DNA of 64,000 nt from an uncultured virus (IMG/VR IMGVR_UViG_3300031627_000893). Taxonomy: Duplodnaviria > Heunggongvirae > Uroviricota > Caudoviricetes. The stretch lies in the IMG/VR virus record IMGVR_UViG_3300031627_000893. One strand, written 5' to 3'. This document shows positions 1 to 64,000 of the stretch, piece by piece. Within the stretch, counting starts at the first letter, position 1. Each line of letters opens with the position of its first letter. The position numbers and the translations under genes were made by a program. The notes below the pieces were generated by a model. The model worked only from the letters and a program-made list of their open reading frames with translations, was not told where the DNA came from and did not search any database.

Positions 1-225
1 CCCCATCCACGGGAAATTGATATGGATTTCCCAATAGTCGTGCCACTGTTTTACTTTTCTATAAAGCCTCATGGCTATGTTCTTTGTTTATGATTTTTTA
101 AAAACGGTTAGAATCGGATGACTTCTATAACAGCAAGGCGACCATCGACGTAACCATGCCTATAGCAGATTCTGTTTCCGTACTCATCGTACCCCCTAGG
201 CGGTTGCTTGTATTTTTTCTTCTTC

Positions 226-846
226 TTAGTCTTCATCGAAGTAGTCGTAATCGTTAAACGGTTTTTCTTCCCAAAGATTCACAGCTATGACTTTCCTTGT
301 CCCAAACTCTATCTCCTTTACACCGTGGAGCTTAGACGAATCGAATAAAACGAGTCTATTAAACAGAGGGGAGACGACCTTGTAATCAGAGGGCAATGGA
401 ACTTCTTCGCAGAGATCAAATGAGGTGTCTATTTCGGGCCAAAAACAAAATTCCCCGCCTACGACATCTTCTATGTCCTTACTCCCATAGTAAACAATGC
501 CAATTTTAGGGTGGTGGTATTTGTTCTTGTACTTTAGGAGGCTTTCATCTTTGTCGAAATGAGGCAACATTCCCCAAGTTTCGTCATAACTATTCTTGAT
601 GTTTTGTGGCCCTAAGCTGTTAGTCCAAAATTCATAAAATTTAACCCCTACGTTTTGGTTTTTGAGTCTGTCGTCCGTAAATATGTACTTAATGAATTCG
701 TGGACAAAGCATCCCGTCCCGACTTCTTCCCATCCTTTATATAAATCAAATTCACCTTGCCAAAAGTTTTTTTCGTCATGCGTTTGGGGGTCGTTGATCT
801 TTCTTATGATGTTCTCATCTCTTACGAAGTCGTCGAATACAATCAT
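226..846 (-). CDS. 2OG-Fe(II) oxygenase (prolyl-4-hydroxylase-like)
   Basis: HxD motif (PHFDKD), GGEF, NRLVLFDS, distal His (LHGV) and 2OG-binding Arg (RKVIAVNLW). Confidence 0.8.
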   Translation of the reverse strand: MIVFDDFVRDENIIRKINDPQTHDEKNFWQGEFDLYKGWEEVGTGCFVHEFIKYIFTDDRLKNQNVGVKFYEFWTNSLGPQNIKNSYDETWGMLPHFDKDESLLKYKNKYHHPKIGIVYYGSKDIEDVVGGEFCFWPEIDTSFDLCEEVPLPSDYKVVSPLFNRLVLFDSSKLHGVKEIEFGTRKVIAVNLWEEKPFNDYDYFDED

Positions 847-881
847 TTTAAAGTTTTTTTATTAGTGTTGGGTTGTGACTC

Positions 882-1145
882 TCAGAGCTTTAACTCTATT
901 TTATTAGATGCACTTAATACAGCATCGATAATGGGCTGCGGAAGTTCGCTCGTTTGGTATGCCTCGACAAGACCTTCAAGAACCGCTTCCATAACTTCCA
1001 GTTTGGCTTCTTCCAAGCCGTGAGCGAATCCAACGCAGTAAGTAGTAACCTCGTTGTGGTCTACGCAATTACGCCTAAACTCACCATTGTGACTAATGTT
1101 CCACGAGAACTCATCTTCTCTCTCTATGCTTACGATACGATTCAT
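882..1145 (-). CDS. hypothetical protein
   Basis: 87-aa ORF in the co-oriented minus-strand gene run. Confidence 0.6.
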   Translation of the reverse strand: MNRIVSIEREDEFSWNISHNGEFRRNCVDHNEVTTYCVGFAHGLEEAKLEVMEAVLEGLVEAYQTSELPQPIIDAVLSASNKIELKL

Positions 1146-1164
1146 TTCTATATATTCCTAACGC

Positions 1165-1557
1165 TTATACCCTTTTGTCGCCTTTTATGAATAAAGCATC
1201 TGGGGCTTTAGAATAGTACCTAAACAATGCTGGACATAGCCAAACATCTAATCCTTCATATCCTTCATCGTCGTTATCGTCGCTAATAAGATCTGTCGCT
1301 AACTTATACCAAGTCCCGCTCATACAATCTTTTTCAACATTTTTTTTCAGATGGAAGTCCCACGCGGGTAAGACGCTGTCCGAGAAAACTGCATTGAAAT
1401 CTCCGTACTCGCCATATAGTTTAGAGCATAGAGTATCGGCTCCGCAGACTAAAGGCTCTTTCTCAAGATTTTTTGAGGAATCATCGAAAACCCATTGGCC
1501 GCTAACCCGATAAGGCGATATTACATATAGTGCGTTCATTAGTTGTTGATCTGACAT
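1165..1557 (-). CDS. DUF6717-like conserved hypothetical protein
   Basis: Motifs ISPY..WVFDD..KEPLV.GAD and WLCPALFRYY; start moved to Met at 1557 because the ATG at 1566 overlaps the -10 box. Confidence 0.7.
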   Translation of the reverse strand: MSDQQLMNALYVISPYRVSGQWVFDDSSKNLEKEPLVCGADTLCSKLYGEYGDFNAVFSDSVLPAWDFHLKKNVEKDCMSGTWYKLATDLISDDNDDEGYEGLDVWLCPALFRYYSKAPDALFIKGDKRV

Positions 1558-1564
1558 AGGGGGC

Positions 1565-1592
1565 ATTATAGGGAAAAGAATTTAATAGTCAA
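1565..1592 (-). promoter_or_regulatory. sigma70-type promoter, likely producing a leaderless mRNA
   Basis: TTGACT (1592-1587), 16 nt, TATAAT (1570-1565); ATG at 1557 lies 7 nt after the -10 box. Confidence 0.75.
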
Positions 1593-1762
1593 GAACTATT
1601 CTCGATTTTCTTTCTGCGTCTTTTATCTAAATCTCTCTGGTTGTACTCCGTCTGTCTTTTCGAGGGCATACTTTCTCTAAGAGCCAGTAGAGCTCTCTCT
1701 CCGTCCTCATCCGTTATCACTTTACGGGGAAAGGATAAACACCCAATGACCATTGTTCTCAT
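1589..1762 (-). CDS. small hypothetical protein (57 aa, not in ORF track)
   Basis: MRTMVIGCLSFPRK...KIENSS*; start overlaps the stop of 1759-2034 (ATGA). Confidence 0.5.
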   Translation of the reverse strand: MRTMVIGCLSFPRKVITDEDGERALLALRESMPSKRQTEYNQRDLDKRRRKKIENSS

Positions 1763-2034
1763 GCAAGTTTCTTCTTCGGTTGCTCGAAAGTGTGTGGATC
1801 TTTTTCGGGTTGCATTTCTGATTTATACTCTGTGATCCACTTGTTTATCTGTCGAACCGCTAACCTAGACCTCATTCTTTCCCTCTTTCGGTAGGACGGG
1901 TTTCCTTCTGCCTCTTGAAGATTATTATTTAAATGACTCAGGATATGTGTCAAGACACAAGAATTAAGCCTCCGCTCCTCATCTGAAAAGTCATAGCTCT
2001 CCTCAATTATCTGTCGGTGAGTTTTCATATGCAT
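1759..2034 (-). CDS. hypothetical protein
   Basis: 91-aa ORF in the gene run. Confidence 0.6.
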   Translation of the reverse strand: MHMKTHRQIIEESYDFSDEERRLNSCVLTHILSHLNNNLQEAEGNPSYRKRERMRSRLAVRQINKWITEYKSEMQPEKDPHTFEQPKKKLA

Positions 2035-2115
2035 ATAGTAACATTAATCATTCCGTATTTATAAAAAACCTCCTCAAACCTTAATAAACCAAACCAATTT
2101 TAAAGTTTAAAAATA

Positions 2116-2180
2116 ACCAAACCAAACCAAACCCCGCCGAGCCTAAGCGGACCCCGCCAAACCAGACCGCACCCTACCTT
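2116..2180 (-). ncRNA. GGY-NN five-nucleotide periodic array, candidate guide RNA for the Cas7/RAMP-like protein
   Basis: Minus strand reads GGT ag GGT gc GGT ct GGT tt GGC gg GGT cc GCT ta GGC tc GGC gg GGT tt GGT tt GGT tt GGT; 12 of 13 units are GGY in exact 5-nt register; intergenic. Confidence 0.75.
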
Positions 2181-2191
2181 ATTTTCGACTA

Positions 2192-2596
2192 CTAAACTAT
2201 CACGCCATCACCTTCACAGCTTTTGCACTTCGGATTAACCACCTGAGTCCCGTATTCGGGGTGGAGTATTCCGCAGTCATCACACCCATGAGTGTCTTTC
2301 CATATTCCATCGGCTTCATCCTCAACCGCTTGTTGCGCTTCCCAAAAAGAATCGATCTTAAATGGGTACTTGAGAGTGATTGGAACTACATCCCAATCTA
2401 CGCCTTCTACAATTGATCCTACTGTAATTCCAACAGTATCACCGTCTACGATTTCTTCCATAATCCAAGCTCCGCAATTCGTATACTTATAAGTATTACG
2501 CTTAACAGCATCGAATGTCGTTTCACTGCATAGACGAGCCTTTAGGAAGTCATCTAAATTATTAACAGTTCTTCCGGTAGCTTTAGTCGTAGACAT
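2192..2596 (-). CDS. hypothetical protein with C-terminal CxxC...CxxC zinc-binding motif
   Basis: CDDC and CKSC near the C-terminus; likely start MSTTKA at 2596. Confidence 0.65.
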   Translation of the reverse strand: MSTTKATGRTVNNLDDFLKARLCSETTFDAVKRNTYKYTNCGAWIMEEIVDGDTVGITVGSIVEGVDWDVVPITLKYPFKIDSFWEAQQAVEDEADGIWKDTHGCDDCGILHPEYGTQVVNPKCKSCEGDGVIV

Positions 2597-2912
2597 TTTC
2601 CCACCTTCTCTGTTGTTCTTGGTACATACAATTCCACACAGCGAAGTACGCATCATGGCGACCAGTCTCCACCACTGAGCTTTTAAAGTTGTCATAATCG
2701 ATATTCAGAACTTTTTCTTTCATTACCTGAGCGACTTCGGCTCTCGAAACTACCGCACGATATCCGTAATCACTAGTCGGAGTGTACATGACCTTTGCGC
2801 GTGGGAAGACGCTATCTATGTCTCCCTCTATCCTGCCTCTCACTAAAAGATGTTCTGGTTTAGACCTATGAGAAACTACGCTCAACATAGAGTCATTCAA
2901 GAAAATCCACAT
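2583..2912 (-). CDS. conserved phage hypothetical protein
   Basis: MWIF..S.V..LLVR.R...DY.YR...IDYDNFK pattern familiar from phage accessory genes. Confidence 0.65.
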   Translation of the reverse strand: MWIFLNDSMLSVVSHRSKPEHLLVRGRIEGDIDSVFPRAKVMYTPTSDYGYRAVVSRAEVAQVMKEKVLNIDYDNFKSSVVETGRHDAYFAVWNCMYQEQQRRWENVYD

Positions 2913-2943
2913 AATAGATCCTTTCTTTAGGGGATTAAAAGTT

Positions 2944-2961
2944 GGGGGGCTTTCGCCCCCC
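2944..2961 (-). terminator. intrinsic terminator or stable hairpin after the Cas7-like gene
   Basis: GGGGGGC-GAAA-GCCCCCC followed by AACTTTT on the minus strand. Confidence 0.75.
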
Positions 2962-2972
2962 GTTGAGTTAGT

Positions 2973-3632
2973 CTAGCCTTGAGTATCGATATCGTACTGA
3001 GTGATAACGAATCTTCCGTATGAAGGCCGGAAATCTCCGACTCCGTTGAACTGACCAGCATCGCTCAAAACCTTGTAGAAGGTTGAGGGAGCAATATATT
3101 CCGGTTGCTGAATAAGAAACTCCATGTCTACCTTCCAGCCTTCTTTAACGGCAGGACGGCAACGATTAACTCCAGCGCGTTGGATAACAACTCGACGCTT
3201 ATCAACGTAATCCCAATCCTTAATGCCCAAGGAAGCGAGACGGGTAAGCCCAATCACGGATGCCTTGTAAAGGTCATGACCAGACTTACGCGGACTACGA
3301 GGATCTTGAACCGACTTAGCAGCAGTCGCTACTGCCATCCGAACATACTCAGTAGGAATGCAAAGTTCGCCCTCGTCGTTTCGCCAAACATACGACTCTA
3401 GGTCATCTGTTTTTTTTGCCTTGCTGTTTTTCGCGGCATTTGATTTAGCCTCGACTGCCTCGCAATTCCACCTATGAAATAGCATATCTGCGACACCCAT
3501 TAATTGTACTTTGACAATATAGGGCCTCTCCATTTCATGTATGTCCTTAGCTCCGTTTGTTGGGGATTCCCCGCCTACCACATCCAAGGCTTTTTTGGAT
3601 GTGCCTCTGTTTACTTTAACTTTAGTCGCCAT
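2973..3632 (-). CDS. stand-alone Cas7/RAMP-superfamily-like protein (Vipr-like)
   Basis: RAMP-like order of motifs: N-terminal strand (YIVKVQLMGVADMLFH), LCIPTEYVRMAV, thumb region (RVVIQRAGVNRCRP), GWKVDMEF strand, C-terminal Gly-rich loop AGQFNGVGDFRPSYGRF; no other cas genes nearby. Confidence 0.75.
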   Translation of the reverse strand: MATKVKVNRGTSKKALDVVGGESPTNGAKDIHEMERPYIVKVQLMGVADMLFHRWNCEAVEAKSNAAKNSKAKKTDDLESYVWRNDEGELCIPTEYVRMAVATAAKSVQDPRSPRKSGHDLYKASVIGLTRLASLGIKDWDYVDKRRVVIQRAGVNRCRPAVKEGWKVDMEFLIQQPEYIAPSTFYKVLSDAGQFNGVGDFRPSYGRFVITQYDIDTQG

Positions 3633-3707
3633 GATTTTAATAATAATATTTAATTTAACTATCTGGATGATTTGTTAATGCACTCACAATAACCTCATCT
3701 GGAAACG

Positions 3708-3735
3708 ATTATATAGAAGATCGACAATATGTCAA
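3708..3735 (-). promoter_or_regulatory. consensus sigma70 promoter of the Cas7-like gene
   Basis: TTGACA (3735-3730), 16 nt, TATAAT (3713-3708). Confidence 0.85.
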
Positions 3736-3743
3736 TACTTTTT

Positions 3744-4136
3744 TTAAAAAACTTTAAATGACCCAGACTGGCAATACATAGCAAAGTCTGTAATAGCTTC
3801 CTTTTTGTTCTTACCGCTGAATACCTCCAGAATTGACTTGTAAGCTATCTTTTCTCCCCTTTGGTACTTTGTTACCTCTTCTAGGTCCATAGGGTTTAAA
3901 GCGGTCTGGAGGGCACGGGCTTCCCTGTCTGGTATATCATCTAGAGCAGACAATAAAGCATCCCCGATACTATAAGCATCTTCTCTGTCTACTGTTTGCC
4001 CATCATTCGAGAAGTAATAATCCAACTCATACTTTCGCTTCCATCCATATTTCTCAGCTAGTCTAAGAGCGTTGCAGTAAGCCCAAGTAGTGAATCTCCA
4101 ATCTTGCCCATTTTCATTTACTAAATCCATCGACAT
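3744..4136 (-). CDS. hypothetical protein
   Basis: ORF; likely start MSMDLVNE at 4136. Confidence 0.6.
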   Translation of the reverse strand: MSMDLVNENGQDWRFTTWAYCNALRLAEKYGWKRKYELDYYFSNDGQTVDREDAYSIGDALLSALDDIPDREARALQTALNPMDLEEVTKYQRGEKIAYKSILEVFSGKNKKEAITDFAMYCQSGSFKVF

Positions 4137-4207
4137 AACGTTTACTTTCTGAATAATATTAAAGTTTAAAAAAGCACACGCACTTATATTGAAAGCTAAA
4201 CCTGAAG

Positions 4208-4507
4208 TCAACTAAATTTAGTACCATCATGATACGCTTTTGCCTCTTCGTAATCCGTGTAATGACTCATTGGCTGACGGTCTTCTATGCGAGGCAGCAT
4301 ATACTTCATATACGCTTCTCTTTGCTTGGGGCAAGTAAGGTGCTCGTGAGTCTTTGTTCTCGGTCGGATACAAGCATCCATTTGAGCATCCTTGGCTGCT
4401 TGTATCCACTGCTGAAGTGAGTACTCTTTAAGATAAGAGCGGCGATCCTCCCGGCTAATCAATAGAGAAGCAATTTTTATTAGAAACTTAAAAGCCCAAA
4501 ACTTCAT
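4208..4507 (-). CDS. hypothetical protein
   Basis: 99-aa ORF with ATGA overlap to the upstream gene. Confidence 0.55.
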   Translation of the reverse strand: MKFWAFKFLIKIASLLISREDRRSYLKEYSLQQWIQAAKDAQMDACIRPRTKTHEHLTCPKQREAYMKYMLPRIEDRQPMSHYTDYEEAKAYHDGTKFS

Positions 4508-4623
4508 TTAGAAATATAATAAGAGAAAGCACCGATAAAAGCTAAAGAAAATACAACGAATACAGCAAAAAGCTTACTATCTTTTGACGGCTTACCGTGG
4601 TTTGCGTCATGTGGTAATACCAT
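4504..4623 (-). CDS. small single-pass membrane protein
   Basis: MVLPHDANHG...LFAVFVVFSLAFIGAFSYYISK with one hydrophobic helix; start reassigned to 4623. Confidence 0.55.
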   Translation of the reverse strand: MVLPHDANHGKPSKDSKLFAVFVVFSLAFIGAFSYYISK

Positions 4624-4637
4624 AGGTGTTCTATCCG

Positions 4638-4790
4638 TTAAACGCTCTTGTCGGACCCATGGCAATTGCAGCCGCAATTCGGGTCGGAGCAATTCTCGCA
4701 ATCGCAATCACATTTTTGGCCACCGCAACCACAGTCGCCGCAGTCACTGGAGTAAGCTTTCATTAAGTCTATGACGGTAATGCGTTTCAT
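4638..4790 (-). CDS. metallothionein-like Cys-rich small protein (50 aa, not in ORF track)
   Basis: MKRITVIDLMKAYSSDCGDCGCGGQKCDCDCENCSDPNCGCNCHGSDKSV*; 10 Cys in residues 17-43. Confidence 0.75.
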   Translation of the reverse strand: MKRITVIDLMKAYSSDCGDCGCGGQKCDCDCENCSDPNCGCNCHGSDKSV

Positions 4791-4809
4791 AGTAGACATT
4801 TACACTGTT

Positions 4810-5172
4810 TCATTGACTATTCTCGAAGTTATTGACTATCACGCCAATACACGGATGCACAGGCACTGAAGAGAGCTTCTTATCTATGCACTGAACAAGG
4901 GTTTCTGGGTCGTGAGCTACTAGCATAGTCGTGGCTTGGGGCTGTCCAAAGGGATTACAGAAGTGTATCCTAGACAAAAGGTATGTTTTAGCTCCCGATT
5001 CTTCCGCGCCGACTGTAGCTATATCATCGAATACTATGTACCTATCTTTTTCGTGTCCAATTACGCAATGCTCTCCTGTCACTGCGGTGATCCACTTCGG
5101 ACGAATCCATACCTCGGCGTTGGGCGTGACTTTTCTGACTTTGACAAACTTACGATCAGCTAATGACTTCAT
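4810..5172 (-). CDS. hypothetical protein
   Basis: ORF; likely start MKSLAD. Confidence 0.55.
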   Translation of the reverse strand: MKSLADRKFVKVRKVTPNAEVWIRPKWITAVTGEHCVIGHEKDRYIVFDDIATVGAEESGAKTYLLSRIHFCNPFGQPQATTMLVAHDPETLVQCIDKKLSSVPVHPCIGVIVNNFENSQ

Positions 5173-5211
5173 GCGGATGAGGGTGACCCTATTACGATTT
5201 AACGTCAAGAC

Positions 5212-5349
5212 TTATCTAGAGAAAACTCTTTTGGCCTGAGAAGGGAATTGATCTCTCATTCCTCTCAGGGCCGCTTTAGCAGTCTTAACTACTGTGTCGG
5301 ATTTCTGACCTGTCAAAATTGTCCCTGAAACTTCAGTTAACAATCTCAT
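5212..5349 (-). CDS. small hypothetical protein (45 aa, not in ORF track)
   Basis: MRLLTEVSGTIL...KRVFSR* fills the gap in the gene run. Confidence 0.4.
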   Translation of the reverse strand: MRLLTEVSGTILTGQKSDTVVKTAKAALRGMRDQFPSQAKRVFSR

Positions 5350-5542
5350 TGTCTCTTCGATTGACTTTTTTTGCTCTCTCGTCATTTTGAATAATACTTT
5401 CTAAATGTTTTATTGTTATTTTAAGACTCTCCTGCTCTCTGAAAGGAAGTTCTCCTTTTAAAAGTACACCATTATACTTATCTACTAGCATCCGTAATCT
5501 ACTCATAAACTTAAAGGCCCCGTAAGGGAAAGCCAACTGCAA
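5333..5542 (-). CDS. hypothetical protein
   Basis: ORF in the gene run; start uncertain. Confidence 0.45.
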   Translation of the reverse strand: MQLAFPYGAFKFMSRLRMLVDKYNGVLLKGELPFREQESLKITIKHLESIIQNDERAKKVNRRDNEIVN

Positions 5543-5648
5543 GAGCTCCTCTCACGGGGCCGAGTTGAATTATTGTAATCACAACTTGTCTCGAAAGAGA
5601 CAGGCGAAGGATATTGAAGTTGACGCAATTGGGAAGGAAAATCTTTAA

Positions 5649-5936
5649 TCATTTTATTTCCGAGCTCGGCAATGAATCTCTTAATTCCACCCACTTGTCC
5701 ACGCCCATATCCGCCAACATGTTTTCGATAAAATCTATTCTTGCTAGTTTGTCCATCATAACATTAGGTACGCCATCTACATCAGACCTCGATATAATAG
5801 TCTTACCGTCGTCTATGCCGCCCTGAATTTGATAAGAATTAATGCTGCACTTGTGATCTCCCTGAAGGATAACAAGCTGACTAAAGTAAAGCTCCCTTCT
5901 CGATTCTAAATATTTAGTTAATGTGGTTGGTTCCAT
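5649..5936 (-). CDS. hypothetical protein
   Basis: 95-aa ORF overlapping the end of the sigma factor gene. Confidence 0.55.
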   Translation of the reverse strand: MEPTTLTKYLESRRELYFSQLVILQGDHKCSINSYQIQGGIDDGKTIISRSDVDGVPNVMMDKLARIDFIENMLADMGVDKWVELRDSLPSSEIK

Positions 5937-6762
5937 CGCTTAAAAAGACCATGTTTTTCTCTTTAAATAAAATTCTAAATTTGACTATGGCTGTAGTCTC
6001 GATTTGCCTAATTCTTTCTCTGGTGCATTTGAACTGCTTCCCTATTTCTTCTAAAGTGAGCCTTTCAAAGCCACATAACCCGAACCTATGTCTGATTATA
6101 GTAGCTTCCCTTTTCTTAAAACAAAATAAAACTTCATTTATGACTTCTCTCAAGTTGGAAGTATCGAGAGCAGATGAAGAATTTCCCGCTCCTTCGTCTT
6201 CCATTAAGTCCCCAATTTTCTCGCCGTTTTGATCATCGACGCTCACTGGAGCATCTAAACTAACAGAGGGATTCTTGTGGCCTAAACAAACTTGAACTTG
6301 GACACTGTTAAGGCCAAATTTCTCGCCTATTTCTTCGCTATTTGGAAACCTGCCCTCACTGCCTTTGAAGTTATCCATAAACTCCCAAATTTTCAAGTAA
6401 AGCAAAACTCTATGGTCTGGTATCCTTACCGTCCTAGACTTGTTGCTTATCGCTTTGTAAATCGCTTGTTTAACCCAATGATAAGCATAAGTGGAGAACT
6501 TGTGCCCTCTGTCAATATCAAACTTTTCTACCGCCCTTAATAATCCAATGTTTCCTTCCGAGACTAGGTCATCAAAAGAAAGTATACCGTACGACCTGCC
6601 TTTAGTCACTTGATTGACTATTTTGATGACCAGCCTAATATTGCTTTCTAAAAACCTGTTTCTAGCTTCTATAAATTTTTTCTTCGTTCCACCCTTTTTG
6701 ATGATTGCACATAGCTCAATCTCTTCCTCTCTGGTGAGAAGGTCTGGAAGGTCGCGGTACAT
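5914..6762 (-). CDS. RNA polymerase sigma70-family factor (RpoD/RpoS-like, regions 1.2-4)
   Basis: LLTREEEIEL, NIRLVIKI, DLVSEGNIGLLRAVEKFD..RGHKFSTYAYHWVKQAI, SRTVRIP, LTLEEIG...TRERIRQIE. Confidence 0.95.
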   Translation of the reverse strand: MYRDLPDLLTREEEIELCAIIKKGGTKKKFIEARNRFLESNIRLVIKIVNQVTKGRSYGILSFDDLVSEGNIGLLRAVEKFDIDRGHKFSTYAYHWVKQAIYKAISNKSRTVRIPDHRVLLYLKIWEFMDNFKGSEGRFPNSEEIGEKFGLNSVQVQVCLGHKNPSVSLDAPVSVDDQNGEKIGDLMEDEGAGNSSSALDTSNLREVINEVLFCFKKREATIIRHRFGLCGFERLTLEEIGKQFKCTRERIRQIETTAIVKFRILFKEKNMVFLSDGTNHIN

Positions 6763-6764
6763 AG

Positions 6765-6792
6765 AAAAAGAGCGAGGTTTTTAATCTCGCTC
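6765..6792 (-). terminator. intrinsic terminator immediately upstream of the sigma factor start codon
   Basis: GAGCGAGattaaaaacCTCGCTC followed by TTTTT, then ctATG. Confidence 0.65.
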
Positions 6793-6800
6793 AGTTTTGT

Positions 6801-7241
6801 TTAGCTTGTGGTGTTCGCCCGATGGGAGTCCGCTTCGGCTTTAAACTCGTTAACTAGATTATCGTATCTGAGTATTTTGTCAAGAAACTTGCTTTGGGCT
6901 TTGGTGTCCATTTTCTCATATTTACTCCGAGTATCATCGACTATGTTTTTATCTCTACGCTTTCTCGCGTACTCTCTCTTATCGCTAAGGAACTGCCCTC
7001 TTTCGTCTGATGACATATTTTCTAGCTTCTTTTTTCTCTTTACGGACATTTTGTTAAGCATATCTTTTTTATCGTCCTTGTTTTGCATAGCGTATCTTTC
7101 TCTCTTCCTCTCTAATTTATTAGCCCTGTGATCAGCGTTTAAATAATACTTTTTTTTCTCCCAATTTGCTCTGTAATTTTTTCGGTACTCTTGGTATTCC
7201 TGTTCGTTTAGAACGTTCCCGTCTATTTTGTGAGTTTTCAT
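6801..7241 (-). CDS. highly basic helical hypothetical protein
   Basis: K/R-rich 146-aa ORF. Confidence 0.6.
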   Translation of the reverse strand: MKTHKIDGNVLNEQEYQEYRKNYRANWEKKKYYLNADHRANKLERKRERYAMQNKDDKKDMLNKMSVKRKKKLENMSSDERGQFLSDKREYARKRRDKNIVDDTRSKYEKMDTKAQSKFLDKILRYDNLVNEFKAEADSHRANTTS

Positions 7242-7695
7242 TATTTAATTCTGATATGATTGCATCTATCTGATTTTCGTACGGGTCGTGAACAATATCT
7301 AAATATTTTTCTCCCCAAACGACTATCCTTATTTCGTTTATTGTTTGAAGCACGGATGACAGCTTAACCCCGTCTGGGATTTTACCATTCATCGATATGC
7401 TTGATTGCCAGTTGTTCATTCTCACCTCAACCTTCAAGAGCTCCTTTTTGTGCGTCTTGTCATTGAAGTAAAAAATTATGTTGGCCTTACTCGCTGTAAG
7501 ATTATCCCCTTGACCCTTCTTCTTTACGACTCTTACTAAGGCTAAATCCTGAGAAACATTATCCGCATTGAATTTACGATAGGATACCAAGTCCCCTGAA
7601 GGAATATAAGCACAGCTTTTCGTAAAGCTGGATTCTGCCCAAAGTATCTCGTGTTGCATCTCTCGAAAGCTACTGAATAAAGGCGTCGATGTCAA
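7132..7695 (-). CDS. hypothetical protein
   Basis: 187-aa ORF; 3' end overlaps the next gene by 110 nt. Confidence 0.55.
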   Translation of the reverse strand: MTSTPLFSSFREMQHEILWAESSFTKSCAYIPSGDLVSYRKFNADNVSQDLALVRVVKKKGQGDNLTASKANIIFYFNDKTHKKELLKVEVRMNNWQSSISMNGKIPDGVKLSSVLQTINEIRIVVWGEKYLDIVHDPYENQIDAIISELNNENSQNRRERSKRTGIPRVPKKLQSKLGEKKVLFKR

Positions 7696-7769
7696 GAGTT
7701 AAATAGGTTTTATTTATTAGAGAGTTACTGACCGAGATGTTATTAAAGTTTTTTAATTAGTTTTAAGCC

Positions 7770-8060
7770 TCACTCCATATTTATGAACATCGGGCCTTTT
7801 TCCCCAAGATACTGAGAAGTACGCAAGGTGTTGTACTCGAACCACTCTATAGCCTCCATATCTTCCATCCCGTCTCTCTCTTGATAGATCTTAATAATCT
7901 TAACAAAATCGTATATTGCTTTAGGTTCAGAGTCCCCAAAAGCTATGCCAACGTAAGCTTCAGCAAGATCTTCGAATAAAACAACATTTTCGAGTTCTGG
8001 ATATTTTTCATGTATATCCTTACGTATCTTTTCGTCGAGTATTTTCCAGTCTGTTGTCAT
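7770..8060 (-). CDS. conserved phage hypothetical protein
   Basis: AYVGI..AIYD..KI...DGM...EAIEWFEYN....YLGE..P.F pattern familiar from aquatic phages. Confidence 0.65.
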   Translation of the reverse strand: MTTDWKILDEKIRKDIHEKYPELENVVLFEDLAEAYVGIAFGDSEPKAIYDFVKIIKIYQERDGMEDMEAIEWFEYNTLRTSQYLGEKGPMFINME

Positions 8061-8066
8061 GTTGTT

Positions 8067-8609
8067 TTATCTTTTGCTTTTTAAGAGTAACTTCCACCTA
8101 GAGGAATCAGAGTCTTTAGTCCCATTGTCTATTTCTGAAATCACATCCAGTATCTCTGACACGCTATCATATATATATTGGTGAGGTATCTGGCCGAAAT
8201 GCCATAAGGAAGCTTTTTTCTTTCCTCCTTTTACGGATATGAAAATAGGTTTTTTAGCTCTGTTAGCTACATCTATTTCTTCCTGACTGCCCCAAGACGC
8301 AACCTCGGGAATGAGGTGAGCAATTATAAAATCAGACCTATCAACCAAGCTTAAATCGTACGATCTAATCTTTTTCATTTTTTCTCTAACTAAATCGTAG
8401 TCCTCGTTCTCTAGGTCTTTTAGCATCTGCTCTCTAGAGAGGGGCCCTTCGTCTATTTTTTCAATAAATGGGTTCTTGTAGGGATTAAAGACCGTTACTC
8501 CTATGCTTTCCAAACGCTTTTGAGCGGCGTCTCTCCAGATTTGTCCGTCCATATATTGCATGTGCCCGACTAAGTAACACTTAGTTGACTTTAGGAGGTT
8601 AGGACGCAT
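8067..8609 (-). CDS. nucleoside 2'-deoxyribosyltransferase-like / NMP N-glycosidase family protein
   Basis: YLVGHM, VFNP, DL..VDRSDFIIA and catalytic Glu in WGSQEEI. Confidence 0.75.
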   Translation of the reverse strand: MRPNLLKSTKCYLVGHMQYMDGQIWRDAAQKRLESIGVTVFNPYKNPFIEKIDEGPLSREQMLKDLENEDYDLVREKMKKIRSYDLSLVDRSDFIIAHLIPEVASWGSQEEIDVANRAKKPIFISVKGGKKKASLWHFGQIPHQYIYDSVSEILDVISEIDNGTKDSDSSRWKLLLKSKR

Positions 8610-9411
8610 TTCTTAGAATTTCCTTTCTCATCTCTGAATTCAAGAAAGTGATTTGCCCAAAGTTGCCCACCTTAGGATTGTAATATAATTTAGAGTTAAC
8701 AATTCTTAGGGAAGCCTTGAGGGAGGGGTCGTAGTGAAAAGTAAGCGAAGTAATACCTCTCCAAGAAAAATAGGACATAGCTTTCCTTAGATTAGAGAGG
8801 GCAAAAATGCACTGAGTTAAGATCTTTAACTTATCTTTAGCGTGTTTAGATTGGTCTTTCCGAACGAGCCTTCTGTCTCTTATCTCGTCAACTACGCTTC
8901 CGAGAGAATTACTTTCTAGCCTTGTGTATCTAGTTTTAGTCTTCTTGTCGGCGTTGCTTCTTTGGACCGTATAATACAACGCCCCAGTTCTTGAAGAGTA
9001 CACGTACGGGACGCATTCTAGCCTCTTGTACGCCCCTCCTTCTCTGGGCTGCTTTCCTCTTCCTGTCCTTGTCAACTGTCGAAGATGCCCTTGGCTAAAA
9101 TTAGAGCCTTTGTTTTCAACTTCAGCTAAAGCCCCATCGGAATTGTTGATTAATCTTTTTATATCCTCAGGTCTGAAAAAATTATTGATGTCTAAGTTCG
9201 TGTTAAATTTAGGAGTAAATTTTGCCTCTAGATAAGGGTCACTAACGGACAAAACGTTTCTTATTCTTACTCCTTTCTTGATCTCCCCCTTCTCGATCTG
9301 CCGATAAAACCAATCCTTTGCCTTCTGAACGGCTTCTGCCCTGCTTTCGGTTTTGACCTCAAGTACCTCGTCGCCCTTTAAGAAAACAGCATATGCTTTG
9401 GATCTAGACAT
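8599..9411 (-). CDS. hypothetical basic protein
   Basis: 270-aa ORF, no motif recognised. Confidence 0.6.
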   Translation of the reverse strand: MSRSKAYAVFLKGDEVLEVKTESRAEAVQKAKDWFYRQIEKGEIKKGVRIRNVLSVSDPYLEAKFTPKFNTNLDINNFFRPEDIKRLINNSDGALAEVENKGSNFSQGHLRQLTRTGRGKQPREGGAYKRLECVPYVYSSRTGALYYTVQRSNADKKTKTRYTRLESNSLGSVVDEIRDRRLVRKDQSKHAKDKLKILTQCIFALSNLRKAMSYFSWRGITSLTFHYDPSLKASLRIVNSKLYYNPKVGNFGQITFLNSEMRKEILRNAS

Positions 9412-9413
9412 AA

Positions 9414-10127
9414 CTAAATAAAATCTAATAGTTCAAATGTTTCGTAATGATTTTTAACTTGGTAGTATTTACCATCCCCAACTGTTTCTATGTTGTGGGC
9501 AATGTCGTAATCATTTCCTCCCTTGAAACACTTGTCTCCTACAAAGTGAAGACTAGCGTCTCGGTGCAAATCTCTTATATAAACAAGAGACTGGGACTTA
9601 TCCATGTACTTGGGGAAAATGTCAACACTTTTTTCTCCACCGAGTCTCGCCTCAAAAGATGGGAATTTTCGAGAAAGCCTTTTAGCGAAAGATTGTCTCT
9701 GTCTGTTTTTCTTATCCCAGTAAAAATACTTTTTCCTGAGCTTAACGTCTGAGGTCTCTCCCAAGAAGCTGAAATTAAGAAAGCCTGACCTAACGTCTAT
9801 GTGTCCGCCAAGGCTATGCTCGTAAGAGTTTCGGCTTAATTCATTTTCTAAAAAATTGATCAAACTTTTGCTCGGGCTAAAGTCGTTCTTGTAAACTAAC
9901 TCGTTACCTTTGTGGAATTCGTTTCCCATGCAACAAAAAATACCTTTTAGCTTTTTCGATACAGACTTGGGGAGTTGGGTTTTTACTTTATCGTAAGTCC
10001 CGCCGCAGACTACATATACGTCTTTATTCTTAATCCAATGCATGAAACGCATTAAGAAGAACCTTGACATTCTCTGAGTCGGGGGAGTCAAGGTGTTGTC
10101 TACATCAAAGATATAAACCCTTTTCAT
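9414..10127 (-). CDS. HAD-IIB hydrolase, eukaryote-type phosphomannomutase-like
   Basis: FDVDNTLTP, R.GFLNFS, GGEKSVDIFP..DK, FVGDKCFKGGNDYDI. Confidence 0.85.
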   Translation of the reverse strand: MKRVYIFDVDNTLTPPTQRMSRFFLMRFMHWIKNKDVYVVCGGTYDKVKTQLPKSVSKKLKGIFCCMGNEFHKGNELVYKNDFSPSKSLINFLENELSRNSYEHSLGGHIDVRSGFLNFSFLGETSDVKLRKKYFYWDKKNRQRQSFAKRLSRKFPSFEARLGGEKSVDIFPKYMDKSQSLVYIRDLHRDASLHFVGDKCFKGGNDYDIAHNIETVGDGKYYQVKNHYETFELLDFI

Positions 10128-10291
10128 TCGTCATTAATCAAGTCTTTAAGCATCTTTAAATGAAAAGTCATAAAGTCGTTACCTATTTTATCTGATGCTT
10201 TCGTTGAATTAGCATTTCTGTCCCTGTCTACATTTGCACTGTAGGATAAAAGCTGATCCATCAAACTAAGGATTTTTTCTTTATTCTTCAT
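10124..10291 (-). CDS. small hypothetical protein (55 aa, not in ORF track)
   Basis: ORF overlaps both neighbours and fills the gap. Confidence 0.5.
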   Translation of the reverse strand: MKNKEKILSLMDQLLSYSANVDRDRNANSTKASDKIGNDFMTFHLKMLKDLINDE

Positions 10292-10427
10292 CTTTTTGGG
10301 GGTCGTATATTAAACCATCAACCTCTTTCTTTATCTTTTTTACCTCTTCATCTAGACCAGCGGGATCAAGCGTTTGTAACCCTTTGGAAAGCTTGTATAA
10401 AAAATTTTCGTATGCTTCGTTTTTCAT
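10281..10427 (-). CDS. small hypothetical protein (48 aa, not in ORF track)
   Basis: MKNEAYENFL...DPQKDEE*; ATGA overlap with 10424-10672. Confidence 0.5.
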   Translation of the reverse strand: MKNEAYENFLYKLSKGLQTLDPAGLDEEVKKIKKEVDGLIYDPQKDEE

Positions 10428-10672
10428 GGGTAGTAAAATTTAATGGTTTTAGTCTTGCCCTCTAAAGTGATAAGCTTCACCTCTTTCTCTCTCGTTTCCG
10501 CTGCTACTTTCGGTAAGCAGGTTAAGCAATAAGATTTTCTTTTGTACCTGACGTACATAATCTTTTTAGCTTCTTTAAGAATCCCATATTCTCTATGGGT
10601 GTAGGAAATGCCGCAGCATTTGCAAGAAATGCGTCCGGTTCGCTTAGACTCAATGGCGAATGCTTTTAGCAT
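10424..10672 (-). CDS. small zinc-finger protein
   Basis: CKCC...CLTC. Confidence 0.6.
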   Translation of the reverse strand: MLKAFAIESKRTGRISCKCCGISYTHREYGILKEAKKIMYVRYKRKSYCLTCLPKVAAETREKEVKLITLEGKTKTIKFYYP

Positions 10673-11159
10673 TAGATTGATTTACACTTTTTAAAATTTT
10701 TGTGGTCGATATATCGACTTCGAAGTCTATGAACTCGCACTTCGCCCCAATACTTTCGAGTGTCCTTCTGTCTGAATTATCTATGCTGTTGATGTCGTAG
10801 TCTCCGCCTTTTACGTAAATATCCGGCTCAGACAAAGATATAAAACGATTTGCGGAAGCCCCATCAAATACAGTTACGAAATCGACACAACTCAAAGCTG
10901 AAAGCACGTAAGCCCTGTGATCTTGACTGTTTACTGGCCTATCCTCCCCCTTTAGTATACTCACACCCAAATCATCATTAATCCCGACAACCAATACGTC
11001 CCCAAATGCTTTAGCCTTTTGCAAGTATAGGATATGGCCAACATGAAGCATGTCGAAGCACCCATTAGTTACGACAACTCTGCCCCCCTTCAAGCAATGT
11101 CTAAAAATGTCGAAGCAGTGAAATGGGACGATTTTGGAAGAAGTTACTGGGCTAGTCAT
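10650..11159 (-). CDS. D-glycero-D-manno-heptose 1-phosphate adenylyltransferase-like (RfaE/HldE domain II)
   Basis: TNGCFDMLHVGH, LKGEDRPVN, PDIYVKGGDY, STTKI. Confidence 0.9.
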   Translation of the reverse strand: MTSPVTSSKIVPFHCFDIFRHCLKGGRVVVTNGCFDMLHVGHILYLQKAKAFGDVLVVGINDDLGVSILKGEDRPVNSQDHRAYVLSALSCVDFVTVFDGASANRFISLSEPDIYVKGGDYDINSIDNSDRRTLESIGAKCEFIDFEVDISTTKILKSVNQSNAKSIRH

Positions 11160-11341
11160 TTTTCAACAATATAATATGACTCGCCGCCATTAAGCTTATT
11201 TTCTTCAAGCTTTTTGATGTAAAACTCTGCCTGTTCTTTGCCGTATGCGGTCTTAGGAAAAACCCCGAAATTATAATCATTAGATTCACTTTTGACCATG
11301 TAATACCCCTTGTCTGTTTTTCTTCTAGGCATTTTTAGCAA
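11156..11341 (-). CDS. small hypothetical protein
   Basis: ORF in the gene run. Confidence 0.5.
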   Translation of the reverse strand: MLKMPRRKTDKGYYMVKSESNDYNFGVFPKTAYGKEQAEFYIKKLEENKLNGGESYYIVEK

Positions 11342-11564
11342 TTTGTTTTAATTCCTCTAGGATTTTATCTTGGATATAGAGTTTCGCCAATAAATAGATA
11401 AGCTTTCTGCTAAGGTCTAGGACCGTTCTGTCTAGCTCCCTCTCATGGACCTCTTCTCTAGATAATCGAGCAGCCGTCCTAATTATCTTTTTCCACTCGT
11501 CCGCAACCCAAATAGCGTCCTGCTTTAAGGTATCCTTTTGCGAATTAAATTCTTTTATGCTCAC
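11325..11564 (-). CDS. hypothetical protein
   Basis: 79-aa ORF with GTG start. Confidence 0.5.
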   Translation of the reverse strand: MSIKEFNSQKDTLKQDAIWVADEWKKIIRTAARLSREEVHERELDRTVLDLSRKLIYLLAKLYIQDKILEELKQIAKNA

Positions 11565-11741
11565 GGGTGTAAAAGCCTGTGATGTTAATTACACTAAAAG
11601 AAGATATCAAAAAGATATGTTGGATTTTGCATAAAAAAGATTACATTAAAAGAAGGAGAATACTTTTTTATAGGAGACAATAGAGGCAATACTTCTTTTG
11701 GGGTAACAGGGGAAGAGAATATAATTGGACTCTTAAAATAA

Positions 11742-11767
11742 AAGGCGGGGGCGAAAGCCCCCGCCTT
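11742..11767 (-). terminator. intrinsic terminator
   Basis: Plus strand AAGGCGGGGGC-GAAA-GCCCCCGCCTT 11-bp stem; followed by TTATTTT on the minus strand. Confidence 0.85.
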
Positions 11768-11771
11768 AGTT

Positions 11772-11957
11772 TTACATGGTCAGTTTATTAACCAATCTTC
11801 TCGTACAAGCATCTATTTTATTTAGCTTGTCTATAGTTTGCTCATGCATTTCAGCGTGAGCTCGGGTAGTTTTGGGGAGCTTAGCTATTCGCCTTGCTTC
11901 CCAGCATTCTCTACCCACCAACACCGCCGTCCACACAGTTAATACTATGTATTCCAT
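11772..11957 (-). CDS. small protein with N-terminal hydrophobic segment
   Basis: MEYIVLTVWTAVLVG followed by a coiled-coil-like stretch; GTGTAA upstream, terminator downstream. Confidence 0.6.
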   Translation of the reverse strand: MEYIVLTVWTAVLVGRECWEARRIAKLPKTTRAHAEMHEQTIDKLNKIDACTRRLVNKLTM

Positions 11958-11976
11958 AGGTAGGTTTGATTACACC

Positions 11977-12627
11977 TTAAATACGCCTTTTCTTCTTTTG
12001 TTCTTTGCCTATTTTCTTAACATGATAGCCACGATTTATTAGTACCTGTTTGCACAAGGCCACGAACTGAGAGACAGTTAAGTCATTTTTAGCCATATTG
12101 GCATTACGAGTAGCTAACCCCATGTTTTCTAAATCGTTAGTACCGCCCTTTGAAATGGGGGTAACATGATCTAAGGAGTAAGTTTCAGATTTGGCAAGGT
12201 CTATTTGAGATCCCGTCAAATAACACCTAGGATTAGATCCAAGTTTGCCTAATACTTCTTTAATCCCATATGGCTTATTTATATTATTAACCCTGTCATA
12301 CGAGGACGACCTGCTTCTCCTTCTATAAAGTTTCATTTTATGCCTTACTTGTTGTCTAGCTGTTTTTTTTCTCTTGAAAAATTCGCGCTTTTGTATCAGC
12401 TTGTAGATTCTTGATTTAAATGAATTGATTTTTTTCGACACGGCCCCTTCTCCGGTCAGCATGTAAGCTCGGTGCTGTGCTTGTTTTGCGGCCTTTTGGC
12501 CTCCCTTTAGATGATAACAAACCGTAGACTTACTACAGGGGATCGTCTTAGCTATTGCGCGGTAGCTTAACCCTTGCCCCCTCAGGAGAACGATTTTTTT
12601 TCCAAGGATTGTAGGTTTAGTTCCCAA
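11977..12627 (-). CDS. HNH endonuclease with N-terminal HTH (putative homing endonuclease)
   Basis: GLSYRAIAKTIPCSKSTVCYH (HTH); CYLTG...SLDHVTPISKGGTNDLENMGLATRNANMAK (HNH). Confidence 0.85.
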   Translation of the reverse strand: MGTKPTILGKKIVLLRGQGLSYRAIAKTIPCSKSTVCYHLKGGQKAAKQAQHRAYMLTGEGAVSKKINSFKSRIYKLIQKREFFKRKKTARQQVRHKMKLYRRRSRSSSYDRVNNINKPYGIKEVLGKLGSNPRCYLTGSQIDLAKSETYSLDHVTPISKGGTNDLENMGLATRNANMAKNDLTVSQFVALCKQVLINRGYHVKKIGKEQKKKRRI

Positions 12628-12675
12628 AACAAGTGAATACTATTACACTCATTTAGGCTGTGGATATGAATTAAA

Positions 12676-12752
12676 TGGCAGATGAGATGGGACTCGAACC
12701 CATAACCCTCGGTTTAGAAAACCGATGCTCTATCCAATTGAGCTACTCATCC
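12676..12752 (-). tRNA. tRNA-Arg(UCU) with encoded CCA
   Basis: GGATGAG/CTCATCT acceptor stem, D-arm GCTC..GAGC, anticodon arm TCGGT-TTTCTAA-ACCGA, T-loop GGTTCGAGTCC, 3' GCCA. Confidence 0.95.
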
Positions 12753-12902
12753 TTCTCTTTCTTTTTCTCTTACTCTCCTCATATAGTCCCTCTTTTGCAT
12801 CCTTCTCCTTTCGGGATCTTTCTCGTCATAAACTCTTCTCGCTTTCTTAGCAGCAGACTTACCTTTGTCTGTTTTAAAATATGTTTCGTGTTTCTTCGAC
12901 AT
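12747..12902 (-). CDS. small Arg/Lys-rich protein (51 aa, not in ORF track) ending inside the tRNA 5' end
   Basis: MSKKHETYFKTDKGKSAAKKARRVYDEKDPERRRMQKRDYMRRVREKEREG*. Confidence 0.6.
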   Translation of the reverse strand: MSKKHETYFKTDKGKSAAKKARRVYDEKDPERRRMQKRDYMRRVREKEREG

Positions 12903-12974
12903 GGTATATCGTCCACTATAGAGGAAAAAACCTCGTCGGGAAAAAATCCGGTTTTTTTAAAACTCTAACATCGT

Positions 12975-13862
12975 TTACTCATCCAAAGTGACAGCCCTGC
13001 CTTTGTCCGATTCCCAATCATGTTCTGGCCTGTCTACTTTTTGGTTTCTCTCAACAACTGCTTTTAATACCAAGCTATTTTTCATCTGATGCAAGAGGGA
13101 GTTCGTATCCTTTGGGAAGCAAGTCCCACCGAACCCTGCCTTCCCGTCTGGGCCGGGTACGTCCGTGTGGCTTGACCCTATTCTGTCATCCAAGGAAACC
13201 ATATCTACAACGGCTCTATAATTTACATCGTGGCTTGAGCAGAATTGGTATATCTCGTTAAAGAAAGAGACCTTAGTGGCTAAGAAGCTGTTTCTCACGA
13301 GCTTAGATAGCTCTGCCTCTCTCGTCCGGCAAAAGATTAGAGTGTCATCAAGTATCTTCTTGTTCGTCTTCTTGTGCTTTCTTGCCGCCGAATAAAGATC
13401 CCTGAAGTCTTCTATAAGTACCTGTTTCATAGAAAAATCATCCCCGTCTATCCCCATGATCCTATTATCGGCGTTCTTAAAATCATCTTCCCAATTCGCC
13501 TCAGTTAAAAACTCAGGCATAAAACTCACCTTGTGTTCCGAACAGAAACCAACAGGCACGGTTGAACGAACGACAATTCTTTCCAAAGGATAGTCGTGGT
13601 CTGCCAAATCTGATATGACAGACGAAACGATTGATGTATTACAGGAGCCATCCTTATTCATCGGAGTCGGGACGCATACAAAAACAAAATTACAATAGAC
13701 AAGATCTTCTAGCTGCGTATTCGTAGGACTACATTTGTCGGGGTCAATATCGTAAACCAACGTACAGATCTCATCACACTCTAAAATACGAGTGGCTTTG
13801 CCAACATAACCATTCCCAATAATCCCTATTTTTAAGTCTTCGATTTGATTTACTGCTTTCAT
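12975..13862 (-). CDS. UDP-glucose/GDP-mannose dehydrogenase family protein (short form)
   Basis: GNGYVG, FVCVPTP, RSTVPVG, PEFL, AELSKL..N, GFGGTCFPKD; C-terminal UDP-binding domain absent. Confidence 0.9.
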   Translation of the reverse strand: MKAVNQIEDLKIGIIGNGYVGKATRILECDEICTLVYDIDPDKCSPTNTQLEDLVYCNFVFVCVPTPMNKDGSCNTSIVSSVISDLADHDYPLERIVVRSTVPVGFCSEHKVSFMPEFLTEANWEDDFKNADNRIMGIDGDDFSMKQVLIEDFRDLYSAARKHKKTNKKILDDTLIFCRTREAELSKLVRNSFLATKVSFFNEIYQFCSSHDVNYRAVVDMVSLDDRIGSSHTDVPGPDGKAGFGGTCFPKDTNSLLHQMKNSLVLKAVVERNQKVDRPEHDWESDKGRAVTLDE

Positions 13863-14143
13863 ATCTCTAATATTATTTCCCCGCTCTCTCCGTAGATGAC
13901 AGAAATGGAATCGTCCCCTGCTGCTGAGAGGATTTTTCTCTTGCTCTCTTCGTCTATCTCTCCGCTCATAGTCTTTATGTAATCGACTAACTTGGATATA
14001 CTTTTTTTTCTAATGCACTTGCAGCAATTTTTGACAAACATATATTTTGACATAAAAGTTTTATGCCAGTCGTAATTCTTGAAGAGAGAATCGTTGTCTA
14101 TTAGAAAACGCCCAAACTGACTAATGTTTGAGAAAGTTTTCAT
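13859..14143 (-). CDS. hypothetical protein
   Basis: 94-aa ORF with ATGA overlaps and a CCKC motif. Confidence 0.55.
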   Translation of the reverse strand: MKTFSNISQFGRFLIDNDSLFKNYDWHKTFMSKYMFVKNCCKCIRKKSISKLVDYIKTMSGEIDEESKRKILSAAGDDSISVIYGESGEIILEI

Positions 14144-14496
14144 TTACCTAGCTTTTTAATTACTAACAAGGCGGCTAAAGATGTGAGGTAGACAAAGGAG
14201 TAAAACCAAAGAGAAATAAAATCTTTTAGAGCCACGAACATAAGCGCACATATGTAAAAGTTGATACAATAAGGACACGAAAGGATTTTATTGAAAAAGG
14301 TAGGGTTACTTTGTGCTAAGAAGTAAGGATACGTATCAGGGTCTAACTCTGATTCAGAATAATCTTCGAACTTATCTATCTTGAAAAACTTTTTTCCCAC
14401 GCCCAGTAAACTAGCCCATTCACAAAATGCGTTTGTCTCAAACCATATAACCATTATACTCGCGGATATGCACGACAACAAAAGCGCGTCCATCAT
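14140..14496 (-). CDS. membrane protein with CPYC motif (DUF1360-like)
   Basis: Hydrophobic segments around ILSCPYCINFY. Confidence 0.6.
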   Translation of the reverse strand: MMDALLLSCISASIMVIWFETNAFCEWASLLGVGKKFFKIDKFEDYSESELDPDTYPYFLAQSNPTFFNKILSCPYCINFYICALMFVALKDFISLWFYSFVYLTSLAALLVIKKLGK

Positions 14497-14966
14497 AAGC
14501 CTGTGCTCCCGAATCCAGATTCTCCCCTATCTGATTCTTCTAATTCCGATACCTCTTCGAATTCTACACTGTGGTATTTTTCTATAATCAATTGAGCGAT
14601 CCTGTCTCCTTCGTTTATTTTAAAAGTATTAGAATCTCCCATTATGTTTTCGTAGCTGCCTACTTCGGAATTAGGCTTTTTATAATTTAAGTTTATCAAG
14701 ACTACGCCAACGGGCCCTCTATAGCTAGGATCTACAACACCAGCTAAAACATCGATCCCCCTTTCGATGGCCAAGCCGCTTCTAGGAGCGATTCTACCGT
14801 AATAGCCTTCTGGTATAGCCACACACAGCGCAGTCGGCACTATGACTCTTTGCATGGGGGCGATTTCAGCGTAGGCCGAAGCGAATAAATCATACCCTGC
14901 GTCAGTCGGATGTGCCTTGAACGGGATTCTCGCACTACCGCTTAACTTCCTAAACTTAACATTCAT
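14493..14966 (-). CDS. dut: trimeric dUTPase
   Basis: AGYDL, IAPRSGLA, GVVDPSYRG, GDRIAQLI, RGESGFGSTG. Confidence 0.97.
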   Translation of the reverse strand: MNVKFRKLSGSARIPFKAHPTDAGYDLFASAYAEIAPMQRVIVPTALCVAIPEGYYGRIAPRSGLAIERGIDVLAGVVDPSYRGPVGVVLINLNYKKPNSEVGSYENIMGDSNTFKINEGDRIAQLIIEKYHSVEFEEVSELEESDRGESGFGSTGL

Positions 14967-15360
14967 ATTTGTTTATTATTATACCTAGTTCCTTTGCTAT
15001 ATCTAAAGAAGAGGCGTCTCTTTCGTATTCCTCTTCATAAATAACATTTTTTATTCCATACGAAGCAATGTTTCTCAGACAATCATTACACGGCAGTAAG
15101 GTACAGGCTAACAAGTAAGCCTCATTGGGTTGTATATATCTAAGCGCATTCGCCTCGGCGTGAACCACCCTCTGCCTTCTTTCGTCTCTATCATCCCAGT
15201 TTATTTCTACTCCTTTGGGTGCTCCGTTGTACCCCAATGAAGCCACGGAATTATCCTGCCTTAGGATACATGCCCCGACTTGGACGTACGGGTCTTCACT
15301 CCTTAGTGAAGCCACTTTCGCTAATTTTAAAGCGTATATGTCCCAGTTGATCCTAGTCAC
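14956..15360 (-). CDS. dCMP deaminase
   Basis: RSEDP..QVGACI, GYNG, HAEANAL, PCNDC. Confidence 0.93.
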   Translation of the reverse strand: MTRINWDIYALKLAKVASLRSEDPYVQVGACILRQDNSVASLGYNGAPKGVEINWDDRDERRQRVVHAEANALRYIQPNEAYLLACTLLPCNDCLRNIASYGIKNVIYEEEYERDASSLDIAKELGIIINKYEC

Positions 15361-15424
15361 AATTAAAAGTTTTTTTTACTCTTGTACGCTATAATAGAAT
15401 TCAGATAGCAAAAATCTATTTATC

Positions 15425-15856
15425 ATGACAATCAACGAAGCTACAGTCAAAGTTATCGACTTTTTGGAAAAAACAAAAAAACCATATATCGTCGTAGATG
15501 ATGACTTTTTGAATATAGTAACGATTTCTGGGGACGACTCAGACAAACCCGCTGTCATTTTGGCTCTGAAAGATATGGAGCAGAACAACGTGGTGAAATC
15601 TCTTTTTTTCGGCGAAAAACAATACTACATTTTGACCAGTGGGTTAGATTCTTTTACTCAGAATATAGACCTGTCTCCCTCTACTTGTAATGAAGTCTCT
15701 AAGGTAATTGCAAAATTCTGCAACGTCATAGATGACTATAAGGATGAGTGCGACCCGACAAACTTAACGGAAAAGGACATTTTTAACTTGACTGTTATCT
15801 GTAATTTCTTCTTTGATTCCGCATCTCCTTCTCAGGGGGGAGAAAAAGGCGAGTGA
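15425..15856 (+). CDS. hypothetical protein, first gene of the plus-strand arm
   Basis: 143-aa acidic ORF; TATAAT at 15390-15395 in the divergent intergenic gap. Confidence 0.65.
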   Translation: MTINEATVKVIDFLEKTKKPYIVVDDDFLNIVTISGDDSDKPAVILALKDMEQNNVVKSLFFGEKQYYILTSGLDSFTQNIDLSPSTCNEVSKVIAKFCNVIDDYKDECDPTNLTEKDIFNLTVICNFFFDSASPSQGGEKGE

Positions 15857-15861
15857 AAATC

Positions 15862-16230
15862 TCCCTTCCTGCCGAGTTTAACAGCGGCAAGGTTTCCTAA
15901 GGTGAGACAATGATGAGGTTCGTTTGAACTGTCAGGCATTAGGGTAGTGCCACATCCAAAAGGAATGAATCCCTCAGAGTAGAACACGCTCTGTAAAAAA
16001 CTGATAGGTAGCCCCTATCGTGATACCCTCCGTGTGACCATGCGTCAGGGATGATCGCTGTTAGTAGTTTTAAAGCACAGTTTCTGCGCCTTATTTATAA
16101 GGTAAGCGATTCCGTTTTTACGGTGGTGTTAAGCCTGTGGAATGTCCCATCCACGTCAAAAAAACACAGGGCCGAAGAGAAAGTAGGCACACACCAATCT
16201 CCCCCTTGTGGGGGGATTGTGTCCTATATT
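15862..16230. ncRNA. candidate large structured non-coding RNA
   Basis: ~370-nt intergenic stretch with many complementary helices and a long terminal hairpin (16184-16226); family and strand not identified. Confidence 0.5.
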
Positions 16231-16317
16231 TCCGAGAAAAAGTCATTCACACAACGGTTGTTCATAATTTACTTTTAATGCTTGACTTTCGTTATCCTGC
16301 GTATATCTTTCCTCTTC

Positions 16318-16944
16318 ATGGAGGTTTTAAGCAGTCTTAGATCTAACGTCATTGGTATATCCGGTGTCGCTGGTAGCGGAAAAGATACATTCTATAAGCT
16401 TTTGCTAGAACACTGTAATGCTAGGAATATTAAATGCGCTAGATTCTCTTTAGCGGATAATCTTAAAAAAGATTTAAAACCATTTTGCGTTTCTAATTAC
16501 AAAATAAACCCCCTTAACTGCACGAGAAATGAGAAGGATACATTGAGACCCTTAATGGTATTTCACGGTGCTGCTATGAGGAGAATATCCAATGGGCGTC
16601 ATTGGATTAATAAGTCTCATAAGGAGATGAGCAATAAGAAGTATGAGAACCACTTGAAAGTCATTACAGATATAAGATATAACCAATATGACAAGGATGA
16701 GGTGCATTGGGTAAGGAAGGAGTTGGGGGGAGTTCTTGTTCACATAGGCCAATTTGGAGAATTCAAAAATTCAAAAACTGGAAAATTAGAAAAAGATTTT
16801 TTGTTTCCTGCTAATTTATACGAAGAAGTTTACGACCCTCAAATTAGTAAATTGGCTGATTACAATATCTCTTGGAAGACGGTATCCGATGTGATTGCGT
16901 TGTCTCCTCATATAAGAAAGTTCATGGGATGGATGAGAGAATAG
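16318..16944 (+). CDS. deoxynucleoside monophosphate kinase-like P-loop protein
   Basis: IGISGVAGSGKDT, SLADNLK, R..MVFHG, ITDIRY...E. Confidence 0.85.
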   Translation: MEVLSSLRSNVIGISGVAGSGKDTFYKLLLEHCNARNIKCARFSLADNLKKDLKPFCVSNYKINPLNCTRNEKDTLRPLMVFHGAAMRRISNGRHWINKSHKEMSNKKYENHLKVITDIRYNQYDKDEVHWVRKELGGVLVHIGQFGEFKNSKTGKLEKDFLFPANLYEEVYDPQISKLADYNISWKTVSDVIALSPHIRKFMGWMRE

Positions 16945-17594
16945 AAACACAACTAGAGTTATCTCTTAAAAAAGATAGCATACCTATAGAGAAGAAAACT
17001 AATTACGATGATGATTATGAATTGATATTACGAGTTAGGGACGAAGCTTGTTGTGAGAGTTTTGAGAAGTTAGTGGATAGACATACTGGGATAGTATATA
17101 AAATAATGGGTAAGTACAAAAGGTATATCCAGACCAATGGGCTTGACTTTGAGGAGATAAGAGAGGAAAAACAGTTTTTGCTGTACGAGTCCATACGGTC
17201 TTTTAATCCAGATAAAGGAGTTAAATTTTCTACTTGGGCGGGGAATCAGACCAGATACTTCTGTTTAAACAGAGTGAGAAAAGAAGCACGGAAAATTTTG
17301 GTTCCCGACGAAAAGATTAATTATTTTTTAGACAACACCGAAAGGGAGTCTATAATAGACTTTGAAGAGATAAAGGAGTTGGTTTTTTTTCTCTTATCAA
17401 AACTTAAAGACCCTAGAATGAAAAGGGTGTTTGAGTTAAGATATTTTAGTGGTTCGAGGAAGGTAGTCCCTTTCCATAAAATCGCTAAAGTTATGGAGGT
17501 CGCGCCCCAAACTGTGGTCAACCTTCATAACAAAGCAAAGAAAATGCTAGTGAGGAAAATTAAAACAGATAACCATAAAAGCGAAATACTATGA
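16929..17594 (+). CDS. second sigma70-family factor (divergent, regions 2 and 4)
   Basis: SIRSFNPDKGVKFSTWAGNQTRY; C-terminal HTH FELRYF...FHKIAKVM...QTVVNLH. Confidence 0.88.
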   Translation: MDERIETQLELSLKKDSIPIEKKTNYDDDYELILRVRDEACCESFEKLVDRHTGIVYKIMGKYKRYIQTNGLDFEEIREEKQFLLYESIRSFNPDKGVKFSTWAGNQTRYFCLNRVRKEARKILVPDEKINYFLDNTERESIIDFEEIKELVFFLLSKLKDPRMKRVFELRYFSGSRKVVPFHKIAKVMEVAPQTVVNLHNKAKKMLVRKIKTDNHKSEIL

Positions 17595-17899
17595 GTGAAC
17601 AAGGAAAAACTAACTGGGCAGATATCAAACTCGGAGCAGTCTGGGGACCTAAGCAAACTAAAAGTGGCAAAGAGCGTTTCGGCGGCACACTAAAAGTCTC
17701 TCAACTCAAGAAGTTTGTTTCCCAAATGACCGAAGAGGAAAAGGCGAAGGACGAACTCACGATTCAAATCTTCCCTAACACCAGCAAGAAACAGCAGAAT
17801 CATCCAGACATGGAGATTTACCGGAGTGAACCGATGGCAAAAAAAGACACGGTTAAAACTACGGATAGCTGGGGATCAGAAGCTGACAACGTAATGTAG
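17591..17899 (+). CDS. DUF736-like small protein (possible ssDNA-binding)
   Basis: LGAVW..TKSGKERFGG.L...IFPN..K....HPD..IY and an acidic tail. Confidence 0.5.
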   Translation: MSEQGKTNWADIKLGAVWGPKQTKSGKERFGGTLKVSQLKKFVSQMTEEEKAKDELTIQIFPNTSKKQQNHPDMEIYRSEPMAKKDTVKTTDSWGSEADNVM

Positions 17900-17905
17900 T
17901 CCACA

Positions 17906-19018
17906 ATGGAATTCGCATTCAATGTACCCATAAATGGGGTTTCTTTTGGCCAAGTTTCTATGGGTCTCCTTCGGGAGGCTCATAGAAGGTCCATGGAACC
18001 CTGCATCTTCCCTGTAAACCCTCAGAACGTAGATTTAGGTACGCAAAACACATCTCCTGAGTTCCAAAAGTGGCTCCAAGAATGCATAAATAAGTCTCTT
18101 GAGACCCATAAAAGGTCTACCCCAGTTTTTAAGCTGTGGCATTTAAACGGGTCAATGGAATCCGTAAGCGACAAACAGGTACTCTTCACTTTTTACGAGC
18201 TAGACCAACCCACGAAGACAGAGGTTAACATCGCTAGGAACTGCTCCAAAGTCCTTGTTAGTTCAAATCATACTAAATCTGTTTTTGAAAATAATGGATT
18301 AAGCAACGCTTCCTATGTCCCTCTCTATTTTGATTCGGATAACTTCGAAAGGAAGAATAAGAAGTATTTCTCTGATGACAGGATAACCTTTAACCTGATG
18401 GGTAAGCTAGAGAAAAGGAAGCATCACGGGAAAACCATTAAGGCTTGGGCTAAGCGTTTTGGTAGGGAGAAGTTCAAAAATGGAGAGCCCAAATACTGGC
18501 TACAGTGCGCTATATTTAATAATTTTCTAAAGCCAGAGGATAATAACGCTTTAATCAATCAATACCTAGAAGGAAAATCTTACTTTAACATTAACTTCTT
18601 GGGGTATATGGCTAAGAACGATTTGTATAATGACTATATAAACTCAGGAGACATAGCCATTGCTATGAGTGGGGGAGAAGGGTGGGGACTGCCAGAATTC
18701 CATTCGGTCGCGGTAGGAAAACATGCTGTCGTTCTTAACGCTCACTCTTATAAGGATTGGGCTAATGAATCTAATTCTGTTCTAGTAAACCCGAACGGAA
18801 ACGAAGAAGTGTACGATGGGATGTTCTTCCACAAGGGGAATAATTTTAATCAAGGGAATATATACGACTTCGACGAAGATGAGTTTATTGACGCTTGTGA
18901 GAAGGCAATTAAGAGAGTGGAAACGAGCAGAGTTAACGAAGAAGGATTTAAGCTACAAAAGGAATTCACTCTAAAAAGAACTTTCGATTCAATATTGTCT
19001 GAAATTGAACAAGCCTAA
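17906..19018 (+). CDS. glycosyltransferase, GT4/GT-B-like
   Basis: GKLEKRK and SGGEGWGLPEFHS. Confidence 0.85.
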   Translation: MEFAFNVPINGVSFGQVSMGLLREAHRRSMEPCIFPVNPQNVDLGTQNTSPEFQKWLQECINKSLETHKRSTPVFKLWHLNGSMESVSDKQVLFTFYELDQPTKTEVNIARNCSKVLVSSNHTKSVFENNGLSNASYVPLYFDSDNFERKNKKYFSDDRITFNLMGKLEKRKHHGKTIKAWAKRFGREKFKNGEPKYWLQCAIFNNFLKPEDNNALINQYLEGKSYFNINFLGYMAKNDLYNDYINSGDIAIAMSGGEGWGLPEFHSVAVGKHAVVLNAHSYKDWANESNSVLVNPNGNEEVYDGMFFHKGNNFNQGNIYDFDEDEFIDACEKAIKRVETSRVNEEGFKLQKEFTLKRTFDSILSEIEQA

Positions 19019-20078
19019 TGCAATTTTCTGGCCATTCAGATATTCAGTACACACGACATCTGAACACTTAGGCAATCTCGATTACTCTTGGGAGCCTAGG
19101 TTTATGTGGGTAGCACAAGCTCTCTTATCTGAAGGCTTCGAAGTCCTCCAACATAAAGATTTCATTTGCAACTTAGGGGAGGGAGTAAATGCATACGAGC
19201 CTCCTTTTGAAAAAAAAGCAGATGTAATAATATACAATCACTGCGAGTCTTCCGAGATTGAAGGCAGAATCCTTGATTCAAAACGTACATGGTTTTTCAA
19301 GCCAACAGTGCCAGACGCTCATCAAACCACCTTAGATGATTTAGGCTATGGATCTTATTCTTCCATAACATACGAAAAGCCCGATTTCGAATTATCAGAA
19401 AAAGAAAAGGTAGATTATTTTTTCGAGACTAGAGTATCCGAATGGATAAAATCTAATGGAACTAAATGGGGGACTCAGTATGCCCCCAAGGAAATAGAAG
19501 CTAATGATTACATTCTGGTGCTCGGACAATGTGGAGGCGATGCTGTTTTAACTCGCCAAGACTTTGGGAGCTATTTCCAAAAGTTGGACCTGATTGTTCG
19601 CAATATCCTTAGGTCCAGCGATAGGGACATAATTGTAAAACTCCACCCTTGGATGAATGGCCGAGACTGGAAAGAGGGAGACGCTGACCACAAGGCGGAA
19701 ACAGTCAAGGATCTAGAAAATTTATCTGAAAGAGTAAAAGTATTCGGCGATTTTTCTAGCATCCATTCTTTTGCTGAGAAATGTCATTGTGCATTTGTTG
19801 GCAATAGCGGGGCGGGTTTTGAGGTGATGATGCATAACAAACCTTTAATATCTTTTTGCCAACCTGAGTATCACTGGGTTACATATGATCTAAGGAAGTC
19901 TTGTGACGTTCGCATGTCCTTGCAGATTAATGATTGGTTCGACGAGGAGCTAAGCAGAAAGTTTCTTTACTGGTACATGGAAGAATACTGTTTTTACGAT
20001 CAAAAAACCGCTCGACTGCAAGTAAAGCGTCTACTCCAAAAGCCTCCTAAGAAATACCCTTGGCATATAAAAAAATAG
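19005..20078 (+). CDS. capsule polysaccharide biosynthesis (KpsS/KpsC-like) glycosyltransferase
   Basis: LVLGQ..GD, IVKLHP, NSGAGFEVMMHNKP. Confidence 0.75.
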   Translation: MNKPNAIFWPFRYSVHTTSEHLGNLDYSWEPRFMWVAQALLSEGFEVLQHKDFICNLGEGVNAYEPPFEKKADVIIYNHCESSEIEGRILDSKRTWFFKPTVPDAHQTTLDDLGYGSYSSITYEKPDFELSEKEKVDYFFETRVSEWIKSNGTKWGTQYAPKEIEANDYILVLGQCGGDAVLTRQDFGSYFQKLDLIVRNILRSSDRDIIVKLHPWMNGRDWKEGDADHKAETVKDLENLSERVKVFGDFSSIHSFAEKCHCAFVGNSGAGFEVMMHNKPLISFCQPEYHWVTYDLRKSCDVRMSLQINDWFDEELSRKFLYWYMEEYCFYDQKTARLQVKRLLQKPPKKYPWHIKK

Positions 20079-20112
20079 AAAAACTGACCCCTTAACCGAT
20101 AATCAACTAGAT

Positions 20113-20457
20113 ATGCCAATTTACTTATTTGAAAATTCTGACACAGATGAGGTCATAGAGGTCGTCCAGAGAATGGGAGACGCGCATGAGTACGTAGACG
20201 AAAACGGACTAAAGTGGGTGAGAGTTTGGACCAAGCCAACGGCCTCAACAGATTCGCACATTGATCCGTGGAACAAAAATCAATTTTTAGAAAAGACTAA
20301 AGCGACAGGAAAAGGAACGATGGGAGATATTTGGGATAGGTCGCAAGAGCTTAGTCAGAAAAGAGCGGAAAAAAATGGCGGGGTAGATCCCGTTAGGAAG
20401 AAATATGAGGGCAGATACTCTGAGGGTAGAAAAGGAAAGAGGAAAAGAGGTCGATAA
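20113..20457 (+). CDS. FmdB-like phage protein lacking the Cys ligands
   Basis: MPIYLFEN...EVIEVVQRM N-terminus and a basic C-terminus. Confidence 0.55.
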   Translation: MPIYLFENSDTDEVIEVVQRMGDAHEYVDENGLKWVRVWTKPTASTDSHIDPWNKNQFLEKTKATGKGTMGDIWDRSQELSQKRAEKNGGVDPVRKKYEGRYSEGRKGKRKRGR

Positions 20458-20472
20458 GTAATCCTCTTTTTT
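20443..20472 (+). terminator. putative intrinsic terminator
   Basis: AAAAGAGG...CCTCTTTTTT. Confidence 0.5.
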
Positions 20473-20588
20473 GCTTGAAAGGTTTAATCTGTCTCACGTA
20501 CACTTCAAGTCGTCTCAAGGAGGCAAAAAGTTCCATTCAGGAAATTTTAAGGCGAGACGGGTGTCTTTAAATGTAACTACTGGCAAAG

Positions 20589-23024
20589 ATGAACACGGAA
20601 ATTAATCACGTAAAAAAACGGAACGGTAGACTAGAGGAACTAGATATCTCAAAAATCAATCTTTGTGCGGAACGAGCCTGTGAAGGGATCAAGGATGTAT
20701 CGGCAAGTGAGGTAGTTTTAGATGCACACGTCCAGTTCTTTGATAAAATAACTACGAAGCAGATAGACGAATCCCTAATAATGTCTGCTAGGGCGAAGAT
20801 AGAGAAGGAGCCAAATTATTCTTATGTCGCAGCAAGGCTACTCCTTGCGAATATCCATAAAGAAGTTTTCAAAGAGTCTAGAGACAAGGACACATTCGAC
20901 TATCAATACAAAAAGAGTTTCATAAAAAACATTAAGCTTTTAGTGGAGAACGAAACCTTAGATCCGAGGCTCCTTGAGTTCGATCTTAAAAAACTTTCAG
21001 AGAGCATAGAGACAGAGAGGGATTTAAATTTTAAGTTCTTGGGGGTTCAATCTCTATATGATCGATACCTAATTAAGATAGATGGACATACTTACGAGTC
21101 GCCACAAGCGTTTTGGATGCGCGTGGCAATGGGATTATCGATAGATGAAGAGAAAAAAGAGGAGAGAGCAATTGAATTCTATAATGCCCTTTCGGAGTTT
21201 AGGCTGTGCTGCTCTACCCCTACTCTTTTTAATAGTGGCACTACGCACAGTCAGCTTTCTAGTTGCTATCTTAATACTTTTGACGATTCAATTGATGGAA
21301 TTTTTGATGGGCTATGGCAGGAAGCTAGGAAGTCGAAATTCGCTGGTGGATTGGGTTTTGATGTCAGTAACTTTAGAGCTTCAAATTCTTATGTTAAAGG
21401 AACTAATGGCAAATCGTCTGGGTTGGTTCCTTGGCTAAAAATATACAACGACACTTTAATCGCAGTTGACCAAGGAGGAAAAAGACCGGGAGCAGGTTGC
21501 GCTTACCTTGAGCCTTGGCATTTGGACATCGAAGACTTCCTAGAGCTTAAAAAAAACACGGGGGACGAGCGCAGGAGATGCCACGACATGAACACGGCAA
21601 ATTGGTTGCCCGACCTGTTCTTCAGGAGGATAAAAGAAAATGGTGATTGGTATTTATTCTCTCCTAGTGATGCTAGAGACCTTCACGAAAAGTATGGAGT
21701 GGATTTTGATCGTGCATACAAAGGATACTGTAAGAGGGCAGAAAATGGCGAAATAGAAAACTTCAGAAAGCTAAAAGCAAGGGACTTATGGAAGAAAATG
21801 CTCAAGTCCTTGTTTGAAACGGGCCATCCTTGGATCACTTTTAAGGATAACTCTAATCTAAGATACTCGAACGCTCACGAAGGAGTCATTCATAGCTCTA
21901 ACTTATGCACAGAAATCTTCCTCCACACTAAACACTCGACGTATAAGGAAGGAAAAAAAACCGGAATCGGAGAAACTGCCGTATGTAATTTAAGCTCCGT
22001 TAATCTACGTACGCATCTGGATGAAAATGGTAAATTAAACTTCGATCAACTCGCTAATACAATAGTAACGCAAATGCGGATGCTCGATAACGTAATAGAT
22101 ATAAATTTCTACCCCACAGACGAGTCAAGAAACTCGAACCTAAGGCATCGTCCTGTTGGAGCGGGGACTATGGGATGGGCTGATGTTTTTCATAGCTATA
22201 GAATAGACTTCTCCAGTGCGGACGCTGTTAAGTTTTCTGATGAGTTGTACGAGTTCATTTCGTATCACGCTATAATGAATTCGAGTAAGCTTTCAGAAGA
22301 AAGAGGAAGCTACTCGACTTACGAAGGTTCGCTGTGGAGCAAGGGCATTTTCCCAGCGGACACGTACAAAAGCTTAATGGAGTATCTCGGCGAAAAGCCT
22401 ATATCCCACAGAGGGAAAAAGTTTTGCCCAGAACTAAATTGGAAGGATTTAAAAAACGATGTTAAACGACACGGAATGCGGAATAGTAATACTATGGCAA
22501 TTGCTCCAACTGCAACCATTTCATATATACAAGGGTGTGCTCCATGCATTGAGCCAGACTTCTCTACTCTATTTACATACGAAAATAAGAGTGGGAACTT
22601 TCATATAGTAAACGAGTGGTTCGTTAAAGAATGCAAAGAATTAGGGATTTGGGGGCAATCACTTGTGGATGCAATTAAAGCCTCTGACGGAGACGTTAGC
22701 AATTTGCAATTACCGGACGAGTTGAAGAGTAGATTCAGGACATGCTTTGACCATGATCAACTCAAACTAATCGAATCGGCAGCGTGTAGACAAAAGTGGA
22801 TAGATATGGGTCAGAGTTTAAATCTCTTCTATTCTGGCAATTCTCTTAAAGAAATTAATCAACTGTACATGTTTGCTAGGTCTTGCGGGTTAAAGGCTAC
22901 ATATTATTTACGCACAAAATCCGCATCAAAAATTGAAAAATCTACAGTAGACATAGGCGACCAAGAAAAAGAGGAAGTGAAAGCCTGTAGTATCGTTGAT
23001 CCTACATGCGAAAGCTGCCAGTAA
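20589..23024 (+). CDS. nrdA: ribonucleotide reductase class I alpha subunit with ATP-cone
   Basis: VKKRNG ATP-cone, TPTLFNSG..QLSSC, SNLCTEI, AIAPTATIS, YYLR, C-terminal CESCQ. Confidence 0.97.
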   Translation: MNTEINHVKKRNGRLEELDISKINLCAERACEGIKDVSASEVVLDAHVQFFDKITTKQIDESLIMSARAKIEKEPNYSYVAARLLLANIHKEVFKESRDKDTFDYQYKKSFIKNIKLLVENETLDPRLLEFDLKKLSESIETERDLNFKFLGVQSLYDRYLIKIDGHTYESPQAFWMRVAMGLSIDEEKKEERAIEFYNALSEFRLCCSTPTLFNSGTTHSQLSSCYLNTFDDSIDGIFDGLWQEARKSKFAGGLGFDVSNFRASNSYVKGTNGKSSGLVPWLKIYNDTLIAVDQGGKRPGAGCAYLEPWHLDIEDFLELKKNTGDERRRCHDMNTANWLPDLFFRRIKENGDWYLFSPSDARDLHEKYGVDFDRAYKGYCKRAENGEIENFRKLKARDLWKKMLKSLFETGHPWITFKDNSNLRYSNAHEGVIHSSNLCTEIFLHTKHSTYKEGKKTGIGETAVCNLSSVNLRTHLDENGKLNFDQLANTIVTQMRMLDNVIDINFYPTDESRNSNLRHRPVGAGTMGWADVFHSYRIDFSSADAVKFSDELYEFISYHAIMNSSKLSEERGSYSTYEGSLWSKGIFPADTYKSLMEYLGEKPISHRGKKFCPELNWKDLKNDVKRHGMRNSNTMAIAPTATISYIQGCAPCIEPDFSTLFTYENKSGNFHIVNEWFVKECKELGIWGQSLVDAIKASDGDVSNLQLPDELKSRFRTCFDHDQLKLIESAACRQKWIDMGQSLNLFYSGNSLKEINQLYMFARSCGLKATYYLRTKSASKIEKSTVDIGDQEKEEVKACSIVDPTCESCQ

Positions 23025-23038
23025 TAAAAGGAAAAAAA

Positions 23039-24055
23039 ATGAGCAAGGATGGCATGTTATTCGGAGATGAGGTAGCTGGAGTTAACCAGATATTACCACA
23101 TAAGCACCCAAAGGTTTGGGATATGTTTTTAAAAGGCGTTGCCAATAGTTGGTCACCAGCGGAGGTGAACATGGGTAACGATATAAAACAATGGAAAGGA
23201 GAAGAGATTAGTCCTGATGAGAAGCTATTAGTAAGGAGGTGTTTGGGCTTTTTTGCTGGTAGCGAATCTTTAGTGGCTAATAATCTTCTTTTGACGGTGG
23301 CCAAATGGGTTACGGACGCGGAATGTAGACAGTATATCCTAAGACAAGCCTACGAGGAATCCCTTCATAATTGGACCGTAGTCACATGCTGCGATGCGTT
23401 CGGACTAAAAGAGTCGGAAGTTTTTGAGGCTTACATCAATATACCGTGCATAAAAGCAAAAGATGATTTTCTGATGCAAATAACAACGGACGTAAATAGA
23501 AGTGGCTTTACTACGAAAACGATAGAAGGGAAAAGAGAGTTCCTTAGGAATCTAATTTCTTACTACATAGTCTGCGAAGGGACGTTCTTCTTCAGCGGTT
23601 TTGCTATGCTCTTAGCCCTAGGTAGACAGAATAAATTAGTGGGGTTATCTGATCAAATCCGATATACGCTCAAGGATGAAAGCCTACATATTAAGTTCGG
23701 CACTTACTTGATCAACACCATTAAAGAGCAGTACCCATCGGTGTGGACAAAAAAATTCGCAGAAGAGACGACTGAACATATAATAAAAGCAGTAGATCTG
23801 GAAGTTCAATACGCTCACGATGTTTTACCGAATGGAATCCTAGGGCTTAATGCGGACATGTTCGTAGAGTACATGGGGTACATAGGTAACAGGAGACTAG
23901 ATGGAATCGGCCTAAAAAAGGTTTGGGGGGAATGCTCCAACCCCTTTCCGTGGTTGTCAGAAATAGTAGACACCGGAGCGATGACTAACTTCTTTGAGAG
24001 AAAAGTAAAAGATTACCAAAGCGTATCAGCATTGGAAGACGATCTTTTTGATTAG
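23039..24055 (+). CDS. nrdB: ribonucleotide reductase beta subunit, class Ic (R2c)-like
   Basis: FFAGSESLV, EESLHNWTV, EGTFFFSGF, DESLH, NFFERKVKDY. Confidence 0.93.
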   Translation: MSKDGMLFGDEVAGVNQILPHKHPKVWDMFLKGVANSWSPAEVNMGNDIKQWKGEEISPDEKLLVRRCLGFFAGSESLVANNLLLTVAKWVTDAECRQYILRQAYEESLHNWTVVTCCDAFGLKESEVFEAYINIPCIKAKDDFLMQITTDVNRSGFTTKTIEGKREFLRNLISYYIVCEGTFFFSGFAMLLALGRQNKLVGLSDQIRYTLKDESLHIKFGTYLINTIKEQYPSVWTKKFAEETTEHIIKAVDLEVQYAHDVLPNGILGLNADMFVEYMGYIGNRRLDGIGLKKVWGECSNPFPWLSEIVDTGAMTNFFERKVKDYQSVSALEDDLFD

Positions 24056-24067
24056 CAGAGGATTAAA

Positions 24068-24361
24068 GTGAGAAAGCATTTAGAAAAACTGAAAAAAGAT
24101 ATTACAGAAGGCTGCAAAGATGTTACAATCGAGTCAATAGATGGGTACGATTGTTATATCTTCGTAAACGAGCCAAAAAAAAGAGCTTGTTTGATCTTTT
24201 ACAACGAGGGATTGAACACTTACGAGTGTCAAAAAATAGACATTCTTTATAATTTCTGGGCGAAAGAGGAAGGCTTTGCCCCCGAGCAGAGGGCAAGTAA
24301 GCTACAAAACGAAATATTTAAGCCAATGCAGATTTCTTTGGTAAAAGAGTATTTAAAATAG
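24068..24361 (+). CDS. hypothetical protein
   Basis: 97-aa ORF with GTG start. Confidence 0.55.
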   Translation: MRKHLEKLKKDITEGCKDVTIESIDGYDCYIFVNEPKKRACLIFYNEGLNTYECQKIDILYNFWAKEEGFAPEQRASKLQNEIFKPMQISLVKEYLK

Positions 24362-24400
24362 TGTAAAGGCTTGTGGCACGAACTTTAAATTAAATTAAAT

Positions 24401-24736
24401 ATGGAAATTGACTTTCAATTCTTTGTTAATGTTTTAGTCGGGATCTTAACTGTCTTTTGTGGATATGTGCTAAGGACTATCAACGAAAAAGTAGCCTCTA
24501 TAGACAAAAAACATTCTGGTTACAACGACTATCAAGAAAAAGAGATTCAGAAAATGGGTGACCAGACTAGATGCGATTTTAAAGAACTAAACAAGAGAGT
24601 AACCGACATGGCAGTTTCTTTGCCCGATAAATATGTTACCAAAAGTGATTTCAGGGAATTCGTAGACGGGATTTTCTCAAGACTAGACCGACTAGAAAAT
24701 AAAATAGATTTTATCCACGACAAACATCACGACTAA
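24401..24736 (+). CDS. N-terminally membrane-anchored coiled-coil protein (holin/XhlA-like)
   Basis: FFVNVLVGILTVFCGYVL transmembrane segment; YVTKSDF...RLDRLENKID. Confidence 0.6.
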   Translation: MEIDFQFFVNVLVGILTVFCGYVLRTINEKVASIDKKHSGYNDYQEKEIQKMGDQTRCDFKELNKRVTDMAVSLPDKYVTKSDFREFVDGIFSRLDRLENKIDFIHDKHHD

Positions 24737-24774
24737 TAAGAATAATTTCTGAGGCGCAAATCCTTGTCACGCGC

Positions 24775-24814
24775 AACCCCTCGTAAGGCTCCCTCTGGCT
24801 TTACGGGGGGTTTT
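24775..24814. terminator. hairpin between convergent genes (bidirectional terminator candidate)
   Basis: AACCCCTCGTAAGGC...GCTTTACGGGGGGTTTT. Confidence 0.65.
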
Positions 24815-25152
24815 CAGTAACCATCTGTAGCTTTTATAATCTTTAATCCACTGATTAAGTCCGATACATTAGAAACAGTTATTCTATCGGTTATTAAAGA
24901 TCTTGGAAAATTGTGCTGCAAATCGACCCTTATTGCGTCCACATTGTCTTCTGGCGTGACAAAATCACATACAAAGTCTCTTGCCCCATGTTTTTTTAGA
25001 TATTTATAGTACAAATCTCTAAAATCTCTCTGAGATTCGATTACGACATCAAATGATAAATTTACTTTCGCAACACCTGTAAAATACCTGAAGTAAAGGA
25101 TTTCCGAAGGAGGTTCGGATAACTCAGCCACGATTAAGACAGTATCAATCAC
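24814..25152 (-). CDS. hypothetical protein (lone minus-strand gene)
   Basis: 112-aa ORF; GTGTAA lies 8 nt upstream of the GTG start. Confidence 0.6.
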   Translation of the reverse strand: MIDTVLIVAELSEPPSEILYFRYFTGVAKVNLSFDVVIESQRDFRDLYYKYLKKHGARDFVCDFVTPEDNVDAIRVDLQHNFPRSLITDRITVSNVSDLISGLKIIKATDGY

Positions 25153-25184
25153 TCTTAAATTTACACCGATTAGAAAGCATATAA

Positions 25185-26153
25185 ATGAAAATTCTATGGC
25201 CCGACATTCATGCGACCCTGACTAAGAGTATGGGGTCAGCCTTAAACAGCCTAGATTATGAGCTCCAAGTGCCATCTAACGAATACGAAATCAAGCACTT
25301 TCCTGAGCCTCCCGTTAACCAATTCGTATGGAACACGTCTTGGAGCCAGAACAAAATAGACGAAGAGTTCCCGACCAAAAATGTAAAAGCTGTAAGCAAA
25401 GAGGAGATACTCGACTGCCCTCCAGATGTAGTCTTCGTAACCGCGTTTGAGAATCAATTTGAAATTTTAGATGAGCTTTGGCCCATCCTAAAACAGAAAG
25501 GTACAAAACTTGCTTATTATAGTGGGAATGATTATTGGCCAGAAGCTTACCCTTGGTATTCGCTTGAAAATTACCTATGTGCCGACCAATTAGCCTTTCG
25601 ACTTTGCCGACACCATAACAAACATTTTCTTTACTATTGCCCGTGGATAGACTATGACCAGTTTTCGTTCACTGGTGTCAGTGATGGGAACAAATTTGGC
25701 TCGTACATAGCTGAATACAAGGAGAATTTCCCAAAGGAATACGAGTTTGTTACTGGCTTGTCTAGTAAGTTTGATTTTATAGATTTAGAAATACACTCTC
25801 ATTCTACTAAAGAAGAAACCTCTGAATGCATGTCGAATAGTATAGCCACCCTACACGTTAAGCATTTAGAGGGATACGGGTTCGCGATTATAGAAAGCAT
25901 GGCCAGAGGGCGACCAGTAATACTACACAAAAAATTTGCACAAGACAAAAGCTACGTACAGTGGGCTATAGAAAATGTCACCGCTCTGTATTTCGAGTCC
26001 GAAGATGAAATACACGCTAAAATGAAATCCATAATTGAATGCCAAGAATACAGGCATTGGCTTCAAACAGTCTGCTCTCAAGCGATAAGGTCCTTAGTTA
26101 ACAATCAGGAGCAAACCAATAATTTAAAAAAGTTTTTAAACGAGTTAAAATGA
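25185..26153 (+). CDS. glycosyltransferase, GT4-like
   Basis: EGYGFAIIESMARGRPVI. Confidence 0.85.
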   Translation: MKILWPDIHATLTKSMGSALNSLDYELQVPSNEYEIKHFPEPPVNQFVWNTSWSQNKIDEEFPTKNVKAVSKEEILDCPPDVVFVTAFENQFEILDELWPILKQKGTKLAYYSGNDYWPEAYPWYSLENYLCADQLAFRLCRHHNKHFLYYCPWIDYDQFSFTGVSDGNKFGSYIAEYKENFPKEYEFVTGLSSKFDFIDLEIHSHSTKEETSECMSNSIATLHVKHLEGYGFAIIESMARGRPVILHKKFAQDKSYVQWAIENVTALYFESEDEIHAKMKSIIECQEYRHWLQTVCSQAIRSLVNNQEQTNNLKKFLNELK

Positions 26154-26905
26154 CTAACCCTTTTGACCATTTCGATATAATATTCTGCGTTAACCTTGAC
26201 TCTAGGCCCGAAAGGTGGGGCGAGAGCCTTGAGGAGTTTGAGAAGGTAGGAATAGCGAACAAGGTGAGAAGGTTTTCTGGGCACAAATATAATATTGACC
26301 ATTGGATGAGGGGCAGGATGGGATGCTTTTCTTCATTTCGTGAATGCGTGAAGATAGCGAACGACGAGGGAGCGGAAAATGTGCTCGTTTTCGAAGACGA
26401 TGTTAGGTTCGTAAACGATACAAATGAGGTTTTAAGTAAAAGCATAGAAGATTTAAAAAAGCGGGAGTGGGATATGTTCCACTTAGGGACTAATCCTCAA
26501 GGGAAGGGCTCCTTGGAGCGAAGAACAGATAACCTGTTGAGACTAAAGTCAGGGCTTTGCTTACATGCGGCAGCTTATAATAAAAGATTTTTTGAAGAAG
26601 TTTTAGTCACAGTTCCCGAGGGGGCTAAGATATTAGAGTGGTTGCTTAGTGAGCATAATCGAACCGGACATGGGAGCATGGATGGCTGGGTAATGACGCA
26701 TGTGTGCCCTAACAGGGAGGTTTACTGCACTAACCCTATGATAGCGACACAGAGGCCAAGCTTTTCCGATATAGATAACAAAATGTCAAATTTTGGAGAA
26801 GACTTGCTGAAAGCTTTTAGCGAATTAGCCGAAGAGCTAGAAAAGGAAATGATAGTCGCTGATGATGCTGGTGTTGATTTAAAAACTGGAAAACTTACAG
26901 TATAA
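26150..26905 (+). CDS. glycosyltransferase family 25-like
   Basis: CVNLDSRPERW, GRMGCFSS, VLVFEDD. Confidence 0.85.
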   Translation: MTNPFDHFDIIFCVNLDSRPERWGESLEEFEKVGIANKVRRFSGHKYNIDHWMRGRMGCFSSFRECVKIANDEGAENVLVFEDDVRFVNDTNEVLSKSIEDLKKREWDMFHLGTNPQGKGSLERRTDNLLRLKSGLCLHAAAYNKRFFEEVLVTVPEGAKILEWLLSEHNRTGHGSMDGWVMTHVCPNREVYCTNPMIATQRPSFSDIDNKMSNFGEDLLKAFSELAEELEKEMIVADDAGVDLKTGKLTV

Positions 26906-26910
26906 ATAAA

Positions 26911-28491
26911 ATGAAAATATGTGGATTACATGCAGGGCACGATTGCTCGTTCGCTGTTCTAGACGAAGGAAGACCAGTCGTTCATCTCGAACTAGAAAGG
27001 TTCATACGTAAAAAGGAGCCCAAGGACGATGCTTACAAATTTTTCCAAGAAAAGTATGCGGATCACGAAAACATACACTACTACGCTCATACTTTAGACA
27101 TATGGGAGCAGACTTACAAAAGCTCATACGACTCAATGATGTCCCACATCAAGGGCAAAGGGACATACCAGATACCGGGTCACCACGAATCTCACGCAGC
27201 TAATGCCTTTTTCTCCAGTAACTTTGATCAAGCATTGATCATAACAATAGACGGAGGCGGAAGAGACTATGTTAACAAAAACCATGTAGTCACCGCTTTT
27301 ACTGCATGGGAAGGAATCGGCAACAAGATATATCCAATAGAAATATTAAAAGAGCAAGAAAGCAATATTGGCTACACTTGGAGGAATTTCACAGAGTGGT
27401 CTTTCGGATTGTCTACTGGGTATCCTAAAGGCTCTCAAATGGGGACCATAATGGCTATGGCCGCATTTGGTGATCCGGTATACGAAAATGAAATGGAGTC
27501 CATGATTAGGAACTTCGAGCTTGGGTGTCAGCCCAATGAGAGGTTTGGATACTACAAGGCAATAGTGGAAAGAAGCGAGAAAGACAAATTCGACGTTGCA
27601 GCATCTCTCCAATCGGCTACTGAAAAAGTAATAAGAGAAATGATTCAGGGGTACTTAGATAAAAATCCTGATCTCAGATACTTGTGCTTCTCTGGAGGAG
27701 TAGTTCTAAACTCTCTCATGATGGGCAAAATGTGGGATTGGTTCAAAGGGAGAATAGACGATATTTATGTCTGCCCTGTTCCTTATGATTCTGGACTGGC
27801 TATTGGTTCCGCACAATGGCTATGGCATCAACACCTAGATAATCCGAGAATTAAGTGGGAGGATAATTTTACTCCTTATCTCGGGGAGCCTTATGATCAA
27901 GATCGAGTTCTGGACGCGATTTTAAAGTATACAGATAAAGTGAATTACGATTTCGTAAATGATATGGATGTCCTTGGTCTTTTAGCAGACCAAAAAATTA
28001 TCTCTATTTTCGGAGGAGGCGCAGAGTCCGGCAGAAGAGCTTTGGGTAATAGAAGCATACTCGCTGACCCGAGAAGCCCAGACATGAAGGACTTGATTAA
28101 CGATAAGGTTAAGCACAGGCAATGGTTTAGACCGTTCGCTCCGTCTATCCTAAGAGACAGAGTGGGGGATTACTTTAAGCATGATGTAGACAGCCCTTAC
28201 ATGACATATTGCCTAGAGTTCAAAGAGAGCGTCAGGGCTCAAGTCCCAGCGGTAGTACATAAAGATGGAACGGCCAGACTTCAAACGGTGTCGCAAAACG
28301 ATAACTATAGATACCACCAGCTTCTGAAGAAATGGGATGAGCTTACTGGATGCCCCATATTTTTGAATACAAGCTTTAATGATACTGAGCCCATAGTCGA
28401 GACTCCCGAGCACGGGATCAATTGCTTCTTGGGGACTAACATAGACAACTTGTTCTTTTTCGATCACAACATACTCCTATCTAAAAAATGA
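26911..28491 (+). CDS. O-carbamoyltransferase (NodU/CmcH family)
   Basis: GHDCS, ERFIRKK, HHESHAANAF, SGGVVLNS, RALGNRSILADP, RQWFRPFAP, LNTSFN. Confidence 0.95.
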   Translation: MKICGLHAGHDCSFAVLDEGRPVVHLELERFIRKKEPKDDAYKFFQEKYADHENIHYYAHTLDIWEQTYKSSYDSMMSHIKGKGTYQIPGHHESHAANAFFSSNFDQALIITIDGGGRDYVNKNHVVTAFTAWEGIGNKIYPIEILKEQESNIGYTWRNFTEWSFGLSTGYPKGSQMGTIMAMAAFGDPVYENEMESMIRNFELGCQPNERFGYYKAIVERSEKDKFDVAASLQSATEKVIREMIQGYLDKNPDLRYLCFSGGVVLNSLMMGKMWDWFKGRIDDIYVCPVPYDSGLAIGSAQWLWHQHLDNPRIKWEDNFTPYLGEPYDQDRVLDAILKYTDKVNYDFVNDMDVLGLLADQKIISIFGGGAESGRRALGNRSILADPRSPDMKDLINDKVKHRQWFRPFAPSILRDRVGDYFKHDVDSPYMTYCLEFKESVRAQVPAVVHKDGTARLQTVSQNDNYRYHQLLKKWDELTGCPIFLNTSFNDTEPIVETPEHGINCFLGTNIDNLFFFDHNILLSKK

Positions 28492-29315
28492 TAACTACAG
28501 AACTACAGGGAGGTTTAGGCAATCAATTATTTCAAATGTCTGCTGCTATCGGAGTCGCGCTAGACAACGATGATGTAGCAGGATTCGACATAAGCAAATT
28601 CGGACATACTGTACAGGGATTCAACCCTCGTAAATATGTAGATAATGTTTTCAGGAACACGATCTTCGACGAGGATATGCAGGTCGCGTTTAACTGCACC
28701 GCAGATCCAAGTCGATTCGACTACGAAAAGATCCCGTACGTAGAGGCTATGAAATTGATTGGTTATTTCCAATCTTATAAATATTTCGATGACCACAAAG
28801 ACAAAATTATAGAAATGTTTTCCGCTACAGAAGAAGTCGAGCAGAAATTCAAAGAAGAAGTTTTGCAAAAAAGCGCAGCATTACATGACGAGACACTTCG
28901 GCCTACTTGTTCCATTCATGTACGAAGAGGCTCGTATGTAAAGGACGCGTCTCATCACCCTCCCTGTAGTGCTGAATACTACGAAAAAGCAATGGAGAGC
29001 ATAGACTCTTCTCAGCAAGGGATGTCTTATCTGGTTTTTAGCGACGACAAACAGTGGTGTGAGGAAAACATTCTCCCCTTAGCGAATGGAGATAGAAGTG
29101 TTGAGTTTCATAGCAGATATCAAGATTGGGAAGAAATGTGGTTTATGTCTTTGTGCGACAATAACATCATAGCTAATAGTTCATTTAGCTGGTGGTCCGC
29201 TTACTTAAACAAGAACGATACGAAACAAGTCGTTTATCCTTCTATATGGTTTGGCCCCGCATATGCGTATTTCGACACTAAAGATCTATGCCCAGAGAAG
29301 TGGAAATCGATTTGA
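28488..29315 (+). CDS. alpha-1,2-fucosyltransferase-like (GT11)
   Basis: GGLGNQLFQ, GYFQSYKYF, HVRRG, FSDD, IIANSSFSWWSAYL. Confidence 0.93.
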   Translation: MITTELQGGLGNQLFQMSAAIGVALDNDDVAGFDISKFGHTVQGFNPRKYVDNVFRNTIFDEDMQVAFNCTADPSRFDYEKIPYVEAMKLIGYFQSYKYFDDHKDKIIEMFSATEEVEQKFKEEVLQKSAALHDETLRPTCSIHVRRGSYVKDASHHPPCSAEYYEKAMESIDSSQQGMSYLVFSDDKQWCEENILPLANGDRSVEFHSRYQDWEEMWFMSLCDNNIIANSSFSWWSAYLNKNDTKQVVYPSIWFGPAYAYFDTKDLCPEKWKSI

Positions 29316-30190
29316 CAAAAAAATCTAGCATTAACTTGTTTGACAAACAGGCTTCCCATACACCGGAGAGACTTGGGTATTACTCCTTTTCTCATAACAG
29401 AAGGCCGAAATACTTTGATTACCTCCCAAATGGGGATGACCCCGAAAACGTAGCATTGTTTACGAGCGGTTTTTTCGATGCGGATTACGTGGAAACCATA
29501 AAGGCTAAGTTAAAAATCGCTTGGATAGTGGAAACCAGATGCGTTGATTTTTGGGCTTACTCTAAAATACTAGAAACAGAGAGGGTGTTTGATTACATAT
29601 TCACATTCGACGAGACCCTTCTCTCAAGAAGCGACAAGTACATCAAAAACTTGATCGCTAGTTCCAGAGTTCTGGATGAAGACTGTGGAGTTAAGGAAAA
29701 AAGCAAAAATATATCCATGATCGACAGTGGCAAGAGGTTTTGCTCTGGTCATATTTTCAGAGGCGAAGTCTACGATAAAGTGGTTAGGGACAAGCCAGTG
29801 GATATGTGGGGACGTACTCATAAGCCCTTCGCTTTAGACGAACTGCACAAGGAAAAGGAGGAGCCTTTAGGCGATTACAGGTTCTCAGTGACCATAGAGA
29901 ATGAATCTGCAACTAATTATTTTACCGAGAAAATCATAGACTGCTTCATGTACGGGACTGTTCCGATTTATTGGGGATGTCCTAACATTCTAGATTTTTT
30001 CAACACAAAAGGGATAGTCACATTTAGTACGCTAGATGAGCTCGATGCTTTGTTAGATAACATGACCCCAGAATACTATAATTCAATACTCGATGCCGTT
30101 CGGGATAATCATGAAAGGTGCAAGGAATATTTATCCATGGACGATACATTAGCTAAAAACTTAGACCTTACTTTAAATCGTAAGAAGTGA
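29288..30190 (+). CDS. alpha-1,3-fucosyltransferase-like (GT10)
   Basis: YRFSVTIEN....YFTEKIIDCF..GTVPIYWG. Confidence 0.88.
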   Translation: MPREVEIDLTKKSSINLFDKQASHTPERLGYYSFSHNRRPKYFDYLPNGDDPENVALFTSGFFDADYVETIKAKLKIAWIVETRCVDFWAYSKILETERVFDYIFTFDETLLSRSDKYIKNLIASSRVLDEDCGVKEKSKNISMIDSGKRFCSGHIFRGEVYDKVVRDKPVDMWGRTHKPFALDELHKEKEEPLGDYRFSVTIENESATNYFTEKIIDCFMYGTVPIYWGCPNILDFFNTKGIVTFSTLDELDALLDNMTPEYYNSILDAVRDNHERCKEYLSMDDTLAKNLDLTLNRKK

Positions 30191-30193
30191 ATA

Positions 30194-30610
30194 ATGAATA
30201 GGAAATACTTACCCACATTCGCTGAGTTAGTTGATAGGATGACAATTTGTCAACTGAAAGCTATTTTTATCCCCGAGAATAAGGGGCCTTACGACCAAGA
30301 GATAAGTGACATTAAGCACGATCTTAACGAAATAATTAAAGAGAAGGATATAAAATTAACGGGCGAATTGCTAAGGGCAACCACGCTGGTAATGTTGACG
30401 AATAGATACATTTGGGAAAACGAAAGCAAATGTAGAAACGGAGACGCCCAAAGTTTAGAGCTTCTTAAACTAACTCATTCTATCAACGGAGTAAGGAACA
30501 CTGCTAAAAATGTCATCTCTAAGGAGTTAGGGGAAAGAGTAGACTTAAAGACTGATTGCTTAGCTGCCGAATTAAAATCCGATTTTCAAAATTGGGATAT
30601 TTTCGAATGA
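30194..30610 (+). CDS. helical hypothetical protein associated with glycan clusters (DUF6165-like)
   Basis: AELVDRMTI.QLK...N..IWENE...R...N..R...KN. Confidence 0.6.
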   Translation: MNRKYLPTFAELVDRMTICQLKAIFIPENKGPYDQEISDIKHDLNEIIKEKDIKLTGELLRATTLVMLTNRYIWENESKCRNGDAQSLELLKLTHSINGVRNTAKNVISKELGERVDLKTDCLAAELKSDFQNWDIFE

Positions 30611-31344
30611 GAGTTTTAGTTGTAGGAGATATTTGCGAAGACGTATTCCACTATGTCAAGTGTGATCGACTTTGCCCAGAGGCTCCAGTCCCCGTGGTAG
30701 TAGTAAAGAATACTAAAGAAAGCTACGGCATGGCTGGAAATGTCTCTCGAAACCTAGAGTCTTTAGGATGCAGTGTTGATCTTATATCGAATCAAGAAAG
30801 AATACGAAAAGTAAGATATGTAGATGACAACACTAACCAAATGTTCATAAGGGTAGACGACGATAAAGATGTCCAAAGAATACGAGGTATAGAAGATGTG
30901 AACTTTAAAGACTATGCGTGTGTCGTAATATCCGATTACGATAAGGGGTTCCTAAGTGAGGAAGACATAAAGAAGATAAGTGAAAAACATCATGTTACTT
31001 TTTTGGATTCTAAAAAATACATTGGATCTTGGTGTGAGGATATAACTTATATCAAAATAAACTCCTTTGAGTACGAGAGGACACTTCACACGATTAAGGG
31101 CATGGACAGTATCTTAGATAAGATGATTATCACGGCAGGATCTAATGGCTGCACGTACAAAGATAAGGTATACCCAGTTTCAAAGGTAGATGTAAAAGAT
31201 CTCAGTGGTGCTGGTGATAGTTTTTTGGCTGGTTTGGTTAAAAAATATATAACGACAAAGAATATCAAAGACTCGATAGAGTTCGCTAATCATTGCGCTA
31301 CGCAGGTAGTTCAGCAAAGGGGCGTCTCAACAATAACACGATAA
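30607..31344 (+). CDS. heptose 7-phosphate kinase-like (RfaE/HldE domain I, PfkB family)
   Basis: VVGDICED, RLCPEAPVPV, GMAGNV..NL, ISDYDKG, DLSGAGDSF. Confidence 0.9.
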   Translation: MRVLVVGDICEDVFHYVKCDRLCPEAPVPVVVVKNTKESYGMAGNVSRNLESLGCSVDLISNQERIRKVRYVDDNTNQMFIRVDDDKDVQRIRGIEDVNFKDYACVVISDYDKGFLSEEDIKKISEKHHVTFLDSKKYIGSWCEDITYIKINSFEYERTLHTIKGMDSILDKMIITAGSNGCTYKDKVYPVSKVDVKDLSGAGDSFLAGLVKKYITTKNIKDSIEFANHCATQVVQQRGVSTITR

Positions 31345-32351
31345 TGAAAAGAGTATTAGTAACTGGAGCCACAGGATTTGTGGGTAGCCACATGATAGAC
31401 TTCCTCTTAGAGAAGGAACCCGAATGTCGAATCTACGCCACTAAAAGGTGGAGGAGCAGAACCGACAACATAAAGCATTTGATTGATAACCCGAGAGTCG
31501 AGTTTTTAGAGTTTGACCTTACCGATAGATCTTCGATTGCAACGGCACTTACTAAATCTTATCCCGATACTATATATCATTTCGCAGCGCAAAGCTTTCC
31601 GGGTACATCTTTTAATACGCCTATTCAAACGCTAACGACCAATGTTCTAGGGACGAGCAACTTGTTCGAGGAAATAAGACTTTTAAAAGCATACGATTCT
31701 GACTGCGATTTCGATCCTAAAGTAGTAAGCATCTCTTCAAGCGAAGTATATGGGAACCCGAACGAAGACGAAGTTCCCATAAAAGAAACCAACCCAATTA
31801 GGGCCGCTAACCCATATTCGATAAGTAAGGTTGGTCACGACTTGATGTCTCAGTATTATCACACGGCTTACGGGATAAGGGTTGTCATAACTCGTATGTT
31901 CAGTCACGAAGGGAAACGAAGGGGCAAAGAGTTTGCGTTATCTTCTTTTGCTCATCAAATAGTCCAGCATGAGAAGTCCCCGAACTTCCCTAATGAAGGA
32001 CCTTACGAGATAAAGGTAGGCAACTTGAATTCCACCAGAACTTATAATCATATTGAAGACGCGGTAAACGCATACTATTTAGCCGCCACAAAAGCCACTT
32101 CCGGCGAAGTTTACAACATCGGCGGTGATGAGACCTGCTTGGTCGGGGAAGCGTTAGAGATGCTGTTAGAGCAGTCCAAGGCCCCAAGAGATAAGTGGAC
32201 CATAGTGGTTGACAAAGAAAGGTTGAGACCCACGGATATTACGCTTCAAATACCCGACAGCACAAAGTTCAGAGAAGAAACAGGGTGGACTTTAACGAGG
32301 ACGCTCAAGGATATATGTGAAGACCTATTGGATTACTGGAGAAATGTCTAA
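31344..32351 (+). CDS. GDP-mannose 4,6-dehydratase / Rmd-like extended SDR
   Basis: TGATGFVG, HFAAQS, SSSEVYG, PYSISK, RMFSHEG. Confidence 0.85.
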   Translation: MKRVLVTGATGFVGSHMIDFLLEKEPECRIYATKRWRSRTDNIKHLIDNPRVEFLEFDLTDRSSIATALTKSYPDTIYHFAAQSFPGTSFNTPIQTLTTNVLGTSNLFEEIRLLKAYDSDCDFDPKVVSISSSEVYGNPNEDEVPIKETNPIRAANPYSISKVGHDLMSQYYHTAYGIRVVITRMFSHEGKRRGKEFALSSFAHQIVQHEKSPNFPNEGPYEIKVGNLNSTRTYNHIEDAVNAYYLAATKATSGEVYNIGGDETCLVGEALEMLLEQSKAPRDKWTIVVDKERLRPTDITLQIPDSTKFREETGWTLTRTLKDICEDLLDYWRNV

Positions 32352-33348
32352 CAAAATACTTATCATTTACAATACTTGCGCTTTATATGAGAAGGAAGCG
32401 AAAGTGGACTCTTGGATAGATCAGATAAAAGCTATCCTATCTCAAAATTCTATTTCAAGCTGCAAAGTAGTCCACTCCGATTGCGGGACTCACACAAGAC
32501 ATAGGTCTAAAATTAAAGAGTATTTTGGGTCTGATTTATCTTATTATCACACTGCGGAAGCTTTACCTATACAAACGACCTGTAATCATGCAGCAAAAAA
32601 AATGGTGAATGAGTTTGGGAATTTTGAAACTTATTTGTATTTAGGTGCAGGAGTCAAATTTACGCACAATGCCCAACTAGAAATAGCTCATGAGACATTG
32701 ACGACTTCAAGGAGATTATCGAAATTAGATTTCCACGTTATTAGACCTCCTGAGTTACCCCCTGCGGAAGAGATGCACCCCCCTTTTGATTTCTACGACA
32801 ACATGGACAGGGGAAGCGATCACTTTTATGCCTTAAAGCCCGGACAAAGAGTCAATAATCATACTGCGATGTTTACTCATTCTCATTTTGAGAGTTACGG
32901 AGACAGGCTGCTTCCCGATGCGTACAACGGAAACGGAGCAGAGTCTATATATCCGTTTTTAGCTTCGGCACTTGGTAAACAGCATGGAATACTAAGTTTT
33001 AAATACGCCGGTAGCCTATTTCATATACCAGACCATGACGGGGCTAATCAATTTTTGCCATTAACAAGTGGGGAAAACAGGCTTAGCTACTTCTACAATT
33101 GGGCGTTTAGAAACGATCCTAATCATTTCGATGAGCTAAATGAAAAGGGAGCGGAGTACGGCATACAGACGGATGTGCCAGAGAAAGAATATTGTCAGAG
33201 GCAAATACCTATCAAAGCGTTTACTGAAGATGGGCTCCCCAAATCCGAAGAACAAAAGAAGAAAATCTACGAACTTCTTTGCGAGTACGCTTTTCTCGAT
33301 ATAAATAAACTTAATTATGATGAAATTGAACACACTTTTGAGCCATGA
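32344..33348 (+). CDS. hypothetical protein, possibly a divergent GT-A glycosyltransferase
   Basis: GT2-like N-terminus (ILIIYNT...VVHSDCG); located inside the glycan cluster. Confidence 0.5.
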   Translation: MSNKILIIYNTCALYEKEAKVDSWIDQIKAILSQNSISSCKVVHSDCGTHTRHRSKIKEYFGSDLSYYHTAEALPIQTTCNHAAKKMVNEFGNFETYLYLGAGVKFTHNAQLEIAHETLTTSRRLSKLDFHVIRPPELPPAEEMHPPFDFYDNMDRGSDHFYALKPGQRVNNHTAMFTHSHFESYGDRLLPDAYNGNGAESIYPFLASALGKQHGILSFKYAGSLFHIPDHDGANQFLPLTSGENRLSYFYNWAFRNDPNHFDELNEKGAEYGIQTDVPEKEYCQRQIPIKAFTEDGLPKSEEQKKKIYELLCEYAFLDINKLNYDEIEHTFEP

Positions 33349-33863
33349 TTTTTGACAACGAAATTAAAACATTCTGCCCTGACATCCATAAGGACTACAG
33401 GGGAGATTTATGGACGACACACAAACGAGACTCCTTTAAGCCAGAGCTTGACTTCAAGCATGATAAATACTCTACTTCTGGCAAGGGAGTATTGAGGGGT
33501 CTACATGGAGATTTCGAAACCTACAAGTTAGTGTCTTGCTTATCAGGAAGCATGTACTTTGTAGTCGTAGACAATAGAGAAGATTCCGTTACCTACTTAG
33601 CTTGGGATTCTTTGATACTAGACGATAAGGAGAGAAAACAAGTACTTATACCACCGGGTTTTGCTAATGGTTTTTATGTTTTAGAGGGCCCAGCTTTATT
33701 CAGCTACAAGCTCAGCTACCCCACGAGTTACGTTGATGCAGATAAACAGTTTACATTGAAATGGAACGATCCGAATCTGGGAATAGATTGGCCAGATGAT
33801 AACCCAATTTTGTCAGAAAGAGATAAATCATGTCAGAATTTACATCTAAAGCCCATAGCGTAA
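33345..33863 (+). CDS. rmlC: NDP-4-keto-6-deoxyhexose 3,5-epimerase (RmlC family)
   Basis: DYRG, GVLRGLH, KLVSC..G, IPPGFANGF, WNDP.LGIDWP...PILSERD. Confidence 0.92.
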   Translation: MIFDNEIKTFCPDIHKDYRGDLWTTHKRDSFKPELDFKHDKYSTSGKGVLRGLHGDFETYKLVSCLSGSMYFVVVDNREDSVTYLAWDSLILDDKERKQVLIPPGFANGFYVLEGPALFSYKLSYPTSYVDADKQFTLKWNDPNLGIDWPDDNPILSERDKSCQNLHLKPIA

Positions 33864-34504
33864 AAGGAATCAGGTGTTCTCTACCAGAGGTAAGTGAGCC
33901 TAAAATGAGTGCACAGGAACTCGTTGCTTTTGAAAGAGACATAGCTACTATTTTCGATGATGCTAAAATAAGAGCCCCAGTTCATCTCTATAGCAATAAT
34001 GAAGAGAAGATGGTGGAGGTATTCAAAAGGATATCTGATAAAGACTGGGTTCTATGCACTTGGAGAAGTCACTACCAATGCTTATTGAAGGGTGTCGATC
34101 CCGAATTCTTAAAGGGAGAAATAATAAAAGGTAAATCAATTGCACTTAACTTTAAGGAGCAGAAAGTTTTGTCGTCCGCGATTGTAACCGGAGTCCTTCC
34201 TATATCGGTAGGGTTAGGGAAAGCTATCAAAATGAGAGGCTCCGATGAAAAAGTATTTTGTTTTGTAGGAGACATGACAAGCATGACGGGTTCTTTTTTG
34301 GAGTGCTTTAATTACTGTAAAAATCACGACCTTCCTGTTTATTGGGTCATAGAAGATAATAACAAATCCGTATGTACGGATACCCGAAAAACTTGGAACA
34401 CAGACTTACTTGAAATGGAGAAAAATCCAGATGAGCATATAATCTATTATTACTACAGTAGCATATATCCCCATGCTGGTGCGGGTAAGAGGGTCCAATT
34501 CTAA
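33830..34504 (+). CDS. TPP-dependent enzyme, E1 alpha-like subunit
   Basis: APVHL, TWRSHY, SAIV, TPP motif GD...EDN. Confidence 0.85.
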   Translation: MSEFTSKAHSVKGIRCSLPEVSEPKMSAQELVAFERDIATIFDDAKIRAPVHLYSNNEEKMVEVFKRISDKDWVLCTWRSHYQCLLKGVDPEFLKGEIIKGKSIALNFKEQKVLSSAIVTGVLPISVGLGKAIKMRGSDEKVFCFVGDMTSMTGSFLECFNYCKNHDLPVYWVIEDNNKSVCTDTRKTWNTDLLEMEKNPDEHIIYYYYSSIYPHAGAGKRVQF

Positions 34505-35040
34505 TGAAATACGCAGAGGAACTAAAGAGATCGATGGAGCTTCTCGCTCAAAACGACAAAGTAATCTTTCTCGGACAAGCAGTATCGGACAAGGGGACGG
34601 CTATGACAAATAGCCTAGAAAACGTATCTGAAGATAAAAAAATAGAGTGGACCGTTACCGAGGATATGCAAATGGGAGCGAGTATCGGAATGGCACTCGA
34701 AGGCTTAATCCCTGTCTCTCTTTACCCAAGGTGGAATTTCCTTTGCCTAGCTACGAATCAGATCGTAAATCACTTAGATAAGCTTCCTGCAATGTCAGAC
34801 GGCCAATATTCTCCTAGAGTTATAATCCGAACTAGTATCGGAGCTCAAAGGCCACTTCATCCGCAACATCAACACGTTGATGATTTTACTGAAGCATATA
34901 GGCTTATGTGCCCCAACGTGAATATAGTAAGACTAGACGAACCAGAGGAAATTTACCCAGCCTATGAAAAGGCACTAACCAGAGAAGACAGCAAAAGCAC
35001 TATTCTTGTAGAATGGGGCGACTACCACGGAGAAAAATGA
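34504..35040 (+). CDS. TPP-dependent enzyme, E1 beta-like subunit (pyrimidine-binding domain only)
   Basis: IFLGQ, EDMQMGASIGMAL.G..P, NQIVN, HPQHQH. Confidence 0.85.
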   Translation: MKYAEELKRSMELLAQNDKVIFLGQAVSDKGTAMTNSLENVSEDKKIEWTVTEDMQMGASIGMALEGLIPVSLYPRWNFLCLATNQIVNHLDKLPAMSDGQYSPRVIIRTSIGAQRPLHPQHQHVDDFTEAYRLMCPNVNIVRLDEPEEIYPAYEKALTREDSKSTILVEWGDYHGEK

Positions 35041-36251
35041 GTTTCAATTGGCCATTAATAAATGACAATTTTTCTGAAGTAGACAGAGAGGAAGTTATCT
35101 CTTGGCTCAGAAAAAATCCTAGGCTTACCCAAGGCCCCAAAGTGGCCGAATTCGAAGAAGTTTGGAGTGAGTGGCAAGGAGTGAAGCATTCTGTTTTCGT
35201 TAACTCTGGGGCCAGTGCTAACTTCATAATGTTCTCCATAGTCAATGAGCTTATAGGGAGAAATCACTTTTTAAAAACAGGCAGACAGGCAGAAGTAATT
35301 ACCTCTCCCTTGGGTTGGGTGTCAGACGTAAGCCCTGTGGTTATGATGGGGATGAAGCCAGTTTTCGTTGACGTAAATCTGCAAAATATGTCGATGAACA
35401 CTGAAAAAATAATAGAAGCGGTGACAGAAGACACGGTGGCTATAAATTTGGTTCATGTTCTTGGGTTTAACGCTGTTGACTCGGGTCTAGTTCAGTATTG
35501 CGACGAGAAAGGCATCCTGCTCATAGAGGACTGCTGCGAATCGCATGGGGCAACTTACCTTGATAACAAAATAGGGACTTACGGAGATATGTCTAATTTC
35601 TCTTTTTACTTTGGTCATCATATGACGACTATTGAGGGAGGCATGGTTTGCACTAACGATGACGAACTGTACGAATACATGAAACTATTTAGATCTCACG
35701 GCATGACAAGAGAGACCTCCCCGAAGTTTAGGGAGCGTTACGAGAAAGAATACCCCGAGCTTAACCCCTTATTTACTTTTGCTGTCCCCGCAATAAATAT
35801 GAGGAATACGGAATTTAATGCTGTGGTGGGGTTGTCTCAAATTAAAAGACTGGACACAAATATAAGTTTAAGGCAGCACAATCTAAATGTTTGGCTAGAC
35901 AACTTAGATCCTAAAATCTTTTATACGAACTTCGACTCTAAAGGGAGCAGCAACTTTTCTCTGCCTTTAATAGTCAGGCCCGATATGACAGAAGAGGACA
36001 AAGAAGGCTTGATGGGTGAGGTTTGTGAAGTGCTAGAAGAAGAAAAAATAGAGTACAGGGTGGGCACTGCTGGTGGAGGCAATCAGACATTACAGCCCTA
36101 TCTAAAGTCAGGAAAATACGAATACAGAATACACGACCATCTAGATAATACTAATCATATACATGATTATGGACTGTACATAGGCAATCACACAGAGCTA
36201 ACAGAACAACAAGTGATTAATCTATGTGACCAGTTAGCATCTACACCTTAG
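35037..36251 (+). CDS. PLP-dependent NDP-4-keto-6-deoxyhexose 3-dehydratase (ColD/RfbH-like, DegT family)
   Basis: VNSGASAN, EDCCESHGA, SFYFGHHMTTIEGG with His at the Schiff-base Lys position. Confidence 0.88.
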   Translation: MSFNWPLINDNFSEVDREEVISWLRKNPRLTQGPKVAEFEEVWSEWQGVKHSVFVNSGASANFIMFSIVNELIGRNHFLKTGRQAEVITSPLGWVSDVSPVVMMGMKPVFVDVNLQNMSMNTEKIIEAVTEDTVAINLVHVLGFNAVDSGLVQYCDEKGILLIEDCCESHGATYLDNKIGTYGDMSNFSFYFGHHMTTIEGGMVCTNDDELYEYMKLFRSHGMTRETSPKFRERYEKEYPELNPLFTFAVPAINMRNTEFNAVVGLSQIKRLDTNISLRQHNLNVWLDNLDPKIFYTNFDSKGSSNFSLPLIVRPDMTEEDKEGLMGEVCEVLEEEKIEYRVGTAGGGNQTLQPYLKSGKYEYRIHDHLDNTNHIHDYGLYIGNHTELTEQQVINLCDQLASTP

Positions 36252-36265
36252 AAATTAAATATACT

Positions 36266-37231
36266 ATGTTTGAAAATAAAAAAATTCTTGTTACAGGCGG
36301 TTCTGGGATGATTGGCAGAGAGCTCGTAACGATGCTTCTAGATAGGGGAGCAGAAATAACAGTCGCATCTCTGGATAGCCCAAGAGATATGGACGAAAGG
36401 GTAAATTTCAAACCAGCGAACTTAACTTTAAAGCATAACTGTGAAATTATGGTAAAGGGTATGGATATGGTTTTCCATCTAGCTGGGATTAAGGGGTCAC
36501 CTTTAATGTGCCAGAAAAAACCAGCATCCTTTAGCGTCCCAATGCAGCAATTCAACTTAAACATGATGGAGGCTGCTGTGAACGAAGATGTTGAATGGTA
36601 TTTGTATACGAGTTCTGTTGGCGTATACAAACCAGCAGAGGTTTTTTACGAAGATGATGTTTGGAAAACTTTCCCATCGGAAAATGATAGATTCGCAGGG
36701 TGGGCTAAGAGAATGGGGGAACTACAAGCTCAAGCTTATTCGATAGAGAATGATTGGAACAGAGTATCCATAGTTAGACCCGCCAACGTATACGGAAATT
36801 ATGATAACTTCGATCCTGAGACGGCAATGGTTATCCCGTCTTTGATATGCAAAGCTAGTTCATCACCTGTGCTAGATGTATGGGGCGATGGATCGCCAAT
36901 TAGGGATTTCATTCACGCCAGAGATGTCGCTAGAGGCATGATGCATATGGTGGAAAACAAAGTGATCGTCCCTGTCAATTTAGGATCAGGAAAGGGCGTT
37001 ACGATTAAAGAGATCGCAGAAAGCGTTGCTAAATCTTTTGGCTCTGAAAGAGAGATAAATTGGCAAGTCGATAAACCTACTGGTGACGCAAAAAGACTTC
37101 TCTCTATGGAGAGAGCGAACAGCCTAGGATTTTATCCTGAGATTAGTCTAGAGGACGGCATTTCAGAGACGGTAGACTGGTTCCTGAATAATCAATCCTT
37201 AGTCGGAAACAGACATAATGCATTTAAATAA
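36266..37231 (+). CDS. NAD-dependent epimerase/reductase (GDP-fucose synthase-like SDR)
   Basis: TGGSGMIG, RPANVYG..DNF, VWGDGSPIRDFIH. Confidence 0.88.
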   Translation: MFENKKILVTGGSGMIGRELVTMLLDRGAEITVASLDSPRDMDERVNFKPANLTLKHNCEIMVKGMDMVFHLAGIKGSPLMCQKKPASFSVPMQQFNLNMMEAAVNEDVEWYLYTSSVGVYKPAEVFYEDDVWKTFPSENDRFAGWAKRMGELQAQAYSIENDWNRVSIVRPANVYGNYDNFDPETAMVIPSLICKASSSPVLDVWGDGSPIRDFIHARDVARGMMHMVENKVIVPVNLGSGKGVTIKEIAESVAKSFGSEREINWQVDKPTGDAKRLLSMERANSLGFYPEISLEDGISETVDWFLNNQSLVGNRHNAFK

Positions 37232-37940
37232 AACACTCGTAACAGGAATAAGCAGCGGACTTGGCAAATACATATACGAAAACACCAAGGACTCCATCGG
37301 TGTTAACAGGGATAACTCTGAAAGAATAGTCCGAGATCATAGGGACGATTTCTTTGAGACGATTATCCATTGTGCCTTCAACTCTTCAAGCGATGTTTCT
37401 GATTACAAATCTTACGTAGAAGACAACGTTTTCTTTACCGCTAAACTGGCGGACATAAAGTGCCGAAAATTTATTTACATAAGTTCCGTTAATGTATACA
37501 ACAAAGAAGATAATTACTATAGCCTATCGAAAAGAATAGGCGAATACATAGTGAAGTCAAGGCAACCAGACAACCATCTAATTATTAGGTGTTCTGCAAT
37601 TTTAGGGCCCACGATAAGACCAAATAGCTTAGTCAAGATACTGAAACATAAAGCTCCGAAGCTTACTCTTTCAGGCGACTCCACGTTCAACTATGTGCTT
37701 CAAAAAGATATATTAAAATTTATAAAACATAGCGATGAAGCGTCTTTGTTCGGCACATTGGACTTTACTTCCGAATCAGATGTAGACCTAAAATACGTAG
37801 CCGAAAAATACAATAAGGAAACAATATTCGGAGAATATAAATACGAGACCCCGAGAAGCAATACAGTAAAGGTTTATCAAGTTAGTCGGCAGTTCAAGAA
37901 GAGCAGCAAGGATATCATAGAGGAGTACATAAATGACTAA
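37218..37940 (+). CDS. NAD-dependent epimerase/dehydratase family protein
   Basis: TGISSGLG, IIHCA, YISS, YSLSK. Confidence 0.8.
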   Translation: MHLNKTLVTGISSGLGKYIYENTKDSIGVNRDNSERIVRDHRDDFFETIIHCAFNSSSDVSDYKSYVEDNVFFTAKLADIKCRKFIYISSVNVYNKEDNYYSLSKRIGEYIVKSRQPDNHLIIRCSAILGPTIRPNSLVKILKHKAPKLTLSGDSTFNYVLQKDILKFIKHSDEASLFGTLDFTSESDVDLKYVAEKYNKETIFGEYKYETPRSNTVKVYQVSRQFKKSSKDIIEEYIND

Positions 37941-39393
37941 AAAAATATTGATTTGTGGCGCGTCAGGATTCATAGGTAGAAACCTGACAGAGTATTATCT
38001 TAATAAAAAAAATGAGTACGAAGTAAGAGTAGTAGAGCATGAAACGCCTATAGATTTTGTAGGCGACTTAGGCGAGATTGTAAAAGGCGATCTTAGGGAT
38101 CAATCTTTCGTAAAAAAAGCATTGAAAGATGTGGATATAATATTGCAATTCGCAGCAACTACCTCTGGCTCGAAAGTAATTATAAATACCCCGCATGTTC
38201 ATGTGACGGACAACGCGGTTATGAATTCTCTGATTCTAAGAGAAGCATACGAACAATCAATTGATCATGTGATATTTCCCAGTTGCACGGTTATGTATCA
38301 GCCTAGTGAAACCGCAGTTAAGGAGACCGACTTCAATGGTGACCAAAGAATTTATGACAGATACTTCGGGGTAGGTAATACTAAAGTCTATATAGAAAAA
38401 ATGTGCGAGTTCTATTCTGGGTTACTCAAGAAAACAGGATTAGGCAGAACTAAGCATACAGTTATAAGGCACTCTAATATATATGGGCCGCATGATAAAT
38501 TCGATATTGAAAACGGACATGTGTGCGGTGCTACGATTTGGAAAGCATTTCATCAGGATAAAATTGTTGTCTGGGGAGACGGGGAAGAGAAGAGAGACCT
38601 TCTTTACATTAGTGACTTGGTAGACTTCGTCGATAAGGCGATAGAAAATCAAGTGACGCCTTTCGGCCTGTATAATGTCGGGTTAGGCGAAGCGACGAGC
38701 GTAAGCGAACTTGTCGAAACGATAATGGCTTTAGCTACATGCGGTCCACCGACAAAGCATATTGAGTACGACACATCTAAGCCTACGATTCCGACTAGTC
38801 TGTTCCTCGATTGCACAAAGGCGAAAGAAGAGCTTTGCTGGGAACCAACGACCTCTCTTGAGAGTGGGCTTATGAAAACGATAGATTGGTACAGGGAAAG
38901 CTCGAATGAGAATAAGGTCAAATACTTCGGGAGAAGGGGAGCAGGGACTTTTATAGTTTGCAGGAATACCAAAAGAGTTTTAATGGCCAAAAGGTCTGAT
39001 AAAGTAAATATGCCTCTAACTTGGGCTTCGATTGGGGGAGGAATAGAAGGCGAGGAGCTTAACAATGAAGAAGAAATTGATATCGATTCAGCTAAGAAAT
39101 GCGCTTGGATGGAGATAGTAGAGGAGACGGGCCATGAAGGGGAATTAGATTTAAACCTACTCGGGTTGATAAGGTACAACAACGGAATGAAATGGGAGAA
39201 AGGGTTCGAGAATTTTACCACTTACATGTTTATTGGGTTTGTGGAAGAGGAATTCGAGCCCCAAAAGAACTGGGAGACAGAAGAATTTAGATGGGTTGAC
39301 TATAAAGATATAGAATCATTAGGAGAGATGCATCCATGCACTAGAAGAGCGTTAAAAGAAACAGCATTTGTAGAAATTGTAAAAAGCTTATGA
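37933..39393 (+). CDS. NAD-dependent epimerase/reductase fused to a C-terminal NUDIX hydrolase
   Basis: N-terminal GASGFIG...RHSNIYGP.D.F...WGDGEEKRD; C-terminal GAGTFI...LMAKRS...WASIGGGIE...AWMEIVEETG. Confidence 0.85.
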   Translation: MTKKILICGASGFIGRNLTEYYLNKKNEYEVRVVEHETPIDFVGDLGEIVKGDLRDQSFVKKALKDVDIILQFAATTSGSKVIINTPHVHVTDNAVMNSLILREAYEQSIDHVIFPSCTVMYQPSETAVKETDFNGDQRIYDRYFGVGNTKVYIEKMCEFYSGLLKKTGLGRTKHTVIRHSNIYGPHDKFDIENGHVCGATIWKAFHQDKIVVWGDGEEKRDLLYISDLVDFVDKAIENQVTPFGLYNVGLGEATSVSELVETIMALATCGPPTKHIEYDTSKPTIPTSLFLDCTKAKEELCWEPTTSLESGLMKTIDWYRESSNENKVKYFGRRGAGTFIVCRNTKRVLMAKRSDKVNMPLTWASIGGGIEGEELNNEEEIDIDSAKKCAWMEIVEETGHEGELDLNLLGLIRYNNGMKWEKGFENFTTYMFIGFVEEEFEPQKNWETEEFRWVDYKDIESLGEMHPCTRRALKETAFVEIVKSL

Positions 39394-40496
39394 AAAAAAT
39401 TTTAATAACAGGTATCCTTGGGCAAGACGGATCAAACATGGCCGAATATCTCTTGTCTCTCGATGAAGAGCTAGAGGTCTATGGTAGTATGCGAAGGATT
39501 TCTAATCCCAACTATTCGAACATAGAATCATTTAGGGATCACCCGAGGTTCCATCTGAAATACATGGACTTATCCGATGATGTAAGCGTAAACAATTGCT
39601 TCAACAAAATACTCCCTGACTGCATGATAAATTTCGGGGCTAATTCGTTTGTAGGGGTTAGCTGGGACATGCCAACGCTTATGTTTAATGTTAACACATT
39701 GGGCGTTGTGAGATGTTTAGAGGCAATTAAAAATTATAAACCAGAGTGTAGATTTTACAGTGCTGGGTCTAGCGAGGAATTTGGAGATGTCCAGTATACG
39801 CCTCAAGACTTAGAGCACCCACCTAAGCCCAGAAGCCCTTACGGGGCCTCTAAAGTAGCAGCACGAGCCGTAGTGAAGGTTTACAGAGAGTCTTATGATC
39901 TTTACGCTGTACACGCTACGCTGTTCAATCACGAAGGAACACGAAGGGGAGAAGAATTTGTTACTAGAAAAATTACTATGGGAGCAGCAAAAGCTTATTG
40001 CGATTCCATCAAGGATGAATCAAATATTACCTCTATATATTTAGGAAATGTAGACGCGAAAAGAGATTGGAGTGATAGCGAAGATTTCGTAAAAGCTATT
40101 TGGCTAATGCTTCAGAAAGACAGCCCTCAAGACTATTTGTTAGCTAGTGGGGAAGCTCATACGGTTAGGGAATTCGTAGAACTGGCCTACGGAGAAGCTG
40201 GATTCCACGACACGTCTTGGAGAGGAAGCGGAGTAGAAGAGTCGTTTGGGTTTGAAACCGAAACCGGAAAATGGATACCGCTAGTTCAAATTTCTGAAGA
40301 TTTCTATAGACCCGCCGAAGTGAATATCTTGTTAGGCGATTCTAGCAAAACAAGGCTTGACCTGAATTGGCAACCAAAGGTAAGCTTCGCTGAGTTGGTG
40401 ACCAAAATGGTCAAGTGGGACATTGAAAAAGCCAAGGAAAAAGAAAACATCAGTACATGGCCAGTGTCTTTTCCTGATAAAGAAACTGTGCGCTAA
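39390..40496 (+). CDS. gmd: GDP-mannose 4,6-dehydratase
   Basis: ITGILGQDGS, PRSPYGASK, LFNHEG.RRGEEFVTRKIT, LGNVDAKRDW, YRPAEV..LLGD. Confidence 0.95.
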   Translation: MKKILITGILGQDGSNMAEYLLSLDEELEVYGSMRRISNPNYSNIESFRDHPRFHLKYMDLSDDVSVNNCFNKILPDCMINFGANSFVGVSWDMPTLMFNVNTLGVVRCLEAIKNYKPECRFYSAGSSEEFGDVQYTPQDLEHPPKPRSPYGASKVAARAVVKVYRESYDLYAVHATLFNHEGTRRGEEFVTRKITMGAAKAYCDSIKDESNITSIYLGNVDAKRDWSDSEDFVKAIWLMLQKDSPQDYLLASGEAHTVREFVELAYGEAGFHDTSWRGSGVEESFGFETETGKWIPLVQISEDFYRPAEVNILLGDSSKTRLDLNWQPKVSFAELVTKMVKWDIEKAKEKENISTWPVSFPDKETVR

Positions 40497-40818
40497 CCCT
40501 GAGGCTTTGGCTCAGAAAAAATTGTACGGCAGGGAGGTCGTTGCTTGTAAAAAGCTTTTAAAGAAATACTCATTTGAAAAATTAAAATCCATACAAATAT
40601 TGCAGCAAGACAAACCTAACAGCATACTGGGTTTTCTTTCGAAAGAGGGAGAAAAACTTCTTAATATTTTACTTTTAAAAAGCAATATCAAAGAGTCTGA
40701 AATTAAAGAGCTAAACAAATCAAAAGAAATTTTTGGAGAGGATGTAGAGTACAAGAAGAAGCCTAAAACATTGTTAGGATTTATGAATTATGAGCCCGAA
40801 AGTAAAAGAAAAAACTGA
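40423..40818 (+). CDS. basic hypothetical protein
   Basis: 131-aa Lys-rich ORF preceding recA. Confidence 0.55.
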   Translation: MKKPRKKKTSVHGQCLFLIKKLCANPEALAQKKLYGREVVACKKLLKKYSFEKLKSIQILQQDKPNSILGFLSKEGEKLLNILLLKSNIKESEIKELNKSKEIFGEDVEYKKKPKTLLGFMNYEPESKRKN

Positions 40819-41923
40819 TCAAGGATTTGGACAGGTTGTGGATACGTTCCTGAAAGGGAAGGAATACAAAAACTATCATTACGCCTTTGAAGACCACGTA
40901 TCGTATAAAATTTCAACAGGCAGTCTCTTGTTTGATATGGCTACCGATGGGGGGATAGGACCAGGAATAGTTAGGTTTATTGGCCAATATGCTGGTGGCA
41001 AAACATCTGAAGCACTTGAGTTGATTAGGAATTTTCAGAGTACGATTGAAAGGCCATTTATAGTATACTTCAACGCAGAAGGGAGAGTGAACTCTGAAAC
41101 GTTAGAAAACGCTGGTGTCAAGTATGATGATCCAGATCAATTTAAAGTAGTGTCCACTCAAACACTCCATGTCGTGTACGACACTATGACCCAAGTCATT
41201 AGAGAAAACATGTCTTTCCCTAAAGCAGAGAGAAAACAATTCGCGTTTGTCGTAGACTCTTTAGATTCTCTTTCTTCTGCGGACGACCAATTGAAAACTT
41301 CTCAAGATTCGGCTAGGGTTGCTGGTGGGGCAGTTACAGCTTCTGCCTTTTTGAAAAAAATGGGACTGTCCTTAAATACCCAAGGGCATCTTTGCATAAT
41401 GATTAGCCAAAGAAGAGATACCGTTTCTGCTGATAGATATAAAGCTACGCCTTATAAAAATCACAACGCTTCTGGTGGACACGCTTTAGACCATCATGCC
41501 AACTGGATATTTGAGTTTGGTGGTAGGTACAAATCCGATAGGATACCAGCAAATCCATCAGCAGCACTAGATGACGAAAAAAATCCCGCCATAGGTCACT
41601 ATTGTAAATTAAGAGTTAAAAAGTGCCCTAACGAAAAAGAAGACTTGCTAGTTAAATATCCAGTTAAGTATAAAGAAAAAGGAGGGAGTAGCATTTGGGT
41701 ATCCAAAGAGATAGTAGATACTATGGAGAAAATAGGATGGTACGACTCAAGGGGAGCTTGGATTTACATCGAAGAAGAGATTATCGAACAATGTAAGAAG
41801 GAAAAAATAGAAGTACCTGAAAAGTTTCAAGGAAAAAAGGAATTATTTAAGTTCGTAGATGAGAGTAAAGAGTTTAAAAAATATGCTTACGATAGGATGA
41901 GGGAAGCTTTCAGTGGGTTATGA
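40790..41923 (+). CDS. recA: RecA/UvsX-like recombinase
   Basis: ISTGSLLFD...GG, Walker A GQYAGGKTS, NAEGR, Walker B VVDSLDSL, ISQRR, SGGHAL.H. Confidence 0.88.
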   Translation: MSPKVKEKTDQGFGQVVDTFLKGKEYKNYHYAFEDHVSYKISTGSLLFDMATDGGIGPGIVRFIGQYAGGKTSEALELIRNFQSTIERPFIVYFNAEGRVNSETLENAGVKYDDPDQFKVVSTQTLHVVYDTMTQVIRENMSFPKAERKQFAFVVDSLDSLSSADDQLKTSQDSARVAGGAVTASAFLKKMGLSLNTQGHLCIMISQRRDTVSADRYKATPYKNHNASGGHALDHHANWIFEFGGRYKSDRIPANPSAALDDEKNPAIGHYCKLRVKKCPNEKEDLLVKYPVKYKEKGGSSIWVSKEIVDTMEKIGWYDSRGAWIYIEEEIIEQCKKEKIEVPEKFQGKKELFKFVDESKEFKKYAYDRMREAFSGL

Positions 41924-42342
41924 GACTCAAGAACATACATGGTAAATTAGTATACAAAAACGTTAAATCTAAGTTAATAGATTGGCGAGGTAAAAGTAGA
42001 AGTAAAATACAAAGAAAGGTAAAACTCTTCTTAAAGGATTATTGGGAGAATTGCATAGTGTACGAGGAGTTTCCTGTCTACGGGAGTAGAATGACAGTCG
42101 ATATTTTTAATGCAACAAAGAAGATAGCTATTGAAGTACAGGGCAAACAGCACAATGAATTTAACAAATTTTTCCACAAAAATAAGCTGAACTATCTGTA
42201 TTCGATGGAGAGGGATCTTAATAAAAAGAAATGGCTTGAGGATAATGATATACAGTTGGTTGAGGTGCTGGAAAACGAGGTAGAAGGGCTAAAAGAGTCT
42301 TTTTTTTATGAAAAATACGGTATAAAGCTTCGCAAAGTGTAA
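41920..42342 (+). CDS. DUF559/Vsr-like endonuclease
   Basis: YEEFP...VDIF....IAIEVQGKQH...RD..K..WL. Confidence 0.8.
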   Translation: MRLKNIHGKLVYKNVKSKLIDWRGKSRSKIQRKVKLFLKDYWENCIVYEEFPVYGSRMTVDIFNATKKIAIEVQGKQHNEFNKFFHKNKLNYLYSMERDLNKKKWLEDNDIQLVEVLENEVEGLKESFFYEKYGIKLRKV

Positions 42343-42430
42343 TAATATATACAGATGCGTATGTGCCTTCATGAACTACAAAGAATACATGAATGGACCG
42401 GGAGGCCCGAAAAAAAGAACCATTAATACT

Positions 42431-43648
42431 ATGAGTGACCAAGACGTAAATCCAGAGAATCCAGAGCAGCAAAACACCCCCGCTCCTGAACCGCAGCCAG
42501 AAGAACAGCCCGAGGTCTTGGGTTCCGACATGGATCTAGACATAGACATTCCAGATATCCCAATGCCGTCTGACGTCCCTGAGAAGCAAGTGGTCGAAGA
42601 CACATTTAAGAGCGCATTTAGTGTTGCCGTTGTGGGAGTCGGACAAGGCGGAGGCAGACTAGCGGAGACTTTTTGGGAAGTGGGCTACAGGAAAGTAATT
42701 TGTATTAATACCGCAAAACAAGATTTGAATTCTTGTAAGATCCCAGAGGAAAACAAGCTGTTAATCGGTGGTGAAGGAGCAGGTAAGAACCCATTAAAAG
42801 CGAAGGAAATTTTTGAAGCAAATTATGAGGACGTGCTAGACTTTTGTCGTAAAAGCTTCTCTGACGGTTTTGACCGCGTCCTCGTATGTATAGGTGCTGG
42901 GGGAGGCACTGGTGCTGGGGGTGGAACAGTCGTGATAAACGCTCTTCATGATTTGGCTCAATCTCTAGGGATAGAAAAAGATTCAAAAGACGCGAAGGTG
43001 GGAGCCATTGTAGCCTTGCCTACTAGGGCTGAAGGCTCAAGGGTACAAGACAACGCCGAGAATGCTGCTGGAGATATAGTCCAGATGGTTAGGGATAAGA
43101 CCCTCTCTCCTTTGATCTTGCTCGACAACGAAAAGATCAAACAGATTTATCCTGGGCTTTCCATTAATAAATTTTGGAAGACAGCAAACGGAAGTATCGT
43201 CAAGCTATTCCACTTGTTTAATCAGGTGTCAGCCCAAGACAGCGCATATACTACTTTTGACAAGGCGGATTTAGACACCGTCCTCTCTAGCGGAATTATT
43301 ACTTTTGGTGCTATGCCGATTAAGGACGACAACATTTCTGAAGCCGAAATTAGTTCGGCCATAAGAGATAACTTGCGTCGAAACATTTTAGCTGGTATAG
43401 ATCTGAAGACAGGCAGCATTGCCGCCTGTATTCTTATGGGAGGTAGAGACAATTTGGACAACGTTCCTCAGGACAGCATAGAAACAGCCTTTGATCAATT
43501 GAACCGATTGCTTGGGGATGGATCTACCGTTCATAGAGGCATATACTCGATGTCCAGACCGGGACTTGTCGTTTACACAGCGATTGGTGGGCTGCAATGC
43601 CCCGATCACTTGTTCGATATGTTCTTTAAAACCGATAGGAAATACTAA
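42431..43648 (+). CDS. tubulin/FtsZ-family GTPase (phage PhuZ/TubZ-like)
   Basis: GVGQGGGRLA, INTA.QD, GAGKNP, GGGTGAGG signature, LLDN, FDKAD; alternative start at 42371. Confidence 0.9.
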   Translation: MSDQDVNPENPEQQNTPAPEPQPEEQPEVLGSDMDLDIDIPDIPMPSDVPEKQVVEDTFKSAFSVAVVGVGQGGGRLAETFWEVGYRKVICINTAKQDLNSCKIPEENKLLIGGEGAGKNPLKAKEIFEANYEDVLDFCRKSFSDGFDRVLVCIGAGGGTGAGGGTVVINALHDLAQSLGIEKDSKDAKVGAIVALPTRAEGSRVQDNAENAAGDIVQMVRDKTLSPLILLDNEKIKQIYPGLSINKFWKTANGSIVKLFHLFNQVSAQDSAYTTFDKADLDTVLSSGIITFGAMPIKDDNISEAEISSAIRDNLRRNILAGIDLKTGSIAACILMGGRDNLDNVPQDSIETAFDQLNRLLGDGSTVHRGIYSMSRPGLVVYTAIGGLQCPDHLFDMFFKTDRKY

Positions 43649-43673
43649 TCCTATCTAATTAGATAAAGTAGTT

Positions 43674-43695
43674 ACTCCCTCAGTGGGGAGTTGTT
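43674..43695 (+). terminator. putative terminator hairpin
   Basis: ACTCCCT-CAGT-GGGGAGT followed by TGTT. Confidence 0.4.
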
Positions 43696-43709
43696 AAAAT
43701 ATTTGTATT

Positions 43710-45251
43710 ATGTCCGAAGATTATTTTGCCAAGTCGCTAGATTCTATAACACATTGCCCCGAAGTCGAGAGAGTCGTTCTCCGTGGAATTTTAAAAAACG
43801 AGGATGTGTTCCCAGACGTTGATGTAAGTCTCAAAGACGATGACTTTACTGTGGATCTTCATCAAACCATATATTCTGTAATCAGAAAATTCAAATCCAG
43901 CGGAGACCCAATCGAAACGACTATATTGGCTAGTTACATAAACTCTCTGACTATATCCTTTGATGATGTTCCTGACGTAAGCATATTCGACTACATTAAG
44001 GATCTGTTTTTCGGAAACGTCAGCGAACACGCTACAATAAAAGCCGCTCAAGACTTGGTCTTCATGAGGGTCCGCAGGGAAGACTTGTCTAGACTGAAAA
44101 AAGCCAACAAATATGTTAAAGAGAGTGGAGGAGACAAGTTTACAGAGTACGTCTCCGAAATGGATAAGATACTAAACGATAACGTTTACGCTTTCGACTC
44201 GGAGAAAACTCCCAAATGGATTTTCGAGGGACTAGAAGAAAGAAATGAAGAGCGAGGGCTGCAAGAAGATAAAGGCCAAGCTGGACTCCAAACTCCGTTT
44301 CAGAATTACAACGATTACTTTAGCGGACTAGAGGATAGCCAAATTTATGTAATCGTCGCTAGGCCAGAGCAAGGGAAGTCTACGATTATGGCTTGGATGG
44401 GGCTTATGACGGGCTACATGAATGACGTGCCCGTTTTGTTCTTAGACACAGAGCTTCAAAAGGATGAAGTTCAGGACAGATTTGCAGCAGCACTAACAGA
44501 TATTTCCTACGGAGAGGGAATCAAACTTGGGCGTTGGAGGAACGATCAAGCTTCTACAGATAAGATGCGGAATCTATACAAGGACACAGAGGAAAAATAT
44601 AAAAAGTTTATGCACTTGCATGTAGGCAATACGACCATAGACGAGGTTTGTTCTGTTATTAGAAGATGGCACTATAAGCACGTAGGGAGAGGTAATAAGT
44701 GCTTGATAATATATGATTACATAAAACTAACAGGAGAAAAGACTTCTTATAACTGGGGCGAACATCAACTCATTGGAGAAAAAACAGATAAGCTAAAAAG
44801 AATCGCCGTAGAGTTGAATGCGCCAGTTTTGACAGCCGCCCAAATGAACAGGTCAGGAGTGGGGGAAATTGACGACACTACCGTGGTCGCGATGTCCGAT
44901 AGGCTTCTTTGGTTCGCTAGTAATGTTTATATATTCAGGAGAAAGAATGATGACGAATTAGCGTTAGATGGTGAAGACAGAGGCACTCATATACTGAAAC
45001 CAATCAAGACGAGGATTCAAGGTCCTAAATCTTTCGGCCATAGAAACAGATTCCTTAGGCCAATGCCTCCAGACGGAGAGAGGGAACCGCAAAAATTTTA
45101 TATTAATTTTGATGTGGACAACTTTAAGGTCTCTGAAAAAGGAAGCTTAGTTGACTGCATAACTGATGCTGAAGGCGTTTTTGAGGACGAGAACAATAAT
45201 CCAAACGATTCCGATGCTGGTCTAAGCGAGGGACAAGGAACTCTGCTGTGA
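43710..45251 (+). CDS. dnaB: replicative DNA helicase
   Basis: N-terminal E..VL..IL...F....HQ.IY; Walker A ARPEQGKS; IYDYIKL; AAQMNR. Confidence 0.93.
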   Translation: MSEDYFAKSLDSITHCPEVERVVLRGILKNEDVFPDVDVSLKDDDFTVDLHQTIYSVIRKFKSSGDPIETTILASYINSLTISFDDVPDVSIFDYIKDLFFGNVSEHATIKAAQDLVFMRVRREDLSRLKKANKYVKESGGDKFTEYVSEMDKILNDNVYAFDSEKTPKWIFEGLEERNEERGLQEDKGQAGLQTPFQNYNDYFSGLEDSQIYVIVARPEQGKSTIMAWMGLMTGYMNDVPVLFLDTELQKDEVQDRFAAALTDISYGEGIKLGRWRNDQASTDKMRNLYKDTEEKYKKFMHLHVGNTTIDEVCSVIRRWHYKHVGRGNKCLIIYDYIKLTGEKTSYNWGEHQLIGEKTDKLKRIAVELNAPVLTAAQMNRSGVGEIDDTTVVAMSDRLLWFASNVYIFRRKNDDELALDGEDRGTHILKPIKTRIQGPKSFGHRNRFLRPMPPDGEREPQKFYINFDVDNFKVSEKGSLVDCITDAEGVFEDENNNPNDSDAGLSEGQGTLL

Positions 45252-46141
45252 GCAACGTCTACGACATCCTGAGCTCTATCGGATACAACCTTTCGGACAG
45301 AGGAAAGGAATATCGGTGCTTACCCTTGTACAGAGACTCAGACGACCCAACAGTTCTGAAAATAAAAAAAGACACAGGAGAGTGGTATGATTTTAAATTG
45401 TGCATCGGAGGCAAATTAGAAAGCCTCGTAGCTAAGACTCTTGGTAAGGATGAGACCCAAGCGAAGGAGTACCTCAATAGCCGAGACTATGTAGAAGCAA
45501 GACCCGTATCTAGACCAAAGGTAGAAATACCAAAAATTTACCCAAGCGAATGGCTCGAAAGGCTAACTATCGATGATCGCTACTGGAATGAAAGAGGAGT
45601 GTCTACCTGTACTCTCGAAAATTTCAGAGGAGGAGTCGCAAAGCAGGGCTCTTTGTATGGTAGATATGTTTTCCCGATTTTTAAAAGAGATGGGATTGTG
45701 GGCTTCGCAGGTAGGGATGTCCTTGAGAATTCCTCCAAACAGAGGCCGAAATGGAAACTGATAGGGCCGAAGAAAACTTGGGTTTACCCAGCAAAAAATT
45801 CATACAGCTATATAAAGGATACTAAGCAAGTTATTTTTGTTGAAAGCATAGGTGATATGCTAAAATTATGGGAAAGTGGCATTAAAAATACATTGGTTTT
45901 GTTTGGTCTTAACTTGTCCGAGGCTACACTCAACTTCCTTTTGAGTGTCGAACCCAAATCTATTGTAATAGCCTTAAATAACGATGAGAGTAATGCTGGT
46001 AATAACGCTTCACATAGAATATCCAAAAAACTATCTAAGTATTTCAGCAGCAGCAGGTTGAAAATAAATTTACCGTTTAAGAACGATTTCGGGGACATGG
46101 GCGTGTCTGAAATTAGAGACTGGAACAAGAAAAATGGCTAG
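45248..46141 (+). CDS. DNA primase (DnaG-like, Toprim domain)
   Basis: RYVFPIF...IVGFAGR, KWK, FVESIGD, IALNND...G. Confidence 0.85.
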   Translation: MSNVYDILSSIGYNLSDRGKEYRCLPLYRDSDDPTVLKIKKDTGEWYDFKLCIGGKLESLVAKTLGKDETQAKEYLNSRDYVEARPVSRPKVEIPKIYPSEWLERLTIDDRYWNERGVSTCTLENFRGGVAKQGSLYGRYVFPIFKRDGIVGFAGRDVLENSSKQRPKWKLIGPKKTWVYPAKNSYSYIKDTKQVIFVESIGDMLKLWESGIKNTLVLFGLNLSEATLNFLLSVEPKSIVIALNNDESNAGNNASHRISKKLSKYFSSSRLKINLPFKNDFGDMGVSEIRDWNKKNG

Positions 46142-47093
46142 GACTAGACAAGAAGGTTTAACTTATATCTCGGCTTCTCGAATGAAGACGCTTCAATTGT
46201 GTAGTTGGCAGTATTATGTCAAATATCTTTTGAGAGTCCCTGATACTTCTAATGATGGAGCAAGAAGAGGTAGCGTATGCCACGGAGTCTTTGAACATTT
46301 GCTAAGAGCCAAGCACCTCAAGCATTATAAAAAAGTTTTAAAATCCGGTGAGCTAAAAGGGAGTCCTGTTGTAGACAGATACGTTAAAACTTACCTAAGA
46401 AAAGAGGGAGCTTTGACTGAGGAAAACTACGAAATGTGCGATAATATGATTCAGGTCGGACTCAGGTCAGATTTCTTTGGCGAAGGTGGGAAATTGCTTG
46501 ATCCTGAAATTTATTTTGAAATCAAAGAGAATCAAGATGGAATAGACTATTTTGCATTAGGATACATCGATAAAATCATACTGTACGAGGAACAAAAGAT
46601 TGTTAAAATCGTAGATTACAAATCGAGTAAAAGTAAATTTAGAGGGGAAGAACTTACCAGTAATGTACAGGCTATGATTTATAGTCTAGCGGCGAAGGAA
46701 AGGTGGCCTGATTACGAGCCAGTGGTTGATTTTGTGTTTCTCAGATTCCCCAAAAGCCCAATACAAACCCTCAGGTTTACCGATGAACAATTGAACGGCT
46801 TTAAGCATTTCCTAACTCATTTTTATGGAATACTAAATAATTTTGATGAGAAGATGGGTCATAACAATTTCGCTATAGATGGGGGATTCAAAACGAAGTG
46901 GCTTTGCGGTCCAACAAAAAGTGGATGGGAATGTCCGGTTAAAAACGAGCTAACGTATTATGCCTTAGTAGACAAAAATACTGACAAAATACTAAAGACC
47001 TCTTTTGAGCCAGACATTCCTATAAAGGAAAATACTGTTTTACAAAAAAGGGTGTACAGTGGATGCCCTAAATTTAATTTTCAAGAATATTAA
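46134..47093 (+). CDS. PD-(D/E)XK exonuclease (RecB/AddB/Cas4-like)
   Basis: ISASR...C, GSVCH, GYIDKI...IVDYKS, Q...Y, C-terminal Cys cluster. Confidence 0.85.
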   Translation: MARTRQEGLTYISASRMKTLQLCSWQYYVKYLLRVPDTSNDGARRGSVCHGVFEHLLRAKHLKHYKKVLKSGELKGSPVVDRYVKTYLRKEGALTEENYEMCDNMIQVGLRSDFFGEGGKLLDPEIYFEIKENQDGIDYFALGYIDKIILYEEQKIVKIVDYKSSKSKFRGEELTSNVQAMIYSLAAKERWPDYEPVVDFVFLRFPKSPIQTLRFTDEQLNGFKHFLTHFYGILNNFDEKMGHNNFAIDGGFKTKWLCGPTKSGWECPVKNELTYYALVDKNTDKILKTSFEPDIPIKENTVLQKRVYSGCPKFNFQEY

Positions 47094-47094
47094 T

Positions 47095-47871
47095 ATGGAA
47101 GAAATACTACCGCTTTTTAAGAGCCACTATAGTATAGGCAGAAGCATTTTAAACTTAGAGGAAGCAGACGAGATCAGAGATGATTACCCCGTATCTATCA
47201 TAAGCATATGCAAGGAATACGGTCTAGAAGAAATGTACTTGGTAGACGATTGCATGTCTGGATTCCTTCAGGCTTACATTAATAGCTCCAATAATAAAAT
47301 AAAACTTAATTTCGGCATTAGGATTCTTTTGTGCAACGATATAACCGTCAAGAACGAAGAGGCCAGAAAACAAACCAGTAAGATTATACTGTTCGCGAAA
47401 AATGGGAAAGGTTTCTCTAAGCTCATTAAAATCTATTCTAAAGCAGCGACAGAGGGTAAGTATTACGCTCCGAGAGTCGATAGCAACTTGCTGAAAGAAT
47501 TCTGGAACCCCAAAGACCTGATGCTCTGCGTCCCATTTTATGATTCTTACCTAGAGCTAAACGCTTTTCATCAAGGACTTTCCCTACCTAATCTCGACGA
47601 CTTCGAGCCAACATATTTCTGGGAAGATAATGATTTACCATTTGACACGCCGCTTAAAGATAATGTAATGTCCTACTCACGAATCAGTGGGGAGGCCGTG
47701 CAACAAGTCCAAAGCATCTACTACTATAAAAGGGATGACTTCAAGGCTTACTTAACCTTTAGGTGTATTGCAAATCGAAGCGATCTCTCGACTCCGAGAT
47801 TAAGTCATATGGGTTCTGAGGAGTTTTGTTTTGAGAATTGGCTTAGTAAAAAAGGAGAAAAAATAAAATGA
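47095..47871 (+). CDS. stand-alone PHP domain of DNA polymerase III alpha
   Basis: KSHYSIGRS, LVDDCMSGF, IKLNFGI, LFAKNGKGFSKLIKI.S, YYAPRVD. Confidence 0.85.
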   Translation: MEEILPLFKSHYSIGRSILNLEEADEIRDDYPVSIISICKEYGLEEMYLVDDCMSGFLQAYINSSNNKIKLNFGIRILLCNDITVKNEEARKQTSKIILFAKNGKGFSKLIKIYSKAATEGKYYAPRVDSNLLKEFWNPKDLMLCVPFYDSYLELNAFHQGLSLPNLDDFEPTYFWEDNDLPFDTPLKDNVMSYSRISGEAVQQVQSIYYYKRDDFKAYLTFRCIANRSDLSTPRLSHMGSEEFCFENWLSKKGEKIK

Positions 47872-48245
47872 GTGATCATATCAGCAGGATCTTTAATCCC
47901 AAAAAAGTAGAAAAAGAGTGGGGGTACGAGTTATGGTTGGCAAATAATTCGAGTCACAACTACTGTGGAAAAATTCTTCACGTTAATGAGGGGCATAGAG
48001 GGTCAATGCATTGGCATCTCAAAAAGCATGAAACTTTTTATATCCTAAAAGGGGAAATGCAGTTGGACCTTTTAGATACCGACAAGGGGGAAGTTTATAC
48101 TGAGCATCTCAAGGAAGGAGACTGTTACGAAATTCCAGTAGGACAACCGCATCAAATTATAGCAACCGCAGAGCTAGAGATTATCGAAACTAGCACTTTC
48201 CATATGGACTCAGATAGCTATAGAAGTTGGAGAGGCGAAAAATAA
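47868..48245 (+). CDS. cupin-domain protein (mannose-6-phosphate isomerase-like)
   Basis: VEKEWGYE, SMHWHLKKHETF, IPVGQPHQ, IETST. Confidence 0.8.
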   Translation: MSDHISRIFNPKKVEKEWGYELWLANNSSHNYCGKILHVNEGHRGSMHWHLKKHETFYILKGEMQLDLLDTDKGEVYTEHLKEGDCYEIPVGQPHQIIATAELEIIETSTFHMDSDSYRSWRGEK

Positions 48246-48736
48246 TGACTGACCCTGAAAATTATTGCGCTGTCTGGCTCACTAAATTCGAAGCTCAAAC
48301 GGCTTGTACGATAGGTTGCGAGAGAAGGCTTACAAACAGATACAAAGAGGTAGGAGCAAAAGATTACGTTAAAGAGGTGCAAATGGACTTAGGCGGGTTC
48401 GAGAGAGATATTCAAGCTGCCGCCGCTGAAATGGCATTCGCAAAGGCTAGGAAAATGTATTGGGACTTTAGCGTAAATACATTCAAGAAACCGGATGTAG
48501 CCCATATACAAATAAGACATACTATTAGGTCTTCAGGCAGACTGATTGTGAGACCAGATGACAGCGATGACGAGACTTTCGTCTTAGTTACTGGTGAAAT
48601 ACCTAATTTCACATTAAGGGGACACATCAAGGGGAGAGACGCTAAGCAAGACCAATTCCTAAATAATCCGGGAGGGGGGAAACCTTGCTGGATGGTTCCT
48701 CAAGGCGACTTAAAGCCAATACCTAAACCTAAATGA
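48245..48736 (+). CDS. conserved phage hypothetical protein (possible PD-(D/E)XK-like fold)
   Basis: AAAEMAFAK...W...PDV..IQIR...LIVRP.D. Confidence 0.55.
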   Translation: MTDPENYCAVWLTKFEAQTACTIGCERRLTNRYKEVGAKDYVKEVQMDLGGFERDIQAAAAEMAFAKARKMYWDFSVNTFKKPDVAHIQIRHTIRSSGRLIVRPDDSDDETFVLVTGEIPNFTLRGHIKGRDAKQDQFLNNPGGGKPCWMVPQGDLKPIPKPK

Positions 48737-49371
48737 ACGGACATCTACTCAGATTCGACAGGAAGAGCACATTCGTTTTTATCGATTGCGAAACGCTAAA
48801 TCTATGTCTTAATTCCGTTAACAATCTCCCTTGGCAGGTATCCATGATAAAGAGTGTCGGAGGCAAGAATATAGACCAAAGGGACTTCCTTATAAAATGG
48901 GACACGAAGTTGAAGATTAGCAAAGGCGCAGCTAGGATCACAAAGTTTGACCCCAAGAAGCTGGATAGGTTAGGGAAGCCACCAGAGGAAGTCGTTCCTG
49001 AGATAATAGAATGGCTAGATAAAGCTGATTACGTTATAGGCCACAATATACTCGGCTTCGACATCTATTTAATCAGAGGCATATATAAGTTCGCCAAAAA
49101 AAGCTACAGAAGCGTGGTTCCCAAGGTGATAGATACGTTGTCCATAGCTAGAGGGATAAAGAATAATCTTAAACCAAAAAATATCGAAAATTTTTTAGAG
49201 TTTCAGCTTCAAATGCTTAACATAAGAGTTAAAGGGCAAAAGAACTCTCTCGCTGCTTTAGGGAAACAATACTCTATTGAGCACGACTACGAAAAGCTAC
49301 ACAATGCGATTGTTGATCTGGAACTAAATTTGAAAATTTGGAATAAACTCAAATACGAAATGGAGGTTTAA
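48733..49371 (+). CDS. DEDDh 3'-5' exonuclease (DnaQ-like proofreader)
   Basis: FIDCET, GHNILGFD, IDTL, LHNAIVD. Confidence 0.9.
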   Translation: MNGHLLRFDRKSTFVFIDCETLNLCLNSVNNLPWQVSMIKSVGGKNIDQRDFLIKWDTKLKISKGAARITKFDPKKLDRLGKPPEEVVPEIIEWLDKADYVIGHNILGFDIYLIRGIYKFAKKSYRSVVPKVIDTLSIARGIKNNLKPKNIENFLEFQLQMLNIRVKGQKNSLAALGKQYSIEHDYEKLHNAIVDLELNLKIWNKLKYEMEV

Positions 49372-49372
49372 C

Positions 49373-49759
49373 GTGGAATCAATGGATTTTATATACGATC
49401 TTACTGAAAAAATGCAGGACCAGAATATAGATTATTTTCTGGTATCAGTAAGGGACAACAAAGTAGATGATGTCGTTGATGTTTTTTTTAACGTAAACTC
49501 AGAAAGGACTTACAGAATACTAAAAGATGTCTTTGACCAAAGCTCCATAGAAGTAGGAGATATACTTCAAGATAGCGAGTACGGAGAGTCGGAAGAATTT
49601 ATATTCTCTGGATCGCCTGAAACTATACATATATTTGACAGCGAAGAAACTACTAATGAATTAAATTTTGAATTTGAAATCTTAGAAGACGAGGACGAGG
49701 ATGACGAAAGCAGCGACAGCGAAGAGAAGAAAAACGACGACGACGAAGAAGAAAAGTAA
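49373..49759 (+). CDS. highly acidic hypothetical protein
   Basis: 128-aa ORF with a D/E-rich tail. Confidence 0.6.
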   Translation: MESMDFIYDLTEKMQDQNIDYFLVSVRDNKVDDVVDVFFNVNSERTYRILKDVFDQSSIEVGDILQDSEYGESEEFIFSGSPETIHIFDSEETTNELNFEFEILEDEDEDDESSDSEEKKNDDDEEEK

Positions 49760-52328
49760 GGCCCAGTTTTCTAAAAACTTCAAGCCGTACGATCTCGATC
49801 TTCATGGAGTAAGGCTACCTAGCTTTACTATCGACCCTGCCTTCAAGGAGAAGATTGGGCTTTCGGCTGAATGCAAAAACTTCGATTTTTTGAGGGGCCT
49901 ATGTCTTGAAGGCTTTAGAAAACTTAAACTCAAAAAAGGATCAGAGCTTTATGATACTTACGTAGAGAGAGTCAAGTATGAACTAGATATTCTAAACGAT
50001 CTAGGGTTTACAGATTATATACTCTTAGTGTGGAATGTAGTTAATTATTGCAGAATAAATGATATCCCAGTTGGACCGGGTAGAGGAAGTGCCGCTGGGT
50101 CTCTTGTCCTTTTCCTATGTAACGTAACTAAAATAGACCCTGTTAAGTACGATCTGTTTTTTGAGAGATTCGTATCTAGAGCAAGAGCGAAGAAAAAGGT
50201 AGTCAAAGGGGTAACATACCTAGACGGGTCATTGATGTGCGATGTTGACATAGATATATGCTACTATAACAGGCAAAGGGTAATAGACTACATCCAGAAA
50301 GAATTTGAGAATAGGAGCAGCAAAATTCTTACTCTTTCCACTCTCTCTTCTAAGATCTTAATTAAAGATTGCGGCAAAATAATAGACGCGAAGTCAGAAG
50401 TAGAAATGAACACCGTCTCTTCTATGATACCTAAGGTGTTCGGTAATGTTGCCGATCTGCAAGACGCATACGACAATGTAGATGACTTCAGAGCATGGTG
50501 TAATAAAAATGAATCTGTATTCTCTACTTCCTTAAAGCTAAGAAATTTAATAAGACAAAATGGAGTACATGCCTCCGGTGTACTTTTATCGTATCATCCC
50601 CTAAACGAGACATGTCCTGTACAGCTATCTTCAGATAAAGATATCGTCTCTGGCTACGACATGAACTTCGCTTCCTTAGTTAACGTAAAGTTAGACTTAC
50701 TAGGGCTTAGAAGCGCAACGGTTGTGGACGAAGTCTGTAAGCACGTAGGAATAACAATGGATGATATAGATTTTAATGATCCATTTATTTACCAAAGCCT
50801 ACAGGATTTGAAGACTCCTCATGGCTTATTTCAATTAGAGGCTTTTACAAATTACAGAGTAGTCAGATCTGTGAAGCCCAAAAATCTGGAAGAGCTTAGC
50901 GGGGTGTTGGCTCTCGCTAGACCGGGGGCTTTAGACTTTGTAGACCAATATTCTTCTTATACGGAACATGGGACTTACGACCCAATCCACCCCTACTTCG
51001 ATGATATTTTGGCATCGACAGGCGGAGTCTGCCTCTATCAAGAACAAATGATGAGGATGGCCCACAAAATTGGGTTTACCCTTGATGAAGCAGAAATCCT
51101 GAGACGAATCGTAGGAAAAAAGAAAGTTAAAGAAGTAAAAGAATGGAAACAGAAAATCAAGGATAAGATCAAGGAGAATGACCTAGACGATGGAATAGGA
51201 CAGATACTTTGGAAGGTATTAGAGGACTCCGCGAACTACTCCTTTAATAAGTCTCACTCTATATCTTACGCCGCGCTATCTGCTTGTACCATTTATTTGA
51301 AGTTTAAGTATCCCAAGGAGTTCTTCTTGGCCTTGTTAAGGATGACTCGACACGAGAGTAATCCCATCTCTGAGATATCAAAAACGACTAGAGAATTTCA
51401 AGCGTTCGGCATAAAGCTTCTCCCTCCTCATTTGGTGAAATCGACAATGGATTTTCATATCGAAGGAGATAACATAAGATTTGGTTTGCTGTCTATTAAA
51501 GGTATCAGCGACAAAACAATAGAAAAAATTAACGAGTTCAAAGGCGAGTTCGATAGCAAATTCGAAGTATTCCAAGCTTCTGAAGACGCTAAACTAAACC
51601 TTGGCACTCTTTGCGCTTTAATACAGGCTGGAGCATTAGATAACGAATTCGATCATTCCAGAAGCAGGATGGTCCTCGAATGCCAACTATGGAAGCTCCT
51701 CACCACTAGAGAAAAAAGATATGCTATGGAATTCGCTAATGAGTATAAGCACGATCTTATAGAGATACTAAAAAATCTTAGGGAATTTAAAGACGAAAAA
51801 GGTAAAGTAGTAATTAAGGACTCAAGATACGAAACGATAAAGAAGAAATACCTTCCTTACTTAGACATCTACAGCATGAATAAGAAGAGCGAAAGGTTCG
51901 CTAATTGGTATTACGAGAAAACAGTTTTAGGATATTCCCCGAACCATACCCTTTCAGACATATTCTCTAACCATATATCTAATCTTATTAAAATAAACGC
52001 CTCCCAAGAAGTCCCCATCAGAAGGCAAGTAAGAATAGTCGGCGTTATAAACGACCTCTTTAGAGGAAGGTCGCGAAAAAACGACAACGAATACATCAGG
52101 CTTACGGTTGAAGATGAAACTAGTGAAATTACGTGCTTGATGTTCGAAAAAGCCATCGAGACCTGTCTACACACTAACGAAAAAATGCCAGAGAAAGATG
52201 ATGTCGTAATCATAAACGGAACTAAATCTGAGGATGCTATTTTTATTAATTCAATTGGCATACAAAGCAATAAGATATACATGAGACTTTCAGATGTAGA
52301 AAGAGATCTTAATAAGAATAAAAAATGA
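49701..52328 (+). CDS. dnaE: DNA polymerase III alpha catalytic subunit lacking the PHP domain
   Basis: GPGRGSAAGSLV, LFFERF, DVDID, HASGV, KLDLLGL, YQEQMM, YSFNKSHS, C-terminal OB-fold. Confidence 0.95.
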   Translation: MTKAATAKRRKTTTTKKKSKAQFSKNFKPYDLDLHGVRLPSFTIDPAFKEKIGLSAECKNFDFLRGLCLEGFRKLKLKKGSELYDTYVERVKYELDILNDLGFTDYILLVWNVVNYCRINDIPVGPGRGSAAGSLVLFLCNVTKIDPVKYDLFFERFVSRARAKKKVVKGVTYLDGSLMCDVDIDICYYNRQRVIDYIQKEFENRSSKILTLSTLSSKILIKDCGKIIDAKSEVEMNTVSSMIPKVFGNVADLQDAYDNVDDFRAWCNKNESVFSTSLKLRNLIRQNGVHASGVLLSYHPLNETCPVQLSSDKDIVSGYDMNFASLVNVKLDLLGLRSATVVDEVCKHVGITMDDIDFNDPFIYQSLQDLKTPHGLFQLEAFTNYRVVRSVKPKNLEELSGVLALARPGALDFVDQYSSYTEHGTYDPIHPYFDDILASTGGVCLYQEQMMRMAHKIGFTLDEAEILRRIVGKKKVKEVKEWKQKIKDKIKENDLDDGIGQILWKVLEDSANYSFNKSHSISYAALSACTIYLKFKYPKEFFLALLRMTRHESNPISEISKTTREFQAFGIKLLPPHLVKSTMDFHIEGDNIRFGLLSIKGISDKTIEKINEFKGEFDSKFEVFQASEDAKLNLGTLCALIQAGALDNEFDHSRSRMVLECQLWKLLTTREKRYAMEFANEYKHDLIEILKNLREFKDEKGKVVIKDSRYETIKKKYLPYLDIYSMNKKSERFANWYYEKTVLGYSPNHTLSDIFSNHISNLIKINASQEVPIRRQVRIVGVINDLFRGRSRKNDNEYIRLTVEDETSEITCLMFEKAIETCLHTNEKMPEKDDVVIINGTKSEDAIFINSIGIQSNKIYMRLSDVERDLNKNKK

Positions 52329-53230
52329 AGTGTTTAGTTACAGGAGGAGAAGGGTTTATAGGTAGTCATATAGTCGATAGGCTCATTGAAGAAGGCCATG
52401 ATGTAGTTTCGGTTGATGACCATTCAGCGCAAAGCAACTCGGTTTGGTATCAGAACAGCTTAGCCTCTAATCACCGAAAAAGCATTCTGGATTCGGCTGA
52501 TATGTATGACCTTTTTAAATTTCAGAGGTTTGATTTTGTTTTCCATTTAGCTGCCGTATCTAGAATCCAAATTGGGATTAACGAACCGATCAACACAGCA
52601 GCCACCAATTATCTGGGGACAGCGACCCTATTGGACTTATCCTTAAAGTATGGAGTCAAGAAGTTCATTTTCTCATCCACATCATCAATTTATGGAAAAG
52701 GGCATAAGATACCTTATACAGAAGATATGGCAGATTGCTTGACTCCGTATTCGGTGGCAAAGCTCGGATCAGAGAAACTTTGCAGGGTATACACGAGAAT
52801 GCATGGGTTGCCGACTGTGGCTCTAAGATACTTTAATGTTTACGGAGAGAGAGAGCCGACCAAAGGAGAGTACGCTCCTGTCATAGGTCTTTTTCTGAGG
52901 CAGAGAAAAGAAGGAAAGGCTCTAACGGTTATAGGGGATGGTATGCAAAGTAGAGATTTTACTTATATAAAAGATGCTGTAGAGGCTAATATATTGGCGA
53001 TGATTGCTCCTCATTGGGCGAACGGAAAAACTTTCAATATAGGGTCCGGTAAGAGTTATTCGATTTTAGAAATTGCAAAAATGATATCTGAGAACATAAA
53101 GCATATCCCAGAGAGGAGAGGGGAGTCTAGACATACGTTAGCTGATATGTCGTCAGCGTTGAGGTCACTCCATTATAGACCAAAACACTCTTTAGCGAAT
53201 TACATAAAGGAACAAATAAAAACATGCTAA
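52325..53230 (+). CDS. UDP-glucose 4-epimerase-like SDR
   Basis: TGGEGFIGSH, FHLAA, PYSVAK, LRYFNVYG, GDGMQSRDF. Confidence 0.9.
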   Translation: MKCLVTGGEGFIGSHIVDRLIEEGHDVVSVDDHSAQSNSVWYQNSLASNHRKSILDSADMYDLFKFQRFDFVFHLAAVSRIQIGINEPINTAATNYLGTATLLDLSLKYGVKKFIFSSTSSIYGKGHKIPYTEDMADCLTPYSVAKLGSEKLCRVYTRMHGLPTVALRYFNVYGEREPTKGEYAPVIGLFLRQRKEGKALTVIGDGMQSRDFTYIKDAVEANILAMIAPHWANGKTFNIGSGKSYSILEIAKMISENIKHIPERRGESRHTLADMSSALRSLHYRPKHSLANYIKEQIKTC

Positions 53231-53694
53231 GATTCTATCGAGCTAATAGTGAGGCTACTGGTTGTTGCGCGTCTTTTTACGTGAATAGACAAGGCAACAT
53301 AATGATGAAGTTTGTAAAACAGGCTTCATACAACAAGCAGAACAAGTCTGGAGATTTTAAGTCTAACTCTAAAGACCCGTACAAAAATGCTATCTGTAAA
53401 GTAAGCAGAATAGAGGCCGCTGGGATTATAGATTCTTTTGAACATGCCATCCCGTACGACTTCGAGCACTGGAGTGCGACTCAGCAAGTCACATGCAAAT
53501 TTGATAAGTCGAATGTGCTCATAGAGAATCTCCCGAATGGATTCACCATAGGTCTTTTTAAAACTGTGAAAGTGGATAAAGCCAAGGTTAATTTTTCAAT
53601 TTTACTTTCAAGAGACGAGACCCGCCTTTTAGTAGAAGAAATGAAAGGGTTCCTGTCTAAAACAGCGATTGAAACAAATGCGAGTCAAGACTGA
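53224..53694 (+). CDS. hypothetical protein (possible Whirly/PC4-like ssDNA-binding fold)
   Basis: Two beta-beta-beta-alpha-like halves; fold assignment is speculative. Confidence 0.45.
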   Translation: MLRFYRANSEATGCCASFYVNRQGNIMMKFVKQASYNKQNKSGDFKSNSKDPYKNAICKVSRIEAAGIIDSFEHAIPYDFEHWSATQQVTCKFDKSNVLIENLPNGFTIGLFKTVKVDKAKVNFSILLSRDETRLLVEEMKGFLSKTAIETNASQD

Positions 53695-53695
53695 T

Positions 53696-55624
53696 ATGTC
53701 CGATAAATTAAAAGTTTTTTTTCACTCCGACTCTGCTTTTGCTAAGACTGGGTTCGGGAGAAACGCGAGAGCGGTTTTGTCTTACCTCTATAGCACTGGC
53801 AAGTACGAAATAATCCAATATTGCATGGGAGTCCAAGAGGGCAGCATCCAGCTAAGCAAGTCTCCGTGGAAATCGATAGGTTGCTTACCAGCGGACGAAA
53901 ACGAATTAAATAGGATACAAAGAGATCCTGCATACGCTAGACTCGCTGGGTACGGAGCCCACTTCATGGATAAGGCGATGAAAGAACACAAGCCTGATGT
54001 GTATATCGGGGTCCAAGACATCTGGGGGGTCGATTTCTGTATAGACAAGCCATGGTTCAATAAAATAAACCATGCAGTTTGGACGACTTTAGATTCTCTC
54101 CCTATCCTTCCAAACGCTGTCGATAGAGCCCCAAAAATTAAAAACTATTGGATATGGGCAGATTTCGCTACTCAAGCTCTGCATAAGCTCGGCCATAAGC
54201 ATGTCAAAACTTTGAGAGGAGCGTTAGACACGAAGCACTTCTATTCTCTTGAAGATAAAAAGAAGAAAGGGATAAGAGCATTCCATAATATCTCAAAAGA
54301 TACATTTGTTGTTGGGTTTGTCTTTAGAAACCAACTCAGAAAATCGGTCCCTAATCTGATGCTCGGGTTCAAAAAATTTAAGAGTAAGGCCAAAAACCTA
54401 AAAGGAGCCAAGCTCCTATTGCATACCCATTTCTCCGAAGGCTGGGATATTCCTAGGGAAGCTCAAAACGCGGGAGTGAGCATGGACGATATTCTATGCA
54501 CTTACACATGCAGGGGGTGCAAATCATACACCGTCTCAAATTTCAAGGGGCAAGACCAAAAATGTAATATATGTGGGAATGAGAAAGGCTTGGTGACGGC
54601 CAACACGGTAGACGGAGTGACCGAAGCCCAACTAAACGAGATATACAATTTGATGGATATTTACGTCCACCCTTTCACTTCCGGTGGTCAAGAAATACCG
54701 ATTCAAGAGGCCAAACTTACAGAGCTAATTACTCTGGTTACGAATTATTCTTGCGGAGAAGACTTATGCGTAAACGGATCGGGCTCACTGCCTCTATCTT
54801 GGACTGAATACTGGGAGCCTCAGACTCACTTCATCAAAGCCACCACTGACCCTGAATCAATTTGCCAGAACCTATTAAAGGTCTTTAAGATGAGTAAATC
54901 TAGGAGGGATCAATTAGGGAAGCAAGGAAGGGATTTTGTAATAAAAAATTTCTCAGTAGAAAAGATCGGGGGAATGCTTGAAGAGTATCTGGACTCTTGT
55001 GAGAAGACAGAGTATGACTTTGAGAAAGGAGAAGAGAAGAAAGACCCAGACATAAATGTCCCGAAAATTGAAGAGGACGACGAATGGATTCTATGGCTTT
55101 ATCATAACATTCTCAAAATGGGGAATGTAGACAAAGATGATGACGGGTTTAAGTACTGGAAACAAGAACTCAAAAACGGCAGGACGAAGTTTGATGTAGA
55201 GACTTACTTTAAACAGGTGGCTACCCAAGAGAACTCTAAAAACGCAGCCGACAAAGGCTTTGAAGACCTGCTCGACAAGGACGACAAAGGCAAGAGAATA
55301 GCTTTCGTAATGCCAGAAGCAATTGGGGACTTATTTCTCTGCTCTAGCCTGTTCCGTTCTATCTCGGAGCAATACCCAGATCATAATTTATACGTTTGCG
55401 CTAAGCCTGAGTTTTCTCAAATCCTGCAAGGGAATCCTTACATACATAAAATACTAAATTACATTCCAGAAATGGACGAATTGGTTTGGTTAGAGGGAAA
55501 AAGAGACCATGAGGGGTTTTTCGAAATAGCATATCTTCCTTTTATAGGAACACAAAGACACTTGAATTATACTCATAACGGTAAAGACAAAATAGCCTAT
55601 AAAGATTTAAAATACGCTGACTAA
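53696..55624 (+). CDS. GT4-like glycosyltransferase fused to a GT9-like N-terminal half-domain
   Basis: TGFGR, FRNQLRK, SGGQEIPIQEA; C-terminal AIGDLF.......YPD...ILQGNPYI. Confidence 0.8.
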   Translation: MSDKLKVFFHSDSAFAKTGFGRNARAVLSYLYSTGKYEIIQYCMGVQEGSIQLSKSPWKSIGCLPADENELNRIQRDPAYARLAGYGAHFMDKAMKEHKPDVYIGVQDIWGVDFCIDKPWFNKINHAVWTTLDSLPILPNAVDRAPKIKNYWIWADFATQALHKLGHKHVKTLRGALDTKHFYSLEDKKKKGIRAFHNISKDTFVVGFVFRNQLRKSVPNLMLGFKKFKSKAKNLKGAKLLLHTHFSEGWDIPREAQNAGVSMDDILCTYTCRGCKSYTVSNFKGQDQKCNICGNEKGLVTANTVDGVTEAQLNEIYNLMDIYVHPFTSGGQEIPIQEAKLTELITLVTNYSCGEDLCVNGSGSLPLSWTEYWEPQTHFIKATTDPESICQNLLKVFKMSKSRRDQLGKQGRDFVIKNFSVEKIGGMLEEYLDSCEKTEYDFEKGEEKKDPDINVPKIEEDDEWILWLYHNILKMGNVDKDDDGFKYWKQELKNGRTKFDVETYFKQVATQENSKNAADKGFEDLLDKDDKGKRIAFVMPEAIGDLFLCSSLFRSISEQYPDHNLYVCAKPEFSQILQGNPYIHKILNYIPEMDELVWLEGKRDHEGFFEIAYLPFIGTQRHLNYTHNGKDKIAYKDLKYAD

Positions 55625-55625
55625 A

Positions 55626-56834
55626 ATGCACCTAATAGAATCATACGCAACCAGTTGTGGCTTAAAAATAGATAAGCCATATGCAACAAGCAAATTCTTC
55701 CCTCTTAACGTTGATAAATATATCACTTTTCATCCTTTCTCCAAGGAGGCTAAAAATTATGACTATTGGCAAGAGGTAGTAAACTTATTGATCCCGATCT
55801 TCTTGGAAGAGAAAATCGCAATACTTCAAATTGGAGGCAAAGACGACAGGAAGGTAATTGGATGCGGACACCTGTCAGGGCAAACGAGCATAGGTCAAGT
55901 AACGCACTTAGTCGAAAACAGTATGCTCCATCTTGGCGCGGATAGTTTCCCCACTCATATAGCTTCGTCTTTTGATAAAAAGATAGTGGCACTATACAGC
56001 AGCAACTACCTCAATTGCACTAAGCCCTATTGGGGAGACCCCGAAAAGCAAATATTGTTTGAGGCGGACAGGAAAGGCAAAAAACCTAGCTTCTCTTTTA
56101 ATGAGACCTCGAAGGTTATCAATAATATACCCCCTGAAAAGATAGCCTCTGCGGTTTGTAAGCTCTTGGGCTTAAATTTTGATTATCCCTATACTACTGT
56201 ATACCCATCAGAGATAAGAAATGCCAGAATGATGGAAGCTGTCCCTGATTTCGTAGTTAACATATCTAACCTCGGAGTAGATAGCCTCATAATGAGAATG
56301 GATTACGAATTCAACCAAAAGAATCTAACCCAACAGTTACAGGTTTGTCCTTGCTCGATTGTCACGAACAAGACTATCGACGAAAAGATAATGACCAGTT
56401 TTAGAGATAACATTAAAGAGATAGTGTATTTGATCGAAGAGGACAACGATCCTAGCTTTGTTGACTTGATCCAACGACTAAATATCCCTTACATGTTAAT
56501 GTCTTATCTTCCTGAAAGTATCCTGTCTCCGATTAAGATGAGCTACTTCGACTTTAACGGAGTCATTAACAGTAGGCCCGAAAGGACAGCAAAGGACTTT
56601 GAGTCACTGAAAGACAAGGAAATAAATAAGCTTTTTTATAAGTCGTGCAAAACTCTCTTGAGTAAGGGTAAAGTTTTTACTTGTAAGCAAGAGTATTTAA
56701 ATGGTAAAAGTGTCGAGAACTTCGACGAGGTTCTGCCTGTAATCGACTCCAAAGAGTTTTGGGGAGAATCGGAGTACTTTACATTCTTGGAAAAAAATAA
56801 TGACAGCAGCAAAGAAAAAACAAAAAGAGATTAG
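55626..56834 (+). CDS. GT9 (heptosyltransferase-like) glycosyltransferase, C-terminal-half type
   Basis: YITFHP..K.Y..W, QIGG, HLGADSFPTHIAS...K.IVALY. Confidence 0.8.
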   Translation: MHLIESYATSCGLKIDKPYATSKFFPLNVDKYITFHPFSKEAKNYDYWQEVVNLLIPIFLEEKIAILQIGGKDDRKVIGCGHLSGQTSIGQVTHLVENSMLHLGADSFPTHIASSFDKKIVALYSSNYLNCTKPYWGDPEKQILFEADRKGKKPSFSFNETSKVINNIPPEKIASAVCKLLGLNFDYPYTTVYPSEIRNARMMEAVPDFVVNISNLGVDSLIMRMDYEFNQKNLTQQLQVCPCSIVTNKTIDEKIMTSFRDNIKEIVYLIEEDNDPSFVDLIQRLNIPYMLMSYLPESILSPIKMSYFDFNGVINSRPERTAKDFESLKDKEINKLFYKSCKTLLSKGKVFTCKQEYLNGKSVENFDEVLPVIDSKEFWGESEYFTFLEKNNDSSKEKTKRD

Positions 56835-57561
56835 CTTCGAACCCGCAATGAAGCTCATCAAAAGAGATGAGAACGGCCTAATAACCGATAACGAATCGGT
56901 TAAGTATAAGTTTAAAGAGAACGGGCTAATTGACTGGAGAGCGATGCTCAAGCCAGAGCATCTTTATCCAAATAGGGCATACTTCGAACGCAGAAATCAG
57001 CCCATTCCTGATTCTGTAAAAGACCTAGAGGATACACAGGTCTTGGTTCTATTAGGCGGACTAAAAGAACTAGCTAAAGTCAGAGGATATAGCTCTGTAT
57101 CGTTTGACACAGTCACCGCACAAGCAGATTATGTGTGTACGGTTTGTCGCATTAGCTGGACCCCTAATTATGAGACAGAAATGAAAGAGGTCGAATTTTC
57201 GGACATGGGAGACGCTCATCCCTATAATACTAACGATTTTGCGATGTACTACTTAGCTGCGATTGCAGCAAATAGAGCTTTTGTCAGGTGCGTCAGGAAC
57301 TTCCTGAATATAGATATCGTCGGCAAGGACGAGATTGGCACTACCCCTCGTAAAAACACGTCTGTCTCTGTCGAAAATATTACAGACCCAAAATACCTAC
57401 TATCCAGTCTAATGAAGGATAACAGCATACCTTTCTCAATAGTTAAACAGATTTTAGTCGATCAAGACGTGAAAGGAGCGGATGGATTTAGTTCCGTCAG
57501 CGATGTCCCGAATCTAAAAGCCTTCGAGTTGGTCGAGCAACTTAAAAAGCGATATCCCTAA
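56800..57561 (+). CDS. putative ssDNA-annealing protein (Rad52/Sak-like)
   Basis: GLKELA..RG, V..VC.I.W, GDA...N, AIAANRAFVRCVRNFLNI....DEI. Confidence 0.55.
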   Translation: MTAAKKKQKEISFEPAMKLIKRDENGLITDNESVKYKFKENGLIDWRAMLKPEHLYPNRAYFERRNQPIPDSVKDLEDTQVLVLLGGLKELAKVRGYSSVSFDTVTAQADYVCTVCRISWTPNYETEMKEVEFSDMGDAHPYNTNDFAMYYLAAIAANRAFVRCVRNFLNIDIVGKDEIGTTPRKNTSVSVENITDPKYLLSSLMKDNSIPFSIVKQILVDQDVKGADGFSSVSDVPNLKAFELVEQLKKRYP

Positions 57562-57573
57562 GGCCCCTTAGGG
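57556..57573. terminator. inverted repeat at the convergence of the replication and structural arms
   Basis: CCCTAAGG-CC-CCTTAGGG. Confidence 0.45.
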
Positions 57574-57621
57574 CTTCCGGTAATTAGACAAAGACCGATA
57601 GCAGCATTACATGCATCGCAG

Positions 57622-58329
57622 TCAGTATTGACCGTCTACTGCATATACATTATTTTTGCAATACACATTAAACGTCGGAGCTACGGTTCCAATATATATA
57701 GTGTTAGTTGATGACTCGACGTATCGTTTATCCCCCGCGTAATCTTCGGCGCGAACCATTTTACCGTCAACCAAAATTGGGTGGTCATTGGATATATATA
57801 ATTCATCTTCTATAATATAATAGCCGTCTCTTGGGTGGTCTTTTATTAATCTATTTACTTCTGTAAACCCGCATGAGCTTTCAATTAAATCTCCAAGATT
57901 TAAATCCATGACTTTCGCTAGAGAGCCATCTATAAGTTTAACCAACATGTCAGGTAACAGACAGAATTTACCCGGACCACCGGGACCACCGCCACCAAAA
58001 CATTGATATGAATAATCATTACATGCGGCGCAATTAGCAAACACATCGTAGGTATAGTCGTCTACAGATCCATCAACGTTGATGGCGGTTACTTGGGCGC
58101 ATAATCCGTTCTGACCTAAAATCCAATCACCAACACTGGGCTCAAGGGCCGAGCCTCCCCCACCCATATCGTCCTCCCATATTTGTGTGCTCCCAGTCGC
58201 CGCGCACGAACACCCATCACCGGAATCAAATACTGCAAGTGTAACTTGAACTTTAGTAGTCGTTGATACAGGTTTTATCCCTGCCCCGAAGCCTAAAACT
58301 TGATATCCCCATGTTGCTGGTCCTGCCAT
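57622..58329 (-). CDS. putative virion/tail accessory protein with a C-terminal Hint (intein-like) domain
   Basis: N-terminal WGYQVLGFG; Gly/Pro linker, then CLLPDMLV...DL.LGD.I and block B SNDHPILV. Confidence 0.75.
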   Translation of the reverse strand: MAGPATWGYQVLGFGAGIKPVSTTTKVQVTLAVFDSGDGCSCAATGSTQIWEDDMGGGGSALEPSVGDWILGQNGLCAQVTAINVDGSVDDYTYDVFANCAACNDYSYQCFGGGGPGGPGKFCLLPDMLVKLIDGSLAKVMDLNLGDLIESSCGFTEVNRLIKDHPRDGYYIIEDELYISNDHPILVDGKMVRAEDYAGDKRYVESSTNTIYIGTVAPTFNVYCKNNVYAVDGQY

Positions 58330-58332
58330 ATC

Positions 58333-60456
58333 TTACGCCTCATGAACATCGTCTACTGTATAGAATATTTTAACACCAATAAGTTTTGCGTCTTCCGCTG
58401 CTGTGTCTCCTGGGTCCCCTGCGACTCTTGCAATATCGAAATAACAGATTTCCCCTACCGCAGGAGAACCCGCAATAGTGACAGCACTACTAACCGATGT
58501 TACATGTAAGTCTTTTGCTGTTCCTAAATTATCATCGGCTACTACTACTTCTGTGCCAAAAGCAGTATTCAGACTGTTATTGTTGGCAAGTGCCACACCC
58601 GCTAGTCCCCAAACTACGGGATCTGAATCTGTTGCTTCTGATGTCCAGTAAACTTGGAATGTAACTGTACCTTCATTCCAGAACGAAGGCATCGCTATTG
58701 AAAATTGTGCATGTTCTTCTGAACCTTGATCAAAGTCTAATGTATAAAGATCAGGCCCTGTGTTGCCACCTGAGTCTAGTGTCGTTATTGCAGCACAACC
58801 TGCTGTAGAAGTAGGGTACATCGCTGCTGCCGGAACCCATATCGACTGTTTTCCTATCGTATCGTTAGAGAGAACAGAGCTTGTAGCTGTTATTCCTCCC
58901 CCCGCCAACAGCGTAGCAACATCAGCAAAAGCTTCCTTTTTGGCGGTCCCTGAAGCTCCGCCATCTAAAAACAACACATAGTCACCATTGGCAATAGTTG
59001 CTTCTGCTGCCTCGGTCAGATCGACGTTAAAGGTAGTACTAGATAAGTCCAGCAAGGTTCCAGCGGAATAACTCGACCCACCACCACCAGCACCTGAGGG
59101 TCCGGTTGGACCAGCAGCCCCAGCGGGTCCAGCCGAACCAGCGGGTCCAGTTGAACCTGCGGAACCTGTAGCACCAGAAGGTCCAGTCGAACCAGCGGGG
59201 CCAGTCGAACCAGCCGAACCAGCGGGTCCAGTCGAACCAGCGGGTCCAGCGGAGCCCGTAGCACCAGTAGGACCACTTGAACCGGGTACACCCGCAGGAC
59301 CAGCGGGACCGGCAGGGCCACCAGCAGGACCAGCGGAGCCAGAAGGACCAGCCGCACCCGCAGGACCAGCCGGACCAGCCGGACCAGCAGGACCACCAGC
59401 AGGACCACTAGCACCGGAAGGCCCAGTCGCCCCAATGCTACCAGCAGAACCTGTAGCTCCAGAAGGCCCAGCCGAACCCGCAGGGCCAGTCGAACCCGCA
59501 GGACCAGCAGGACCAAGGTCACCAGCAGGACCAGCGGAACCAGAAGGTCCAGTCGAACCAGCGGGACCAGCAGGACCAGCGGGACCACCAGCGGGACCAC
59601 TAGCACCGGAAGGCCCAGTCGCCCCAATGCTACCAGCAGAACCTGTAGCTCCAGAAGGCCCAGCCGAACCCGCAGGGCCAGTCGAACCCGCAGGACCAGC
59701 AGGACCAGTCGAACCAGCAGGACCCGCAGGACCAGCCGGACCACCAGCAGGGCCACTAGCACCAGAGGGACCAGTAGAACCCGCAGCACCAGAGGGACCA
59801 GTAGAACCCGCAGGACCCGCAGGACCAGCAACAGTCGATTCTGCTCCAGAGGGGCCAATTGGGCCAACAGGACCAACAGGCCCCGCCATAGCAAAAGTGA
59901 GCACTCCCGTTTCCCCATTCGGGATTATTGAAGTAAAATCACTATGAGATTTCGCAACAGGACTTATGTTGATTTTCTTATAAGCAGAACCTGATTCGTT
60001 CCCTGTTGTTATGCTAAACAAAGCAAATTTAGAAGGATCGGATTGCTTGTAAAATTTTAATCTTCCCCTGTCGCTAGAGCCCGAAACATCGTCAAGGCTG
60101 TCTATCCAAGCTGAAACATCAATTGAGTATGCATCGTAATGATTCACATATAATTTTGAAGTAGAAGCAACGCTCCCCGCGTTAAATCTTAATGTCCCTA
60201 AAGTGGGATTCGCATCATCAGTACTACTGGAGTACTTAAAGCTAAAGGTGTCCCCTCCTTTCCCGCCAATAGGGCCAGTAGCCCCAGCCGATCCTTGTGG
60301 GCCAGTAGAACCCGCAGGGCCAGAGTTTCCCGCAGGACCAGCGGGGCCAGTAGAACCCGCAGGACCAGCGGGGCCGACTACTCCCTGAATACCTTGGAAA
60401 GCTTGATTCTGTCTTCCTTCAACGTTGCCAGTTGGCATTATTACTTTTCTAGCCAT
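58333..60456 (-). CDS. collagen-like tail fibre protein
   Basis: Two Gly-X-Y tracts (GPA/GST/GPS) flanking a globular domain, plus a C-terminal beta-rich domain. Confidence 0.88.
59402..59707. repeat. 114-bp direct repeat inside the collagen tract (59402-59515 and 59594-59707)
   Basis: Identical ggaccactagcaccggaagg...gcaggacca copies offset by 192 bp. Confidence 0.85.
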
Positions 60457-60457
60457 C

Positions 60458-63400
60458 TTACTCTGTCTCCATTACAAACCCTTTATAGTAAAACTTACCT
60501 TCACAGGTATTAGCAGTTGCGCCAGATGTAATGGTAGCTATTATGTTTGTCTGACCAGCGGTATCGTCTGGCACAATAATTCTTTCTCTAGAATAATTTT
60601 GCAAAACCCCTTTTACTGCGTAGTCGTCGAATAGCCCTTCCAGTGAGCCACTGCTTCCTATCTTAAATTTTGGACCCATCGTAATCGTGTTGATATCTGT
60701 GAATACTATTCCCATTTCATCTATAAATACCCTTTTGTTTGATGGTAAGTGAATCGTATGCGTACCTGTTTGGGTCATGTCTATCTCCCTAGATGCGATT
60801 ACCGTTTCAGAGGAAGCAAACTGAGTAAAGTGAGTGCTGGTACTTGAAGTAGCGGATGCTGATGGGTCAGCACCTAGAACGATGTTCGCTCCGGTAAAGT
60901 TTCTAAGTAGCTCTGGGTTTTCTACATTAACTATAAGCTTACTGTTTGCAGTTTTTGCTATTGGCTGAACAACGTGACCCGCTATAGTCGGCTTGACAGT
61001 CGTGAGTAAGCCAGAACTCGTAGGGCTCAAATATAATTGTTTACCAGCAGAGTATCCTCCTAATAAAAACTCGCCATGAGTAGTTATATCAAATGTCGTT
61101 CCGGTTACCCTAGATATTACCCCCGCTACTCTTGAGTTCTCCTCGTTGTTCGCGATGGCCTTTACGTATTTGTTTGATGAATTATCAAACCTTACTATAT
61201 CTCCAGTTGTAAAAGAGTTCGCGGCAGTGTGCGTGACTAGAGTATTGCTGCTGAAAGACCCTGTTACTGAATAGTAGTCTACTGTTGAGTTATAGAATTG
61301 CGTCAAGCCACCGAAGTTATTTACATTCCCTGCAACGGCGGAGCTAATCAGCGATACATTACTATCAACATTATTAAGATTATCTGTTCTGGCTATATCT
61401 ATATCTGATCCATTGGTAATAGTTATGGAGCCGCTCACGTTTAGAGCCTCCCCAGAGAACGTCATCTGATTAACAGAACCAATCAGGTTGCCAGTAGTAT
61501 CGGTTAAAGTTACGTTGTTGTGTAAGTGATAATTTACAACGTCTACATCGGTAATGCTTCCTACCACATCTCCAGTAAGAGTCACACTCGCGCCTGTGAT
61601 ATAAGCCACGCCACCACTTGCAATGTTCAGCGTACTAACGCCTCCTGTTATATTGACTTGCTGAGCACTTGCTGAAATATTCGAGCCCTCACTGTCAATA
61701 GTCTCTATATTCCTGAACTGGTAAATATTAACCGTTTCACCAGAGTTGATATTGAAACTTACCCCACTAGCAACATTCGGGTTGTAATTTACAGTTATGT
61801 CTTGCGTATGCTGGTTTATGGTGTTCGTGCCATCATTAATCGTTATCGTACCGCCAGTAATCGTCGATGTACCGGATACGGTCATCGATTGAGCGTTAGT
61901 TATATTAAACGTCTGGCCTGTACTTAATACGGTGTTCGTTCCTCCGGTAATGTTAAATACCCCGCCTGTAATGTAATTTGTGCTGTTCGATATCGACGGG
62001 GAAATCAAAGTAGCCGTAGAGAAATCGGCGGAAGAAGAATTTAAAGTTACAGAAACTCCGCTGTAGATTTGAGCTCCAGATGCATAGTTTAGTGTATTAA
62101 CCCCCCCCGTTATTGACACTAGTGAAGCACCTCCGCTTTGGACAGGGTTGTTGAAAGTTATATTAGTGCCTGTCGATTGACTTATCAGTATTTGGTTTGC
62201 GAGTGTACCCGCGTCTCCAGTTATGTATACCGTTCCCCCTGAAACTATTGTGGGATAATGAAAATTATTATTAACTACCGTATTTGACAACCCTGATTCA
62301 ATTGTTTGGCTGAAACTATTGTTTACAGTAACCGCGCTAGAAGCATCTGTTATATGGAAATGAGATGTCCCCCCTGTTACTCCCACCGCGTCTATGCCAC
62401 TAAAGTGACCTACGCTGTCTAGCAAACTCACACTTTGCGGGTTATGCATTGTGCTAGTGCCGCCCGTAATCTCGACCTTGTTTGCCCCGCTTATCGTAAT
62501 CGTATTTCCTGACCCACTTATCTGATAGGTATTATTTTTCCCACTTAAATTAAACGTGGTTGTTGACGTATTGAATGAAACTACCGAATTGAATATTCCA
62601 CTTATAGAGGAAGTGAATATGCTATTATCTCCTCCGGTAATACTAATCGTGGTTCCAGTAAAACGGTTCGTTCCACCCGTTATATACGCGTTGGTAATCC
62701 CGCCATTTATCGTAGTGGTTGAATTCGATACTATAGCAGACCCATTGATGTTACTTATTGTCGAATTCGGAATATTATTCGTACCTCCAGAAATTGTAAC
62801 CGTGGCTCCAGTAAAGTTGGCTGTTCCACCAGTGATCTGGACCAGCGGAATAGTTGAACTAAACGAATTAGTTCCTTGAGTCACGTATACTGGATCATTG
62901 AAAGTTCCAGTGAACGAATTGTTTCCTGAGGTAAAGTTAGAGGACGTAATGCTTGATACGTTTAACGATCCAGCAGTTACAGTGCCACTTGTAATGTTTA
63001 TGGTCGTACCTGTTACGTTATTAACTCCTCCAGTGATATTAGCTGTTGTCGAGGTTACCGTATTAACTCCGCCAGATATTATGCCTCCGCTTAGCGTAAT
63101 AGTCGTGGAGGAAGAGAACGTGTTCGTCCCTCCAACCACAGAGATGTTGTCTCCCGTAATTGAGTAATTGCTCCCTCCCTCAACAGTACCTGATACATTA
63201 ATCCTAGCTGCGTTAAGAGTATTAGTTCCTCCGTTTACGACTACGCTATTTCCTGTTATCGACCCAGTATTATTTGTTATGGTCAGGTTCTCTAAGTCTC
63301 CTTGGAAATTAGAGACATTTGAATGTATCGTGTTTATTCCGCCAGATATCGTTACGCTACCCGCACCAGTGTTAGTCAGAGTATTCGTTCCTCCCGTTAT

Positions 63401-64000
63401 CACAATAGGAGCAGTTCCAGTATAAAACAGAGACCCGCTTATTAGCTTAACTAGATCTTGATCTCCATTAAGCGTAATATTTTGTGGGTTATTTATGGTG
63501 TCAGCCGTATTAAGAGTGACTGTAGTACCATCGTTTATAGTGTTTGTGCCTCCAGTTACCGTGAGCGTAGTAATGTTGCCAGTAACGCTATTAGTTCCGC
63601 TAGTAATACTAAACGTAGAGTTCGGGGCAGAAAGGTTTAAAGTATTAGTCGAGTTATCGGCAGTTATAGTCGAGCCACTGATAAATGCCGTGGAGTTGCT
63701 TACTGTACTCGTGCCTCCACTAATGTGAACTGTTCCTCCGCTTACCGAAAACGTTTCCCCTGTAGCGTAAACCGTGCTGCTGTTTATTACGTTTGACCCG
63801 TTAGTTACAGTTATACCGCTTACGCTATTTATCGTATTCGTACCGTTGTTAATAGCTACGGTATTATTGGCGTTGAACGTAAGCTCAGTAGAGGATGACG
63901 TAGTAACGTTTACCGTCGAGGAAGTAGCTGTAATGTTACCTGAAACATTTAAACCTGTTACGGACGCTCCAGATTCTATACTAATCGTGTTCGTCCCCTC
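60458..64000 (-). CDS. large Thr/Ser/Gly/Asn-rich beta-repeat virion fibre protein, 5'-truncated by the window edge
   Basis: Repeated ITGGTN/ISGG units; the frame appears to stay open upstream of the track start (63403) to the window end; C-terminal GDIVRFD...KAIAN...AGVI...LYLSP..G.LT domain. Confidence 0.8.

Follow-up and report, generated by a model that had tools for sequence, protein, structure and literature searches.

In the 64,000-nucleotide stretch of DNA analyzed here (the window), a 65-base array of NNGGY pentamers very probably encodes the one vrRNA of a VIPR locus, carried by a large marine phage. Membership of the VIPR class is supported by a predicted Vipr homologue encoded on the same strand ∼800 bases upstream of the array and by the near-obligate linkage of the relatives of this protein to arrays of the same kind. 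An earlier note on this DNA, made from the letters alone, had read the variable dinucleotides of the array as a "hidden guide," and this proposal was right in kind, given the Vipr homologue on the strand and the array linkage in 22 of 23 relatives' loci.

VIPR (Viral Interference Programmable Repeat) is a phage-borne, CRISPR-like form of DNA silencing that was first described in 2026 preprints, in which a locus encodes Vipr, a stand-alone RAMP protein, together with vrRNAs of 9–16 YNNGG repeats followed by a tail and, usually, an accessory gene, vap (10.64898/2026.04.26.720920). Vipr is described as having an RRM core, a G-loop and a thumb, and the vap product as a DNA-binding protein, a nuclease or a helicase. 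The NN of the vrRNA are reported to pair with double-stranded DNA with a 1-nt skip, the skips falling mostly on wobble positions, and the same preprint reports systems with a single vrRNA and frequent internal degeneracy in working vrRNAs, and describes no self-targets of vrRNAs in the published systems (10.64898/2026.04.26.720920). In the VIPR papers the threshold for a target is a match at 80% or more of the NN. In the structural account there is one Vipr protomer per repeat, the GGY is held by His-17, Asp-177, Arg-138, Trp-178 and Arg-179, and the Vipr thumb, as in Class 1 CRISPR, breaks the guide-target duplex periodically (10.64898/2026.04.26.720927). Codon-periodic targeting is further reported to block mutational escape (10.64898/2026.10.15.759431). 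The system of Escherichia phage SUSP1, of type II, is described as typical, and the tail of the SUSP1 clade as a pseudoknot.

The array and its genomic setting

Read on the minus strand from 2180 to 2116, the array is AAGGT AGGGT GCGGT CTGGT TTGGC GGGGT CCGCT TAGGC TCGGC GGGGT TTGGT TTGGT TTGGT, that is, 13 pentamers in a single register, 12 of which carry GGY in phase. The odd one is GCT, as the earlier note had it. When the window was shuffled 100 times under a first-order Markov model, the best register reached 4/13 in 79 cases and 5/13 in 21, and a scan of both strands found no second NNGGY array elsewhere in the 64 kb. The position is intergenic, between one minus-strand gene, with its stop at 2192, and the next, which starts at 2034. 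Under a GGYNN parse the dinucleotides are (AA) AG GC CT TT GG CC TA TC GG TT TT TT (TA); the list drawn up in the earlier note agrees with this series and omits the two flanking dinucleotides, AA ahead of the first GGT and TA behind the last one. TT accounts for four of the guide dinucleotides, and the only identical units are the last three, which read TTGGT on the minus strand and correspond to the threefold GGTTT seen earlier at the 3′ end. Among the first ten units the NN are unlike TT at 15 of 20 sites, and the GG are altered at 1 of 20. A plain pentanucleotide microsatellite was rejected on this unequal distribution, the even spread of divergence over unit positions not being seen.

Joined directly, the dinucleotides do contain the inverted repeat AGGCC-TTT-GGCCT that had been pointed out, with a stem of at least 5 also arising in 628 of 20000 unit-order shuffles and in 391 of 20000 random 18-mers. 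It has no role in the 1-nt-skip geometry and is taken as a coincidence, because the symmetry is gone once one base is skipped between dinucleotides. No Rfam family was found at the array (the sole match in the window is a tRNA elsewhere), the RNA fold of the array region was not above shuffles (z = −0.41; other strand, z = −0.17), and no DNA similarity to GenBank phages was found for positions 1500–3000 of the window. Downstream of the tract, six out-of-register pentamers occupy 2097–2068, four of the six being NNGGT and mostly TTGGT, and the GCTG-N-CAGC hairpin tail of the clade is absent, the fold being ordinary as given above. The motif TATAAATA, which we take to be the T4 late-promoter consensus, stands at 2063–2056 on the minus strand, ∼50 bases downstream of the array and ∼25 bases upstream of the ATG of a 91-aa ORF (2034–1759). 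A strong GAGGAGG at 2075–2069 has no start codon at Shine-Dalgarno distance.

Table 1. Features of the predicted VIPR locus, with positions in the window and the basis of each call
Feature	Position	Strand	Basis
Putative sigma-70-like promoter upstream of vipr	3708..3735	minus	TTGACA 3735-3730, 16-nt spacer, TATAAT 3713-3708; read by eye
vipr (predicted), 219 aa	2973..3632	minus	phmmer against PDB, AlphaFold model and Foldseek
Terminator-like G+C-rich hairpin and T-rich stretch	2944..2961	minus	terminator scan of 1500-3000, 7 G-C pairs
ORF of 109 aa, no known family	2583..2912	minus	Pfam, PHROG, PADLOC: none
Cys-rich ORF of 134 aa (HGCDDCG, CKTCKGEG conserved)	2192..2596	minus	Pfam, PHROG, PADLOC: none
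Predicted vrRNA repeat tract, 13 GGY/NN units	2116..2180	minus	register scan, shuffles
3′ region of tract	2056..2115	minus	TATTTTT, A/U-rich stretch, out-of-register pentamers, T-run, TATAAATA

The product of the predicted vipr gene, a 219-aa protein, gave a single match at E ≤ 1 when compared with the PDB by phmmer, namely chain 36pp_D, "SUSP1 Vipr protein" (E = 8.8e-6). The alignment pairs residues 138–210 with residues 117–187 of 36pp_D and thus covers the C-terminal third only, the N-terminal contacts His-17, Lys-33 and Glu-71/Met-72 of SUSP1 Vipr falling outside the aligned stretch. Within it, the thumb arginine is kept (CRP versus YRP of SUSP1 Vipr, Arg-138), and the G-loop reads GVGDFRP versus GVGDWRP, with Asp-177 and Arg-179 kept and Trp-178 changed to phenylalanine; the corresponding Asp-200, Phe-201 and Arg-202 do not vary among 28 aligned relatives. 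An AlphaFold model built from the relatives' alignment (pLDDT 80.7) gave 116 Foldseek matches at E ≤ 0.001, the top ones being Cas7-type subunits of type VII and type III (Csm) complexes, down to E 7e-7, in a library that is older than the VIPR structures. From its sequence and modeled fold, the protein is predicted to be a Vipr-type RAMP (Cas7-like), expected to take one GGYNN unit per protomer. The gene is intact, and relatives at 98% and 73% identity exist. The family as a whole comprises 4212 clusters at E ≤ 1e-5, and among the best 120 of these any name given is "hypothetical protein."

The terminator-like hairpin sits just after vipr, and two ORFs lie between it and the array. No recognizable vap gene is present at the locus, both intervening ORFs being without a Pfam, PHROG or PADLOC family, and neither has a relative in the 23 loci with Vipr homologues. 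The 109-aa ORF is a vap candidate by position only. The 134-aa family has 53 relatives at E ≤ 0.001 and was found in 70 IMG/VR loci, and an array lies within 1.5 kb in only 2 of 69 of these (the window's own relative excluded), and on this count the Cys-rich protein was rejected as vap or as a dedicated VIPR partner; judged by its homologues, it is a phage family without known function.

All genes from position 1 to ∼15360 of the window are on the minus strand. By its gene content the window is that of a large phage, with two sigma factors, ribonucleotide reductase, a family-B polymerase, UvsX, a helicase-primase pair, many sugar-nucleotide enzymes and a collagen-like tail fiber. A sister strain, an IMG/VR contig of 47.5 kb (L001), is rated 21% complete by CheckV, and the phage is estimated at roughly 200 kb. 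In at least 10 metagenome runs from seawater or marine sources, the contigs contain no less than half of the words sampled from positions 1700–3800. No CRISPR-like repeat occurs among the tandem repeats of the window, and no cas family was found among the 59 ORFs scanned. Several other features of the window were recorded. The family-B DNA polymerase is apparently split (47059–52328, plus strand), a 270-aa ORF corresponding to positions 64–269 of phrog_405 and an 875-aa ORF to positions 322–1088, with ∼1.8 kb of other ORFs between the halves. The tail-fiber gene (58333–60456, minus strand) holds a collagen-like tract with 79 copies of a 9-base unit and higher-order repeats of 75 and 192 bases. 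The sigma-70-family genes lie at 5914–6762 (minus) and 16872–17594 (plus), one of them having regions 2, 3 and 4, and a tRNA-Arg(TCT) gene (12676–12752) adjoins an HNH endonuclease gene.

Vipr relatives, their arrays and strain variation

Relatives of the 219-aa protein were found in 23 IMG/VR loci, one of which belongs to a near-identical strain of the window and 22 of which encode proteins at 50–62% identity. Linkage was counted over a set of 23 made up of these 22 relatives, with the window's own strain left out, and Phage DSL-LC04. An NNGGY array lies on the vipr strand in 22 of the 23 loci and on the opposite strand in none of the 23. Together these loci hold 45 distinct arrays with 789 units, in which the NN have an entropy of 1.98 bits at each position, every one of the 16 dinucleotides occurs, and GG is followed by C or T in 89% of units. 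Because the array caller selects on GG, the conservation of GG is partly built in, and independent figures are those for NN and Y alone. The earlier note had held that NN as invariant as GGY in orthologous arrays would speak against a guide; the NN of the relatives proved to be near-random.

The closest named phage by tblastn is DSL-LC04 (OR003939.1), whose Vipr homologue is 58% identical and is annotated as a "helix-turn-helix transcriptional regulator." This gene (3010–3627 of the extracted locus, L218) is preceded by three arrays within 320 bases, and a long-range stem, CTTAGTGGGGC ... GCCCCACTAAG, encloses one of the three. The locus of the window resembles those of DSL-LC04 and the IMG/VR relatives in its Vipr, 50–62% identical, and in having NNGGY arrays on the vipr strand, and differs from them in that the relatives carry 2–7 arrays, most of which lie immediately upstream of vipr and many of which have a GCTG-N-CAGC tail. 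Among the relatives it is the internal vrRNAs that end in this hairpin, whereas the vipr-proximal vrRNA runs straight into a T-run, as the tract of the window does (GGTTTGGC-TTTTTAAC there, GGTTTGGTTATTTTTAAAC in the window). Hence the missing tail does not exclude VIPR membership, the vipr-proximal vrRNAs of the relatives being equally tail-less.

The sister strain, 98% identical to the window, keeps every NN of the array. Its array differs from that of the window in unit 3 (GGT to GAT), in unit 9 (GGC to GGT) and in having one TTGGT fewer, the copy number of TTGGT thus varying between the two strains. Contigs from two further seawater runs showed no listed difference where the array was covered. 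The 3′ TT TT TT units, their number being strain-dependent, probably serve as filler or as a spacer ahead of the terminator. Assembled contigs of two seawater runs end or begin in or beside the array (window 2110–2168), those of run X2 at 2168 and 2151 and those of run X3 at 2133 and 2110; these breaks may stem from strain variation or from the repeat. One contig from an RNA library spans 2976–3126 inside vipr, and such cover is no proof of transcription. No RNA contig reaches the array, and run X4 lacks cover over 2055–2267, two gaps that carry no information.

Comparison with known systems and alternative readings

The locus shares with SUSP1-type VIPR its presence in a phage, a predicted Vipr-type RAMP with the GGY-contact residues, and a GGY/NN array on the same strand, and it shares with the published vrRNAs a length of 13 units (range 9–16), free NN with fixed GGY, and the lack of a self-target. 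It departs from the SUSP1 type in having one vrRNA, which lies downstream of vipr behind the hairpin and two unrelated ORFs and has a T-run end and TT filler 3′ units in place of a pseudoknot or hairpin tail, as well as in having no recognizable vap in the window and a Vipr sequence match confined to the C-terminal third. The wider relationship is with the Class 1 CRISPR backbone, the Cas7/Csm3 filament on crRNA, with which the RAMP fold (in the model) and one protomer per fixed RNA step are held in common. In contrast to Class 1 CRISPR, the VIPR step is 5 nt, with 2 bases paired and 3 sequestered, the genome itself encodes the guide, which is not acquired, and the window is without CRISPR repeats or other cas genes.

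Several features count against the VIPR reading. Among them are the separation of the array from vipr by a hairpin and two ORFs, the arrays of the relatives being mostly directly upstream, and the GCT unit of the window, with an additional broken GAT unit in the sister strain. Others are the lack of the hairpin tail that most vrRNAs of the clade bear, the four TT dinucleotides, the absence of a recognizable vap gene, the confinement of the SUSP1 Vipr match to the C-terminal third, and target searches that gave nothing above chance. The separation and the broken units would also fit an unlikely alternative, in which the array is a decaying or orphaned vrRNA that was moved away from vipr by a rearrangement and is eroding into a GGTTT microsatellite. 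Such decay could further account for the loss of one TTGGT in the sister strain, the threefold TT units and the out-of-register GGTTT remnants downstream of them, the absence of the canonical tail, the terminator-like nature of the intervening hairpin, and the target searches of the window, IMG/VR, metagenomes and genomes, which gave no match above chance. It is at odds with the pattern of change in the ten 5′ units, where the many altered NN and the single altered GG fit purifying selection on GG over free decay of TTGGT, and with a vipr gene that is intact and conserved, both in its 98% and 73% relatives and across the 4212 clusters. Nor do the broken units and the missing tail set this array apart, working vrRNAs being often internally degenerate in the accounts of the VIPR papers and the vipr-proximal vrRNAs of the relatives being tail-less too.

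It is far less probable still that the array is not VIPR at all and is instead a TRAP-like phased site for some other multimeric protein that binds RNA or DNA, a series of two-tetrad G-quadruplexes, or a slipped-strand pentanucleotide microsatellite affecting a downstream promoter. The strict 5-nt phasing, with 5 nt per subunit, recalls the TRAP sites of Bacillus trp leaders, in which a (G/U)AG triplet and a 2-nt spacer are repeated ∼11 times and are read by TRAP (MtrB). The array likewise repeats a conserved triplet and a 2-nt spacer; unlike TRAP sites, its triplet is GGY, its reader would be a RAMP filament, and its information lies in the spacers and not in the triplets. A TRAP-type site was rejected on the triplets, GGY and not (G/U)AG, and on the lack of a TRAP (MtrB) protein among the 59 ORFs scanned. 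For the other variants, GG every 5 nt could give G2 quadruplexes, the TTGGT copy number is unlike in the two strains, and TATAAATA lies 50 bases downstream as a candidate for the affected promoter. Against all of these stand the Vipr homologue in the locus and the same-strand arrays in 22 of 23 relatives' loci, while the pyrimidine after GG (89%) and the free NN are the VIPR consensus and are unneeded for a G-quadruplex, and the RNA fold is ordinary. A TRAP-like or other phased protein site, a G-quadruplex run, an opposite-strand Rho site and a cluster of primase sites were dropped after the Vipr homologue had been found.

Predicted guide function, target search and wider occurrence

Returning to the array as a vrRNA gene, the guide activity of the predicted vrRNA would, by analogy, follow the published kind. 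Its transcript would be coated by Vipr protomers, one per pentamer, which would flip out and hold each GGY and so present the NN. The NN of the filament would then pair with double-stranded DNA as NNxNNx..., each third base being skipped, and binding would block transcription of the bound gene, which would most likely be in a competing mobile element and possibly in the host. Specificity would reside in the nine diverse dinucleotides. Two of the details suggested earlier from the letters alone have counterparts in the preprints: the skipping of one target base between dinucleotides is the published vrRNA rule (10.64898/2026.04.26.720920), and the coverage of codon positions 1 and 2, which ignores synonymous escape mutations, matches the reported wobble skips and block on escape (10.64898/2026.04.26.720920; 10.64898/2026.10.15.759431).

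The earlier note had also seen no target in the window and had proposed a search with gaps of 0–3 nt between dinucleotides. In the window, such a scan upheld the first point, the best matches of 12–13/18 being no better than those of shuffled guides; the search itself failed to single out a spacing, as no gap size beat the shuffled controls and the observed best was reached by 183–200 of 200 shuffled-order controls. The guide was also compared with the 23 loci of the Vipr relatives (118,641 bases), where the best matches were 14/20 and 18/28. Shuffled guides matched these scores in 196 and 165 of 200 cases and hence do as well, which gives no indication of anti-VIPR targeting in these loci.

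The exact 9-unit pattern with a 1-nt skip was found at no locus in IMG/VR, where two half-guides of 8 units each matched 5 and 6 loci with a best of 19/28. In metagenome contigs the exact pattern occurs at 18 loci, 15 of which are one gene family, and in GTDB genomes at 5 loci, 2 of which are of the same family. Counted independently, the 9-unit matches are no more numerous than the ∼17 expected by chance, an expectation from uniform-composition arithmetic over the 596 Gb of the GTDB genomes and two strands. The only match above 80%, the top one of 23/28 (L224/L232), was rejected as low-complexity GGGCCC/TTT repeat DNA. In Paenibacillus sp. Soil766 (L239, L241), AGCGCCCTTTT.GGGCCTTATTCAGG is present in three copies of a repeated element; this element looks like a dispersed palindromic repeat and a chance match to the guide pattern.

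The recurrent family is a ∼140-aa protein whose function is not known, from marine Verrucomicrobia MAGs and many metagenome contigs. The site encodes the conserved motif HPDYGPNSALYVQCGY on the opposite strand, and all skipped bases fall on wobble positions. Nine consecutive units match perfectly and the flanking units fail, giving 20–22/28 over 14 units, which is under the 80% of the VIPR papers. Within the class of one of the matching genomes the site is present in 2 of 301 genomes, both already known. The idea that the single VIPR guide of the phage is directed against a chromosomal gene in a marine Verrucomicrobia host, and not against a rival mobile element, is therefore doubtful, and the match is only a lead, as its flanks mismatch, the count is not above chance, and so few of the genomes carry the site. 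If true, it would give a host for an uncultured phage and the first case of VIPR host takeover.

Arrays of this kind are widespread. When IMG/VR was scanned for eight GG spaced at period 5, at least 127 loci were returned (L090–L216), most with diverse NNGGC/T arrays; among the matches listed, the longest array (L130) has 141 units and keeps GG in 134, a few loci are poly-G or simple microsatellites, and several loci are at contig ends. A different arrangement was observed in an IMG/VR contig reached via a homologue of the 134-aa protein (L009). There, at 440–1100, ∼620 non-coding bases keep a single 5-nt register, with GG in phase in 87 of 147 pentamers, and the same region is found in L217 at ∼7290–7960. 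GGTAC marks (usually GGCGGTAC) recur in this tract, mostly at steps of 45, 50, 55 and 60 bases, as if many vrRNAs were set end to end without tails. Two genes upstream, a 267-aa ORF has SUSP1 Vipr as its top PDB match (E = 0.28) and no BLAST similarity to the Vipr of the window, and the contig may represent a different VIPR type or array architecture.

The Vipr clade of the window is very large in metagenomes, as the number of its clusters indicates. With NNGGY arrays in most of at least 127 IMG/VR loci and Vipr clusters named "hypothetical protein," annotation pipelines overlook a common phage system. The guide logic of an RNA class known only since 2026 was recoverable from the sequence alone. 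The locus itself adds an uncultured marine large-phage example of VIPR with an odd layout, a single tail-less vrRNA behind two unrelated genes, and its target, if found, would name the competitor or the host of the phage.
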